The position numbers were made by a program, and so were the translations under genes. DNA of 64,000 bases, from NCBI GenBank assembly GCA_010093745.1, contig MU005958.1, positions 1 through 64,000 on the forward strand, written 5' to 3'. The notes below the pieces were generated by a model. That model was not told the origin of the DNA, did not search any database, and saw nothing but the letters and a program-made list of their open reading frames with translations. This document shows positions 1 through 64,000 of the stretch, piece by piece; within the stretch, counting starts at the first letter, position 1; each line of letters starts with the position of its first letter. The DNA is from Piedraia hortae CBS 480.64. Lineage: Eukaryota.

Positions 1-94
1 ATACAAATCTCTACGGAAAACTAGTTGACGCGTGAAGTCGAGAGCCGAGCGACGGTTACTAATAATGCGCGTAATATACCGCATATTCACAACA
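1..94. mobile_element. Partial copy (cut by the window edge) of a 124-bp LTR-like element, identical to 18700-18793
   Basis: 94/94 nt match to 18700-18793 by direct comparison; ends ...ATTCACAACA (TGTTGTGAAT on the minus strand). Confidence 0.85.
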
Positions 95-915
95 CCTTCC
101 AGCCCAGAATATAATCTCTGATGTCCCCTCGTAGATACACTAGTATTCACTCATAAGCACATCTCTACTCTCCATCCATCGTTCTCACACGCACATACCG
201 TCTGTTTTTCAAGAAGTACGATATCAGCATCTGCTTCCCGGGGGTGGTGCGGGATGATACAGGGTAATAGATGCGAATACCTTTCTAACCTCGTAGCAAA
301 TGTTTTTGTAGTAGAAGACAGTGCCATTAACCATACTTTTATATCATACCCTGTAAATTACACTCATAACCAATGGTGATCACTCCGATAGCTCCTCCAC
401 AGCGTCCTTTTTGCTTATGAAAAATGGTGACGCACCCCAAGCCCTTCACTTTTCCCGCCTATCGTTGGCAAAATCAGCGTCAGCGAGAACATATTTCATC
501 TTCGGTAAAGCAGGTAGGTTCTAACACTTTGGAGATAATGCTTGAGAAAGAGGTGTGCATCACCCAAACGCAGCAGGCCTCCTCCGTGGAGCGAGCCACT
601 CTGTCCAGCGTCTAGGCATTCACGCTAGTAGGCATATCATCTCGATAAGGCGAGTCTTGCTCTCCTTTTTAGAGTCTGAAGCACCCCACGGCGGTATACA
701 GCGACTCCAGTCCTGCTCGAGACCAAGAAAGCCTTGAGGAATTTTCCAAGGATCTTTAGGATCCGGTCCCGTTGTGCGGTAATAATCTCCCAGGGAATCG
801 GCCCTTTGACTCTCGGCTTGTTCCGCAGGGCGGCCAGCTTTCGGCTCGTCCCTTCACTCCATCACAGACACTAAGTTATCGTACACCGTGGAGCAAAGTG
901 CAAGTCTCGCCACCC

Positions 916-1362
916 CTACGGGTTCTTGAGCATGTGCAGCAGAGTAAAGTGATTGGGATCATTGCCCGGACCTAGCAGGTTCCAGGGTAATTTGTCCATG
1001 AGCCTTTGATACTTGTCTTGCTCTATGGAGACTAACAGATATAGATGCTCCAAGTTTGCCGTAGTCGCTTCTCGTTCAGGAGTCAGTGAGGGAACGACCA
1101 CACAGCGATGGACATTATCCATGATGAATACAATGCTCATGGAGAAAGTATAATTTCTCTTCTTCCAGCTCATGCCGTGCACAGCACCGAGTCCCAGAGG
1201 AATCCGACATCTTGACTTTGGAAATGTTCGGCCCATCTTGGAATAGACATATGAGGATGTGTGTGACCAATAGCCGAAACGCTGCATGTATTGGAAATAC
1301 GGAAGCATATGCTCGTGGCGCATGTATAGAGTCGCAAAGGACGCTTCACTGACCCGATCCAC
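916..1362 (-). pseudogene. Unidentified ORF fragment in an accessory region, possibly a decayed gene or TE remnant
   Basis: 148-aa ORF with a non-ATG start and no recognisable motif, flanked by short broken ORFs. Confidence 0.2.
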
Positions 1363-2814
1363 GCAACGGGATATTGCGGGAGGGAGCTTGACGGCTGTCT
1401 CGTCAAGCTTGAGTCCTCGAGGCGAATAAAGGAATCATCGCCACGAAAATTGACTCGCCTATGGCGAGAGCGAGCCGCAAAGGAGGAATTCGGCTTTTGA
1501 AATCCCGTTGGCTCGGGCTTTTCCGTGGACCTGTTGAAGGAAGTTTCCCCCGGGGGATGTAGATGGGGTTCTTCGGGCCAGCCCTCCCAAGGGTATGCTT
1601 GTTTGTAAAAGAATCCATTCAGAGTAATAGAGCATTGTGCTCGCTTTCAAAGACACAACCAGCCACCAGCCACCATGTTTTTCACAAGCCGTTGTCTGTA
1701 CTGGAACTTACGCTCTACGCTGGATTCGTTGAATCCGAGCAGGCTTGTCCCGATCCTCTAATGCTGGTATGGCGAGGGTAGGTAATGATATCTGGTAAAG
1801 TATGTTCGCGCTCATTGCGGGGTGCATTTCCGGTGGTTCGGTAGGTGTGTTGTTCGTTTGACGGGAAGTGGTTCGGATGAATGGTATACTGCCGAACTGG
1901 GGAAAGGAAGTCGTGGTTCTATAGGCTTCGGCCGTTCATTGCTTTTTGTGAAGTCAAGGAGATGTTTCGACCTGTGATATATAGCGAAGAGCTTAAGAAG
2001 GGTGTGATGTGCGTAGAGCAAGCTTTACGCTTGCCAATCGTTTACAGATTGGCTTGATGGAAAGGGTTCATATATACCAGATGATCGGTCTTCAAGAATC
2101 ATGAGTTTGTTGTATTCAACAGAGAGATTTCAAAGAGCAAATATGTTTGAATCAATCGGTTGCCCTCTTCGATGACCTCCCTTTGCAATGAACACAAAAT
2201 CTTTATGCATGCTGCTGTATAACTCCGACGATTGTAACAACGACCTTTCAATGTTCGTACAAAGCATTCTGACCGATTCACACTTGCAGCGTAGTGTTGG
2301 CGAAGGCATTGAAATTAAAAGAGCATCGGATCAGTCAAAGCCTTCATATGCCGATCCCAACGCTGCTGTTGCCATAGACAATGGGTTGTTCGCCGACGAT
2401 ACCATGACCGCAGACTCAATCATCAAAGCAGCCATGAGATGGTAAATTAGGACCATACAGATTTCATGCTGGGCTTTCGACATTCATTAGGCCGAAACAT
2501 TCAGTAACTTTTGGTATCAGTGCAGAAGTTTGCAAGTCCCGTAAAACTTCATCCAGCTTTACCTATCAGCCTGTGAACAGGGTAAATTACTTTTCTTGGC
2601 TCCTTTTGCGTTGAACACAATGTGCAAAATTTTCACAGGGAGAACTGCACAGTCTTTTCAAACCCCCAATGTCGTCCATCTTTTCTGAGTCAAGATCGCA
2701 TACCAGCGACCAGTAGGTACTGCCACCCACAATATACCATGAAAGGTCTACATTCCCTCTACAGCATACACTTTACACCGCACACCTCTATCATCACACA
2801 GCCCAAATCTGAGC

Positions 2815-5055
2815 CTACCGCCCAGCCAGCAAATTAAGCGCACTCCCACTCCTCACAAACCCCTTCTGCACGGGACTTAGCGCACATTTAGCTTGAAGCG
2901 TGCCTGCTTTGCGCCCATTCCTCCAAACCTCAAGCTTCACAACCTCGCCATCACCATTAAGTACCTCCCACAGATTCACGGTGTGGAGTTCATCACCCCC
3001 CTTTAAATCATCATACCCCAGCTCCACCGTATCCTTCACAAAAGTCAAAGGAACAATCCCCTGCCTCGCAAGATTCGCCTCATGAATCCTCGCAAGACTT
3101 TTCGCTAGAACAACCCTTCCGCCTAGATAGCGCGGCTGGAGAGCTGCATGCTCGCGCGCGGACCCTTCGCCGTAGTTATCCTCTGCGACGATGGCCCATT
3201 CACGGTTTTCACCTCTCCATTTCTTCGCTAGGGCGGGGACGGAGTATGTTGTCCCATCGAGGTCCGTGACGGAGTTTACGGCGCCGGTATCTGCGCTCAG
3301 GGCGGAGGTGAGTGTGTTTTCGGAGATGTTGGGGAGGTGGCCTTTGTATTTGAGCCATGGACCGGCGGCGGAGATGGTGTCTGTTGTACATTGGCCGCGA
3401 ACGCGGATGAGGATTGAGAGGGCAAGTTCTTCGCCTGCTGGGTAGGGAGGGAAGGGGTCTAGGGGGGCCAGGCGGGTCGAGGTCGGTGAGAGAGTGACGG
3501 TTGTGCTTGGGTCCGGGGTCGCAGGCGCGGGTCGGAGATCCGCTCTGCCTGAGGCGAGACCGGTGGAGGGTAGGGAGGCTTCGCGGGGAGGAGAGAATTT
3601 GAATGAGCCCTGGGGCGTTGGAATAGAGTCTGTAACGGGATTGAAAGACATGTCACCCGAAAAGGCCATGGCAGTTACGATTTCGGGAGAAGCGAGGAAG
3701 TTCATCGTCTGGCGGTCGCCATCGTTGCGGCCGGGGAAGTTGCGGTTGTAACTGGTAAGGATGGCAGACGGAGAGGGATGATCGCTCCGCTTCCATTGGC
3801 CGATGCAAGGTCCGCAAGCGTTGGCGAGGACAACGCCGCCGGATTGAGTGAAAGAGTCGAGGATGCCGTCTCGGTCTACGGTCGCACGCACCTGTTCGCT
3901 GCCTGGAGTGATGAAGAATTCGGTTTTGGGGGAGAGGCCGGCGCTGCGGGCCTCCGAGACGAGGCTCTCGCAGCGTGAAAGGTCCGAGTAGGAGCTGTTT
4001 GTGCAGCTTCCGATGAGACCAGCGGTGAAGGTGGTTGGCCAGTTGTTGGCCGCTACTGCGTCCTTGAATTTGCTGAGAGGAGTGCTGAGGTCGGGGGTAA
4101 AGGGACCGTTGATATGCGGTTCTAGCTCTGAAAGGTTTATGTCTACTTCGTCGTCATAGACAGCGTCGCCATCAGCGGTGAGCAGGGTAGATGCTACGGC
4201 CGAGGCTTCGGCTGCAACGTCCGCACGGTGGGTTGCCTTCAGGTAAGGAACATGGGCAGACTCGACAAAGGGAAAGACAGAGGTGGTGGCCCCAACTTCG
4301 GCTCCCATGTTGCAGATAGTCGCCATGCCCGTGCATCCCAGATGGGCCATTCCAGGGCCAGAGTACTCCAAGACGTAGCCGGTGCCGCCTCGAACCGTCA
4401 GCCGGCCGGCAAGGTGGAGGATAACGTCCTTCGGGCTTGTCCAGCCGCTCAAAGCACCATGTAGGTGGATGCGTCGGACGCACGGTGCCTTGAGCTCCCA
4501 CGGCGCATCGACCAGCGCGTCTACGGCATCTGCACCGCCAACTCCAATAGCGATTGCGCCTAGACCGCCCGCGTTCGGTGTGTGGCTGTCGGTGCCCAGC
4601 ATCATGAGGCCCGGAGCGGCGTAGTTCTCCAGCACCGCCTGGTGGATGATTCCCGCGCCGGGCGGCCAGAACTCGATGCCGTACTTCTTAGCTGCGCTCT
4701 CGAGGAAGTCGTAGACCTCTTTATTGCCCTCCAGACTCTCCGGAAGGTCGACGTCAGCGCCGCGGTCGCCGACAATCATGTGGTCGCAGTGTATGGAAGC
4801 AGGGATGGCCGTCGATGGCAGGCCACACGACATGAACTGTAGAAGCGCCATTTGAGCGCTGGCGTCTTGCATGGCCACGCGGTCAGGCCGCAGCCGGAGC
4901 ATCGTTTGGCCACGCACAACGCCATGGCTAACGTCCGCCGGTTTGTCCAGATGGGCAAAGAGTATCTTCTCTGTCAGCGTCAGCGGTCGCCGGGACGCCT
5001 GCCGTGCCGCTATCAGCCGGTTGACCAGCTTGGCGTACGGCGGACAGCGTGACAT
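2815..5055 (-). CDS. ACO2: Aconitase-family protein, Aco2/AcoB type (homocitrate dehydratase / putative aconitate hydratase)
   Basis: Motifs LTLTEKIL, RVAMQDASAQMA, IHCDH, GTDSHT, IGSCTNS, ACGPCIGQW (Fe-S ligands) and NYGEGSAREHAA; no introns. Confidence 0.93.
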   Translation of the reverse strand: MSRCPPYAKLVNRLIAARQASRRPLTLTEKILFAHLDKPADVSHGVVRGQTMLRLRPDRVAMQDASAQMALLQFMSCGLPSTAIPASIHCDHMIVGDRGADVDLPESLEGNKEVYDFLESAAKKYGIEFWPPGAGIIHQAVLENYAAPGLMMLGTDSHTPNAGGLGAIAIGVGGADAVDALVDAPWELKAPCVRRIHLHGALSGWTSPKDVILHLAGRLTVRGGTGYVLEYSGPGMAHLGCTGMATICNMGAEVGATTSVFPFVESAHVPYLKATHRADVAAEASAVASTLLTADGDAVYDDEVDINLSELEPHINGPFTPDLSTPLSKFKDAVAANNWPTTFTAGLIGSCTNSSYSDLSRCESLVSEARSAGLSPKTEFFITPGSEQVRATVDRDGILDSFTQSGGVVLANACGPCIGQWKRSDHPSPSAILTSYNRNFPGRNDGDRQTMNFLASPEIVTAMAFSGDMSFNPVTDSIPTPQGSFKFSPPREASLPSTGLASGRADLRPAPATPDPSTTVTLSPTSTRLAPLDPFPPYPAGEELALSILIRVRGQCTTDTISAAGPWLKYKGHLPNISENTLTSALSADTGAVNSVTDLDGTTYSVPALAKKWRGENREWAIVAEDNYGEGSAREHAALQPRYLGGRVVLAKSLARIHEANLARQGIVPLTFVKDTVELGYDDLKGGDELHTVNLWEVLNGDGEVVKLEVWRNGRKAGTLQAKCALSPVQKGFVRSGSALNLLAGR

Positions 5056-5104
5056 GATTTTTGTTGTGGGCTGAAACCCGAATATTTTGCCAAGAAATCA
5101 GAAC

Positions 5105-5740
5105 ATGAAACGCACAATCGTCGTCGAACACCTCGACACAGAGCTCGAAGAGTGGCAAATTTTAGAATACAAGACTATCTGGCAAGAGTGTGAACGTGAT
5201 GGCTTTGATTTTATCCTCTGTGGTCTCGCTGATCCGCCCAACATCGGCGAAGTGACTGGCATCCCGCTGCAGTGTCTGCGGACGGAATTTCTCGCGGACA
5301 AGACGTGTCTATTGGACCCCAAGGGCGAACAAGACCTATCGCCCGAGGACGGCCAGAAGTTTGACGTATTCCTCTTTGGTGGTATACTAGGCGATGACCC
5401 ACCCCGAGGTAGGCAGTTTTTACCTTTTTGTGCCCACTGACAGCCAGACCGCACCGCCGAACTAAGGGCAAAAGGCTTCCCTGGCCGACGGCTGGGGCGG
5501 GAGCAGATGACAACTGACACAGCCGCACGCGTCACGCGCATGGTCATCCAAGGCAAGCATCTGGACGAGATAACTTACATTGACAGACCTGACATTGAAT
5601 TGCCCGCCACCGACGGGCCCAAGGAGAGTGTCAGTATGCCCTTCAAATACGTCAAGAACGACAAGGGGCCCATTATGCCCGACGGCATGGTCAGCCTCTT
5701 GGCTGCGGACATGGATAAGGGAATTGATGGCCTCTTATAG
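5105..5740 (+). CDS. SFM1: SPOUT-family protein-arginine methyltransferase Sfm1 (one 39-nt intron, 5409-5447)
   Basis: IVVEHLD..LEEWQILEY, CLLDP, FLFGGILGDDPPR|DRTAELR, RRLGREQMTTDTAARVT; the GT..CTGAC..CAG intron joins the two ORFs. Confidence 0.9.
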
Positions 5741-5790
5741 ACACTAACAAACTCCGGTCGCTAAGCCAAGTTATGTACATGCGATAGATG

Positions 5791-7155
5791 CTATTCACAT
5801 TTGCCCAGCTGCTGCAGGAGATCCTCAGCCAGCACGTCAATGCCACCCGTTTCCGCATCCTCTATACCGAAACTGAGAAACAACATGTCGTCAAGATAGC
5901 CGTGATATTTTTGATTGTGCGCACGCCAGCTCATGGACGTGATGAACATGAGCTCCGAGTCGCCGGAGTAGGGGTGGTCGAGCGGGAAACCCGTTCGGCG
6001 GCCGTGGATCCAGAACGGCTTCCGCGAGATGCCATGCAGTTCAAAGGGCGCCACGTTGCGGAAGAGCATCACGTACGGCTCGTAGACGGGATGAGAACCA
6101 TCCGCCCTCTTCTGGTGGAAGACGGCCATGATGAACGTGTTGCTCGGCCGCACCTGGCACGACGGGTCACTGCGGCGGCAGAGGGTGATGCTGAGCGAGT
6201 TTGTGGCTTGGTGAATGCTGGTCTTTTCCAGCTTCGGCGGGAGGTATTTCTTGAGACATGGAGCATCGTGCAGGTCGGCCTGGGGCCCAAGATCCTGGCC
6301 GACGCTGCCGTCGGCCGCCAGACGCGCAAAAACCCTGTGGGGCGAGATCTCGTAGTGCACGTACATTACGTTGGATGCGTCCCAGAAGACAAAGTAGTTC
6401 TTCTCAAACGCATGGTAGGGCGGCGGCCGCTGGATGTCTGTTGCCGTTTGGAAGAGATCCGTGGCCTTGCGCCAGTGACCCCAGTCGTACAGCATACGAA
6501 AGTCCTGGATCCACTGGCCAAAGCAGTTGTTGTTGCTCTGCGATCCGAACACCATGTACGGCGTCTCTGGCCCGAAGAAGACGCGGGCATCGTGCGGGCC
6601 AATGTTGAAGTTGAAGTAGGTATAATCGCCGATGCAGTGCGGGCTGTACGTTGCCGCCACAGGGGCCATCAGTGGCGGTCGCAGACACGATAGCGTGTTG
6701 TTCTCGTCAAAGGTGGCATCGCAGACGACTTCGTAGTTGAAGCGCTCGTGTTTGGCCCGCACAAACTCCTGCGCAACGATGATGTAGCGGTCATCCTCGC
6801 GGGGGTGTGGGATGATGTTGGGGTTGATGGTGCCGTAGTCGGCGAATCTAATGTACCAGTATGCACCGTCTTTGCGCGAGTGCGAGAAGAGCTCGACGTG
6901 AGTGTCGGCGACCTCGGCCGTCGGCTCAATCGTCATCGCGGGCCGCTCATCTTTGGGCTTCTTGCCCTCTGTAAGGTGCTGCGGCAGCCGGCTGGGCAGC
7001 GGGTTCTTGACATCTGGTCGGTACGGCGCCAGCCAGTCTTGAATTGCGCCTGACCGCTCAAACAGGGAGCCGCCAGGCCAGAAGATGGCCAGTGTCACCA
7101 GGACCAGCAGAATGGCGCAGAAATGGAGCACGCTGGTCGAAGGCCGTAACAGCAT
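5791..7155 (-). CDS. Type II membrane protein, putative beta-propeller glycosyltransferase/glycosidase (beta-mannosyltransferase GT91 / GH130-like)
   Basis: N-terminal TM anchor and stem; GPHDARV and EKNYFVF resemble the GxEDPR and EKNW motifs of Bmt/GH130 five-bladed propellers. Confidence 0.6.
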   Translation of the reverse strand: MLLRPSTSVLHFCAILLVLVTLAIFWPGGSLFERSGAIQDWLAPYRPDVKNPLPSRLPQHLTEGKKPKDERPAMTIEPTAEVADTHVELFSHSRKDGAYWYIRFADYGTINPNIIPHPREDDRYIIVAQEFVRAKHERFNYEVVCDATFDENNTLSCLRPPLMAPVAATYSPHCIGDYTYFNFNIGPHDARVFFGPETPYMVFGSQSNNNCFGQWIQDFRMLYDWGHWRKATDLFQTATDIQRPPPYHAFEKNYFVFWDASNVMYVHYEISPHRVFARLAADGSVGQDLGPQADLHDAPCLKKYLPPKLEKTSIHQATNSLSITLCRRSDPSCQVRPSNTFIMAVFHQKRADGSHPVYEPYVMLFRNVAPFELHGISRKPFWIHGRRTGFPLDHPYSGDSELMFITSMSWRAHNQKYHGYLDDMLFLSFGIEDAETGGIDVLAEDLLQQLGKCE

Positions 7156-7450
7156 GGTGGGTCTTTGGCATCAGAGGATTAGGCGGACGGAGGTGTCACT
7201 CTGCCTTCCCCATCTTTGGCTTAGCCCTCGATAGGCTTTGCGGGGGTGGAGCCAGATTTGTGGGTCCATACACGGATTCACATGGCTCCATTTTTGTTGA
7301 CGGATGACACCTCGTGGTTCCATCCACAAAAGAATTTCAAGTTCAATCCAGAAGGAAAGCTTCGGACCTCACACTGGCTGGCACTTCGTATCGTACATTG
7401 TACACATTTGGGTAGATCAAACTGTCCAAAACGCCTTAACATGACATTAA

Positions 7451-8935
7451 TCACTCAGCCGGCAACGTCATCTTGTATAGCCACTGACAAAACCGTAGCA
7501 CAGGATCGTCGATCAGTGTTGTGGCAATCTCCGCCACCCAAAATGTAAATGGAAGCAGAACCATCTGACAGGCGAGAAAGTTCAATTCCAACCCAAACGG
7601 TCCGAATGCAGGCAGTGGGAATCGGTTTACCCAGTCGGCAATGTTCAAATTAGCATCAGGCCGTGCCAGGCCGACCATGGCATACATGCGGTCGCCCAAC
7701 GATGCCAAGATGGGACCGTGCACAAGGTAGAACATGTAAGAAATGCGGCCTAGGTATTGGCAGAAGCGGGTCTCAAAAAACCGCTTGATTGGCGGCAGAT
7801 GCGGCACCACTATGAGCTGCAGTACCGCCGCCCAAAACAAGAAGAACCACTTGTAGTCGAAGACTGCCTGTGGTACGATAAATGACGCGTAGTACCAGCC
7901 AAACTGCTTCCGGAGCGTTTCCTTCTCGTTGTCAAACGAGGGACAGCCGCCGAGCCAGATGCTGACGACGAAACCGATGACTGCCAGCGGCGTCTTGTAC
8001 GGCTTTAGCCACGCAATGCAGCCTGGAAGCTGGTCTTCAAGTGCCAGCAAATCGAGATCCGAGAGAAGGATGCCGGCACTGAAGAATGCAAAATAGGCGC
8101 CGTCGGCAATGTACATAAAGTAGTAAACGAGCGCTGCCAAGGTGAGCAATCGAGCATTCGTCCGCATGCGAGACACTGCTATGCAAGTTGTGTATACGGC
8201 GATGGAGCCTTTCATTTCTACCGGAATCGACCACGTGTGGGAGTTGTACGTGGACCACGGAAAGCCGCCTGTGGTGAAAACGAAGCTGAAATTCTTGAAT
8301 TCCGAATACCACTTCCACAGTTCCTGTCTGTATGTTGGCTCTGGGGTAAACTCCATCCAGATGCCAAACACGTGCCAGAAATGCCATATTAGAAACGTTG
8401 TGATGATGATGGGCAGGTAGAGTCGCAGCCAGCGGCGGAACAGCGCCGAGGCCACATTGGCTTCCAGCCCAACGTAGTCGGCCGCGTGGATGCACGACAG
8501 CGGCTTGGCAGAGAGCACATAGCCGGAGAGGATGAAAAAGATGCCGACTGCATAATGGCCACCGGTGAAAAAGGTGCGGATGCCCGGGAAGGTGGCAAAG
8601 TAGTATGTTCCGTTGTATCCAAACCCGTGTTGCAGACTGAAGCCGCCAAAAGATATGTGAGCCCAGAGCTGGTGGTGCAGAATGTAGACCAAGAGCGCAG
8701 CAAAGCCACGCATGCCGTCAAGATAGGCTGTCCGCCGCAGCTTCACAGGCTTCTTGGGCGCTCGGCTGAAGATTGACGGACGCACAGCACCCACCAAGCC
8801 GTAGACCATCTGGCCGACATTGCGCAACAGACCGCGTGCCTGGCTGCCAGGGGATACGCGCTCGACGTCGGCGTATCCATCATGCTCGCCCTTTTCCAAA
8901 AGATTTTCGCGTCGTGGCGAGTCGTCCCGGGGCAT
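7451..8935 (-). CDS. Acyltransferase-3 family (OafA-like) polytopic membrane O-acyltransferase
   Basis: RTAYLDGMRGFAALLV..HH, AVGIFFILSGYVLS, SALFRRWLRLYLP, HTWSIPVE, YLGRISYMFYLVHGP; first ATG at 8935. Confidence 0.9.
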   Translation of the reverse strand: MPRDDSPRRENLLEKGEHDGYADVERVSPGSQARGLLRNVGQMVYGLVGAVRPSIFSRAPKKPVKLRRTAYLDGMRGFAALLVYILHHQLWAHISFGGFSLQHGFGYNGTYYFATFPGIRTFFTGGHYAVGIFFILSGYVLSAKPLSCIHAADYVGLEANVASALFRRWLRLYLPIIITTFLIWHFWHVFGIWMEFTPEPTYRQELWKWYSEFKNFSFVFTTGGFPWSTYNSHTWSIPVEMKGSIAVYTTCIAVSRMRTNARLLTLAALVYYFMYIADGAYFAFFSAGILLSDLDLLALEDQLPGCIAWLKPYKTPLAVIGFVVSIWLGGCPSFDNEKETLRKQFGWYYASFIVPQAVFDYKWFFLFWAAVLQLIVVPHLPPIKRFFETRFCQYLGRISYMFYLVHGPILASLGDRMYAMVGLARPDANLNIADWVNRFPLPAFGPFGLELNFLACQMVLLPFTFWVAEIATTLIDDPVLRFCQWLYKMTLPAE

Positions 8936-9646
8936 GGCTATCTTGTCCAGCAGGGCCAAAGAGGGACTTTGACCCAAATCTGGGGTCCTGGGATCTGGAG
9001 GATGTGCGTGGTCCGGGGTAAGGTCAGGTGATTTGCATATGAAGATAGCGGAGATGCCTGGAATTGCCGACGAATCAAACAGGGAAGGGCAAACTGTAAC
9101 CAAATGGCAGTTACACCTCTGCTCCGCCCTTAAAGTGCTGAAACTATGTTCAGCCGGCCTTCAGCGGCGCCATGGAGTTAGGTGTACCCACTTTTTTTTT
9201 TTGCCATGTCACATGCAATGAATAGCCTTGCGTACCTGCCTCGTCGTAAAGCATGCATAGTTGCCTCGCAGCCATCTGGCCTGTCGGACGCATGGCCGCG
9301 CCGCCGCCTCACTTCGTTCCCCTGCAAATTCGGTCCCGTTTTGGAAAGACGCACGTGCCCCATTACCGCGGTCCGTGTCTCGTGCCCCCAAAAAGCTCTC
9401 CGGGTCCCTTTTTAGCCAGGAACACTCATCGTGAACCCAGCACTCGCAGCCCACACGCCATCTGGAAGTCGTTGACGCTGCTGGAAGCTCATAGATCACG
9501 CATTCACTTCTCGGCATTTATTTTCCCCTTCCCACACGCACACACAGACACACAAATTCGCACATCCCTATAGTCAATCGCACAGCAGCATCCAGCCACA
9601 CACACTTTACCAACCCCCCCCTCAACTCTCCGCCCCGCGGGGCAGC

Positions 9647-10930
9647 ATGAAGGTTGACACCAAAATGGGCTACAAAGAGTTCCTCCCCAACGGCGCATCC
9701 GACCTACGCAGCCCGGTCGCGATGCCCAAGCAGATCCGACGCTCGCTGCCGGCGGCTCTCGTCGTCTTTGTGCTGCTGCTCCTGCTGTCGGGATCAGTGC
9801 ATCACACGCGGCCGTCGCTCTTCCAACGCAAGCCGTCGCACTTTCCTCGCAAAATCTGGCAGACGTGGAAGGTCGACCCGCTCAAGTTTGAGGAAAAAGA
9901 CTCCAATGTGGCCAAGACGTGGCTCGCAAAAAACCCGACATACCGTTACGAGGTGCTCACCGACCTCAACGACATGGCCTACGTCGAGGCAAACTTTGGC
10001 CCCGAGGGCCTTAACCGCCCAGACATTGTCCACACCTACCGCGAGCTCACAGCGCGAATTATCAAGGCCGACTTGCTGCGCTACATGGTCATGTACGTCG
10101 AGGGCGGTGTCTATACCGACATTGACGTAGAAGCACTGCGACCTGTCAGCATGTTCATCCCAGAGCGCTTCGACGAGCGTGACATCAGCATGGTAGTCGG
10201 CGTCGAGATCGATCAGCCTGAGTTCAGCAATCACACGGTGCTCGGCTCCAAGTGCATGTCGTTCTGCCAGTGGACCTTTATGTGCAAGCCACACCAGCCC
10301 GTCATGCTAACGCTGATCGAGAACATCATGGCCTGGCTGAATAACGTTGCGGCGGAGCAGAAGACGACGATTGGCGAAATCCAGCTCGATTTCGACCAGG
10401 TCATCAGCGGTACCGGTCCCTCAGCATTCACACGTGCCATTCTCGATGATGTATCGAAGCGAACGGGCCAGGAAGTGACATGGGACATGTTCCACAACCT
10501 CGCCGAGTCCAAGGCCGTTGGTGGTCTGCTCGTCCTCAATGTCGAGGCCTTTGCCGCCGGTCAGGGTCACTCAGACTCGGGCAACCACGAGACCAAGCAC
10601 GCGCTTGTCAAGCACCACTACCACGCCTCCGGCTGGCCTACAGCGCACCCGCGGTACAACCACCCCATGTTTGGCGAGGTCGAGAAGTGCAACTGGGACA
10701 TGGAGTGCGTGCGCAAGTGGGATGCCGACACTGCCGCTTGGGAGATGCTGTCACCCGAAGAGCGCAAGAAGCAGATTGCCATGAAGGAAGCCATGAAGCC
10801 GCCAGAGGCTCCTCCACCAGGCCAGGAACCGCCTCCGCTCCCACTACCACCGCCACCACCACCCGCCCTCCCACTTCCGCAGGATCCCAATGTTCATGAG
10901 GTGCTTCCGCCGCCGCCTCCACCATTCTGA
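9647..10930 (+). CDS. GT32 (Och1/Hoc1-like) alpha-mannosyltransferase, type II membrane, proline-rich C-terminus
   Basis: PRKIWQTW, IKADLLRY..YVEGGVYTDID (DxD), FCQWTF, TGPSAFT, VKHHYHASGW. Confidence 0.9.
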   Translation: MKVDTKMGYKEFLPNGASDLRSPVAMPKQIRRSLPAALVVFVLLLLLSGSVHHTRPSLFQRKPSHFPRKIWQTWKVDPLKFEEKDSNVAKTWLAKNPTYRYEVLTDLNDMAYVEANFGPEGLNRPDIVHTYRELTARIIKADLLRYMVMYVEGGVYTDIDVEALRPVSMFIPERFDERDISMVVGVEIDQPEFSNHTVLGSKCMSFCQWTFMCKPHQPVMLTLIENIMAWLNNVAAEQKTTIGEIQLDFDQVISGTGPSAFTRAILDDVSKRTGQEVTWDMFHNLAESKAVGGLLVLNVEAFAAGQGHSDSGNHETKHALVKHHYHASGWPTAHPRYNHPMFGEVEKCNWDMECVRKWDADTAAWEMLSPEERKKQIAMKEAMKPPEAPPPGQEPPPLPLPPPPPPALPLPQDPNVHEVLPPPPPPF

Positions 10931-11342
10931 AAGCTGTCCGAAATTGACTAATCTATACGACCTCCCCGCTTCGGGCATAGCCCACTAAAAAAGAGCAGTT
11001 ATTGAGCTGCGGTTTGAAAATTTACCGACTCGCGGCGTGTCCTGGGGTTTACATAGGGTAGCGTTGAACGTTGATATCATGTCATAATGTTCAGTTGTCA
11101 ACTGATCCGTGATGCTACGTGATACTGCCTGTACCTCACTCTGCCCGTACCTAAAGCGATGCGTGATTCTGTAACCGTGTTGTGATGTGCGACTCTGCCC
11201 CCAACTGTGATGTAATGTAGAACTCCTCCTGTAACTGTGATGTGACGAGTGGTGACTTGACATGTGATGCGAGGTTCCTGATCAGCGACGGCGATGTGAC
11301 GACAATTATGCGGACATTGTTCCCCTTCCGGCCAGACGTTTA

Positions 11343-11375
11343 ATTTCCCCGTGGGGAAATGTAATCCATCTGGGG
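11343..11375. promoter_or_regulatory. Perfect inverted repeat ATTTCCCC-GT-GGGGAAAT with two SYGGRG (CreA/Mig1-like) motifs, upstream of the DUF3712 gene
   Basis: Palindrome at 11343-11360; GTGGGG at 11351 and CTGGGG at 11370. Confidence 0.3.
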
Positions 11376-11679
11376 AAGTGGCCGTGCACTGCAAAATACC
11401 TGGACGCTCGGCATGCAGCTAGACCCACCAGGCTGGCTGTTGCCTGCAGCCACGGAGGCATGTGATTACCCAAATTTTTTTCCCTCGGTCGCCACGTTCA
11501 ACACAAATCCTGGAACGAGAAAGCCTGGGAGGGGTATGGGAAAGGCCGAGGAAAGACGGTGTCGCGACGGCGCGGACGGGGCCCAGGAGGGCCAGTTCAC
11601 TCCACGTGATAGCCTTCATCTTAATCACTTCATTCAATAACCCCAGCAGTCACAATAGAATTGTACAGATCGTAGAGAG

Positions 11680-12708
11680 ATGGAGAAATCGCCAGAGCCG
11701 TCGACGCTGGAGAACAGCGGCCCAAGCCAAGGGACGCAGCGACCTCCAAAACGCCGCGGCCATTGCCTGCGCTTCTGGTGGCTCTACCTTATCATCTGGC
11801 TGCTAGTCACTCTCGTCCTAATCCTGTTGCTGACCTACGTCGCCTACCCAAGCATAGCCCGTAAGGCAATTCGCACGTCGCACCTCAACGTAACTTCCCA
11901 ATCATCGACCAATCCAACCCCCGAACAATTGACGCTAAACCTCACCGCGACCCTCTTCACCTCTTCCATCTTCCATCCCGTGCTAAAGCCTTTCAATGCA
12001 ACCGTCTTCCTCGAAGGCCGCGACGTGGCAATTTACACGGTGCAAACGCCGCGTGTAAATTCGGCGCGGAAGGGCACATCGGAGCACATTTACCAACGCG
12101 TGGAAATATCCTCGGTCGACGAATTCACCACCCTCGCCAAGGCCCTCGCCGCAAATGACACCGTAACCTTCCGCCTACGTGGCAAGGGCGGCCTCCGTCT
12201 GGGAAAACTCCCACATATAAGCGTCAACTACAACGCCAAAGCCTACCTCGCTGGCCTCGGAGGTCTCCAATTCATTACCGTCCCAGAATTCTCCCTTCTC
12301 TCCTCAACAGACAAGCAGCCCGACAATGCAAACGCCGTCGGCCGCGTCAGCATCAACAACCCCAGCGCCCTAACCCTCCAGCTGGGCGATGTCCTGCAAA
12401 CACACTATGTCGATGGCATCCGCATCGCGAACTCGACTATCCCGAGCATGACCCTCAGTCCAGGCAATCTAACCTATCCCATCCGCTTCACCAGCGATCA
12501 GGCTGCGGTCCTCAAAGTCCTCCAGAGTAAAGCCGCGTACAAATGTGGCCAGTTCCCCGTCGAGATTAAAACAACTGAGGTCCGCTTTGATAATAAGAGG
12601 ATTCCGTATTTTTCGGAGAGTATGGCTGCGCTCACGCTTCATACTAGAATGGATATCAAGGATGCGTTGAATAAGGCCGGCTTGGGAGCCGTGGTCAAAG
12701 GGTGTTAG
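11680..12708 (+). CDS. DUF3712-like type II membrane protein (LEA-2-like beta-rich lumenal domain)
   Basis: HCLRFWW followed by a TM helix and YPSIA; INNPSALTLQLGDV and LSPGN motifs. Confidence 0.8.
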   Translation: MEKSPEPSTLENSGPSQGTQRPPKRRGHCLRFWWLYLIIWLLVTLVLILLLTYVAYPSIARKAIRTSHLNVTSQSSTNPTPEQLTLNLTATLFTSSIFHPVLKPFNATVFLEGRDVAIYTVQTPRVNSARKGTSEHIYQRVEISSVDEFTTLAKALAANDTVTFRLRGKGGLRLGKLPHISVNYNAKAYLAGLGGLQFITVPEFSLLSSTDKQPDNANAVGRVSINNPSALTLQLGDVLQTHYVDGIRIANSTIPSMTLSPGNLTYPIRFTSDQAAVLKVLQSKAAYKCGQFPVEIKTTEVRFDNKRIPYFSESMAALTLHTRMDIKDALNKAGLGAVVKGC

Positions 12709-15559
12709 CATACAGGAGAGACCTGCTTCGCGGCAGTGTGGAACACGATCGTTATTCTTAATGGGAAAGCGGGCGTTTTGGATGGTACGGAGTATGTGGT
12801 GGGTTTGTACAGTGTACATGGTGTTTTTGTGCTACGATTTTCCTCTCATCTTCGATGTTATCAGTCTACTTGGTATGCAGAATGGCTGCTGGGGTGGAAT
12901 GCGGTAGAGAAACTTTCGTCCGTGAATGATACCCCAAACTGTGGAATCGATACGCACATATCAATCCCACAGTATGTGGATCGGCCACGCAGAGGGGGTG
13001 TCATCTGAATACATTGCCTAATCCAAGCATTCTCCCTCACAATTGCCGGTCTAGGTGCCCATGGGTTTGGTACAGGGGCCAGACCGATTCCCTGCAACTA
13101 CAAGTCATGTGAAGCACCAGGGTCAGGCATTACGGACATTGGTGTAAGAAATATATTTCCCCGCCTTCACCGTTCCCACCCATCAATGGGGCGTTCAGGG
13201 CGCGTCCAATGTAAGCCACAGCAAGCCGGGGTAGATCCCGATCGTGGAGATTTGAAAATCCCCAGACCGTTGTCCCAAATAAGGGTGCTTAAATAACAAC
13301 CGTTAGATAAGCCATGAAACTACTCAACGCTTTGGCGTATTCCACAAGACTAGGTAGCCCGCCCTCATAATTGGCGTGGTTGATTCTCTCCTTGGCTGGC
13401 TGATATTGGTCAAGTGCCGGCGTAATTTCTCGGTGTAGGTTTGAGAGGACTTTATGTCACCAGATGGATATTCAACGTGAACCGCTGTGATTTTATTCCC
13501 TCCACATCTGTTTGTGAACAGCTGTGGGTAAAGTTGCGCGTCCGACCCCGAAGTGGGGCAGCTTGAGTTTTGCTCCCCATCTCTCTCACAGTCCTTGTTG
13601 GACAAGCCGAACATAGGACTCCCGGTTAGCTACCTGAAACGCGATCAAAGGCCAACCGCCGCAAGCAATGATGTATGTGCGGTCATGTTGCTTTGCATGG
13701 TCAGGGGCCCGAAGCTGTATTCACCCACCTTAGGGTCTGGCTGAAGGGTGGGGCAAGCTTGGCGCACAGCGTAAACTCTCACTTCTCGCCATCTTTACCA
13801 CGCCCATCGTTAGGATCTCTCGCACCTCAGCCAAGTTCATCCACTTCTACAGTACTGTCGCTCTGACCCATGCTGTGAGAGTTTTTGAGACAGGCGCAGT
13901 TACAGGAATGTTTGCTGTAAGTTAAGGAGGTGTTTCCGTCTCCCGGTCTGCATCGGCCCGAGAACAAGCTCCTCCGCTGCTACTAGTAGCCACCCCACAG
14001 CCAAGCAATCACGTCACTCTCAAGTGGCGATGGTGGTTGATACCATGTCCATCGAGAATGGGGAAGTGGCCGGTCAGCCTTTTTGCTAAGGCTGTGCCAG
14101 CCCTTTTATGCCACCGAGCGACCAGATGTGGCACCACCGACAGGGGCATGTCGTATACGAAGTGAAAACTCTGGTAATCCGACGGAACATTTACCTCCAA
14201 CAGCAGAGTGGATATCAACAGCCGCCAAATACTGCAGGAGGGCGTTTACCGGATTTTCAGAGTGGAGTGGATTGTTCATCTCAAAAGCTAATACCAGCAG
14301 AGAGGTCGCCAACATGGCTCGGTCAACCAGAAATATGCTCGCCTTCGGCCGGAGCTTGCCTTCCTGGCAGCGTACATCCTAGTCAGACTGTCTCAAGGTT
14401 AGAAACCGTGGAAATCAGCATTTGACTTATTGACTGGAGGCAAATCTGCTTGCCCCTGAGTGCCTCGCGTATGCCCATATCCATTCGACGGAAACAGATC
14501 CACATCGTTTGTTAATCGCCGCTCGCGTTTCATGAGCCCAACCGCATGTAATAACTATATGGGGAACTGTTGGTGGGATCAACTGGGGGCAATGTCTGAG
14601 TATGAAGTGCGGAAATACACTCATGGTCCGCGGAAGGGTTGCCGAATTACATGCCGTGAGTCACATAGGGTTATGGTCATTGTCCATGCCTCATTGCCGC
14701 GTCAAGCTGGAGTACTTCCGATGGCGGGGACTTCAATGGATGATTCCAAGCCGGCTTATGGATGCAACATTACGAAGTCGCCGAAGAGTACAGGAAACAT
14801 GCTGCGAAGCGATCTGAAATATCGCACACATGGATTCCGCTGAGCCAAACTTCTATAGCCTGGGGTGCTCAGTCAACGCGATCAAATCTGCCCTTTTGCT
14901 TGATACGTCGGGTCAAAAGCACTCAAGCTACTCTGGAATTTCAAATTGGAAGAGCCAATGCGCGTCGACAGTTCATAGTCGAGGCGTTGTAGCATTGCAA
15001 ACGAACTCGACGCTTCTTACTCGGATTCTAAGCAGAGAACCAAGGTGTGCATGTATAGGATATCTCGGGGGTGATCAAGATGGGAAAAAAATCCATAGCA
15101 GCAGACCCTCTCAAACGAACATATCTGAAGCTGCTTATAAAGCACCCCGAGCTTCCTCCATGTGGCAATGGGGGTGACCACTTGCAGAAGCTGTGAACAA
15201 CGTCCGTGAGCTGGCACACCGTATCGCCATGGCTACCAGTCCCCGCCTTCGGTCAAAGGCCTTGCCTTCCAGTGGAAAGCGAACTGTCAATATTTACGCC
15301 ACCTGACCCATTGATTATTCAGGAACCGCCAAGCCCATAGTATGCTTGTGATTTCGAGGAAGATGCCATTTTGTTCGCATATTACCACTCGACCACCCAG
15401 CCAATAATCGACTCACAGACCAAGACATTGCTCGCTCTTCTCAAAAAACTTGCCGCCATTCCCAATCCTGAGAGCCCTTCCTTGAAACGCCTCAAGAAGT
15501 ATCGCAACAAAATCCCCAAGCTGAGAGTCATATGCCGTGAGAATGAGCAGAAAGAGACA

Positions 15560-15960
15560 TTCTACCAAGTGAGCATCCTGGACACCACCCGTATGCAAGC
15601 CAACAAGAAGCTCGGGAAGATCAATTAGTACCCAGAAGTCACGTACGGAGTGAGGCAGACCTGCTGAACGAAACAACAAATATTCCGGCGAACCATACGA
15701 TATATTCGACGATAGAATGAAGATCTTCCTCAGCAAATGCCTCCACAGCGAGGAACACCCCGGCCAATTTTCCGCTGTATTCCCACAAATTCTCAATGGC
15801 CGCGCAGAAGCATTTTACTCAGGTTGGGAAAACCAGCGTACCAACTACAAAGAAGTTTGGCCTCGTCGGCGGGTTGGGCTAAGGACTCCTCTCTGCTATG
15901 CACATATCACAGCCATTGCATCCAAGCCCAGGGCCGTCAAAGAGGTCATTAAGGTTGACT
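15560..15960 (+). mobile_element. Degenerate LTR-retrotransposon (Ty1/copia-like) gag remnant
   Basis: KYSGEPYDIFDDRMKIFLSKCLHSEEHPGQFSAVFPQILNGRAEAFY resembles fungal copia gag N-terminal regions (recognised from memory); frames are broken and boundaries are approximate. Confidence 0.55.
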
Positions 15961-16924
15961 CTGGACTCGCCATCTGCTCGCATTGGGAATTGGTTCGCCT
16001 TCACAACCGAACAATGGAGAACGATGTGCTGGCGTTGTCCCAAGCCCAGGTATCCCGGCGGGATTCCGTCAAATCCCGACGAGTCACCAATGCCGCAACT
16101 GGACTGTGTTCAACAATGAGCAAATCAGCGTGCAAAAAGCCGACATTCCAGTGGCCGAATATGGCGCCTCGTTCCTCCTTCCGTTTGGACTAGTGAGCGA
16201 ACCCCGAGTCTGTATGAAGAAAGGGAGGGAAGGGGGGGCGGTGCCGAAGATTACGGAGTGTCGCAAGAGCAGATGCTCTTTTCTTACGGGGTGACGTCCC
16301 CTCATGGCGTCCTTAGCAAGATTTTCTTAAACAACGGCGATTCTGGCAGCATTGTCCTGCACACGCTTTCAGGCAAGTAAATGGGCCTAGCGTTTGGTGG
16401 GACTGCCACCGGCCATACCGTCTTTACACCCATCGGTGTCCTATTGCATGACATTGAGTGCGTAACGGGCCTTAAGGTCGTCGAGGCTGTCATACAACGG
16501 AATCTGTCATGAGGCGGACCTTTAGTAGTGAGAAGCTGACAGGGATGTATCACAAGAGGATTTGCAAAATGATTTGTCGTTGTGCTGTTCGCCTGGATTT
16601 CTGGTATGTTAACCAGTACATGTTCGAGCTGCTTCCATGACCACCGGGAAAGGTTGATTATCCTGAGTCCGTTCAGAGTTCTATCCCAAGACAGCGATAT
16701 TGCAGTGCTAGACCTCCTTGCCAATGGGAAGGTTTCACTGACCGTCCATATCGATGAACCACAATAATGGGAGGTCGATGAGATCTTAGCCAGCAGAGTC
16801 GGTAGTGGGAAGTGCAAGAACAGCGTGAAAGAATCACCTTCCTGGTCTCGCGTGGAGGAACTGGTTTCCCAGAGGATAGGAAATTTTCTCCCTACATCAT
16901 GGATATAAGATTGAGGTATATCTT

Positions 16925-17051
16925 AGTTGAGGGGGATACTAGGTGAGAAGGTTAGGATAGTGTGTGAAGGTGTGTGTACATATATATCGAGGTATCTATG
17001 AAGATGTGACGAGGTGTCATCAGCGAGGTGTCACGTGATGTCACCTCAACT
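16925..17051. mobile_element. 127-bp solo-LTR-like or MITE-like element with an 8-bp terminal inverted repeat and a 5-bp TSD
   Basis: AGTTGAGG...CCTCAACT flanked by ATCTT (16920-16924 and 17052-17056); internal TATATA box. Confidence 0.7.
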
Positions 17052-17060
17052 ATCTTTTAA

Positions 17061-17320
17061 GGGCGCCTTAAAGCGCTTTTAATGGGATCTGAAAAGAGTG
17101 CGGGGAAAAATAAAAGATGGTCGGACCTGTTTTGTTCTCTCTGCGAGAAATCGCGCTAGCCTTGGGGCTAGACCTGCGGTCAATCACCTTCAAATCTAAA
17201 AACAAATTGGAGAATTTATAGAGGTGACAGACCGAACGCGCCGCTTTTAATTTCAGAACTAGATGTATTTTCAAATTTAAAACGCGTCAAAGAGATTAAA
17301 GAGGCCAGCCGAACGCACCC
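17061..17320. mobile_element. Putative Tourist/PIF-Harbinger-like MITE, degenerate
   Basis: TAA on both sides; right end CCGAACGCACCC (reverse complement GGGTGCGTTCGG); left end GGGCGCCTT matches it 7/9; AT-rich interior. Confidence 0.45.
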
Positions 17321-17841
17321 TAAGTTGTTTGTGTTGTGAATGATTCAATGCGTTGTACGATATCCTGTTATAAGGCAGTTGATAGTATGAAAATTGTTAC
17401 TTCGCCATCATGGAGATATCTGGCAGTGGTAAGATGTTTTTCTTCTTCCTACTGTTGGCAACCAGATCACGATAAGGAAATTTCAGTTTCATTCGCACAC
17501 ATGCTCAGTTGGTCTACAGAATGCGGAGTGTCTGAGAAACAATAGTGACAATGCTCTTTGTTCCATTGCTGCAAGTGGGAGCCAGGTACAGAAGAACTCA
17601 AAGCCATTGTATGTACGGACAAAGGACTCGTTACTGTCTAGGGAAAAAGGGCAGATACCACAATGTGGCCATTGTCGATGGTAAGATGTCAATGGCATTG
17701 TGTTCGTTGAAGTGTTTAGCAGCACTGTTTCGCTTTGCACCTTATAAGCCTCAAGTCCGCCATCCTTCTGTTCATATCACTCATCAACTTGCATTGCATT
17801 GCATCTCATCGCATCCACAATCATCTGCATACACTTACAGC

Positions 17842-19188
17842 ATGTTCAGCACCGTCAACACTCTCACCCTCGTCTCTGGTCTTCTAAGCTCGGCTGGTCC
17901 AGCTCTTGGTCATTCCTGGATCGACGAGTTCCAGGTCATCGGCCCCAACGGCAGCTACACCGGCGATCGCGGCTTTGCTCGTGGGTATGTTGCACGCACC
18001 GACCCCTCCTTTAACGGCTTCTCAGTGAACTACCAGGTGCCATCTGATGAATCCGGCCGCATCCGGATCAACTCATCGGACCTCCTCTGCCACCCCTCTC
18101 AGCGTGCTTCCAACTACACAAACCCTAGCTACCCAATGCTGCAGGTCCAGCCAGGCAGCCACGTAGCCATGAAGTACCTGGAGAACGGCCACGTCACCCT
18201 GCCCTGGAACCAGCTCGGCAAGCCAAAGGCCGGCGGCACCGTTTTCGTCTATGGCACCACTCAGCCGTCTGAATCTGAAAAGATGGTCGACGTTCTTCGA
18301 TGGACTAAAGACGGCAAAGGCGGCAACGGCCGTGGCTTTTTGATGGCCGCTCAGGCCTACGACGATGGTAGGTGCCATCAGCTCAACTGCGGAAACGTCT
18401 CCCTCGCCCGCCAGGTCCTCTATCCCAACCACGTTCCGGGCCAGCCCACCTCAAGCCTGGAGCAGTGGTGCGAGAGCAACGTCCACATCCCCGCATCTCA
18501 GCCAGAGGGCAGGTTGACAGTTTATTGGGTCTGGCAGTGGCCCACGGAGCCGAACGCTGACTGCACCTATCCGGGTGGCAAGGATGAGTACTACACCACC
18601 TGTGCTGACTTCAACGTTGTGAACTCTGTTCCTCGGCCAGCATCCTCGCACACTCTTGCACAGGAGAACTATTATAATTGTGAGCAGATGTGTACCTGCA
18701 TACAAATCTCTACGGAAAACTAGTTGACGCGTGAAGTCGAGAGCCGAGCGACGGTTACTAATAATGCGCGTAATATACCGCATATTCACAACAAGAACCC
18801 GCAAACAGCAGCGGTGAGCAATTTCCGCAGCCGCACAGCTTACACTACTTCGCCAACCATCGTCATGATGAGCGGGAGCAAGACAATCAATGCCCCCTCC
18901 GCTGGTGCAACGCAGGATGGTGCTTGTACAAATCCCAACCCAGCTCCTGTGCCTGCTTCGTGCGAACCTGTGACCGTCTTTGACGGTGCAGCTTACACTT
19001 CTGCCTTGAAGGTCAACAAGCAGCTTGCTGACCTGATACAGAGCCTCAGCGCTGCTACAACGCAAGCAGAGACGGTGAGGTATGTGAGCGCCTCGGCGAC
19101 AATGACAAGTTCTGCAGCCTCTATGGCGACGCCTGCCTCGTCAAGCGTGACGATGGCAGCGAGGTCTCATCCTCGCGATTTTCACTAA
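17842..19188 (+). pseudogene. Secreted protein with His at the predicted mature N-terminus and a Ser/Thr/Ala-rich tail, interrupted in frame by a 124-bp element carrying a TAG at 18721
   Basis: Signal peptide MFSTV...PALG|HSWID; ENGHVT, VYWVWQWP and EYYTTCADF motifs; removing the element and one TSD copy restores ..TLAQEN-PQTAAVSNF... Confidence 0.75.
18670..18793. mobile_element. 124-bp solo-LTR-like element with an AGAAC target-site duplication
   Basis: AGAAC at 18665-18669 and 18794-18798; ends TATTATAATT...ATTCACAACA; second identical copy at 1-94. Confidence 0.9.
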
Positions 19189-19454
19189 AGGAAAAGCTTA
19201 TATGTTAGATCAAAAGATAAACTTCTTTTTCAAATTCAAGTGCCCTTTATCACTTTTCATTGTTTCATTGTGATCCTTGTAGGCACACTCATACTCAACT
19301 TCCAGCCTCTCTTTTTTGAGCATATACGCTCTTGCTGGCAATCCAGCAGACGAGCGATAGAGTTGCCTTCCGATCTCGGCTGGCCTTGTAATTTTTGTTG
19401 TCCCAACGCACGTCCCATGCATGACTCAAGTTGGGACCAAGGGACCCAAACACA

Positions 19455-20485
19455 AGCAGACGAAAACCTCTGATTGGCTGCAAGAAAATTCTCAGTGTCC
19501 CGGAAACAGAGATGGCTGGAGGCTAAATGCACATCCACTAGCTTCCATCCGTGGTGTGCCTATTTTACGGCCAATACTGATTCGTGAAGTACAAACAGAT
19601 GATTCCGGAAACCTCTCACTGGCCAGACTAAAAACCCACAGTGATTTGGGGACAGAAGCGGAAGGAGGCAACTTGCGCATCCATTAGCGTCCGTAATTGT
19701 TGTGCCTATTGCGCTTCCAGAATTATCAGTAATACTCAGGCAGAAGATTCTGGAAACCCACTGATCTGCCAGAACAAAAAACACAAAGTGCCTTATGAAA
19801 AGATGCAGAAGGTGGTAAATCCTACATCTATTAGCGTCCGTCGGTAGAATGCATATTGCGCTTCTAAACTGATCTGTGAAGTTCAGGCAGAAGATTGTGT
19901 AAAGCTCTGATCGGTAAGGCAAAAAATTCCACGTTTTTGGAACCAAAAGTGGCTGAGGTACGCTGCATATCCACTAGCTTTCATCCGATGTTTGCCTATT
20001 GTACGGCCAATACTGACCTATGAAGTTCAGGTAGAAAATTCTGGAAACTTTCCATTGGCCAAGAAGAAGAAGCCCACAACGCGGTGAAAACAGATCCGGC
20101 AAGAGGCAGCTTGCACATCCACAAGCGTCCGTTCTCCTCGACCAACCTCAGACGAGCATCAATCAATCTTGATTGACAGGCCTTTAATGGAAGCTAGTGG
20201 AAGTGTGGATGTGTACATTTGCTCCTGCCTCATCTATTCCATGACCGAGATTCACGTACGCACCTTTTGGGTCAGTGAACTTCAACGAAAGTACAAACGC
20301 ACATCCACTAGTGTCCGCTCTCTTTCAAGCTACCCAAGTCGAGCTTCAGTCGAACTGATTGACCGGCCATTGCTGGAGGCTAGTGGATGTGCGGACTTGC
20401 TCCTCAGCTGTTCTCAAGGGACCTCACGGATCATTCTGGGGGCACTATAGGTACACCACTCATGGAAGCTAAGAGATGTGCAAAT
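19455..20485. repeat. Degenerate ~143-148-bp tandem array followed by inverted copies; core motif GCACATCCACTAGCTTCCAT
   Basis: Direct core motifs at 19529, 19675, 19822, 19965, 20113 and 20299; inverted copies at about 20187, 20374 and 20462. Confidence 0.85.
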
Positions 20486-21286
20486 TGTTCTTTCCTCATC
20501 TGTTTACAGGACGCTGTAGGCTTTGCCTCTGGCCAAGCATAGGTTAGTGTCTGTGTTAGGGTCCAATTAGGCAGTCATGTGCGTTTGTCCGCAGAATCTC
20601 CATGTTCTGTCCCCAAACATCACTTTGTTGTGTCTCAAAGAGTGAAAGAGCATCTGTTCTTGCGAGTGTTTCCACAAACTTCGCTGCAGGAGTCTATCAT
20701 CATGCCTGCCTGGGCTTCACGGGAGGGTATGGAACCACAAGACACACCAGACGTGTCCTTCCCTTGAACCATGCTTCCATGCAGTCGTTTTCCGGGTTAA
20801 ATCACCATCCGTGGGCGGGATACAAACGGGTCGGGTCAAATCAAAATGATTTCCTTTCGTTCGTGTCATCCCGTAAGGATCCTTTGCCGTCGATAACCTA
20901 CCGCTGATGTGTGTTGATACTCTTACGATGCCGTCGCTGCTCGTCCGGCCGATATGGCCAACACTCGCTCAAGTCCTTATTTTGTCTTTTTGCGGGAAAC
21001 AAGCAAATATTTTCCGCTCGTTAATGATAGTGCTGCCTTCGCAGCTCCAATGCTGTGCATACGTGAAATATTTTCGTGCACGTCTTCCTGGTAGATGGTT
21101 CCGTCGATTGTGCTGTAAACGTCTTCTCGGATGAGCTCCTGGATTTTCTTATGGATACACTCAAGTGAGCAAGGTAGGTGTTTTCGTGGGATGACTTCAT
21201 AGTGGCGTCCTCGCAAAAAGTCCATCAGTACTCGCAGGCTATTAAAGTGATATATATACCTATATTCCCAAATTATCAAACAATAA

Positions 21287-21401
21287 GCGGCTTTAGCTCA
21301 CTTGGGAGAGCGCCAGACTGAAGTCCAAACTTTGGTTTCAAAGCGGGTTCTAAATGAACCACGTGATCTGGAGGTATTGAGTTCGATCCTCAAAAGCCGC
21401 A
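21287..21401 (+). tRNA. tRNA-Phe(GAA) with a 42-nt intron (21324-21365)
   Basis: Acceptor stem GCGGCTT/AAGCCGC, D stem GCTC/GAGC, anticodon stem CCAGA/TCTGG with GAA at 21320-21322, T arm TTGAG-TTCGATC-CTCAA. Confidence 0.95.
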
Positions 21402-21407
21402 GCTCTG

Positions 21408-21418
21408 TTTTTTTTTTT
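21408..21418 (+). terminator. RNA polymerase III poly-T terminator of tRNA-Phe
   Basis: T run starting 7 nt after the discriminator base. Confidence 0.8.
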
Positions 21419-21766
21419 AAAGCCTCGAAGAAACCGTTGAGGATATGAAGAGGCACGCCAGGATATAAATTGTTAGCATATACAGGGCGCGAGTACTTTG
21501 ACACAACCGAAAGTGACAATATCAACATGCAATTCAAGTAAAAGTACAGGGAGGACACTATGCCATGTCATGGAGACTATCATAATTCCTACCCCTTCGG
21601 CACACTCAGCGCCTCGACTCCATATTTTGTGCCCCATTTCCATTATTTGCGGTGGTGTGAGAATAGCCAGCGCTAAGCAAGCATCGGTTATCAAGCAGTA
21701 AAAGAACTCATAGTTGCCGAAGGGGTATAGTACGCCCAACGCCGAGTCCGCAAGAATGAGTGTTGT

Positions 21767-22850
21767 TTAGTAACCGTTGACGCCGTGCTGGCTGTGGCGG
21801 CTCATCTCACGATCAGTGGCAGGAGACATCGGACGGTTTCCTCCACTGTTGTTCTCGCGGAGCGAATGAAGTTGCTTAGAACGGTACGACTCGTAGTGGA
21901 TGTGAGAGGTCGTTTCGATCAGGTCGTGCAGGTGGGTGCGGATGAGAAAGTCGCGCAGGTAGACAAACTCGCAGTGGTTCTCGTCTTCCACGTTTACAAT
22001 ACCGAAGCGGTGCTTGCGGCCGCGGACAAGCTGGCCATCGACTTCCATAGTCTTCTCAGAGCCGACCACAGCAAATGGGAGGATAGCCTGACGCGTTAGC
22101 TTGGACACTTTGTAAGAAAGTGCCTACCTTGATCTGAGCGTGCATGGCCACTTCCTCACTATTGTATTCATCGCTCTCGTAGGGGTAGAGACGAATGTTG
22201 TGAAAGGCAAACTCCTCGCGGATGCGGTCCTTGAAGAGCTGGCGCTCTTCGATGGTCAAACCATCCGATTTAGCAATAACGGGGACTACATTGACCGTCT
22301 CGCAGAGCTTCTTGAGAACGACAATGTCAATGGGCTTGAGGCTATGGCCAGTAGGGCTGATGAAGTAGAGGCAGCAATGGATGCGGGTGTCGGGGATGTG
22401 ACGATCACGATGGGCCGAGAGCTCCTTGCGGAGGTAGGTGCTGTGCTGGTCCTTGATATACCTAGTAATGGGCTCCCAGCAGCGGTCATTGTTGACGTGG
22501 TCTCCGAAGCCTGGAGTGTCAACAATGTTCAGACGGAGGGTGACTCCGTTTTCTTCAATCACGTGGCTAGTGAGGCTGATATCCGTGGTCTGGCGGATGG
22601 CCTCCTGTGCTTCCAAGCGTCCATGGGACTTGGCAAGCTGCGAGGCAAAGAGCGTGTTGATCAGCGTGGACTTGCCGAGTCCCGTTGGCCCTGTACCTGG
22701 TAAGCACAAGGCAGCTAACGCGAGGCAGCACTTCCACTCACCCACACACATGACATTAAGCTGGAATCCGCGCTTAACGAGCTTATGCTGGATCTGCGTG
22801 GTGATGCTGTCAAAGCCAACGTATGCTCGGGGCTGTACAACTTCAACCAT
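21767..22850 (-). CDS. CDC10: Septin Cdc10/AspD (two introns: 22691-22741 and about 22089-22127)
   Basis: YVGFDSITTQI..KLVKRGFQLN, GLGKST, DTPGFGD, AKSD, ILPFAVVGS; no C-terminal coiled coil. Confidence 0.92.
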
Positions 22851-22995
22851 TGTGATGTAGAGGGTGTTTGCAAAGCTGGTGGGATGGGAGGTGGAGAGAT
22901 GCGCGTTTTAGGGTAAACGGGGAAATTTAAAGTGGGGCTAACTACGCGCTAAGGTTGTATGTCACCGACGTCGATGTCGATTTCGAGTCCAGGCC

Positions 22996-23488
22996 ATGGC
23001 CGCCATTGCTCTTAGAAGAATCCCGCTTCTACACCAAGTGGGAATCTCTCTACTTCCCCCTGCCCTTGTTCCCATTCCCAGTTTCCTTGGTCAACTCTGG
23101 AATGGCCTTCTCAACGCCGTGCCCAAGAAGAAGACGAGCCATATGAAAAAGAGACATAGGCAAATGGCTGGCAAGGCGCTCAAGGACGCTACTGCACTGA
23201 ATAGATGCTCAGCCTGCGGTCGACAAAAGCGTGCACATGTGCTGTGTCCCTACTGCGTCGCCAGTGAGTCACCCGCTAGGTCACACGTTTCCAACTAACC
23301 AGGTAGGCGTGCGGAAGTGGATCTCAACCGGCTTCGCCACACAGGAACAGCTCGATCAGGTAAAGGTGAATGAGCGGGAGCAAATCAATCGCGAATTGAA
23401 GCAAAGGGGACAAAAGCCCATTGACTGGGAGGAGCGCGAAAGAGAGGACGAGAGGGTAAAGGGAGAGAAGTACTGGAGAGGAAGTTAA
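22996..23488 (+). CDS. MRPL32: Mitochondrial ribosomal protein bL32m (intron 23264-23306)
   Basis: AVPKKKTSHMKKRHR and the CSACG..KRAHVLCPYC zinc motif. Confidence 0.92.
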
Positions 23489-23518
23489 TGGGGGTGTCGT
23501 GTAACATACAGTGTATTT

Positions 23519-24558
23519 CTATGCTCCACTGGCCTCTCGGTAAAAGGTCAACACACCCCTCTTTCCAGCCGTGACAAAGGCTTCGTTTCGCGTGGCTAAC
23601 TCGAGAGGCAGCCATCTAACCGCCCAGAGGGGGGAACCGCCTTCTTCGGTCATGGTAGCAACACACTGCCTCCGTTCCAGAGACCAAACCTTGGCCTGAC
23701 CATCATATGAGCCCGAGAGTAGGTATTCGCCGGGATGGTTCCAGTCGAGACTCATGACCCAGCCGCCATGACCGGTGAAGTTGGCCACATGCTCCCCGGC
23801 CTCAGTATCGTAGAGGGCAATAACTCGCGCATCGCCAGCGGCAGCGAGATATTTGCCGGCTGGGGAGAAACGTACACAGCGGACGGGACTGACCAGGCCT
23901 GTCAGAACATGAGCCATAGAATTGGTTGTGTTGGAAAATAGAAAAATGCTGCCGTTGTGGTAGCCTGTGGCCGTCATGCTCCCATCCTGGGAGACGTCGA
24001 TGCAGAGCGCAAACGACTCTTTGGCCTCAAACTCGTGATTCACCGCCTTCGTTGTTGTATCATAGGCGATTACACGGCCAATAGCCGTTGTGGTCTTGAT
24101 AACTTCTCCCTTGGCGTCGAGCGCAATAGCCCATGCCCGGCCCTTGGTGTCAATTGTGCTACGCAGCGTCCACGTGTTCTCTTTGGCTTCTTCGTTGCTC
24201 TCCCACACTTTGATGATCCCATCGAATCCTACGCTGGCAAAAGTTCTGCCGTCTGAGCTGCTGCAGACGTGGTGACACCCTAGCTTGTGAGCACTTTGCA
24301 GTGTTTGATCGTGCGGGAATGGGTTTTCCTCTTCAGCACTGTCTGCATGTGGACTGCCGCCGCTAAGCGAGTGGACCTGCAAATCTGGTGCTCCAGAAGC
24401 AGAAATCAGGTGAGAGCGTATCTTTGAAAGAGTGCAAATGGTGAGAGAAAAGATGGAACCAGACTGGGCATGACACTCTGATATCGAGTACGTTTGGAGG
24501 TATTGCTTCGACTTTGACTGTTAGTTTGCATGGAAGAAGGAATTAAACTACACACCAT
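23519..24558 (-). CDS. SKI8: WD40 protein Ski8/Rec14 (ATG micro-exon, intron 24512-24555)
   Basis: Spliced N-terminus MSKQYL; AHKLGCHH, LAAAGDARVIALYD, GEYLLSGSYDG.AKVW, FYREASG C-terminus. Confidence 0.88.
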
Positions 24559-24669
24559 CTTGGTGGGTTGTAGCTGAAGAAGGAAGGAGCACTATCAGAG
24601 TTTTGACGCACAAACGAATCAAAACCAGTTTCGGGTGTGGTAGCTAAAGGCGCACGTGATTACAAACAT

Positions 24670-25902
24670 CTACTTACTCAACAGCTCTTCGGCCTCTTTG
24701 TCCTTGGCACCGTCTTTCTCTCGCTCCTGCAGAATCTTCCCTCCGCTAACGCCAGCGGAACTGCTCTTGCGAGCCTGCTGCTTCAACCGTTCCGAGTCTT
24801 CTTTGCGTATATCCTCAGTTTTGTCCTTTACATCGTCCTCATCATCGCCCAGACTGAATGGGTCATTGTCGTCTTCTGGATGGGGTGCCACTGCTGTCAG
24901 CGGCTGCCACTTGCGCGACTTGTCGTTGGGATCTGCCGCTTCGACTTCGTCAACGGGTCCCTTTTGCGGAGGCCGCACAGCCGATGAGCCTTCTTCTGTT
25001 GCAGCAGTGCGGCTGCTGGTACGTGGGGGCTTGGGCGGCGGTGATGGGGCCTCGTCGTCATGCAACTCCAGCCGGTCAAACGTGGTTGGATCCAACTCAT
25101 GCGGATCTGCATCGTAGCGTTGGGCCTCTGTGCTTCGCCTCCCAGAAGCAGACTTCTGGACGCCATGCAGTTGCTGTCGTTGGCTGGGTCCAAAGTTTTG
25201 GCGTTGAGAACTGGGACCGGCTGATCGCTTGGGTGAGCTATACAAATCCTCTTCATCATCTTCCGACTCGCCGTCCAGCTTCTTGCTAATCGTTGTAATC
25301 CAGCTGTTGACTTTTTTCTGTGCTTCGCCGAATCCCTGTCGCAGTGTCCGCCCAATCTCTGGCAAGTCGTCGTCAAAGAAGTTGCGCTCGTGTTCATCGC
25401 TGTCTGAAGAATGCTGCTGATTGGGTCGACGACGAGCGGGCTCACGCTGGTTATACGTGTGTCCACCGCGCGGAAGGCTGTTGTACTGCTCTGCCAGCTG
25501 ACGCGCAATCCGCTCATCTGCCTCTACCTGACTCCTCGACTGCTGAGGCGGGTTGCGGGAGGGTAGCGCCGTCTGCTCTTCCTGGAAGTCCGGATCGCTC
25601 ATACCAAGCAGCGCATTGAACGCTGGCTCCACCTGTCCGCCGCTCGCCTGCAGCACCGCCCGCACAACTTTGACTTCGATGGATGGAAAAGCCTCAATCA
25701 GTGTCTGTTCTGCCTGTTGCCTGGGTGTCAAGGGCTTCGGCTTGTCTGTCGTTGTCTTCTGCATGTCTGTCGCCGTCTGCTGCTGCTTTTGTTGCTGCTC
25801 CTGCTGTTCATGCTGCGAATCATCATTATCGTCAAAGTCCAGCTCTTCCCTAGTTGCCATGGATTCAGGAGCCGGCGGAGGCGAGAGCGGCTGTTCAGGC
25901 AT
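24670..25902 (-). CDS. CUE5: CUE-domain ubiquitin-binding protein Cue5-like
   Basis: TLIEAFPSIEVKVVRAVLQASGGQVEPAFNALLGMSDP (CUE domain), QVEADERIARQLA, NFFDDDLPEI. Confidence 0.85.
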   Translation of the reverse strand: MPEQPLSPPPAPESMATREELDFDDNDDSQHEQQEQQQKQQQTATDMQKTTTDKPKPLTPRQQAEQTLIEAFPSIEVKVVRAVLQASGGQVEPAFNALLGMSDPDFQEEQTALPSRNPPQQSRSQVEADERIARQLAEQYNSLPRGGHTYNQREPARRRPNQQHSSDSDEHERNFFDDDLPEIGRTLRQGFGEAQKKVNSWITTISKKLDGESEDDEEDLYSSPKRSAGPSSQRQNFGPSQRQQLHGVQKSASGRRSTEAQRYDADPHELDPTTFDRLELHDDEAPSPPPKPPRTSSRTAATEEGSSAVRPPQKGPVDEVEAADPNDKSRKWQPLTAVAPHPEDDNDPFSLGDDEDDVKDKTEDIRKEDSERLKQQARKSSSAGVSGGKILQEREKDGAKDKEAEELLSK

Positions 25903-26157
25903 GGCGCGGTTTGTTGACAGTGGTGGTCGGATGCAGTTGACATGTCGCTGACGTCATTGACCCGGTTTCAGGGGCTTTGTTACATCATGCGGGGTCCATC
26001 CAGGCAACATCAGGAATCTGTTTGTCACATGGAGCCAGGTTCGGTTGCTTCGTTTGTGGATTACTACAGAATGTTCATGAAACCCAGCCTTGGACTGGCC
26101 AGGACCCGTAAAAACGCCCATCGCCAGCACTGTCTAATCCAGAGAATTCATTCCACC

Positions 26158-27249
26158 TCACCTCTTTGTCGTCTTTGGACGCGGCTTGCACTCGTCACCC
26201 ATCAGAGGATGCAGCATGATCTTGTTCGGGATGTTGGCGGTGTTTCCTTGGTATCCTTTGCTCCAGTCGTAACCAATGGCGTAGGCAAAAATGTTGCCGT
26301 TGCGATCAAAGTCGGTGGAGATGATGGGATGGCCGACTTCGGGGTAACCCTTTAGACGGTGCTTCGCGTCCTTGTCCCAAAAATGGAAGGTGCCATCGGC
26401 TCCAGCCGTGCTAAAGGTGCCCAGCTGCGGGTGGAACGAGATGGCGTTCACAGCATATACGTTGGTGGTGGTCTTGTCCGTTGGTGATGTCTGACGATGA
26501 CATTTGAAAGAAAAGTTGTTGCTTTGGTCCTTGTCTTCGACATATTGGATTGCACACCGCCCTTCGATGCTGCCTACGGCATATCCATTGGTGTTGTTAT
26601 CGGGCGAGAAGATGCCTACGCTACGCGTCTGGAACTTGAGCGGTGACTGAATGGTCTTGTAAAAGGTCGTTGGGTTCTTGATGTTGAGAACGTGCATCCA
26701 TCGCTCCGCCGTGGCGACAACAAGCATCTCGTTACGTGCATCCATGGCATAGACGCGCTCGTTGCACTCAACTTGGCCTGCTGGTTTATCGGTGCGCAGG
26801 TCCCAATACTTTACCATCTTATCCCAGCCGCCGGTGACCAGCATCTGGTTGCCATTAACAAGGATACTTTCAACGCACCTGATTGCATTGTCGTGGGCTG
26901 CAACCTGTTGTGCTTGCGTCGCCCCACTGCCCAAGTCAAGCATGCGCGCCGCCTTGTCAACACCAGCGCCAAAGACCTTGCTTCCATCTTTGCTCCAGCA
27001 GCACGACAAAACAGGTCCTCCATGTTCGAAAAGGGCTTTGCCTTGGCTGTTCCCCCTGCTGTCGATCTCGTAGATGCGAACCTTCTTATCCCACGAGGCC
27101 ACCGCTAGATGGTCGGACTGAGGGCTGAAGCGAATGTCGGAGACGCTGTCTTCTGGCGGGTTGGAGATCTGGACATCATGGGACAAATCACCTTGGGTGC
27201 TATTGGAGGCGGCATTGGAGGTTGCCGCGCCGCCGAACAAAGCAGACAT
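26158..27249 (-). CDS. GLE2: mRNA export factor Gle2/Rae1 (WD40); an upstream in-frame ATG also exists at 27318
   Basis: PPEDSVSDIRFSP, AVGSIEGRCAIQY, FSFKCHR, FWDKDAKHRLKGY, YDWSKG. Confidence 0.95.
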   Translation of the reverse strand: MSALFGGAATSNAASNSTQGDLSHDVQISNPPEDSVSDIRFSPQSDHLAVASWDKKVRIYEIDSRGNSQGKALFEHGGPVLSCCWSKDGSKVFGAGVDKAARMLDLGSGATQAQQVAAHDNAIRCVESILVNGNQMLVTGGWDKMVKYWDLRTDKPAGQVECNERVYAMDARNEMLVVATAERWMHVLNIKNPTTFYKTIQSPLKFQTRSVGIFSPDNNTNGYAVGSIEGRCAIQYVEDKDQSNNFSFKCHRQTSPTDKTTTNVYAVNAISFHPQLGTFSTAGADGTFHFWDKDAKHRLKGYPEVGHPIISTDFDRNGNIFAYAIGYDWSKGYQGNTANIPNKIMLHPLMGDECKPRPKTTKR

Positions 27250-27497
27250 GCTGGAATCGTTGCTCAATTTTGGCCCTGACTTGGCAGCATTCAGTAAGCG
27301 CTGGTAAACGGTGGACATTGCGAATTTCTTCCACGTGTAGTCCGTGATAGTGTGTGCAATTTGACTGACATTGGAAATGCGACTTACCTTCGATTCACCC
27401 GTTACTCACGCGTCGCTACAGCAGCGCGTTGCTGGCTATAGCAGTGTTGGCATGCGGTCGCGTGGGGCCGGCCCGCACCGCTATGCCAAGACTTGAC

Positions 27498-27977
27498 TCA
27501 ACCAAAATTCCACGCTCGGATTTCTTTCTTCTTCTTCCTCCACTCAACTTCTCGCTCCAACAATCGCTTTTGAAGCTTGCACACTGACTGTCGCCTATGC
27601 TTCGGTCTTAGAGCTTTAGGGAAAGTCCCCGGACACCCTCCATTTGTGAGGATTCGCGGAAACGCGCCGCCACAGAAGCATTGCACCTGCGGACTCGTCG
27701 CTGCCTCCCTTCTTGCTTCTTCAGCCTTCTCGGCCTCCGCTTGCACTTTTGCTTCAAAGACCTCCTGAATGATGCTCTGCAAGACCTTGGACCATTCTCC
27801 TTCGGGTGGGTGCCCGTTTTTTACGGGAGATGAGGATAAGAGTCTGAGCCAGGCACCCTTGCTAGGCGTCTTGTCGCAGTTGGAATGAGGGGTAGAAGGA
27901 GGAGCTGGGTATGCTTGAAGCGGACCGGACCATAGGCTGGCAAATCGAGTGTTCTTTTCGTCGTTGTTGATAGACAT
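27498..27977 (-). CDS. Hypothetical protein
   Basis: ORF from the ATG at 27977 with a basic coiled-coil-like C-terminus; no known motif. Confidence 0.35.
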   Translation of the reverse strand: MSINNDEKNTRFASLWSGPLQAYPAPPSTPHSNCDKTPSKGAWLRLLSSSPVKNGHPPEGEWSKVLQSIIQEVFEAKVQAEAEKAEEARREAATSPQVQCFCGGAFPRILTNGGCPGTFPKALRPKHRRQSVCKLQKRLLEREVEWRKKKKEIRAWNFG

Positions 27978-28402
27978 GCGATTGCTGGGTTTCTGCGTGG
28001 GCCTGGTGACTCGATGGGGCTTATGCTGGATGCGAGGAGTTGTGTCACTTTTTCCAAGAGTCTGTGGCGGGCTTATGGTTGCGCCTTGTTGTGTCAAAGC
28101 AGCCAGACTCGTTAGTACTTCTGGGGGCTTGCGTTCAATGATGATGCAAAGAAATAGAGTCAAGCACTGATACCCTCCACGGCGTCATTCACTTGGCATC
28201 TCCGGAGCGGCTCTGATGCAACCTTTCTACGACGGTATCTGATGAACGCTGAACATTTTAATGTTCCACAACAATCACTGAACTGGCAGTGCTACAAAAT
28301 ACAATACAGCTGTTTTCAAAAGCTATTCGTATCCTCATCACCGTATTAAACCATATGAAACTCATCAGGGTATCGTCCAAAGTCTCGCGCATCTATCCTG
28401 TA

Positions 28403-30878
28403 TTAGTATCCAATCCTCTGCGGCAAGAACCTCGTCTTGGTGACATGGAGAAGCTCGTCAACGAAAGTATCGTCCTGTCTTGCCGTTGTGATGGCCGTTT
28501 TCAAGCCCAGGTTGAGGCCAGGGCTTTCGGCCTGGTTCCAGCCCTGCTTGGAGTCGCTCTCGACGACGGTCTCGCTGTCGACGAGGATACCTCCCCAATG
28601 GCTGTCTCCGCCGGCTGCTGGCGTGCGGCCGCGTCCCGGCTTCTCGACGAGTTCGTGCACTGACGAGCTGTCGCTTATCTGCGCAATGCTGCTGTTCCGC
28701 GAATTGGGCGTTGAGATGCGTGACTTGCCCGACTTGCGATCCAGTGCCGACCGCCACATGTTGTTGGGATTCCGTACACCGAGATCTGTGCTGGGTAAGC
28801 GCCGCGTCAGCAGCGGGCCAAACTCCTGATGGATCTCGCGCGCCAGGGTACTGTGGTCGGGCGAACCTGGGTAACAACGCTGTCGCGCGCTGAAGAATGT
28901 CAGCGGTGTGCGTGCGAGGTCCCGGTATGCCTCTGCGCTGATGTGCAGATCAGCGATTACGCAAAACGAGTAGATGCACGTAAGGGAGGTATTATTGTTG
29001 ACTCGCGACCGCTGCGGATAGTGGGCATAGACTGGCTGCGCCACGAAGCGGGCCTCCCGGAACCATTCGGGCGGAACCTGCTGTCTCAGAGCTTCTGTGG
29101 CACGAAGCAACTCGTTGCTGAACGTTCGCTCCGAGGACGAGCGGGGAGCATCAACCGCATTGCGATCCTGGAGAAAGGCCATGCAGCTGCTGGTTCTCAT
29201 GCCATCCATTCGGTGCAAGAAGTCGACCTGCCACGGTTGCGGCTCGCTCGGTGTCAGCAACACGTCAGGCAGCTGGTTACGCTCCTCGCGCTTGACAGCC
29301 ACGTCGAAACCCTTGCCGCTTGTGCGCGGGATGAGGGCGAAGAAGCTGAGCCAGGTACCAGACTTTTCTAGCGAAGAGTTCATATTGACGTATGACTTGA
29401 GCCCGGTTATGTGGGCCTCGAGGGCCGGTAGCGGGATCTGTAGAGGCTGAGATATATTGCGTCCGACTTGCTGTACATGACCGAATCGATAACCGGCGTT
29501 AATGAGGTCGCTGACATCTTCCGAGTTCAACTGGCGTGTCAAAAACAGCAGCTGTCCTTTGCCAAAGAGGTCTGACTGCTTTGCGGCCTCCAAGTCACCC
29601 TGCGTGTGTCGGTTATTCTTGTCTTCGGCCTTCAGGGTACCCGTTTCAACGATGCGATCGTATAAAACACCCATACGCTCGATCGTCATGTGCATGCCAC
29701 CCGCCAAAGACGCAGCGGCAATGCAGAAGCGTTCGCGGAAGATGACAGAGTAATCGAGTGTTGAATCCATGTGACTGTTCATGTTTCCCATGTGGTTCTT
29801 CATGCGAGGAATCAGTTCGCTGACACCGGCCCAGTTGTGGGACACGCGATATATCCATTGAAAAACAGGATGGGCAGTGTCAAAGTCTTCTGAGAATGTG
29901 CGGTGTTGATACTTGTCGGTGATTTCCTTTGCTGGGAGCACTCCATCCGTCGTCACCAAGATGCGCCCGGCTTCGTCAAACATGGCACACGCCAGCATAA
30001 CCTTTCGCGAACTCGTCTTCCGCAGACGGGCTCGGTGACGAGACACAACAAGTATAATGAGTAGGATTGCAAAAGCAGCGGCGCAGAGAGCCCCAGCAAC
30101 GGCAACCTGTGTATTACGGGTACGAATTTCATCGTCAGAGTTGAGCTTTTTCCGCTCGTATCTGCAGCCCGTCGACGCTGAAAAATGCATGGCCGAGACA
30201 CCTCCAGCCAGGAAAGCGGCGCAAAGCAAGCGTTTCCACCAGGAGCTGATCCATTTTTCTCGCAGGGTATAGAAGAGCAGCAGCACAAGCATGCAGTCGC
30301 CTATGGCAATGATGACTGACGCAACGATGAGCCGATGGGCATAGTGGAGACTGTAATTGCTGATGCCAAAATTGCCGACATAGTGCATGCCGACAATTGA
30401 CAGACCGGCAAAAATACCCGTGCAAGTGAGAGCGGCCCAGTGCAAAAAGGTAGTACGGGCAGACAACTCGGCAGCAGAGAAGGCCAGAGTTAAGCCAATT
30501 ATTGGTAAGAAGATGGAAAGAGTGGTGTATCCAGGGCTATACACCAGCTGCTTTCGGGGGTCCCCATCGCCCAGTACAATGGCTCTGTTGCCAATGAAGT
30601 GCATACACCAGATTCCAACGAGGGCCATGCATGTTGCACACGACACCGTTTCCAGCCTACAATGGAGGTCAGCATTGGGAGGCAATGATGCCCCGTCGAG
30701 ACACTAACCAGCTTCGCCAGTTGCCCAATCCCGTGCCTCGCCGATGCAACAACTCGATGGTGAGAAGACATCCACTCAAGCTGCCCAGATAGGCGGCGGC
30801 GACCAGAGACACCTCAAAGTGGCCCTGGATAATGATGTCCCCATCGTTGGTCAGCTGTGATATGTCCATGGTTGACAT
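28403..30878 (-). CDS. MHYT-domain integral membrane signalling protein (intron 30657-30708)
   Basis: Three MHYT-type repeats (GIWCMHFIG, IVGMHYVG, VSAMHFSA) in hydrophobic helices, then a long cytoplasmic region. Confidence 0.85.
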
Positions 30879-32215
30879 AATTTGGGCAGTCGGCCGTTAA
30901 GCCCCTCTCCCCCAGAACAGAATCAGGCTCCTGTCTCTCTCCGAGTTGAAGGCAATGCCAGAGGGTTGACGTTTGGCAGGTTGGCGAGAAGGCGCACTAA
31001 AATCAGGCGCAGCGCCAGACGTTGCACAACTTTGGTACGCACGTGAGTCGCTTGCTCACCTTCGCGATGTCGGGGCCGTCGGGGCGGGACTGTGCATTGC
31101 GTGGACTAATGCAAGGGGAACAGTAGCCCGAGTCCAGGATCGAGTCCCGAGTCAAGCTGAACTGGACCCTGGACTCTATTCCCTGATGGCCCTAGCAAGG
31201 AAGAAAAAAAAAAGTAGTCGGCTTTACCGATTTTCCAGACTCCAGGGCCTTGAAGCGGTTTAGCCAGTGGGAAATCCGAGGATCCCTGGGAGGATTTGCA
31301 GCTTCTAGGTACCGATTTAGCGCCTCGGTCCGTCGGCTGCCGTGTAGAGTAAATTAACATATGTCCTGCAACCGGGGGCCAGAGTTTGGTGAACGCAAGA
31401 CCAGACGGTGGGCCCGGCTTAGATGTAGTTTGGTGCCACCCCTTTTGCTCGCAGTGCTGCGAGGATTCGACATCAGTGCAGATGCGGATCAGGATCCGCT
31501 GCCTCTCTGCATTAGTGAAGTCTGAACCCCTGAAAGGCTGGTTGTTGAAAGAGCATCCAGCCCCGTCGTTGGCCAAACTGCCTTGATGATCGTCCTTGGC
31601 GGCAGCTTGCTTCCACCGAGTGGTTCGTCCGGAATGTTTCTCTCCGAAGCCAAGCGACTTTTTGGCGTTGTAGACTGGTCAAGCTTATGGTTCCTCCCCA
31701 TATATTTCCCGTTGCCTTCGAACCTTTCGTCAACGGCGCCCAGCCACTGCCTGCATACAGGGTTTGGCACCGCCATATCATCACTTGTGAGTTTCATCAG
31801 TCGTTTCAACGGCACGTCAATCGGGCATTCGAGATCTCACCAACGAATCTTGTCGGATGTGCCGAGCTGCCAAGAGCTTCTCGTGGCTACAATGCCTCTT
31901 GGCGGCGTTTCCCAAGGCGAGCTCATATTTGCGCTCATGCCCCGACTCCAGTCTTGATTTGACCATTCGCAAAGTGATCTCACCAAGTGGCGACTGATGG
32001 CTGTGAGATGAAAGAAATTCAGGTGACACAGGCATCCAAGGGGTCTTTTGGAATCTTGAAAGCAAACACGTCTTGAGGTCAAGATTAAGTTCCTACTTCC
32101 TTCAGAATGTCAAAGTCAGCAAGGAACATCAGAGTCAGCGACCCCAATAATCGTCTATCGTGTCTACATTTTTCCAGAGCAAACTTCTGCACGTTTCCGT
32201 CTGTCTTGCGTCAGG

Positions 32216-34624
32216 CTATAGGTCCTCATCCGAAGGAATGGCATCCAAAGATACAATCGATCCAGTTATTGAATCGGCAAGATCATCAAGCATGCTAGGA
32301 TCAGAGCGTAAACCCGTTCTCTGATGCTCCTCTGGCCCGTCACTCTTCTTGTGCTCAAGCCAAGATGCCTCGTCACTTTGGCCCTGCTCGTCAAAGCTAT
32401 CTACTGAACCAAGTCTGGTATCTTCCAAGACTGTAAACATTTCTTCTGCCAGAGCCAGAAGTTCGTGGTCTTCCAAGACCACAAGGTCTTCATCAACCAG
32501 CGGGTTGAAGTCCTCGTCCTCCATTAGGATCGGTTGTTCATCCATCCCTTTACTGGATGGATCTACTTCCAATTGGCTAGAAGACAAATCTTTCAGCTCT
32601 TCGTGCTCAAAATCGCTGGGATACGGGAGCTTGGGACTACCAGTGCTCTCGGATTCAGTGAAATACGTATAATCCACTTGGTTATCACCTTCAGTCTTGT
32701 TATGGCTGCAATGTTCGCTTTCACGCTCACTAAAATTGATGTCGCTGAACTGCTCATGCTCTGAGCAAATGGAGCTTTCATGCAGTCCATCAACCTTGCA
32801 GTGATCTGATCGTACAACTTCCAGCTCACTGGTCTTTTCTATCTCGTTCACCGGTTGGCCTCGTCGGTCTGGCCAGACAGATCTTTCAAAAAGACCATTT
32901 GAGTGTTCGGAACATATATCTTCGAACTCGCTGGACTTTGCCATTACGTTCACCGGTTGGTCAAGCTGGCTATAGAGGCCGTCCGAACATATTGAACCTT
33001 CATGAAGACAATCCAAGTGTTCAGAATGTATTTCTTCCGACTCGCTCGCACGTTGGAATTCGTCTTTGATTCCAGCCAGATTACCATTCTCATTCGGATC
33101 AAGACAGGACTCAGCTCCCGAGACATCCTCGGACAGCTGCCCGCAATGATCATCTTCACCAAGATTCTCACTTTTCCCTAGTTCATCTGAGAAATCACTG
33201 CTTACCGTGCCACACAAGAACGCGCTCTCATTATTTGTATCACAGAAGAGCTTGTCATCACTACTCGGCTCATCATCCGTGTCACTCAAGCCTTCTTCAA
33301 GATCCTTAGGATCTTGAAACAAAGGCTCAGGCAATGACTCGTCTACAAAAGGGCCCGAGTCGGAATCAAGGTCTTCCGGCCATGACTCCAAGTGTTCCGA
33401 GTCCATCTGTGACCCGATCGGACTCTCGAGTGATTTCAAATCTAGCACAGCATCGGGATTGTAAACACCCCCTTGCAGGAGTCGCCATAGATGAACTGCT
33501 ATAGATATCCCGGGACCTTTCTCTGCGGGCTGGACAGAGTGCGGTGATTCATTACACAGCTTTTGCACCTTATTTCTCAGGCCACGGCTTTTGCAGTGTC
33601 GAGTTCCCAGATTCGCGAGGACTGCAGCAATGGTGGACAAGAATACAGCTCTACTGGACACCTCGGACAAATAGCCTGGCGACCAAACCGAGGCCGCTTC
33701 GGCTGCCAAAGGCTTCACGTCGACGTGGCGCGGTATGGAAATACCTTTCTCATGCCGTGACAGAGCTCCGCAGATGGCGAACCGCATAGCCCCGCCCACA
33801 AGCAATATGACCTGTTCAGCCAGTGTGTCACTGCTATGCATGTCAGCCAAGCTGCGTCGCCGTTTTACCATTGGCGGTTCATCTTCCTGTGAATTACCGG
33901 GGGTTGGCAATCCAGTATTGTCAACCGCATTCAATTCATCACCTAACTCTTCGTCGTCAGCTTCGACGGAATCATCGCAGAAGAGCATGTCTTCTGCTGG
34001 GGCGGTGAGAATGCTCGGAAAGCCCTCGCAGGGGTCCACAACGGCTGCATCGGCAAAGCTGTGTAACTTGCGTCTCTTGTGTCCTTGGCGGTGCTGGAGC
34101 CTCATTGCCATGTGCACCAGATTGAGGTCGCGTGTTGCCACGCCATCTGGTGGCTTGACGTTGAAGAACGGTACATCCTTGCCCAACAAATGCCGTCTTC
34201 GTTTCTCTCTACCCTTGTATACAATGTCGTGCACGAGGTAAGTTGTCACTTTTCCGAGCCCGATTTCGATACTCGACGGTGTTAGACGAAGCTGTGGCCA
34301 AAACTGTCAAATCTGTAAGCGAACATACTTTCTGTTTTCCTGTTAGGGGTCAATCTTGCCGGCGCCTGTCGCATGCTCACGGCCAAAGCATCAAGAAGTT
34401 CGTTTCTGCAATCAAGAAAATGATCTTCTGAGAATCGCAACTCAATCTCAAGACGAAAGTTGTTTCCACGTTGAATCCAAGGTTTTTGTTGATATGCACG
34501 CTCGTTGCAGCCTTGTAGCGGCCCAAAGTTCGCGTCGCTTTTGACGTTAAGTTCAAGATCTGTGGTAGTTGAGATTACATCCAGACTTCCTAAGTTCACA
34601 ATAGAAGGGGCCAAGTTCATCATG
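32216..34624 (-). CDS. Hypothetical protein with a very acidic low-complexity C-terminal half; 5' exon structure uncertain
   Basis: 677-aa ORF (32216-34249) plus a probable upstream exon (MMNLAPS...) linked by a GTATGT intron near 34330. Confidence 0.6.
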
Positions 34625-34732
34625 CGCGTGTGGTGACTTCTGTCAGTCAAATGAAGATGTGGGGCTGTTCCGCTAACATCTGTCAACGTCAAGAGTGCTA
34701 TGGTTGTAGAAACTAAATGAGATCAACTTGAT

Positions 34733-36334
34733 ATGCGTCGCACGATCGCCTCCAATATGAAGAGTGCAGGATTGGTCAGGAATATATCCAGCTCCAAGTT
34801 TACAAGTTGCCAAGCTCGAAGCCTTTCCTTCACCGCGAATCGTAAAATACATGGCGTGTTTCCCGAACTGGTCAGACGATCCGCTCAGGTGCCGTGGATA
34901 GAGACTTTGCAAAGGAGAAAAGATGCTGCTCTTGGGAGGCTTCCTGCACGAGAACCGCTGAAGAGAGATATGACACCCAAGAAGGTTTCAGATACCTATC
35001 ACCGGGTGGTACGTTAGACACACATCAATTACCAACCATAGACTGATAAAAACATGGTAGGTTCTTCCTCTAGGGCAGGACCCTTGGCTTTCGGATACCT
35101 ATCTCAACTCCACCGGCAACCTCCGCCTCGGTCCCATATTCAGTGATCTGGATGCCTTATCCGGCTTTAGCGCCTACAAACTCACCGGTTCGGGAGTCAC
35201 GGTCGTGACCGCTGCCTTCGACAGAATCGCCATCAACTGTCCTTTGGAAAAAATCTGCGACCTGGAACTAAGCAGCAGAGTAACCTACGTAGGCAGAACC
35301 AGCATGGAAGTCAGGCTACAAGTCGCCCGAGCCTCCCCCTCAGGCACACCACCCTTCCCAGACGATGTGCTCCTAAACTGCCAATGCACCATGGTCGGTC
35401 TGGACCCAGATACACGCAAAACCGTCCAACTTCCACCCTTGATAACCGAAACGGACGAAGAAAAGACCCAATTCGAAGAAGGTGTAAAAAACAGCCAACA
35501 ACGGAAACAAAATACGCAGCGATCCCTCCTAAAAACCAAACCCGATGATGAAGAAACAAACATCATCCACGCCTTATGGCAGGTATTTCATCCCCCCCTT
35601 ATTACCAGCCCCATGCTAACCCCCCCCAAGAAACAAATCAGCTACCGCGACCCCAACATTCCGGATCAAAAGCCCAACAACGTCCAATTCATGGATGCCA
35701 CAAAACTCAGCACAACAAGTATAATGCAGCCTCAATACCGCGTATGCTTCCCTCCCCTCAACCCACAACCTTAACTCAAAGCATCCAGAATTTCCACCAG
35801 GACATGATCTTCGGCGGGTTTCTGCTGAAACAGACGTATGAGCTTGCGTTCTGCTGCGCAGCGAGTTTTGCTCGCAAGCGCCCGAAGTTTATTTCACTTG
35901 ATCCCTCGACGTTTGAGAATCCGGTTCCCGTGGGAAGTGTGCTGTATCTTACCGCTATGGTGGTGTATACGAGTCCGCCGATTGTGGTGGGGAGCAGGGA
36001 GGCGGAGGTGGCACATACCCAAGCGGAGCAGGCCTACAATGCAGAGGGATCTACCAAGCCGGACAAATTCAGCAAGGCAAAGCAAACCCAGACAAGAGTC
36101 CAGGTGAGGGTCAAAAGCAGAGTCCGCAATGTGGAACACGGCGATGCAAAATCCACGGGGGATTTTCATTATACGTTCCTCGTTGATGCGGATGTAAAGG
36201 TCCTGCCGAGGACGTATACCGAATTTATGCTTTATATTGATGCACGGAGGAGTGCTAGGATGGTGGGTGATGGGGTTCAGGATGAACGGGGGTGGAGTAG
36301 GGAAGAGGGGGGTGAAAATGTGAGAGGTTCATGA
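34733..36334 (+). CDS. Mitochondrial acyl-CoA thioesterase, double hotdog fold (ACOT9-like); three introns, the first at 35009-35060
   Basis: DTYLNSTGNLRLG..FSDLDALSG, VTAAFDRI, VTYVGRTSMEV, IMQPQYRNFH..MIFGGFLLKQTYELA, FENPVPVGSVL. Confidence 0.88.
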
Positions 36335-37166
36335 AAGGTGTGGGGGGGGAAATGGATTGGGGAAAACAGCTCAGCTGGTATCATTGGATCGAGACATGTA
36401 GAGGGTTAGAGTCCCTTCCGGAGGAGGGAGTATACCTTGGGGTATTCAATATGATAGCTCTGTGTAGTATATCAGAGATTCGGAGCTGGGATTTTTCTTT
36501 ACCAAGTGAAACATCGAATTATATCTTAGAAAATGGTCTTTCGTTTGCAATATCATGGCCTCGGAAAAGGGCCTCCCTAGATCATATTTATTACGGAACC
36601 ATATCGCAGCCACGTGACCCGACATCTCACATCAAGCCCATGGCGTAGTTAGCTCTTCCGTAAGGCGCAACACAGTTCACAGTTGTAAAGGATAGCATAG
36701 TCCGCGCCGTAATAGAAATCAAGCATGGATTTTTTAGTACCCCAAGAACGGAAGCAAAATCTCAAAGACCCTTGTTCAAAATTGAAACCCACAAGAGAGA
36801 AGTGGTATATTGCCGTATCCAGAACCATCCCGCACATCAAAGTCCAAAAAAAAAGCACTCTCAAACCACTCACCCATGTAAAACTCAAGACATCTTCGGG
36901 AGAGCACATACAGAATGAGGAAACAGGTACATCCCATTGGCAAGGTAGAAAGTTAATAGCATTTGAGAAAGAGTGGGAAATATTCCATCTTCTTTAGAGG
37001 ATTTTCTTCCAAGGCGGACATCCCAATGAAGAGATGGAGAGGCTGGCTATACGATAGCTTCGCGCAATGAGGATGATACAGTGTTCTACATATTCCCGTA
37101 CAGCAAATAATACAGATACACCGTAGCGCCTGCCATGCCATGAAACACCAAACAAAAAGCTCAGCA

Positions 37167-38828
37167 TCACAATTTCGCCTTCGTCGTCGCGCTCGCCTCG
37201 TGATTGATCTCAACGGAGCCGTTAGCTTCCCCTTCCCCAAAGAAAATGACCTGAACAGTCAAATCATCTCTCCAACGACGGCTCTGCGGCGATGGAAGGG
37301 TAAGCAGAGCGCTGAGCATTTCGCCGTCGCGGCCGCCGAGAGCATTGCGTACGAGATGCGTAGCAGCGTTGGCATCTTGGACGACGAAACGACCGGTATC
37401 AGATGGGACATTCCACTGGCGTTGGCGGATGGGAATGCGCTGGCCGCCTTGCTCGCCCGTATTGGATGGTTCCAGGGGGAGCGAGGTGGACTTCCCGCGG
37501 AGCCAGCTGGGTACCCATGAGCTTGGGGTGGACACCATACCTTGCGTCTCCAGCCACTGGCCCACGAGTCCTACAACTTCGTCGTTGGAGAGCATCTCCC
37601 ATAGACCATCCGTAGCCATCACAACGAAATCGTTCTTGGAGGGGTCCATCTTGGTGGTTGTTATGACTGGCTCGGCTGTGACATATGGCGGCGTGCGCAG
37701 ATGTGGCGGCGGCGTGCGGCCAAAGTACTTGGACCGCAGCTTCTCCTGCACGCCACGGCTCCACTTGTACATGGCATCGCCAAAAGCGCGGCTGGGCTCC
37801 AACCCGCCCAAAATGCGGCCGTTGTGGGTGACGTAGGGCTCACCCGGGTGCTCGGCGCGGAGTCTTGCGTCTTCCGAAGGCGTACCGCCAGTAAGGTCAA
37901 CTGAAAGCGGTGTGGCCGTCCACTTGCCGCTGGCTGTGCGGCGGCCCAATACTGCTCGGCTGTCACCTGCGCAGGCAACTCGGAGCTCCTTAGAGCGGCT
38001 GTCGTAGAAAGAAAGCAGAGCGCAAGACCCAGAGAGGGCGGGTGCCAACATCTGGGCAGCAACGACCTTGGACTGTGCATCCATGACCTTCTGGGCGGCC
38101 TCGTGGGTGATTTCATAGTCGAGTTTGAGGAAGCCCTGCTTGATGGCGGCATCGACGGCCTCTGCAGAAGGTGTGGCCACGGCCTGATAGGTGTTGTTGA
38201 GCTCACGCGCAACGTACGAAACAAGAGCCTGGCGCAACTTGGCCGATGTTGTCCAGCCCGAATGGCCGTCAAACACGCCCCAGAACATCCAGTCTGACTG
38301 TCCGGGCATCTCTACAATCTTCTCGACGTGGTCGTCTTCGATAGGATCGTTGGACGGTATCTGTACAACGTCGTAGCGGACGACGCCAGCGCCGCGGCTA
38401 ACCAGGTAGCTCTCTTGATTGGTACGCAGCTTGGCGCTCGCCTGCTCCGGCGTCAACATCTCGAGCAGCTTGCGCCTGGAGAAATCGGTGTCCTTGTTGA
38501 TGGGCTGGTCGCCAGGCACATCGGCAACGAGAAACTGATCGCGGTCGACAACAAGCGCCTTGCGTCCAAACTCTGGCGTTTCGGCCGCTGTCGTCTGTGG
38601 TTTGAGCGATGTCAAGCCTGGTGTCGTCCGCTGCAGGCCAAAGTATAGTGCGGCTGCGGCTGCCCCGATGCCTAGGGGGAGATACATACGGCGCGACTGG
38701 CGGAGGCCGGAATCGCGACTAATGGTGCGGATAAAAGCAGCATTAGCTGGGCGATGTCGAAACTGCCTGACGGTGCGCGCAACCGGTCTCCGCGCTGGGC
38801 GGATGTGCTGGAACACTGCGCGCCGCAT
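37167..38828 (-). CDS. PTC5: Mitochondrial PP2C, pyruvate dehydrogenase phosphatase type
   Basis: SNDPIEDD, GVFDGHSG, ACAGDSRAVLG, SRAFGD, MATDGLW, RDDLTV; Arg-rich presequence from the ATG at 38828. Confidence 0.9.
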   Translation of the reverse strand: MRRAVFQHIRPARRPVARTVRQFRHRPANAAFIRTISRDSGLRQSRRMYLPLGIGAAAAALYFGLQRTTPGLTSLKPQTTAAETPEFGRKALVVDRDQFLVADVPGDQPINKDTDFSRRKLLEMLTPEQASAKLRTNQESYLVSRGAGVVRYDVVQIPSNDPIEDDHVEKIVEMPGQSDWMFWGVFDGHSGWTTSAKLRQALVSYVARELNNTYQAVATPSAEAVDAAIKQGFLKLDYEITHEAAQKVMDAQSKVVAAQMLAPALSGSCALLSFYDSRSKELRVACAGDSRAVLGRRTASGKWTATPLSVDLTGGTPSEDARLRAEHPGEPYVTHNGRILGGLEPSRAFGDAMYKWSRGVQEKLRSKYFGRTPPPHLRTPPYVTAEPVITTTKMDPSKNDFVVMATDGLWEMLSNDEVVGLVGQWLETQGMVSTPSSWVPSWLRGKSTSLPLEPSNTGEQGGQRIPIRQRQWNVPSDTGRFVVQDANAATHLVRNALGGRDGEMLSALLTLPSPQSRRWRDDLTVQVIFFGEGEANGSVEINHEASATTKAKL

Positions 38829-39068
38829 CGCCGTGCACAGAGAGACGGCGTGAGGCCAGAGTTGGCCCCGCACGCACGTGCCCAGGAAATGTGGGCCGAA
38901 AGCTGTGGGCGATGGAGAACGATGTGGGTGTGGGAGAATGGAGGACTGCCCTGGCAATATTGAAGTATTGATAGATAACCGCTTGGGCAACGTTAGTAAA
39001 GAAATGGTCAGTGTCACTTGGCAAGATGAAGTGGCACCCACGTCATTGTACTGAGCCTACAGCTACCC

Positions 39069-39647
39069 CTATGACTCCTCCACGACCGACGTCTGCAGAC
39101 CTTTCGGATTCTTGACATTTACCGCCTGCACGTACGAATACAGCTTCTCTTTGGCGCCTTCCTCGTCATTGCGGCGACGGCTGATACGGACGCGGAGACG
39201 GAAGGGGACGCCCTTGACACCGCATTCCCAGACCTTTTTATTGAGCTGCGGGTCCAGGCGCACGTCTGAGGTTCCCTGATAGATGATTAGCATGGATCAA
39301 GAACCATAGGAGCAGTGAACCCACCATGGCCTTGGCAGCAAAGTCACGGATCTCCTTGATCGCGCGGGGCGCCCGCTTCTTGAATGTCACTCCGTGTACC
39401 TACACAACCCGCGTGATTAGACTTTTTCTTGTAATTCAGTCTTCCGCCCGATGCTCCCCAATCTCTCCACCCGTCCTCGACGGACTCGTTGGCGGGAGGT
39501 GTTGGAGGCCGTGGTTGGACTTCATCAAACTGAACGTACTCTTTTGTGGAGGTGGATGGTGTATTCTCGCGTAACAACGTCTTCGAGAGCACTGCGGCCC
39601 TGACCGCCCTCGCCAGCAGCTTTCTTGCTCTGCTTGGTGGACGCCAT
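39069..39647 (-). CDS. RPL31: 60S ribosomal protein eL31 (introns 39400-39539 and 39276-39324)
   Basis: DVVTREYTIHLHKR|VHGVTFKKRAPRAIKEI..AM|GTSDVRLDPQLNK. Confidence 0.97.
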
Positions 39648-39892
39648 TGCTGTTGGTGTTCGCTGATAAATTTGCGTGGGGCAGAGAATGGAATGTGGGA
39701 GTCTTGGCATGCGCCTGCGTCAGCCGAAGTTTTGCCAACCCTAAGCCAATGCGCCGGGATCGCGGTAGAAAATCAACTAAGCCTCTCGGTGACCCGTCGT
39801 TCCTTTTGCATCATAGCCATATCTGAGCTGTTTCAACCACATGTGCCCATACGTTTTTCTGTCCATGTTTGCACCTGTAGGACCGTCTGACT

Positions 39893-41292
39893 ATGTCGGC
39901 CCCTAATCTCAAACGCGCCGCTGGAAACATCTCACCACCACCAGTCAAGCGACGAGCCACTACAACGAGTCAGGCAGTTGCCAACTTCTTCAAACCCGCC
40001 TCACAAAAGGAGCCTAGTCAGGTGGTGTTCAAGATCTTAAAAGATTCCCTTCTCATTGCGCGATTTGGCGATGCCACAACCGAGAAGCGCCCTAAACCGG
40101 CCAAGATCGCTGCCTTTGACCTGGACAGCACCCTAATCACTTCCAAGTCAGGAAGAACGTTTGCCAAAAGCGCACAGGACTGGCAATGGTGGAATAGCTG
40201 CATACCACAACGGCTGCAGAAGCTCCATGGTGAGGGCTATGCACTCGTAGTCATGACCAACCAGGCTGCAATCAAATTTCGGTCAAGCAAAGCAACGCCG
40301 GGTGAGGTGAAGAGCCTTGCTACTTTTAAAGAAAAGGTTACGGCGGTGTTGACGACGATCAAATTACCGATATCTCTCTATGCGGCGACACAGCCGGATG
40401 AACACCGCAAGCCGCGAAGTGGCATGTGGAAGCAAATGTGCCAAGACTATGGTCTATATGAGCCTGGCGCTATCGACCTCGCCAACTCGATTTTCGTCGG
40501 TGATGCAGCCGGACGCGATGCTGATCTCAACTCGGGTAGGAAAAAGGATCATTCTTGTGCTGACCGCCAATTTGCCATGAATAACGGCATCGCTTTTCAC
40601 ACTCCAGAGGAATATTTCCTTGGAGAGCCGGTACATTCTTTTGAGATTGGCTTCGACCCAAATAACTTTCTTACAACAACGAATTCAAAAGCGCCAGCTC
40701 AGCGTAATCACGATTTGGAACTTGTCCTCTTCTGCGGTAGCCCTGGAGCGGGCAAGTCAACCTATTATTGGAGACAGATGCAACCGTTGGGTTATGAACG
40801 TGCGAACCAGGATGCACTCAAGAGTCGAGACCGATGCATGCGGGCGGCCGAGGACTTTGTGCGCCAAGGTAAATCAGTCGTAGTGGACAACACTAACGCT
40901 GACGTGGAGACTCGACGTAAATGGGTTGAATGGGCTCGGGCGCAGAGCGTCCCGGTTCGTCTGATCCACTTTACAGCTCCAACGCGGCTGTGCGAGCATA
41001 ACGACACCGTACGAGCACTATCAGGGGACCTGGTGAGTGGTGTGGGGCACATGGGCGTTGTCTGACGGCTGATGCAGATGAACCCCGAGGGCCGCACCAT
41101 GCTTCCTCGGGTGGCATTCACGAGCTTCACGTCGCGGTACCGTGAACCCCGGACCGATGAGGGCTTTGATGACATACAGCGAGTGGATTTTGAGGTTTGT
41201 ATTTGTTCACATGGCACGGTCACTCTAATGTCTTGCAGTTCGAAGGCACAGAGGAACAAAAGCGGCTGTGGACGCGCTTCTGGATCGGGTAA
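39893..41292 (+). CDS. PNK1: Bifunctional polynucleotide 3'-phosphatase/5'-kinase (introns 41033-41077 and 41195-41238)
   Basis: HAD motifs AFDLDSTLI, TNQ, RKP, FVGDAAGR; kinase P-loop GSPGAGKST and VVDNTN. Confidence 0.92.
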
Positions 41293-42494
41293 TCCCGTGA
41301 TAAGAGCCCGTTGTGGTATCACGTCGGCATTGCATCCCACAGATCCCTACTGATTGGGCCAGGTTAACGTCATGCATGTTTGACGGGTGAAAGTGAACGG
41401 TGTACGCACATGACGCGGGGCAAGGCGAGCAGGATCAGGGGGCGTGGCCCACGGCTGGTGGTGAAGGCAGAAGCAAGACTGTTCCACCAAAAAAAAAAAA
41501 AACATGTCGATTAAGATAGAAACAACTGGGTGAATCGATGGCTGATCCAGGCTCAAGAGAAGCGGGGTACGCATGACTACGTGCCGCTCTCAATTCACCG
41601 CCTCTTTCTCCATTCAATACCACACCATTCGTTTTACGAAGCCACCAAAACAGTGTCCGGTCAGACGTCCGGATCTGCTGAGTGCTGCCACGGCTGGTCT
41701 CCTCGGCTGACGCCCTCGCCCAGCCCCGATCCTAAGACCGTTTTGTCTTGCTTTCAGACAAGCGTTGCGGCTCGCAAGGCCGCATTCGCGAGCCGTTTGA
41801 CCGTTCCCTCAGGTGTGGGTGCCTGGGGAGATGCTTGGGATGCATGGAGATGACGGTGTGGTGCCTGAAGGATGCCTGATGACGCCAGATATACGTCAAT
41901 AATGCCTGAGGAATATATCAAGGTTGCCTTACGCCACCCCAATTTGGACTACGTCCCGGGGCTCTGGATACGCGTTCGGGCTACCGGGAATCCGGCCCAT
42001 TGGCTCCACGTGATCTGCGAACAAGTCCCCGTCTTCACATGGCGGTAACAAAACAAAACGCACCGCAAAAAAGAAAAACGGGCAAAAGAAACGGCAGCAT
42101 GCACGTGATCGCAGCGCTGCCGGCTTTGGTGCGCAGGCCCCATGCCCCGGTCAGTTGGCGGCGTTACGGGCGACGGACACTGCGGCCTGTTCCGGTTACG
42201 CTCCCAGCCACTTCCTGGTCGCGACCGACTCTAGCGCGACGCCGCGGCCCTCACAACTGTCTTTCCCCGTCGGTCTCAACCGCTTTTGCCGGTGACAGGC
42301 TGTAGGTTGGATTTTGTCAGGAACGATTTTTCCGCCGAATAGCCGAATTTTCCCCTACCTTCTTTTGTTTACCCACTGTGCGCTTTCCTGTTTACTCTGC
42401 ACTTTTGCCTTTACACTTCTCTCCACCACGCGTATGATCCACAAGTCATTCTCTCTCACAACCCGGCCAGATCACCGTGGACGTCGACGCCCAG

Positions 42495-43895
42495 ATGGAG
42501 GATGAACTAGTTCACTCGCGGCAAAGCTCTGGATGCTCCATAGCTTCTGCTGCCGTTGCATCCACATGTTCGGGCCCCAGAAGCCATCGGAGGTTTTCAA
42601 GCTCGTCCTCGGTGTATTCTGCCCCAGACTCGCCAGCAATTGCCCCTCTTGTTGCTGCTAAACGATCTCTGGGCGATCTAGTCGAGGAACCTGCTGAGCT
42701 TGACGACGAGTCTAACAAGGAAGAGCAGCTCCTGGGAGACGACTGTCTTTGTATATGCGACCAGGTTCTCTGTGTGCACCAGCAATGCTCATCGCCTGTT
42801 GCAATCTCACAGCTCGAGGATGATCTTTTGCCCGTATCTGATCTTCGGCTGAATTCGCTGCCCACACCAGTCTCGGAGCTTCGTCAAGATGCACTTCCAA
42901 TACATCGAAGTTCACCAGATGTCACTACTTCGCGCTGGAATCGCCACTTACCCTCGTCCCTCTCGCGTAAGCTGCGCGGGACGAAGACGGCCCCTCCGTC
43001 TGCCATTGCCACTCCCGTTCGCAGTGCCCCAGTTTCTCGAGCGTCATCGGTGCGCCCTCCTCATCCTCCTGGTGGTCATGTAGAAGCACCGCCCACTCCA
43101 CCGCTGTCGCCCGAGCAAAGTCGGAGCGACATGTTACCCACAAGCCCATCAATCATGGACGTGGCCGTGTCTCGACCAAAACCGATGGCTGATCCGATTG
43201 ATCGCCAAGCCAATGCGTCTACGCCGCTACTACCTCCGTTTATAATGCCAACAAAAGGCGACCCTGGCGAAAGCCCACTTTCTCCGCTGCAGTCGCCGAG
43301 CATTGCGACGGGCACGCAATTTTCATTTTTATCACCAAAGACGTCCAATGCGTCGTTTGGAGAAGTCAGACAAGCTGCACCGGTGTCGGAACGCTCGGAT
43401 TACTGGGCGGCCGTGCTTGGTCACGCCAACTTTCACATCCAGCCGGAGCCCTACATGCCGGCTGCCTCTACCCTAGACAGTCTCAGGCAACTGCTAAGCG
43501 ATTGGGACAAGGCAAGTGTGGCATATATGATCCGAGAGCGACAGATAGACGAGCATCATGGCAGCAGATCACAGGTGTTGAAGCACGCACAGGAAAAGTG
43601 GGCGGAAATCAATGCGCAATGGAGAGCATACTACAACCGTGTCGAGAGAGAAGCAGCAGAAAAGGGCGAGATTGAACGATACAAACGGACACCGGCAGAC
43701 CAACAGTCGACAGTGGCGGCAATGCCGACTCTCGTCGACCCGAAGCAGCCGTCCAAATTTCCTCTTGTCAATGAAGCGGACGTGGTTGGACCGATGGTCA
43801 AGTACACGACACGGTTTCCCCTTCCCATCGCACCATCATCGCCCAAACGTACCGCGTTTGTCAGGCTTCTGACCGACCGTTCTACGCACAAATGA
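42495..43895 (+). CDS. Conserved-looking fungal Pro/Ser-rich hypothetical protein
   Basis: Long single ORF with STPLLPP, LGHANFHIQPEPY and VVGPMV motifs; start uncertain. Confidence 0.7.
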   Translation: MEDELVHSRQSSGCSIASAAVASTCSGPRSHRRFSSSSSVYSAPDSPAIAPLVAAKRSLGDLVEEPAELDDESNKEEQLLGDDCLCICDQVLCVHQQCSSPVAISQLEDDLLPVSDLRLNSLPTPVSELRQDALPIHRSSPDVTTSRWNRHLPSSLSRKLRGTKTAPPSAIATPVRSAPVSRASSVRPPHPPGGHVEAPPTPPLSPEQSRSDMLPTSPSIMDVAVSRPKPMADPIDRQANASTPLLPPFIMPTKGDPGESPLSPLQSPSIATGTQFSFLSPKTSNASFGEVRQAAPVSERSDYWAAVLGHANFHIQPEPYMPAASTLDSLRQLLSDWDKASVAYMIRERQIDEHHGSRSQVLKHAQEKWAEINAQWRAYYNRVEREAAEKGEIERYKRTPADQQSTVAAMPTLVDPKQPSKFPLVNEADVVGPMVKYTTRFPLPIAPSSPKRTAFVRLLTDRSTHK

Positions 43896-45003
43896 CGCTG
43901 AAGTGAGGGGGGCCCGTTCATGCACGACGCGAAAGGAAGTGTTTGTGTAAAACTGTCATTTGTGTGACATATAACGATGATGCTGTGCCACGTTGATTAG
44001 CCCATGAAATGATAACATTGCATGCAAAATTCCTACAATACCGCCCGGAAGTGTGTCTGCAGGACCATATTCCAAACCAATGGCTCCCGAACAAATGTCG
44101 ATCATAATCTATTTTTCTCGCCCGACCTGAATATCAATCGAGCCAGATCGGTTGAGGTGAGGAAACCTGCACCTGGTTTTAATTTTCTTTTCCGTCGATC
44201 ACCCCATTTCTGGCCGCATGTCTGCCTGCTCACCCCCTCTTCGCTTGCCTGCTGTCTCACCTCCCTCTTTCTTTCTGTTACACAAGCCTGGTCGCTCGGG
44301 ACCTTTTCATCTTCTTTCATCTCTTTTCCTTTCCAAATTATCTTACCAGTTGCACCAAGTTAAAATCCCTGTTTAGCAGATCCGCAGATCAGCAGACATC
44401 AAAACATGATTTCTCTGCTGCGTGTAACTTGGAAATCAGGCTGATGTGGAATCGGATGACCGCTTTGGGAAGTGGATTTCCCTGCCGAACCCGCTCTGCC
44501 ATGCGTCGCGTTGTGTTGAGGACCAGGCAGGGATCTGAGACAGACAGGTGGCTTGCGTTTTTGTATGCAGATGTGAGGAGGCCGAAGGAGTCTAGAAGAG
44601 GGCAGCTGCTGGGGGATCGAAGAGTAACTCATGATTAACGTGCAGCAAAACATGAGGATATTTGCTACTGCTGTATTGTCATATTATCGAAATCTACAGA
44701 GTCCATGGCTGCTGATTGCCAGAACAAATCCTTTCCGTATCTCACATAGTCAGCCCATCGTTACATTCCCATACGCAAAGCATCAAGAAGCGGACGTTAG
44801 CACACATCCCAAGCACACGATGCGAAACCTCTCCTCTGCCAGAAAAACAAAAGCTCTTGCAGACCGAACATCCCAACATGTATACCCACCAAACGGGCAA
44901 CACTCTGGAAAAAAATAAGCCATCCCCACAAACCCCGACCCCCTATCTCACCATCCCTTCTTCCCTCCATACCACGCAGGTATCCTCCGCATCCCCAAGA
45001 CCT

Positions 45004-45265
45004 TCACCTCTCAACCCTCTCACACACAACTCCCACCACAGCCCTCAACACAGCTATCTCCTCCTCGACACTCGCCCTCCCGAGAGGAAAGTCCACCCCC
45101 CCACCAACAAAACACAACTTCCCTGTCCTCCTCACCAGCACTTTAGCCAATCGCGTAGCAAAATCTCCTCCTCCGGGGTATATCCTCGTGCTGAGGGGCT
45201 CGTTGGTGTTATATTTCTGTTTTCCAATGAGTTTTTCATATCAGAGGGGTGGAATGGGGGACCGA

Positions 45266-45301
<36 letters not shown>

Positions 45302-45529
45302 GAAGCTACGTACGTTTGGCATAGAGTAGGTTAACGGACCCATGGGCGGTGTTGTTGGGATTTCGTCTAGACCGGTGCTTGTGAGGAAGAGGAGGAGGGT
45401 TGAAGAGAGGTTTGTGAGGTGGATGTGCAGTTTGAGGCCCGTGGATGGGAGGGGGAGCGTGAGTTGCGTTGGTTGTGTTGGTTGTGTTGGGGGCATGATT
45501 GGTGCGGTGGGGCGTGATGTTGGTGACAT
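45004..45529 (-). CDS. Proteasome assembly chaperone 4 (Poc4/PAC4)-like (intron 45217-45313)
   Basis: LHIHLT..LLLFLT..MGPLTYSMPN|..PLST..FATRLAKVLVRRTGK..FVG..VEEE. Confidence 0.72.
45268..45300. repeat. G33 homopolymer inside the PAC4-like intron; a second G11-A-G5 run lies at 45549-45565
   Basis: Direct count from the sequence. Confidence 0.9.
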
Positions 45530-46496
45530 TGCTTGGAGGGGTTTGGGTGGGGGGGGGGGAGGGGGAAATTTATCTGAACGATGATATACCAGATAGCTTT
45601 ATCTACGGCGGTAGAGGGTTAAGATGGTCAGTGGAAAAGAAGATGGTATCGTAATCCTTTTTCAAAACCCTCGTGGTCGGCACTATCTCGACGAAGATGT
45701 GCATTTCCCGCCCAAAAACAAGCGGGTTTTTTTCCCTTTTAATGTTAGCCCGGGATCCAGCAATATTTCCAGGTATCTGAGCGTGTTATCGGTGCGGCAG
45801 CCTGTCCTGGAGCGTGATAGGTATCTGAAGTGTCATCTCTGCTCATCCGATGATCTTCTACCCTCCGTTACTCTTTGACCATACTTTGACCATATTGGTC
45901 AGGGTAAAGTTCAGTTGGCTCAAGCGTTTGATGTCATCAATACGCCTGGTAAGAGAACATCATAGGTAGATTGGCAGGTGAGATTGTGACGCTTGGGGGT
46001 CCTCCTGAACGGGGTGTAACGACCACACCAGTCAACAAGGACTTTCAATAGAGCGGCTGCTGATCTCCTCGTGAGATGTTGGAAAAAAAGCTGGACCTTG
46101 TAAAAGCTATTTCCAGTGGTGCACACTTTGCCGATTACGTAGACAAGAACAGTTACATTGCGTTCCTCGGCAGAATGACCAGCGTTATGCTTTATGCTCA
46201 AGGCCCATTTTTTTAGCCAAAACGTGATGCTCTCTTTGGATCGATGACGATGATTCCATGCTTATGCAGCTTTATGCTTGATGCATGCCTCAGAAGCTGG
46301 GGTCATGCGGTTGAAGTAAGATAGTTGGAGTTTGCAGATGGATTTAATTTCGATAGTGGGGTGTGGTGTGTACGGAACCATTACGCAACTGCTATCAATC
46401 AGACTTGATTAATGTTCGGGGCAAAGCATGAGCATTGTAATGTTGACAGCAGCGATGAAAAGTCTCTAGAAGGGCACTTTGGTAAGCGTTTGTCTA

Positions 46497-47250
46497 TCAC
46501 TTCCCAGAAGCCTGCAACCGCTCATCGACCATCCTCGTAACCATTTTCTGCAGCACAGCACTCCCACTCCCATCCCCAGACTTAAAATACGCTGCAACGC
46601 TCTTTTCAACGTATTTGCCCACCATGTCAACTTCCACGTTCACATCATCCCCCTTTCTCTTTTTACTCGTGACAAGCTTGCTCTGGGAGTAGGCAACCAT
46701 CATAATCTCCCACCAGGCATTCTCATCATCCACGTTCGTGACCGTCAAGGAAGCGCCGTCGAGGGTTACATAGCCCTTTTCAACAACATATCTCACGATG
46801 CGTTTATCCCTGGGTTGCAGACGAAACGTAATGGCATTGCCGTCCTCTCTTGTTTCCAGAATCGTGGCAACGGTATCGACATGACCTTGAACAAAGTGAC
46901 CGCCCATTCGCGTGTTTGCACTGACAGCGCGTTCGAGGTTCACGCCGTCTCCTTGCTTGAGGAGGCCGAGGTTCGTTCTGCGGAGGGTTTCAGGCGCAAC
47001 GCCGACTTTGAATTCATCCTTAGAGAACTCAGTGACGGTTAGGCAGGTGCCGTTTACGCTTATGCTGTCGCCGAGATGAGCGTCCTCCAAGATAGAGGCG
47101 CAGTTGGATATGGTGATAGATGTGCCTCCCCCACCGCTGGAAGATTCATCATGCTGCACAAGGCGAGACACAGCTGTTTGGGGAGTGTCAGTTGGCCCAG
47201 ACGTTTGTTGTAGACATACTGCCTATGGCTTCCACGATGCCTGTAAACAT
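46497..47250 (-). CDS. RIB5: Riboflavin synthase (intron 47174-47219)
   Basis: MFTGIVE N-terminus, GDSISVNGTCLTV, VNLERA, MGGHFVQGHVD, LDGASLTV, VNVEVD. Confidence 0.96.
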
Positions 47251-47298
47251 TGTGCAGAGTTTGGTGGCGGGCCGTTCCTCGGCTGTGCAAAATGTTTG

Positions 47299-48186
47299 CT
47301 ACATCAGCAACTTCTTCATCCTTCTCGCGTTGTCCTCCCACCTGACCCATGCCGCTGCTTGCAAGAGGCAATCGGCCAGGTCGTCCAGTTTGGCACCCGA
47401 TCGCTTTTTGCCAAATGACAGAGCGGTTTCCTTGGCCTCACCGGTAAAGGCGATATCCACCTCGCCATCGCCATTCATCCATGCCCTTACGATATCCTTT
47501 CTATCGTTCTTGGTGACCTTTGACCTCTTCTTCGTAGCTGCAACCTCCTCCCACCTCAATACCCCCTTCTGACCCCGCGACACCGCCCGTTCCGACGGCT
47601 TGAGCGGAGCCTCCGCGGTCCAGAAGTCGCCCACGCGCGCGGGGCTAACCTCGTGCATATCCACCGCAGCGCCTGTGCCCGTTGACTTGAGCGTTTGTAG
47701 ACAGGCCCAGAGCATGCTCTCTAGCATGTTGACCCTGACGGTCCACTCTGCAATGGCCGGCCCGCTATTTGACCTGAACCGCTGACGCTCTATTAGCAGA
47801 GCATCTGGTTTGTATGCCAGCAGCTCCTTTGTGACGCCGTAGGCCGTAAGCGACAACACGGCCGGCGTGAACAGGGCGGTGTGATCTGAGACTCTACCAT
47901 CTTCACTTTGCTCCTCATGCTGCTTCAGCAAGTCTAACCTCTGCCACGCCGTGACCCGGGACGCCGTCCCATCGTGTTCAAGCACGCAGTAGGCGAGGTT
48001 ACGGATGCCCATATCGACGCTGAGGACGCGTTTGGGACCCGACGACACGCCGTCGACCTTGCGGCCGATTGCCGTCTGCAGCACGGGTTTGGTGCCTGCG
48101 CTGGGAAGACCGAGCAGGAAAGCGGCATGCTTGAGTTGGGCGAGCTTCAGAGTCGCGAGACGCGCTGCCGTCAACTGAGTCACCAT
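47299..48186 (-). CDS. CCE1: Mitochondrial Holliday-junction resolvase Cce1/Ydc2 with an N-terminal SAP domain
   Basis: LKLAQLK....LGL..AGTK..L (SAP), LSVDMGIRNLAYC, LIERQRFRS, KLDDLADCLLQA. Confidence 0.92.
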   Translation of the reverse strand: MVTQLTAARLATLKLAQLKHAAFLLGLPSAGTKPVLQTAIGRKVDGVSSGPKRVLSVDMGIRNLAYCVLEHDGTASRVTAWQRLDLLKQHEEQSEDGRVSDHTALFTPAVLSLTAYGVTKELLAYKPDALLIERQRFRSNSGPAIAEWTVRVNMLESMLWACLQTLKSTGTGAAVDMHEVSPARVGDFWTAEAPLKPSERAVSRGQKGVLRWEEVAATKKRSKVTKNDRKDIVRAWMNGDGEVDIAFTGEAKETALSFGKKRSGAKLDDLADCLLQAAAWVRWEDNARRMKKLLM

Positions 48187-50083
48187 GGCCTGCCAAGTTG
48201 CGTCGCTGGCAATTTACAACCCGTCGCTGGGGCCTACGGATGAGACGTTTGCCGACCAACTCGTCTTTTGGCACTCGCGCGTCGCCCGCGAAGCCCGTAG
48301 CGCTGCTAAGCGGACCGGCGTGGAGAATGTCGATGTCGCCCGCCGCGACCAGAACGAGAGACTGCGCCAGATTGGTCTCGCTCAGGGCTTGGTCAATTTC
48401 GCGAGGTGCGTTTCATCTACAAGGGCGAGTAGCCTGAACTAACGGCAACACAGGACGTTTTCCGGCGGGAAGCCAGTCGATGGGGTGGAAACGGGACGGT
48501 CACGCATTGTCCTATGGCCTCCCGAAGATGGATGGTGGATCCTCGCCTCGGTCGACCTTGCCAAGGTGACGGCAGAGGTGCAGACAGACGAATACTCATC
48601 CCGCGGCCTGAGCCCGCCGGCGCTGTTGGTACAGCAGCTACGAAACGCACACCGAATCTTCAGCCTCCACCATGGGTCGTCTTGGACGACACTCTACGGC
48701 TCGTTGGGGAGGGAGCGGTTTTGCACGGCGCTGGACCGGTTCTGGTCGCGGTTCGCGCGTACCTGGGATGTCATGCTGCACGATAACCCTGCGGCAGAGC
48801 TGCTGGGCGGCATCAAACTCGGCGGCGGCGGCGAGCTGGGGTTCGGCGTAGGCGAAGAAGACATGGGCAGCGCTGAGCGGGCAGTCCTCCAAGACCTCGT
48901 ACACCGCACCGAGGGTCTCATCGATGTCGTTGTATCACGCTTCGGCGAAGCAGAAGCATCAGGCAAGGAAAGCCTCCCATGGTTAGGAAGTGGACGACAA
49001 CCATCTTCCGCCGACGGAGTCGTCTTCTGCGGAGTCGGTGCCATTTCCCGTATCGACGTGGGCAAAATGTCCCTCTGGATACAGCAAATATTCACAGACG
49101 GCGAACTGGCCTACGGGATCCGTCAGGATCCGCATCGCGAGCGTCGCAAACGGAGACGTGATGTCCCCAAACCAGACCCAAAGGTCCCTCGACCCATCAT
49201 CTCCCCCAAAGCAGCATCCGTGTCCGAAGCTTCATCCACATGGGGCGTGCCAGAAACTTATATGAAGTATCTCTCCCTCGGCCTCGGCGGGGGTAGCAGC
49301 AGCGGCAGCAGCAGTGCCGTTACCAGAGACAAGTCCCCCCTCCGCAGCCGCGAAGGTGAGCAAGAGCAAAAGAAGCGAGAGGCAGAAGGCTACTTCCTCC
49401 TCGGCTACAGGGGCGACCTCTCAAGCTCATCCTCCACCATCAGCGAAAGCGACAAATCCCACCCGGAACCAACCCTTCTCCTCCGCACAATCCACCTCAC
49501 GCACACCCTCGCGGTAGCAGTAATCTACATCCGCCGTCCAATGATCTACACATTTCTCTTCTCTGAATCACATACGCCCTTGCTCCACACCCCAAATCTC
49601 TACCTCACAATCCACGCAGACCTAACCGCAATCCACACGGGTCTGGTTGCTCACACCGCACCGCGCGAAGCATCCCTATATAAATTAACCTCCGAGGACG
49701 GCATGGTGTGTACCAACTGGCCAAGCATTCCCGCAGGTTATTCCTCGCGAGAGTGGACGAGGGCGGAGGCAATGGGCGTGTACGCTTGTGCGTTGAATAA
49801 TATGACGTTGTCGGATTCGACGAGTCTTACGATTAGGGGTTGGGTTATTAGGAAGTTGGAGGGGGAAGAAGGGGGTGGGAGGAGGGAGGTGATTGCACTT
49901 GTCCCGCCTATGGCGGCGGCGACGGAGACGGGGACGGGGAGTCGAGTCAATAGTGATTATGCGAGTGGGTTGTGGGCTAGTTTGACGTTTCGATCGGGGG
50001 GTAAGAACCTGGGGACGGGGAAGATGGTGCAAGAGACGGAGTATGTCTTGTCTGCGGACGAACTGGCGCGGGGGGATGGGTAG
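48185..50083 (+). CDS. CCZ1: Vacuolar fusion protein Ccz1, longin domain (intron 48406-48453)
   Basis: LAIYNPSLGPTDET..DQLVF, NERLRQIGLAQGLVNFAR|TFS, GWWILASVDL, WDVMLH.NPA. Confidence 0.88.
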
Positions 50084-50108
50084 TTTGGGACAGGTGTATT
50101 TACATGGA

Positions 50109-53100
50109 TTAGTCGATATCTTCGCGGGCTTCGACAAAGATGCTGCCTTCTGGACTGACGTCTCGGTCTGCGGATGGGGGTGGAGGCGGGGCGAGTTCGC
50201 TTGATGATGGATTTTGGGGCTGGTCTTTGGGAGGCGGTGCGGGAGGGGGAACTGTCGTTTCTGAAGTCTCTCCTTGGGGAAGATTGTCCTCCACCTTGGG
50301 CTGAGGAGGAGCTTCTTGACTTCTAAAGCTCAGTGTAGCGGCGTTCCTGGCCCGTTCTTGCTGCAGTTCCCACGCTTCTCTGCGCGCCTTTTCCTCTCTC
50401 AGCTTCCGCACCCGCTCGACCTCCTCCACGCCGCCGCTCTTCTTGAGCCCGCCTTCTTCGTTGAAGTTGTCCAGTGCGCGTTGCAATTCGCCTCCCTTTC
50501 GGCTTTCGAGTTCCTTTTGCCGCGCTCGCTCGGCCCGCTCGATGGCTTCCAGTCTGCTCTCGTGGTTGGGCTGCAGGGCGCGCACTTCGCTGAGGACGCC
50601 GACTTGGGCTTCCTTGGGGTCTGCACCGCGATCCATGGCCAAGGTGTTTAGTGCCCGACCGGAGCTGGTATGCCCGCTTTGAAGGCTCTGCTGCTTACAC
50701 GCCTGCTCCACCAGCCGGAAAGTCTCGGCCGCCTTTTGCATGTCGTGCTGTAGATCGTTGCCCAGCTCGGCCTGTACCGTGAGGAGCTCCTTCTCATCGC
50801 ACACGACCTCGAGATCCCGCTCCCACCGCTTCGTCCAGATTGGTTTCTGCTTCTTCATGTTCTCAATGTGTTTCTTAAGCTCCATTGTCATCTGTGCCAC
50901 TTCCTTGCCCACAGCTTCCAGCTGGCGTGGATGTGGCCGCACTCCGCGCGTGAGCACGTCCCGCCGGATATCCTCGACCTGGTCTTGCATCTCCTCTACT
51001 CGATCCAGCAGCTCCTCACCGGTGGCTGCCATCTCCGCCACGCCTTTGCTGATGGTTCCGCGCGAGTCTGAGCCATCGGCGGCAGGAATGGCTGCCTCCA
51101 TGGCCGCCTGCTTGACGTTGGCTGCCTTGCTCCTGATCTGCGCCATCGACGCTTCCATGTCTGTGACAAATGAAGAGTATGTTTGCCGCACCACGGCGAG
51201 GTCCCTGCGCATGCGCTGCACCTCTTCCAGCTGCGACGATGGGTCCCGTACTTTCCCACCCTTCACAACGCCTACCTGTGACGCCTGTGGGGCGCTGCGT
51301 TGGGCAGCCGCCAGACCGGCCAACTCGGTCGCCGTTGTTTGCTGTCGCCGCGAAACGAGTTCCAGCGCCGTGTGCTGGTTATCCACGCCCGTCTTGATGC
51401 CTTCAACGATGCGACGGATGCCTCCAAGCTGGTCATCCATCAGCCGTCGAATCTCCTCCAGTGCCTCCACATTGAGCACGAGCACAGAGTTTTCCTTGAT
51501 ATCAGAGAGATCCTCCAGCTCGTAGCGCACGCCCGACACTGGATCCTGGATGTAAATATCGGGCAGGTCCACGCCGTGGTTGTGCGTGCTCCACGCAAAC
51601 TTTTCGATAAACGCCAGTTGCAATTTGCCAATAGTCAGATCTCCACCATCTGGCAGCACCAGTTTCTTGATCTGCGTTTTGTACTGCAGAAACAGCGTGA
51701 GTGGCTTCCCCGGTTGCGGAGAGTTTTCGGGTACAAACTGCTGAATCTGTTGCTGCATCGAAGCATCCAGAACAGAACCCATTCGACGACGGCTGAGCTC
51801 GCGCTTAAGTCCACCATCGTCCTCTGGCTCTTGAACTGTCGAGTCAAGAGTGCCAGAGTCCTCCGGCGGGCCGTTGAGGGTGGCAGGTGTAGCTTTTTGT
51901 CCATCAATCGTCTTTTCCGCCCCGTCTTCGGACGGCTGTACATTGGTGCCCTGCGGCTGACGAATTGAAGGAGCGGGAAATCCATCGTTGGACATTTCTT
52001 CGCTCTGCTCGGATATTCGGCGGGTATCCATGCGATTTGGGCTTTTGTCCAGGCCGTTGTTCCGGCGGCCGTGAATACCGGTGCCCCGTGAGCGCACAGC
52101 AATCAAGCTCTCGCGCACATCACGATTCCGGTTGGGGACTGGCGTGTGCTGTGCAGGCGGGATGGTCGGAATGCCATTCATACCGGGGCCCAGCTGCTTG
52201 TGGATCTGATACTGCGAGAACCGCCTCGATGCCCGCCGCTCCAGCTCTCCGCTCCGCTGCAGCGTCGTGAGGGCATCGTTGTTCTGCCTTGGCGGTGGCC
52301 GCCGCGGGGCCTGTGACCCGTCCGCGTCGGCCGGACCGCTGGGCATGGCATCAGAGTCTGGGTAGGGCACAGCCCCAGGCATATCCGGTAGCGACAGAGA
52401 AGACGCTCCCATGTTGATGCCAACCGGCCGGCCGCTGGTCCGCGGGCTGTTGTTATTCCGCCGCGGAGACGTTGGCCATTCGCCGCCGGTCTCCGTCTCG
52501 CCTACGGCTACCGGCTCTGCTACGCGAGTGCTGGGGGTACGTGACGGTAACTGTGCGAGCTGCTCCGTCAGGTTGCTGTTCACGCTGCCGGAGCTGCTAG
52601 AGCCACTCATGTGACGCGCTGGGCGTCCATCAGCTGCGCTTCGCTGCCTCAGCCGCTGTTGCTTCTTCTTCAGCCCATGCAGCAGGTTGATGATGATATC
52701 GCGGATGCGCGGCAAATAGCGCTCCAGACTGGCCTGACTCGCCTCTTGCGACAGCGTTTCCTCTAGAATCACGCGCAAAAGGTCCGGTACGGGCCCCAGA
52801 TCGCCCGTATCGACACCAATGGCATTGAACGCCCGCGTAGCAATGTTGAACTCATAGCCCAGCCGCACGTAGACATCACTGACTTGGGTTTCCGTCGCCG
52901 TTCGCCGTGACCACAGCGTTAACGTCTCCAACAGCTCTTTGGTCGCAATCAACAGGTTCGTCACGCTCTTCTCAATCGTCGCCACCTGCTGCCCCTGCTG
53001 TGACCGTCGTCAGCGCCCGTACCGCACCGAGAGCTACCACGCACGTTCTGGCTCCGACGGCTGCCGCCTGACGAGCGATTGGACAAGGAACCCGACATGG

Positions 53101-53170
53101 ACATGACGCCGAGAGCAGCCGCCGACGGTTCGGTATTCCTAGCCCTGCGCGAGCGGTCGTCGGCTGGCAT
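50109..53170 (-). CDS. BUD6: Actin-interacting polarity protein Bud6/Aip3 (intron about 52998-53044)
   Basis: TIEKSVTNLLIATKELLETLTLWSR, LFLQYK, YIQDPVSGVRYELEDLSDIK, EVRALQPNHESRLEAIERAE. Confidence 0.92.
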
Positions 53171-53660
53171 GCCGTCTATCAAGGGAAAGGGTGAGTCGCG
53201 CACGTGGAGCTGGGGACTTGCCCGTTGCGGAAAGATCACGTCATGTGATGTGGTGCGGTGCTGAGACCGGGACTGCAAAGGGAACAAGGGAACATGAGGA
53301 GCTGGCTAGAGACGCGGAACGGAGCTAATGTTGAGCTGGCAGCTTCCACTGTTGTTATGCTGTAAAAAGTCCAGAGACCGTTGCATCGGTTGCGGAGCTC
53401 TGCATAGATAGCAATTTAGCACTGCCTAAACAACGCAACTTCATGTATCATGTGTATTGGGATGTACTATTCCGCCTTCAACACAACCGTTCTAATACGT
53501 TGTACTCGAATTGGCTTGTTGGACTCGAATTTTCTTTTTGGCTGCTATGAACAGGTTATCCTGGTGTCTATGAGACAGAACCCTTGTAAACTCGCCTTTT
53601 GAAAAACTCCATACGCCTCATGTCTCTTGCTTTTCATCATACATGTGCAGAACCCTTAAC

Positions 53661-54504
53661 CTAAGGTTGATTAGGCGTGTTGTTCAGGCCGTGTTCTTCG
53701 TCGTAGAGGTGGTTATCTTCAATGTACTGGGCAACAGGTTCGGGAACTAGGTAACGGATAGACATGTCCCTGCGACGAAACATGCGGATTTTGGTAGACG
53801 AAACATCGTTCTGTACCAGCTGCGGGATCTTCCAGATGTTGTCCTTCCACGGCTGGAGCGCGGCCAAGGCTTCATCCATGTCGGTCCCGGAGCGCTACAA
53901 GAGTCAGAGTTCCGAGATCGAGGGTAAGGAAGGAAAAGATACAAACCTCTACAATGAATGCTCCAAAGTTCTTCAAGATGTAGTCAACATCTTGTCTCGC
54001 CCAGACATTCGGCAGGCTCATGGTCTGTATCAAGTCGGCACCAGCCAACAAAGAGATTTGGCACTTCTTCTTCCCACTTGGCGTTTCTACTCCGCCCCTG
54101 ACCGTATTGATTTCATAGTCAAAGTGGTCCAGGACTTTGGCAGTCTCTAGATATTCCCTGTGAAGCGCCTCCCAGGGATCAACGCTGATCCAAGAACTCT
54201 GCGCAACAGCGAGGTTGCACATATTGAGTCGATGCTCAGCCTTAACAAGACCCGTTTTGTTGTAAGCATCCCCCACCGGAGAAAGATAGGCGCCCACCAA
54301 CTCGAAGTTGGTATTGAATCGCGTAAAGTCCGCCGCCATCTCGAAGATGCGCAAGTGCAGAAACGTTAGAGGACTAAAGGATCCACACGCGATGAGAACC
54401 AGCGGAGTGCGCTCATCAGACGTGATGCTGCGACGCAAACGAGCGTCTGGAAAATGATACTGAGCAAGCGTCATGTTTGCGGCCGGGCCGTTAGCAGCAT
54501 CCAT
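53661..54504 (-). CDS. NMA1: Nicotinamide/nicotinate mononucleotide adenylyltransferase (one intron, about 53895-53945)
   Basis: ACGSFSPLTFLHLR, SPVGDAY.K.GL..AEHR, LLAGADL, NDVSSTKIR, SIRYLVP. Confidence 0.94.
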
Positions 54505-55024
54505 TTACGTTTGACGTTGTCAGTGGTGCGAGAACCAACACCGTTGTGACTCACAAAGGTGGGTATCTTCTACTCAAAACGTTCACAACCGCACGCTAGT
54601 AAAAGATGAACTACTAAGGCGGACAACTGCTGCAGGACCCGGGGTGGTGGTTTGCTTCATGGTTGTCATCACCAAAAGTCATTTCAACTCCCACCTTGCC
54701 TTCATGATAGCCAATCAGCGGCTTGAAAAGCAATCACGTGACACGATCACGTGCAGCCCCATTGTGCCCACCCTCGCACTCTCCCGTCAGGACTTTCCTG
54801 ACTCACCTCTTTGCGGTGCAACCATCATCCTCCGCTCCCTCTACTCTCTCAATTTTCTTCTCTCTACACCGCTTACACTTGCCCTGTGGAATGCTGGTTT
54901 TTTAGCCGTGTTGCTGCCAACGTGCCACTCCCACGCTTACGGTCTGGAAGCTTGCAACCGCTTTCTCTCCAATCATCACACCCTCCCGCTTAATCGCGTC
55001 TTTCATCACACACACACACACAAA

Positions 55025-58000
55025 ATGTCTGCTGGTGACCTCGACGCTGGCAAGGCCGGCTCAGCTGGCGCTGGGTCGAGGCCGGCGCACACCCACTCGG
55101 CCAAGAACAAGGCTCCCGACGGTGCACGCATGCAGGCTGCAAACCAGTGAGTGCATCGGCGGCGGCGGTAGTCCCGAAGCTGACGGAAAATAGGAAGCAG
55201 CAATCTAATCAACCCTGGCAAGGTCCGAACCCCATCACGGCGCGTGCAGCCAACGCAAGCAATGCGAACAACATTGACGACAAGAAAGCCACACAAGCAC
55301 CTAAGCCTGCAGACGTAAAACGTGGTATCGCGGCTCACAGAAACTTCATCACCATGCTCAATAATATGGTGGTAAGACATGCTCATGATGGTGAATGAAC
55401 GTTTGTACTAACAAAGCGTAGGGTTTGGAGGCAGATTTGGAACTTCTCAGCGGTGAACGGTTCCATGGAATCTACAGTGATCTGGTGGAAAAGTCATCTA
55501 GTCGACCCAAATACCGCTTGAAGATGGTGAAGCGTGTTCGTCATGCCGCTAATCAGCCCAATGGCACTGCGAACAGCGTGGATGAGCTCGTTGGCAGCGG
55601 AGAGAATCACACAATGACCTTTGCCCTTCAGGATGTTGTTGATCTGAAATTTTCAGGTGCGACAATCGTACCAGAGCAGGCCCAGGGTAAGTCAAGTCCA
55701 CGATCACGTTTTGACGAATCCTACTTACACAGCTGTCTTTCCAGGACCTACCTCAGCTGGATTTCGGACAGACACCGAAATCTCTAGCCGTCGTCACGGC
55801 TCAGTCCCGCGCGAGCGCACGCTCCAGCGTTGGGACGGTGGCAGCCCCACCAAATCCACCGAGATGTCACTCGAAAGTGGAGGCACTAAAGGCTGGGATC
55901 AGTTTGGTGTCAACGAGCGCAAATATGGCGTTCGGACTGACTACAACGAAAGCTTGTACACGACGACCATCAACCGAAACGATCCTCGGTATAAGGAACG
56001 CGTAACACAGGCCGAACGTATCGCACGAGAAATCGAAAACTCGGCAACCACAGACGCCCACATTGCCGAAGAACGTGGCCTCACTACCGCCGACGATGGT
56101 GGCCTGGATGAAGAAGATCGCTACTCTGGCGTTCGAAGAGGGCCCTTGCAGTTGCCAAGGCGTGGTGTGGGAGCATACGTGCCTCCCGTACAGCGCCAAA
56201 CGGTGAATGTATCCACTGCCGAGGGAGCAGCATACGATCCAGCCATCATCTCAATGGGCGGATCTAGTAACCCCAATGCATCAAACGGCGTTTCTGTGCG
56301 AGGGACAAAAGCGTCTGGCGATGCAATACCGCCGCTTCATGGTGGCCAGCCCGGAGCGAGTGAGAGAACAGCTGCCGCGCCGCAAAAAATTCCAGACCCG
56401 ATTCGCCAAGTAGCCAACGCTTTTCGGGAGTTCTCCAGTGGAGAGAAGCTTCGATTGAAGCAGGCTCAAGAGTCCAAACGGGCCGGCGTCCGGCAGGAAA
56501 AGAACGTCAAGCTGAACGATCTCAAGGAATTTGCTGCAAATTTCAAGCTGAACAGCCGAATACCGGTAGATATGGTAGGCATATTGGCCAAGGACCCCGT
56601 TAAACAACAGGAGATTCTACGAAAATCCGAGGAAGCGGTCAAGGAACATGCGTTGAAGATGGAAGAGCGGAAGGAGGTGAAAACGGCAAACTCACCCGCA
56701 CAGCCGAGCTCCACAGCAAGAGCCAACGGAGTCGGTGCTGCACTCAATGCTGTGGACCAGAAGAGGCCGCCAGCAAACCAGCGTCAACGGCCTAACAACC
56801 CACCAGGGCGTCCTGTTTTTGCTCCACATGGCCATGTACCGCGGAATCAAATGCCACATCGACCTGCGCCGAATGGGCCAATGTTTGGCCGTGGCAACGC
56901 TGGACCGCCTGGCGATCTGAGGACAGGTGATCGGCCTCCTTTGAGCCCAACGTCTGGCAATCGTCTGAACGGTAGCGCCTTTGAATTCAAACCAATGGCC
57001 AAGTCTTTTACTCCATCAGAGGGACTGGTTACGTTCGACGTCAGTCCATTTGGCCCGGAGGATACGCCTACAGCTACTGAGAGACGGCAATGTGGACCCG
57101 CCTTCGACTGGGAACGTGAGGCCCTAGCTGCTGACAAGCCAACGGAATACAAGACTTCGATTGATGCTAACGGCGGCACTTCTAAACCGTGGTATGTGCG
57201 GCCAGCTTGGAATGATTCACCAGCCGAGAATGTATCGGCTTCATTCAAGGACGCGTTCCCTAAGGGGCCCTCTGTCAGCGAATCCGGGCCCAACGCTATG
57301 GTGACGCAAAACTCTGGTGTTCCCATACCCTTGGCCAACCTACACCAGATGCCCATGGCTATGCAGGGACACGGGATGGGTCAGCGTCCGCCTTTCTACC
57401 CATTTTTGCATGGCCAGACGCACTTTGTACCTCAGACTCAGGCATTTATGCCGAATGGAACCATGCAGGGTTCGCCACGCTATTCAGCTGCTCACCCCGT
57501 CGGATTCAACGGTCAAATGCCAGGAACGATGGCTCAATATGGGCCACCACCTGCTCCACCGTACGGGATCAGTCCCACGATGGCTTTTCGACAGCTCAAC
57601 ATGCCCATGAGTACCATGGTTCCTCCTCCCGGGCCGGGTAAGTTGTTTGCACTGCATCGTTGGCTGTAGATTGACCAATGTTTAGTGTCCCATCAAAGGC
57701 CTGGATTCTCTCCAGCGCCTCCGATGGTGCCTCAGCCAATGGGCGGGCATGTGATGACGCCAAACCATTCGAGCACCGGCTATATGGGCGGCTCAGCTGT
57801 ACCTCAGCAGCCGTATTCCCCAATGCCGCCACAAACGCAACCAGCGGGCAACGTGCCGCTTGGGCAATCTAATCACGTAAACCAGGGCGGGTATTCTGCC
57901 AGTCCCCGTCCTCAGATGATGCAGCCGGCCATGATGCACCCGGGCTACAACCAGCAGGTTGGGTCGCACATGGGCCCTGCAATGTATGGCGGCACAGGCC

Positions 58001-58134
58001 AGCCCCATACTCATTACGCACGACAGATGTCGGGACACGGGTTCCCGCAGATGACGCCGCGACAGTCGCAGAGTCAAGTGACTGGGCCTCGACATGCCTC
58101 GCCAGCAATGGGGCCAGCGGACGAAGTAAAGTGA
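55025..58134 (+). CDS. PBP1: Ataxin-2-like PAB1-binding protein (Lsm and LsmAD domains); about four introns (55147-55192, 55371-55421, near 55690, near 57640)
   Basis: FRTDTEIS, RERTLQRWD, WDQFGVNERKYGVRTDYNESLYTTTI, AERIAREIE, DEEDRYSGV, PAM2-like RLNGSAFEFKP. Confidence 0.9.
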
Positions 58135-58459
58135 AGGAGCAGCACATGCTGCGTGGTGGAGTTGAAAAATTAGTATTGGAAATGCGACAGAGCAAAAGTG
58201 TTAAACTATTCGTCGGATGGCATGGGCTATGGACATGGACGTGGGTATCAACTGGAAGGAATACTCGGCATGAGCTATGGGGACGAGGCTGGTGAGCGAT
58301 TGGCGATTTAAACTGAGGGGCTTGTGAAGGCCGCGGTTTAAGCAGAGGCCGTTGACGCAGCAGGCGGGTGCAAATCCCACGATTTGACAGTATCATTCAG
58401 ATTAGGTGCTAGATATCCTATAGGATAGTCCTCAAAAGTATTGTTGGACGGGAGCAGCA

Positions 58460-59044
58460 TCAGGTAATGGCACGAGGCCCAAGCATCCAATCCTCCATGG
58501 CCAACCATTCGCTCCACGCCTGTTCGGCTGCCGTCAGCTCCTCTAGTCTGGCTTCATCTAAGGGTTTCAGGAAGGGCACGCTCTCGTCGCCTAAGCCGCC
58601 ACCAGATCCAACATCGTATTGCCTCTTGCAGCTCTCCCAGCCGCCGTGTTTTGCTGTGAATAAGTAGTTTCTCCGCTCGCAGTCTACGTGAGGGAGGACG
58701 CCTCGGACGTAATCGTTTCCAAAGAAGCCGTGCAAGATGGCAGGCTTATCAAATGCGGTAACGACAAGACGACGGATATATGGGATCAGCGAGACGAGGA
58801 CGGCAGGCTGCTGGTAATTGGCTGCGTGGGAAGCAGTCGCAGACGACGGCGTAGGCGAGGACTTGACGGGGTGTGGAAACCACTGAAACGGTAGGCGAAT
58901 GTTGATGAGGTCACACACGGCCTGCGTGGCCGGCTCGTGCTGGGCGTAGTCGAGAAAGTAGCGCTGGCAGGATGTATAGGCAGGATGCCAATCTAGCAGA
59001 TCAAACTCTTGGGCTTCACGGCCGTTGCTGCGCTGTTCGGCCAT
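58460..59044 (-). CDS. Conserved fungal hypothetical protein
   Basis: FDLLDWHP.Y.SCQRYFLD, SLIPYIRRLVVT.FD, CERRNYLF, WSEWLAMEDWMLGPR. Confidence 0.75.
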   Translation of the reverse strand: MAEQRSNGREAQEFDLLDWHPAYTSCQRYFLDYAQHEPATQAVCDLINIRLPFQWFPHPVKSSPTPSSATASHAANYQQPAVLVSLIPYIRRLVVTAFDKPAILHGFFGNDYVRGVLPHVDCERRNYLFTAKHGGWESCKRQYDVGSGGGLGDESVPFLKPLDEARLEELTAAEQAWSEWLAMEDWMLGPRAIT

Positions 59045-59451
59045 TCCGGGGAAGACGCTGACTTGAAGGTTTACCAGTTTTAATTCTGGTGAAAGATGAA
59101 ACAGGCATATGCGCGATTGAGAGCCAGCGCCATGTGGCTTCGAAAGAAAGGCTGATTACATTGCTACTGCTACTCGCGACCTTGTGTTTAATACAGTGAC
59201 TGTTGTGGGCCAGAGAGGTTGAAACTCTAATTGACATCTGACAGCGATACTGGTGGTGGGCTCTTGGAGAAAGAATGTAGAAAGGATCGTGGAAGAAACC
59301 AAAGTTCCCCTCTTGGCAGCACGACCTCACTCACGACCAGATTGGGACACGCGACTTGACTCACCACCAGATCTGGCTAGACCGAGCGCGCAACTTCACT
59401 CAGACCCGACCCTTTGCGAGCCAGTCCTCAACGCTCTCTCTTTGCACAAAC

Positions 59452-62232
59452 ATGGACCAAGACCAGTTGCCAAAGACCGACTTGGAGACATGGCAGATAA
59501 TCATCACCAACGCTCGCATGCGCTCTTTGCGGCCCGAACAGTTCGCAGGAGCCATCAAGGAGCTCAAGCACAAGCATCGTATACCGCGCGCAGCCCGAGC
59601 CAAGGCGCTTGTTGGACTTCAGACACACGCGTCAGGTGGCGAGGGTTCGATTTTGGCAACATACGCAGAGTACTTTCTGCTTCAACGTGTTTTCAACGTC
59701 CAGGATCTGCTGATGGCCATGCTGGCCAACTCACGCTGGGTTGGCACCAGAGAACACGCGTCGTTTGAAGCGCAGGACCCGACGCAGTATTGCCAGTCAT
59801 TTGAGGAACGCATGTTCAGGATGATTACACGCATCGTTTCCCAGGGCAAACTCGTGTTGCTGCCTCAGGATCTCTATGGCGTCGCGCAAGCCCTGTACAA
59901 GTGGCTTTTGTGCATGGTGGACCAGGAATCGCAGAGACAGGAGCCGCACGAGTACCCTTATCTCCATAAAGGCGTCTGTGAGTCGCTCGGCGAGATGGCC
60001 TTTACCGTCTTGGGCCACAAGAGCTTCAGAGCCGTCAGCAGACAGTCATGGTGGAAGAGATACCAGAGCCTCATGGTAGAGCAAATGATCAACTACGAAC
60101 TGCATGTGCTACCAGCTGCGCAGACCCCTAACTTGATGAGTCTTACCAGAAGAGTTCCGTTTGTCCAGATGGATGAGAACAACCGTCCAGTGTGCACAAA
60201 AGAAAACCTGGCTGAGGTGATTGACGACCTTCCCCTTTGCAACGCACCAGCAGCTTCATACGTCATGCTCTCGGCCTGCTTCTATGGCAGATGGCCCTTT
60301 GATGATGCAAAATTGCTGGGCTATTTCAACGCGCGTTTGGTCCAGGGCCAGACTTATTTTGGCGAGGAGCTCCTGACAAGGTCGTTTGATCTACTCAACG
60401 GCGCGCTGCTGCACAAGGATCCGCCTCACCGCGTGTTTGCAGTGCGGTCCTTTATTTGCAACAAGCTGCCGTTGCTTCTGCAGGCGATCGAGCGCCATCT
60501 GATGCTCCAGTCCAGCTTCCAAGTGACGATTATGCAACTCAGCATTTTAGACTCCGAGGCGCCCAGTGAGATGCTAAAGCAGACTCGCCTAGATTTTCAG
60601 CAGGCTTGTGCTTTGCATGGTCTCATCGACGACAGCGTATTGCCCAATAAGTCGCATAGGCTGGTCAAGGGCATGCTTGTAGCTCAAGTCACCGAGGACA
60701 TTGGAAAGCTCGAGTCTGTTGTCAAAGAGTTATCTAGTATGCAAGGAAACGCCGGAGCGGCAGCACAGTGCATTGTCCAGCTCATCGAGGACTTTGCCGG
60801 CAGGCAAGACACTGCATCCCTAGCAGCTGTCTGCAACGCCCTAGTCCGCCGAATGCCCGAAGTGGACATTATCCTCCAGCACGACCAACCCACACAACTC
60901 CTCCAACCCCTCATCAGAGCCCTCAACAACTGGACACTAGACCCCGACCAGCTGGAATTCATCCAATCTTATGAAGAATACGCTTCGATCCTCCTCTTCA
61001 CATTCGCCGTTATCCACCGCTACGAACTCACTCAATCCGTCGTCCAAGAGGGGGAGTTCATCTTCACCATCCTCCACCAAAATAGCCCAACGACCCTCAA
61101 CCCAGTCCAACAGGCACACCTAGCAAAATGGTCCACCGGCCTCTTCTCAGCCGACGAATCGGGCGAAACCAGCGGAATCGGCGACGACGTATTGTCCCAA
61201 CACTCACCCCAAGAGTTATACAAACTGGTTCCGTCTTTGCTAGATCAGAGCATTACCGCCTGTCGCATGAGCCAGCTGCCAATGCAGACGTTGAAGAGCG
61301 GCCTCGAACTCCTAGCGGAACCTTTCCTCCTCCCATCGCTCGTCATAATCCTAAACTGCATAACGCGACGGTTAAAGCAGCACAGGGATTTCAATATCAT
61401 CGTCCCACTCCTCGACAAAATTTTCACGCAGACGGGGGAGCCACATGCCGCTGTGCTGAGGATCTGTGCAGACTTGTTGACGAATGCCCTCTGGGAGTTG
61501 GGAATCAAGACGCCGGTGGTAGGGAGGTTTATGGAACGGCTGAGACCGTACACCAACCAGACCGCGCGAGGCAACACTAGCGAGCAGAGCATCTCCATCA
61601 CGCAAAACTGGAGGGCTGAGATGGGAGAGACGTTCCGCGCGCTTATATCCTGGGAGTCGAATACACCGCCACCACACTACTCCCCCCGCCAACTCTTCCT
61701 TACCGTGCGTTCATTAGGCGCGAACGCTGTGCTCAAAGTACTAATCGAAGAAGCTTCTTCGTCGCAAGGAATCGACCTCATGGCGAACATTCTCTGTGCA
61801 CCTGGTGGGGAGGCGCTTCGCGCGGAGTTGCAGACACAGATGGAGGATCTACGGGGTTTGCTGGATATGAGGAGCAGCCATGCCGCTGCGGTTGTGAGGA
61901 TGCATAGACGGGTTGAGGCCATGCTTGCTACGCCCCCGATGGAACTCAGGTTTGAGGAGATTATTTTGCCAACGGAGGATGCGGGTGTTGAGATTGTGGG
62001 GCTGGATGTGGGCGATGGGCTCCCTGTGGATGATGTCCTCGCTGGGGGAGATATCCTTCCAGAAGGTGATATTCTCCTCCCTGAGGCAGAGCAGCAACAG
62101 GATGGGACGATGGCGCAGCAGCAGACACTCCAGCAGACGCAGGACCAACAGGTCGATTCGAACATCGAGGATGATATCTTTGGCGATGACATGTTTGATT
62201 CGCTTGAGAAGTATGATGGGTTCTCGAATTGA
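59452..62232 (+). CDS. MED5: Mediator subunit Med5/Nut1
   Basis: VRSFICNKLPLLL, DFQQACALHGL, MQGNAGA, YEEYASILL, GLELLAEPFLLPSL; acidic tail. Confidence 0.85.
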   Translation: MDQDQLPKTDLETWQIIITNARMRSLRPEQFAGAIKELKHKHRIPRAARAKALVGLQTHASGGEGSILATYAEYFLLQRVFNVQDLLMAMLANSRWVGTREHASFEAQDPTQYCQSFEERMFRMITRIVSQGKLVLLPQDLYGVAQALYKWLLCMVDQESQRQEPHEYPYLHKGVCESLGEMAFTVLGHKSFRAVSRQSWWKRYQSLMVEQMINYELHVLPAAQTPNLMSLTRRVPFVQMDENNRPVCTKENLAEVIDDLPLCNAPAASYVMLSACFYGRWPFDDAKLLGYFNARLVQGQTYFGEELLTRSFDLLNGALLHKDPPHRVFAVRSFICNKLPLLLQAIERHLMLQSSFQVTIMQLSILDSEAPSEMLKQTRLDFQQACALHGLIDDSVLPNKSHRLVKGMLVAQVTEDIGKLESVVKELSSMQGNAGAAAQCIVQLIEDFAGRQDTASLAAVCNALVRRMPEVDIILQHDQPTQLLQPLIRALNNWTLDPDQLEFIQSYEEYASILLFTFAVIHRYELTQSVVQEGEFIFTILHQNSPTTLNPVQQAHLAKWSTGLFSADESGETSGIGDDVLSQHSPQELYKLVPSLLDQSITACRMSQLPMQTLKSGLELLAEPFLLPSLVIILNCITRRLKQHRDFNIIVPLLDKIFTQTGEPHAAVLRICADLLTNALWELGIKTPVVGRFMERLRPYTNQTARGNTSEQSISITQNWRAEMGETFRALISWESNTPPPHYSPRQLFLTVRSLGANAVLKVLIEEASSSQGIDLMANILCAPGGEALRAELQTQMEDLRGLLDMRSSHAAAVVRMHRRVEAMLATPPMELRFEEIILPTEDAGVEIVGLDVGDGLPVDDVLAGGDILPEGDILLPEAEQQQDGTMAQQQTLQQTQDQQVDSNIEDDIFGDDMFDSLEKYDGFSN

Positions 62233-62647
62233 GGGAGTCGGTATAGGAGCAATATGCTGTGAAAAGACTAATGACTATAATGTGTTCTGCTCTGTTTCTG
62301 TCTTGATCTCACTTCGTATGGAAATGTGCCGGTAACTGAATATTGGCTTTTAGGTGCGTGGTGGGTTTCCATCTAGAGTGCAATTAGACTTAACTATTCT
62401 ATCTGTGCATTCAAATTTAATTCTGTGGGAAGACTTCCGAGGAACACCGAGGGAGATGGACAAATACAGACACCACTGTAAACAGCAAGAGCAGGCAATT
62501 CCATTGTGACCGTACATCTACCATGACCTGATCTCAACCTGCTGGAAACTGGAGACCGTTCCGGGTGGAAGCGAGAGGCCACCCCATAGCATCCAGCAAA
62601 GGCAACAACATTTGCCACCATCGCACAATCCCCTTCAGCAACCCCGC

Positions 62648-63514
62648 CTAAAAATGCTGAATCTGCAATCCAGCATCTAACGCGTCAGCCTTCCCCCTTC
62701 CTCCCTTCAATCAACTCACCAACAACAACCGCCTGCCCCGTCATAGCCGTATTCCTCGCCAACATCAAGTAAGCATCCGCACACTCCTTTACATCCGTCT
62801 CTTTTTTCAGCACAGCCTGTCCCTTCAACTCCTCTACTTTATCACCGTACCTCAGCCCCCACTCCGTCAACAACAGCCCAGGACAGATGGCATTAACCCT
62901 CACCTTCGGCCCCATCGCCAGCGCCAAACACTTGACGAGATGGACCTGCGCAGCCTTGGTAACGCTATAAGCCATACAACTCCCCGAGAGGCTTACCCCC
63001 GCTACAGACGATGTGACCAATACAAACCCTCCTTCCTCCAACCCCTCAAAATGATGTCGTGCCTGTTTCGCAAGCTCAAGCGGGGCTTTCACATTAACCG
63101 CGAAGCATGCATCCCAATCGCCCTCCTCAAGCGCATTCAAATCCCCAAAGGGGGCGAATTTTGTATACCCCGCGTTGGCGATTATGCCATCCAACGCACC
63201 CAGTTCGCGGAGGGTGGAGTGCACGAGTTCAGCGCAGGCAGAGGTGGAGCTGCAATCTCCCCTCAGCAGGGTGAATTTCTGGTCGGGATGGCTGCTTTGC
63301 AGTTCAGCGAGGAGGGATTCCGCTGGACCCGTCGAGGAGGCGTAGTTGATCGCGAGGTTGCAGCCCGCGGAGGCGAAGGCGCGGCTTAGTTCTGCGCCGA
63401 GGCCGCTGGGGAAGGGGTGGGTTAGGAAGGATGGTAGGGATGCTTCGCGGGGAGGAAGACGAACCGGCTGCCGCCTGTGATTAGGAGGGTGCGGTTTGTG
63501 AGAGTGTAGGGCAT
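62648..63514 (-). CDS. Short-chain dehydrogenase/reductase (two introns)
   Basis: LITGGSR|GLG, IANAG, AYSVTK (YxxxK), RVNAICPG, MTGQAVVVDAG. Confidence 0.9.
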
Positions 63515-63636
63515 GGCTGGCTATAAGCTACCGGGGGGGGGGTAGCTGGGATGTGGTTGCATTGCCGAACCGCGGCTATGTCGCGACCCCTCACACTGGC
63601 TGGGATATAAAACCTTCTGCGACGAGCAAGTCGTTG

Positions 63637-64000
63637 ATGATGGCGGCTGTGGGTGAGTTTTTGCGATATGTTTGATGGATGGGTAGGCTGATGGTGCAGC
63701 GCTCGCGAGCGGAGTCGCTGCCGCGGCGTATCTCGATGGAAAATACCAGTTGCGACGCGATTTGCATGTCATATGGAGGCTGAAAAAAGCCGAGTGGGCT
63801 TGGAAGAAGGCCGTCAAGGAAGATAGGGTCTCGCCGTGGTATCTGCTCCACGATGTCACGCTGCGCCAGCCTGATGATCGCGCGATCTGGACTCGTGAAA
63901 GGACATGGACGTACAGAGAGCTTTGCGACGAGACGATGCGGTATGCGCAGTGGCTGCTTGATCAGGGCGTGCGCCCAGGGGAACTCGTGGGCGTGTATCT
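63637..64000 (+). CDS. FAT1: Very-long-chain fatty acyl-CoA synthetase / fatty acid transport protein, 5' part only (intron about 63653-63699)
   Basis: Spliced N-terminus ..AAAAYLDGKYQLRRDL..AIWTRERTWTYREL..RYAQWLLDQGVRPGELVG, typical of fungal FATPs; truncated by the window end. Confidence 0.8.

Follow-up and report, generated by a model that had tools for sequence, protein, structure and literature searches.

Two intact, conserved genes of the dothideomycete Piedraia hortae CBS 480.64, encoding a CCE1/Ydc2-type mitochondrial Holliday-junction resolvase and the vacuolar fusion protein CCZ1, diverge from one CATG in which each strand carries a start codon. Both ATGs are in all likelihood real, and the two mRNAs probably start inside each other's gene and cross in antisense orientation. 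With no non-coding DNA between the ATGs, RNA polymerase II would have to begin transcription of either gene within the opening codons of its partner.

Geometry of the CCE1/CCZ1 junction

The window, i.e., the whole 64-kb stretch of DNA that was analysed, was read directly around the junction, and the features are collected in Table 1. Both start codons are contained in the CATG at 48184-48187, which is surrounded by tcaCCATGGcc. The CCZ1 ATG occupies 48185-48187 on the plus strand, and the CCE1 ATG is the complement of 48184-48186 on the minus strand, so that the two have 2 bases in common. The 5' ends of two genuine, oppositely oriented coding sequences, whose starts are supported by homology, therefore overlap by 2 nt, and with a spacer of -2 nt the locus lacks the non-coding region between starts that characterizes a bidirectional promoter. 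Chance is not the issue at this CATG, as both reading frames are backed by homology. The palindrome CCATGG gives CCE1 and CCZ1 alike a CC at -2/-1 and a G at +4; no larger palindrome or inverted repeat was found around the CATG, where only short weak pairs lie beyond CCATGG. The original prediction had described a CATG that reads ATG on both strands, in-frame stop codons just upstream of each gene and the lack of intergenic space, and all three descriptions proved accurate.

Table 1. Features at and around the CCE1/CCZ1 junction (positions in the window)
Feature	Position	Strand	Basis
CCE1/Ydc2-type mitochondrial Holliday-junction resolvase, single exon, 295 aa	47299..48186	-	ORF, PF09159, homologues
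CCZ1 exon 1, 73 codons + 2 bases, first longin domain from LAIYNPSLG motif	48185..48405	+	ORF, Pfam, public model
CCZ1 intron, 48 nt, GT..AG, CTAAC branch-like motif	48406..48453	+	Sequence; joint in RNA-derived contig
CCZ1 exon 2, to stop TAG at 50081-50083	48454..50083	+	Homologues; RNA-derived contig
6-bp palindrome CCATGG around the CATG	48183-48188		Sequence read directly
In-frame TGA, 9 nt upstream of CCZ1 ATG	48176-48178	+	Sequence
In-frame TAA (plus-strand TTA), 30 nt upstream of CCE1 ATG	48214-48216	-	Sequence
Minus-ATG-free stretch upstream of CCE1 ATG, spanning all of CCZ1 exon 1; candidate CCE1 leader	48187..48413	-	ATG scan
Plus-ATG-free 57 nt upstream of CCZ1 ATG, inside CCE1 codons 1-20; candidate CCZ1 leader	48128..48184	+	ATG scan
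Riboflavin synthase (RIB5-like), 235 aa; exon 1 47250-47220, intron 47219-47174, exon 2 47173-46497	46497..47250	-	PF00677 (E 8.2e-40), MFTGIVE start, RNA joint
AIP3/Bud6-like gene, 833 aa	50109..52610	-	ORF, PF03915 (E 2.8e-133)

The junction is part of a locally tight block of four genes (RIB5-like, CCE1, CCZ1 and AIP3/Bud6-like) with spacers of 48, -2, and 25 bp: the RIB5-like ATG lies 48 bp past the CCE1 stop codon, and the AIP3/Bud6-like gene is convergent with CCZ1, their stop codons being 25 bp apart. Among 101 Dothideomycetes, P. hortae has both the smallest genome, with 16.95 Mbp, and the lowest number of genes, with 7,572 (PMC7082219), which gives an average of about 2.2 kb per gene.

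Identity of the two genes

The gene names and coordinates of the original prediction agree with the ORF list, the Pfam matches and the names of the homologues. The CCE1 product matches PF09159 (Ydc2-catalyt) with an E-value of 9.6e-54 and 183.2 bits against a cut-off of 23, over residues 54-288 and profile positions 1-256 of 258. In an alignment of 20 homologues, chosen out of 120 listed, 59 columns are invariant, and all of these are kept in the window's CCE1. They include D58, E133, D268, D269, and D272, which we take to be the catalytic acidic residues of the RNase-H-like active site. Ydc2 of Schizosaccharomyces pombe has an N-terminal SAP-type DNA-binding motif. A SAP match at residues 10-38 of the window's CCE1 scores 17.9 bits, below the cut-off of 23.9, and the SAP-like residues L13, K14, L18, F23, L24, G26, G31, and K33 are invariant or nearly so in the 20 aligned homologues. 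A protein search found the identical 295-aa protein already public, with relatives named cruciform cutting endonuclease 1.

The Rab7 exchange factor Mon1-Ccz1 has CCZ1 as one of its subunits. The spliced CCZ1 gene encodes 616 aa, and its first exon is held by an unspliced ORF at 48185..48442 (+), in which PF19031 (first longin domain of CCZ1/INTU/HPS4) covers residues 7-80 at a score of 23.7 bits, which equals the cut-off. The same family is the precomputed Pfam entry of the public P. hortae CCZ1 model, whereas exon 2 gave no Pfam match. The homologues are dothideomycete proteins (E 8e-97 to 1e-74), some of them named 'Vacuolar fusion protein CCZ1-like'; the best named relative has an E-value of 8.3e-97, and exon 2 is covered over 74-88% in many of the matches.

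Support for both start codons

Both ATGs are the best-supported initiation codons, based on the N-termini of orthologues, the same start in the public CCZ1 model and the lack of an alternative Met. For CCE1, all 20 aligned homologues start 5-15 residues before the SAP-like LK motif, compared to 12 in the window. Among the 67 metagenome CCE1 loci whose match begins at query residue 15 or earlier, the first ATG precedes the match by no more than 42 nt in 61 and by 96-105 nt in the other 6. For CCZ1, the public model (P0121) has the same ATG and the same intron and is an exact prefix of the spliced 616-aa model, and tblastn matches of five orthologues to the window begin at 48185 or 48191. The CCZ1 tail before the LAIYNP motif, at 7 aa, is the shortest among 84 homologues, the others having 11-23 aa (median 16). 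Reading the frame upstream of the CCZ1 ATG, no leftover homology to the longer N-termini of orthologues was seen.

If one of the starts were mis-set, translation of CCE1 or CCZ1 would really begin at a codon further downstream, which might be a non-AUG codon, and a short ordinary spacer would be left between the genes. In principle, near-cognate starts are available for this, namely a CTG at CCZ1 codon 8 and GTG, TTG, and ACG within CCE1 codons 2-6. Such a shift is very unlikely in view of four observations: I) no downstream ATG precedes the conserved motifs, the next Met of CCE1 being M59, inside the invariant DMGIRN motif, while exon 1 of CCZ1 contains no second Met; II) conserved residues begin already at CCE1 residue 13 and CCZ1 residue 8; III) both ATGs have the context CC-ATG-G and a purine at -3; and IV) the CCZ1 ATG is also that of the public model. 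The conserved N-terminal motifs thus lie close behind starts that have no alternative Met, just as had been predicted from the sequence.

RNA-derived sequence across the junction

An RNA-derived contig of 4364 nt (run X1, record 1) covers approximately 45544-50001 and agrees with the window without a differing letter or a gap. It runs unbroken through the CATG, is continuous from 48452 to 50001, and has exactly two joints where sequence was spliced out. One is the minus-strand RIB5 intron 47174-47219 (joint 47173>47220, CT..AC on the plus strand and hence GT..AG on the minus strand), and the other is the plus-strand CCZ1 intron (joint 48403>48452, skipping 48 nt, GT..AG with the cut at +2). 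No other splice joints occur in the RNA-derived contigs between 46000 and 53000, so that an upstream spliced exon supplying another start, named beforehand as a finding that would speak against the layout, was looked for and not found. Run X1 is one run from one study, probably of the same strain as the assembly; its kind was guessed as 'RNA?', and the RNA origin is argued from the spliced introns. Depth in the two bins that contain the introns is 332.1 and 328.5, which equals 413.3 x (234-46)/234 and 413.3 x (234-48)/234. These values match full intron loss, meaning that no contig retains an intron, which argues for RNA material without visible DNA.

The same contig bears on whether the junction is an assembly artefact, i.e., a collapsed or deleted spacer that is a normal promoter region in the real genome. 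The spacing is indeed an extreme outlier, compared both to relatives and to the other divergent ORF pairs in the window, which have gaps of 154-1464 bp. Nevertheless, an artefact is extremely improbable, given that the spliced contig, which comes from a separate library, follows the window across the junction without any difference or gap in 4364 nt, neither reading frame is broken before the junction, and the adjoining junctions are tight too (48 and 25 bp). A local assembly deletion, the other objection raised at the outset, is thus answered by identical RNA-derived sequence.

As one contig carries introns of opposite strands, RNAs from the minus and the plus strand would have to share at least about 30 nt somewhere in 47220-48403, considering that the assembly uses 31-letter words. 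The contigs of X1 show neither strand, ends nor local depth, and since CCE1 is intronless, its mRNA is not told apart from antisense or read-through RNA in the contig; pervasive or read-through transcription, instead of the two mRNAs, could account for the continuity of the contig.

Leaders and promoter sequences

Because the genes have no intergenic DNA, any 5' leader of either mRNA is antisense to the first codons of the other gene. In eukaryotes, scanning from the capped 5' end makes upstream ATGs costly, whereas bacterial initiation depends on ribosome-binding sites. The first antisense ATG upstream of CCE1 lies at 48414-48416, in the CCZ1 intron, leaving an ATG-free stretch of 227 nt, and the nearest ATG upstream of the CCZ1 ATG is at 48127. 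CAT is absent from 48187-48405; coding windows of 219 nt from the same 64 kb (n = 792) have 3.6 on average, and 3.8% of them have none. This depletion of antisense ATGs in CCZ1 exon 1 was tested post hoc and corresponds to a tail of about 4%. No AT-rich or promoter-like dip was seen at the junction, where the GC content is 0.61-0.65.

Both ATGs might also be used with leaders of only a few nucleotides each, as in leader-poor mRNAs of the Giardia type, with transcription start sites nearly back to back and a negligible antisense overlap. The lack of non-coding DNA and of a recognisable promoter element at the junction would fit such short leaders, and strong CC-ATG-G contexts on both strands would aid recognition of a cap-proximal AUG. 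We consider this unlikely, however, because the joining of RNAs spliced on the minus and on the plus strand in one contig would need a transcribed stretch of some 30 nt or more in common, leaders of ordinary length would fit into the upstream-ATG-free stretches of 227 nt and 57 nt, and very short leaders are poorly translated in yeasts. Under the preferred reading, with leaders of ordinary length, the CCE1 and CCZ1 mRNAs would cross and be antisense to each other along their 5' leaders, over a length set by start sites whose positions we infer.

The locus in related fungi

The original prediction had proposed a comparison of the spacing of the orthologous pair in relatives. CCZ1 was found adjoining CCE1 in 0 of 80 related fungal loci within the flanks present, although the same queries do find CCZ1 in the window. 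An upstream flank of 300 nt or more is present in 76 of these loci; the number falls to 57 for a flank of 1000 nt or more, to 46 for 2000 nt or more, and to 28 for 5000 nt or more. The nearest upstream ORF of at least 120 aa is 190-2272 bp away from CCE1 in 41 of 42 loci, and one locus has none. The adjacency of CCE1 and CCZ1 consequently appears to be lineage-specific, as judged from these sequence comparisons.

As a proxy for divergent spacing, ORFs in the 80 loci gave 41 pairs with a median of 573 bp and 4 pairs below 100 bp, a measure too crude for a rate. Two of the close pairs, with spacing of zero or less (L020 and L031), were rejected after reading the sequence as an internal exon of a glutathione-reductase-like gene with an antisense ORF; in L041 and L071, the ORFs seem to be spurious or extended too far.

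As a separate observation, contigs of the same length (19263, 33614, 59492, 24313, and 97277) appear in the match lists of both genes, and Cladosporium fusiforme has the locus tags 009167 and 009136. This hints that CCE1 and CCZ1 may be linked but not adjacent in relatives.

Proposed origin and implications

The most likely origin of the layout is within the lineage of P. hortae, a dothideomycete with a small genome. A rearrangement would have brought CCZ1 beside CCE1, the entire spacer and roughly 4-16 N-terminal codons of CCZ1 would have been lost by deletion, and the new CCZ1 ATG would be the one read off the complement of the CC-ATG-G context of CCE1. We infer this order of events from relatives that are distant (at most 49% identity).

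A further-reaching model, which is put forward tentatively and is in our judgement rather unlikely to hold in full, describes the junction as a 'crossed' pair of polymerase II promoters located wholly in coding sequence. It combines the lineage-specific loss of the spacer and the trimming of CCZ1 with selection that would have cleared CCZ1 exon 1 of antisense ATGs, allowing this exon to double as the CCE1 leader. Initiation complexes facing each other might then make expression of the resolvase and of the Rab7-GEF subunit mutually exclusive on each chromosome at any one time. If true, such a crossed promoter pair would be a eukaryotic counterpart of the bacterial excludon.

The locus offers a clean natural case of two conserved eukaryotic genes without promoter DNA of their own. 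Recruitment of polymerase II, the setting of start sites and leaders free of upstream ATGs would here have to be encoded in protein-coding sequence, on both strands. The locus also shows to what extent local compaction is possible in a fungus that otherwise has only yeast-like gene density.

Comparison with known systems

The junction does not found a new category, as head-to-head overlaps have been documented in protists, animals, and bacteria, and the CCE1 and CCZ1 models with these starts are both already in public annotation. In the open-access literature and bioRxiv, no report was found of divergent fungal genes whose start codons overlap. The statement that the arrangement is very unusual for a eukaryote was too broad in the light of overlaps in Giardia muris and humans; it is unusual for a filamentous ascomycete, with adjacency in 0 of 80 loci.

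Bidirectional promoters of fungi are reportedly about 1000 bp long, as given in a Fusarium study. CCE1 and CCZ1 resemble pairs with such promoters in being divergent, with 5' ends close together and possibly shared control. A bidirectional promoter is, however, intergenic sequence, of which CCE1/CCZ1 has none.

Head-to-head overlapping genes exist in humans (PMC11890862). As in the human pair, the 5' ends of two protein-coding genes of opposite orientation overlap here and would give antisense transcripts, with transcriptional interference or RNA duplexes being possible. The human overlap stems from 5'-extended isoforms, and each gene keeps non-overlapping isoforms, whereas the start codons of CCE1 and CCZ1 overlap without a spacer, so that every mRNA would overlap the coding sequence of the other gene.

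In the gene-dense genomes of Saccharomyces cerevisiae and S. pombe, sense-antisense overlap of the UTRs of neighbouring genes merges RNA-seq transcripts (PMC4363200), and one assembled contig likewise carries genes of both strands here. In the yeast cases, the overlap is confined to the UTRs, and non-coding DNA still separates the coding sequences, while those of CCE1 and CCZ1 meet and have 2 bases in common.

Lastly, in the very compact genome of the protist Giardia muris, 441 genes (9.5%) overlap with neighbouring ones, on average by 21 bp, and spacers have a median length of 37 bp (PMC7641422). The overlap of neighbouring coding sequences by a few bases is shared with CCE1/CCZ1. In both cases it results from compaction, but in Giardia the overlaps are a property of the whole genome, whereas CCE1/CCZ1 is a local exception among the more widely spaced divergent pairs of its window.

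Start codons of CCE1 and CCZ1

Read directly, the sequence at the junction is tcaCCATGGcc, and the start codons of CCE1 and CCZ1 have two bases in common (a 2-bp overlap). The original prediction had placed the starts of these divergent genes in a single CATG, with an in-frame stop just upstream of each; all of its coordinates (the CATG at 48184-48187, both ATGs, and both upstream stops) are correct (Table). The palindrome CCATGG houses both ATGs, and each strand carries a purine at -3 and a G at +4. Neither a palindrome larger than CCATGG nor an AT-rich dip was found at the junction, where GC content is 0.61-0.65.

Table. Features around the CCE1/CCZ1 junction
Feature	Position	Strand	Basis
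RIB5 (riboflavin synthase), start codon; protein starts MFTGIVE	ATG at 47250	-	PF00677 match
RIB5 intron, CT..AC on plus = GT..AG on minus	47174-47219	-	RNA-derived contig
CCE1 ORF, 295 aa	47299..48186	-	ORF listing
CCE1 ATG	complement of 48184-48186	-	sequence
In-frame TAA (plus-strand TTA), 30 nt upstream of CCE1 ATG	48214-48216	-	sequence
In-frame TGA, 9 nt upstream of CCZ1 ATG	48176-48178	+	sequence
CCZ1 ATG	48185-48187	+	sequence
CCZ1 first ORF	48185..48442	+	ORF listing
CCZ1 intron, 48 nt, GT..AG	48406-48453	+	sequence; RNA-derived contig
CCZ1 long exon 2, ending TAG 50081-50083	48454-50083	+	sequence
AIP3/Bud6-like gene, stop codon, convergent with CCZ1	50109-50111	-	PF03915, E 2.8e-133

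The intronless CCE1 ORF matches the mitochondrial resolvase Ydc2 family (Pfam PF09159, residues 54-288, E 9.6e-54, 183 bits vs a cut-off of 23), while its SAP match at residues 10-38 scores 17.9 bits, under the cut-off of 23.9. A letter-for-letter copy of the 295-aa protein is present in the searched protein collection. The homologue search gave 1491 matches among 4413 candidates; among the best 120 of these, the relatives are dothideomycete proteins of at most 49% identity, named cruciform cutting endonuclease 1 or mitochondrial resolvase Ydc2. Twenty of the 120, picked for named sources and spread, were aligned. The protein retains all 59 invariant columns, including D58, E133, D268, and D269, and has 12 residues ahead of the conserved LK motif of the SAP-like segment, as compared to 5-15 in 20/20 homologues. 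Metagenome contigs were also scanned with this alignment, yielding 266 relatives; the analysis used the best 80 loci. In the 67 loci whose CCE1 match starts no later than query residue 15, the distance from the first ATG that follows the upstream stop to the start of the match is 42 nt or less in 61 and 96-105 nt in the other six. The second methionine, M59, sits inside the invariant DMGIRN motif, and therefore a downstream start cannot yield a working protein.

For CCZ1, the ORF matches the first longin domain of CCZ1/INTU/HPS4 (Pfam PF19031, residues 7-80) at 23.7 bits, exactly the cut-off, and exon 2 matches proteins named CCZ1 (754 matches among 8000 scored, best 120 considered). The best of these is a 309-aa record with 100% identity, 'hypothetical protein K470DRAFT_209514, partial [Piedraia hortae CBS 480.64]'. 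This public model, P0121, has the same ATG and the same intron, and is an exact prefix of the 616-aa spliced protein. It ends at 49159, in a gene that runs over 48185-50083; its 3' end looks truncated, since the RNA-derived contig is unbroken over 48452-50001 with no further joint. Exon 1 contains no second methionine. Ahead of the LAIYNP-type motif there are seven residues, the fewest among 84 homologues, the others having 11-23 (median 16); these 84 of the 120 begin with M and carry the motif within their first 120 residues, and the 36 excluded were fragments or models lacking the N-terminus. Most full-length relatives among those considered are far longer (about 740-945 aa). Judged from these comparisons, the CCZ1 protein appears to have been trimmed along with the spacers, in total length and in its N-terminal tail. 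Taken together, explicit start testing on the sequences supports both ATGs as real starts.

An RNA-derived contig across the junction

The RNA evidence comes from one public run, whose kind was guessed ('RNA?') with no source recorded as RNA; its contigs were mapped over 46000-53000. One 4364-nt contig spans about 45544-50001 with no differing letters and no gaps, and skips exactly two parts, namely, the RIB5 intron and the 48-nt CCZ1 intron. The depths of the intron-holding bins (332.1 and 328.5) are, by our own arithmetic, exactly 413.3 scaled by each bin's non-intron share. No mapped contig keeps an intron, and the material is accordingly spliced RNA, with no DNA visible.

A local deletion in the assembly would have produced the overlap artificially; this is ruled out because the contig, which stems from a library other than that of the genome assembly, crosses the CATG base for base. 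An upstream spliced exon could likewise supply another start, and no such exon was seen: the RIB5 and CCZ1 introns are the only joints within 46000-53000, in contigs that lose rare forms. Since introns of opposite strands are spliced in one contig, RNAs of the two strands must have at least about 30 nt in common somewhere in 47220-48403, as deduced from assembly by 31-letter words. The contigs carry no strand, ends, or local depth, and CCE1 has no intron, so its mRNA is not separable there. Merged sense-antisense contigs are described as a familiar outcome of UTR overlap in gene-dense fungi (PMC4363200). The start tests and this contig thus bear out the interpretation originally given to the junction.

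Probable crossing of the transcription units

Because no spacer separates the two ATGs, use of both would require each mRNA to begin inside the partner gene, within its first codons, and the CCE1 and CCZ1 transcription units would cross, their leaders being mutually antisense. Antisense ATGs are absent from CCZ1 exon 1 (48187-48405). Across 792 coding windows of 219 nt from the same 64 kb, their mean number is 3.6 and 3.8% contain none, while 17 long ORFs of this stretch (including CCE1 and the CCZ1 exon-2 ORF) hold 1-6 in their first 219 nt. The first antisense ATG beyond the CCE1 start lies inside the CCZ1 intron, and a CCE1 leader would therefore stay free of upstream ATGs for up to 227 nt; on the CCZ1 side the nearest one is 58 nt away. 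These ATG-free stretches, noticed post hoc, are no more than suggestive and fit crossed leaders. Likely consequences would be transcriptional interference or RNA duplexes, by analogy with human INO80E/HIRIP3 (PMC11890862).

Local block and gene order in relatives

The four-gene block RIB5-CCE1-CCZ1-AIP3 has almost no spacers. Only 48 bp (47251-47298) lie between the CCE1 stop (TAG 47301-47299 on the minus strand) and the RIB5 ATG; either the CCE1 3' end and the RIB5 promoter/leader overlap neighbouring coding sequences, or the two genes must be co-transcribed. The RNA-derived contig passes through both. It also reaches about 950 nt past the RIB5 stop (46497), toward low-complexity G runs and proline-rich ORFs at 44878-45600, and about 45544-46496 may belong to a long 3' UTR or to a transcript missing from the annotation. 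At the other end, the CCZ1 and AIP3/Bud6-like stops are 25 bp apart (50084-50108). RNA contigs fragment at 49972-50340 into short pieces of very different depths, consistent with overlapping 3' ends of these genes. Gaps between long ORFs are ordinary in the rest of the window, where the other divergent ORF pairs lie 154-1464 bp apart.

Spacing of the orthologous pair in relatives had been proposed as a check. Of the 80 loci, 76 have an upstream flank of 300 nt or more; the flank reaches 1000 nt or more in 57, 2000 nt or more in 46, and 5000 nt or more in 28. CCZ1 was found near CCE1 in 0/80, using the window's exons and six CCZ1 proteins as queries, which do detect the window's CCZ1; RIB5 and AIP3 were likewise found in none. 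Enough flank was available in 42 loci; in these, the CCE1 ATG is 190-2272 bp from the closest upstream ORF of at least 120 aa, except in one locus that has none. In more distant relatives, genes of the window's 21.7-24.5 kb are located near CCE1. There is a hint that several relatives carry CCE1 and CCZ1 on the same contigs, more than 6 kb apart: two pairings of a metagenome CCE1 locus with a CCZ1 record, L003/P0131 and L012/P0126 (contigs of equal length, 19263 and 33614), suggest a CCZ1 on the 3' side of CCE1. If true, this would be an old linkage without adjacency. From gene order, the head-to-head junction looks lineage-specific, and a deletion extending into CCZ1 is consistent with its shortened tail.

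In two related loci (L020, 8295-9812; L031, 1937-3202), divergent ORFs that seemed to overlap were rejected as gene pairs: on our reading of the sequences, each consists of an antisense ORF and an internal exon of a gene resembling glutathione reductase. ORF-only proxies can thus yield false head-to-head overlaps.

Comparison with known systems

The overlap of the CCE1 and CCZ1 starts is real, and the junction is a natural test case, small in size, for studying promoters that lie within coding sequence. Public annotation already contains the two gene models with the same starts, and head-to-head or coding overlaps are known elsewhere; no literature on overlapping start codons of divergent fungal genes was found in open-access papers and bioRxiv. 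Among 101 Dothideomycetes, P. hortae is reported to rank lowest in both genome size (16.95 Mbp) and gene number (7,572) (PMC7082219), and its gene density is yeast-like, not protist-like. In Giardia muris, neighbouring genes are reported to overlap commonly in their coding sequences (441 genes, by 21 bp on average; PMC7641422), and head-to-head overlapping genes are described in humans (PMC11890862). In view of these two cases, calling the arrangement very unusual for a eukaryote is too broad; it is very unusual for a filamentous ascomycete.
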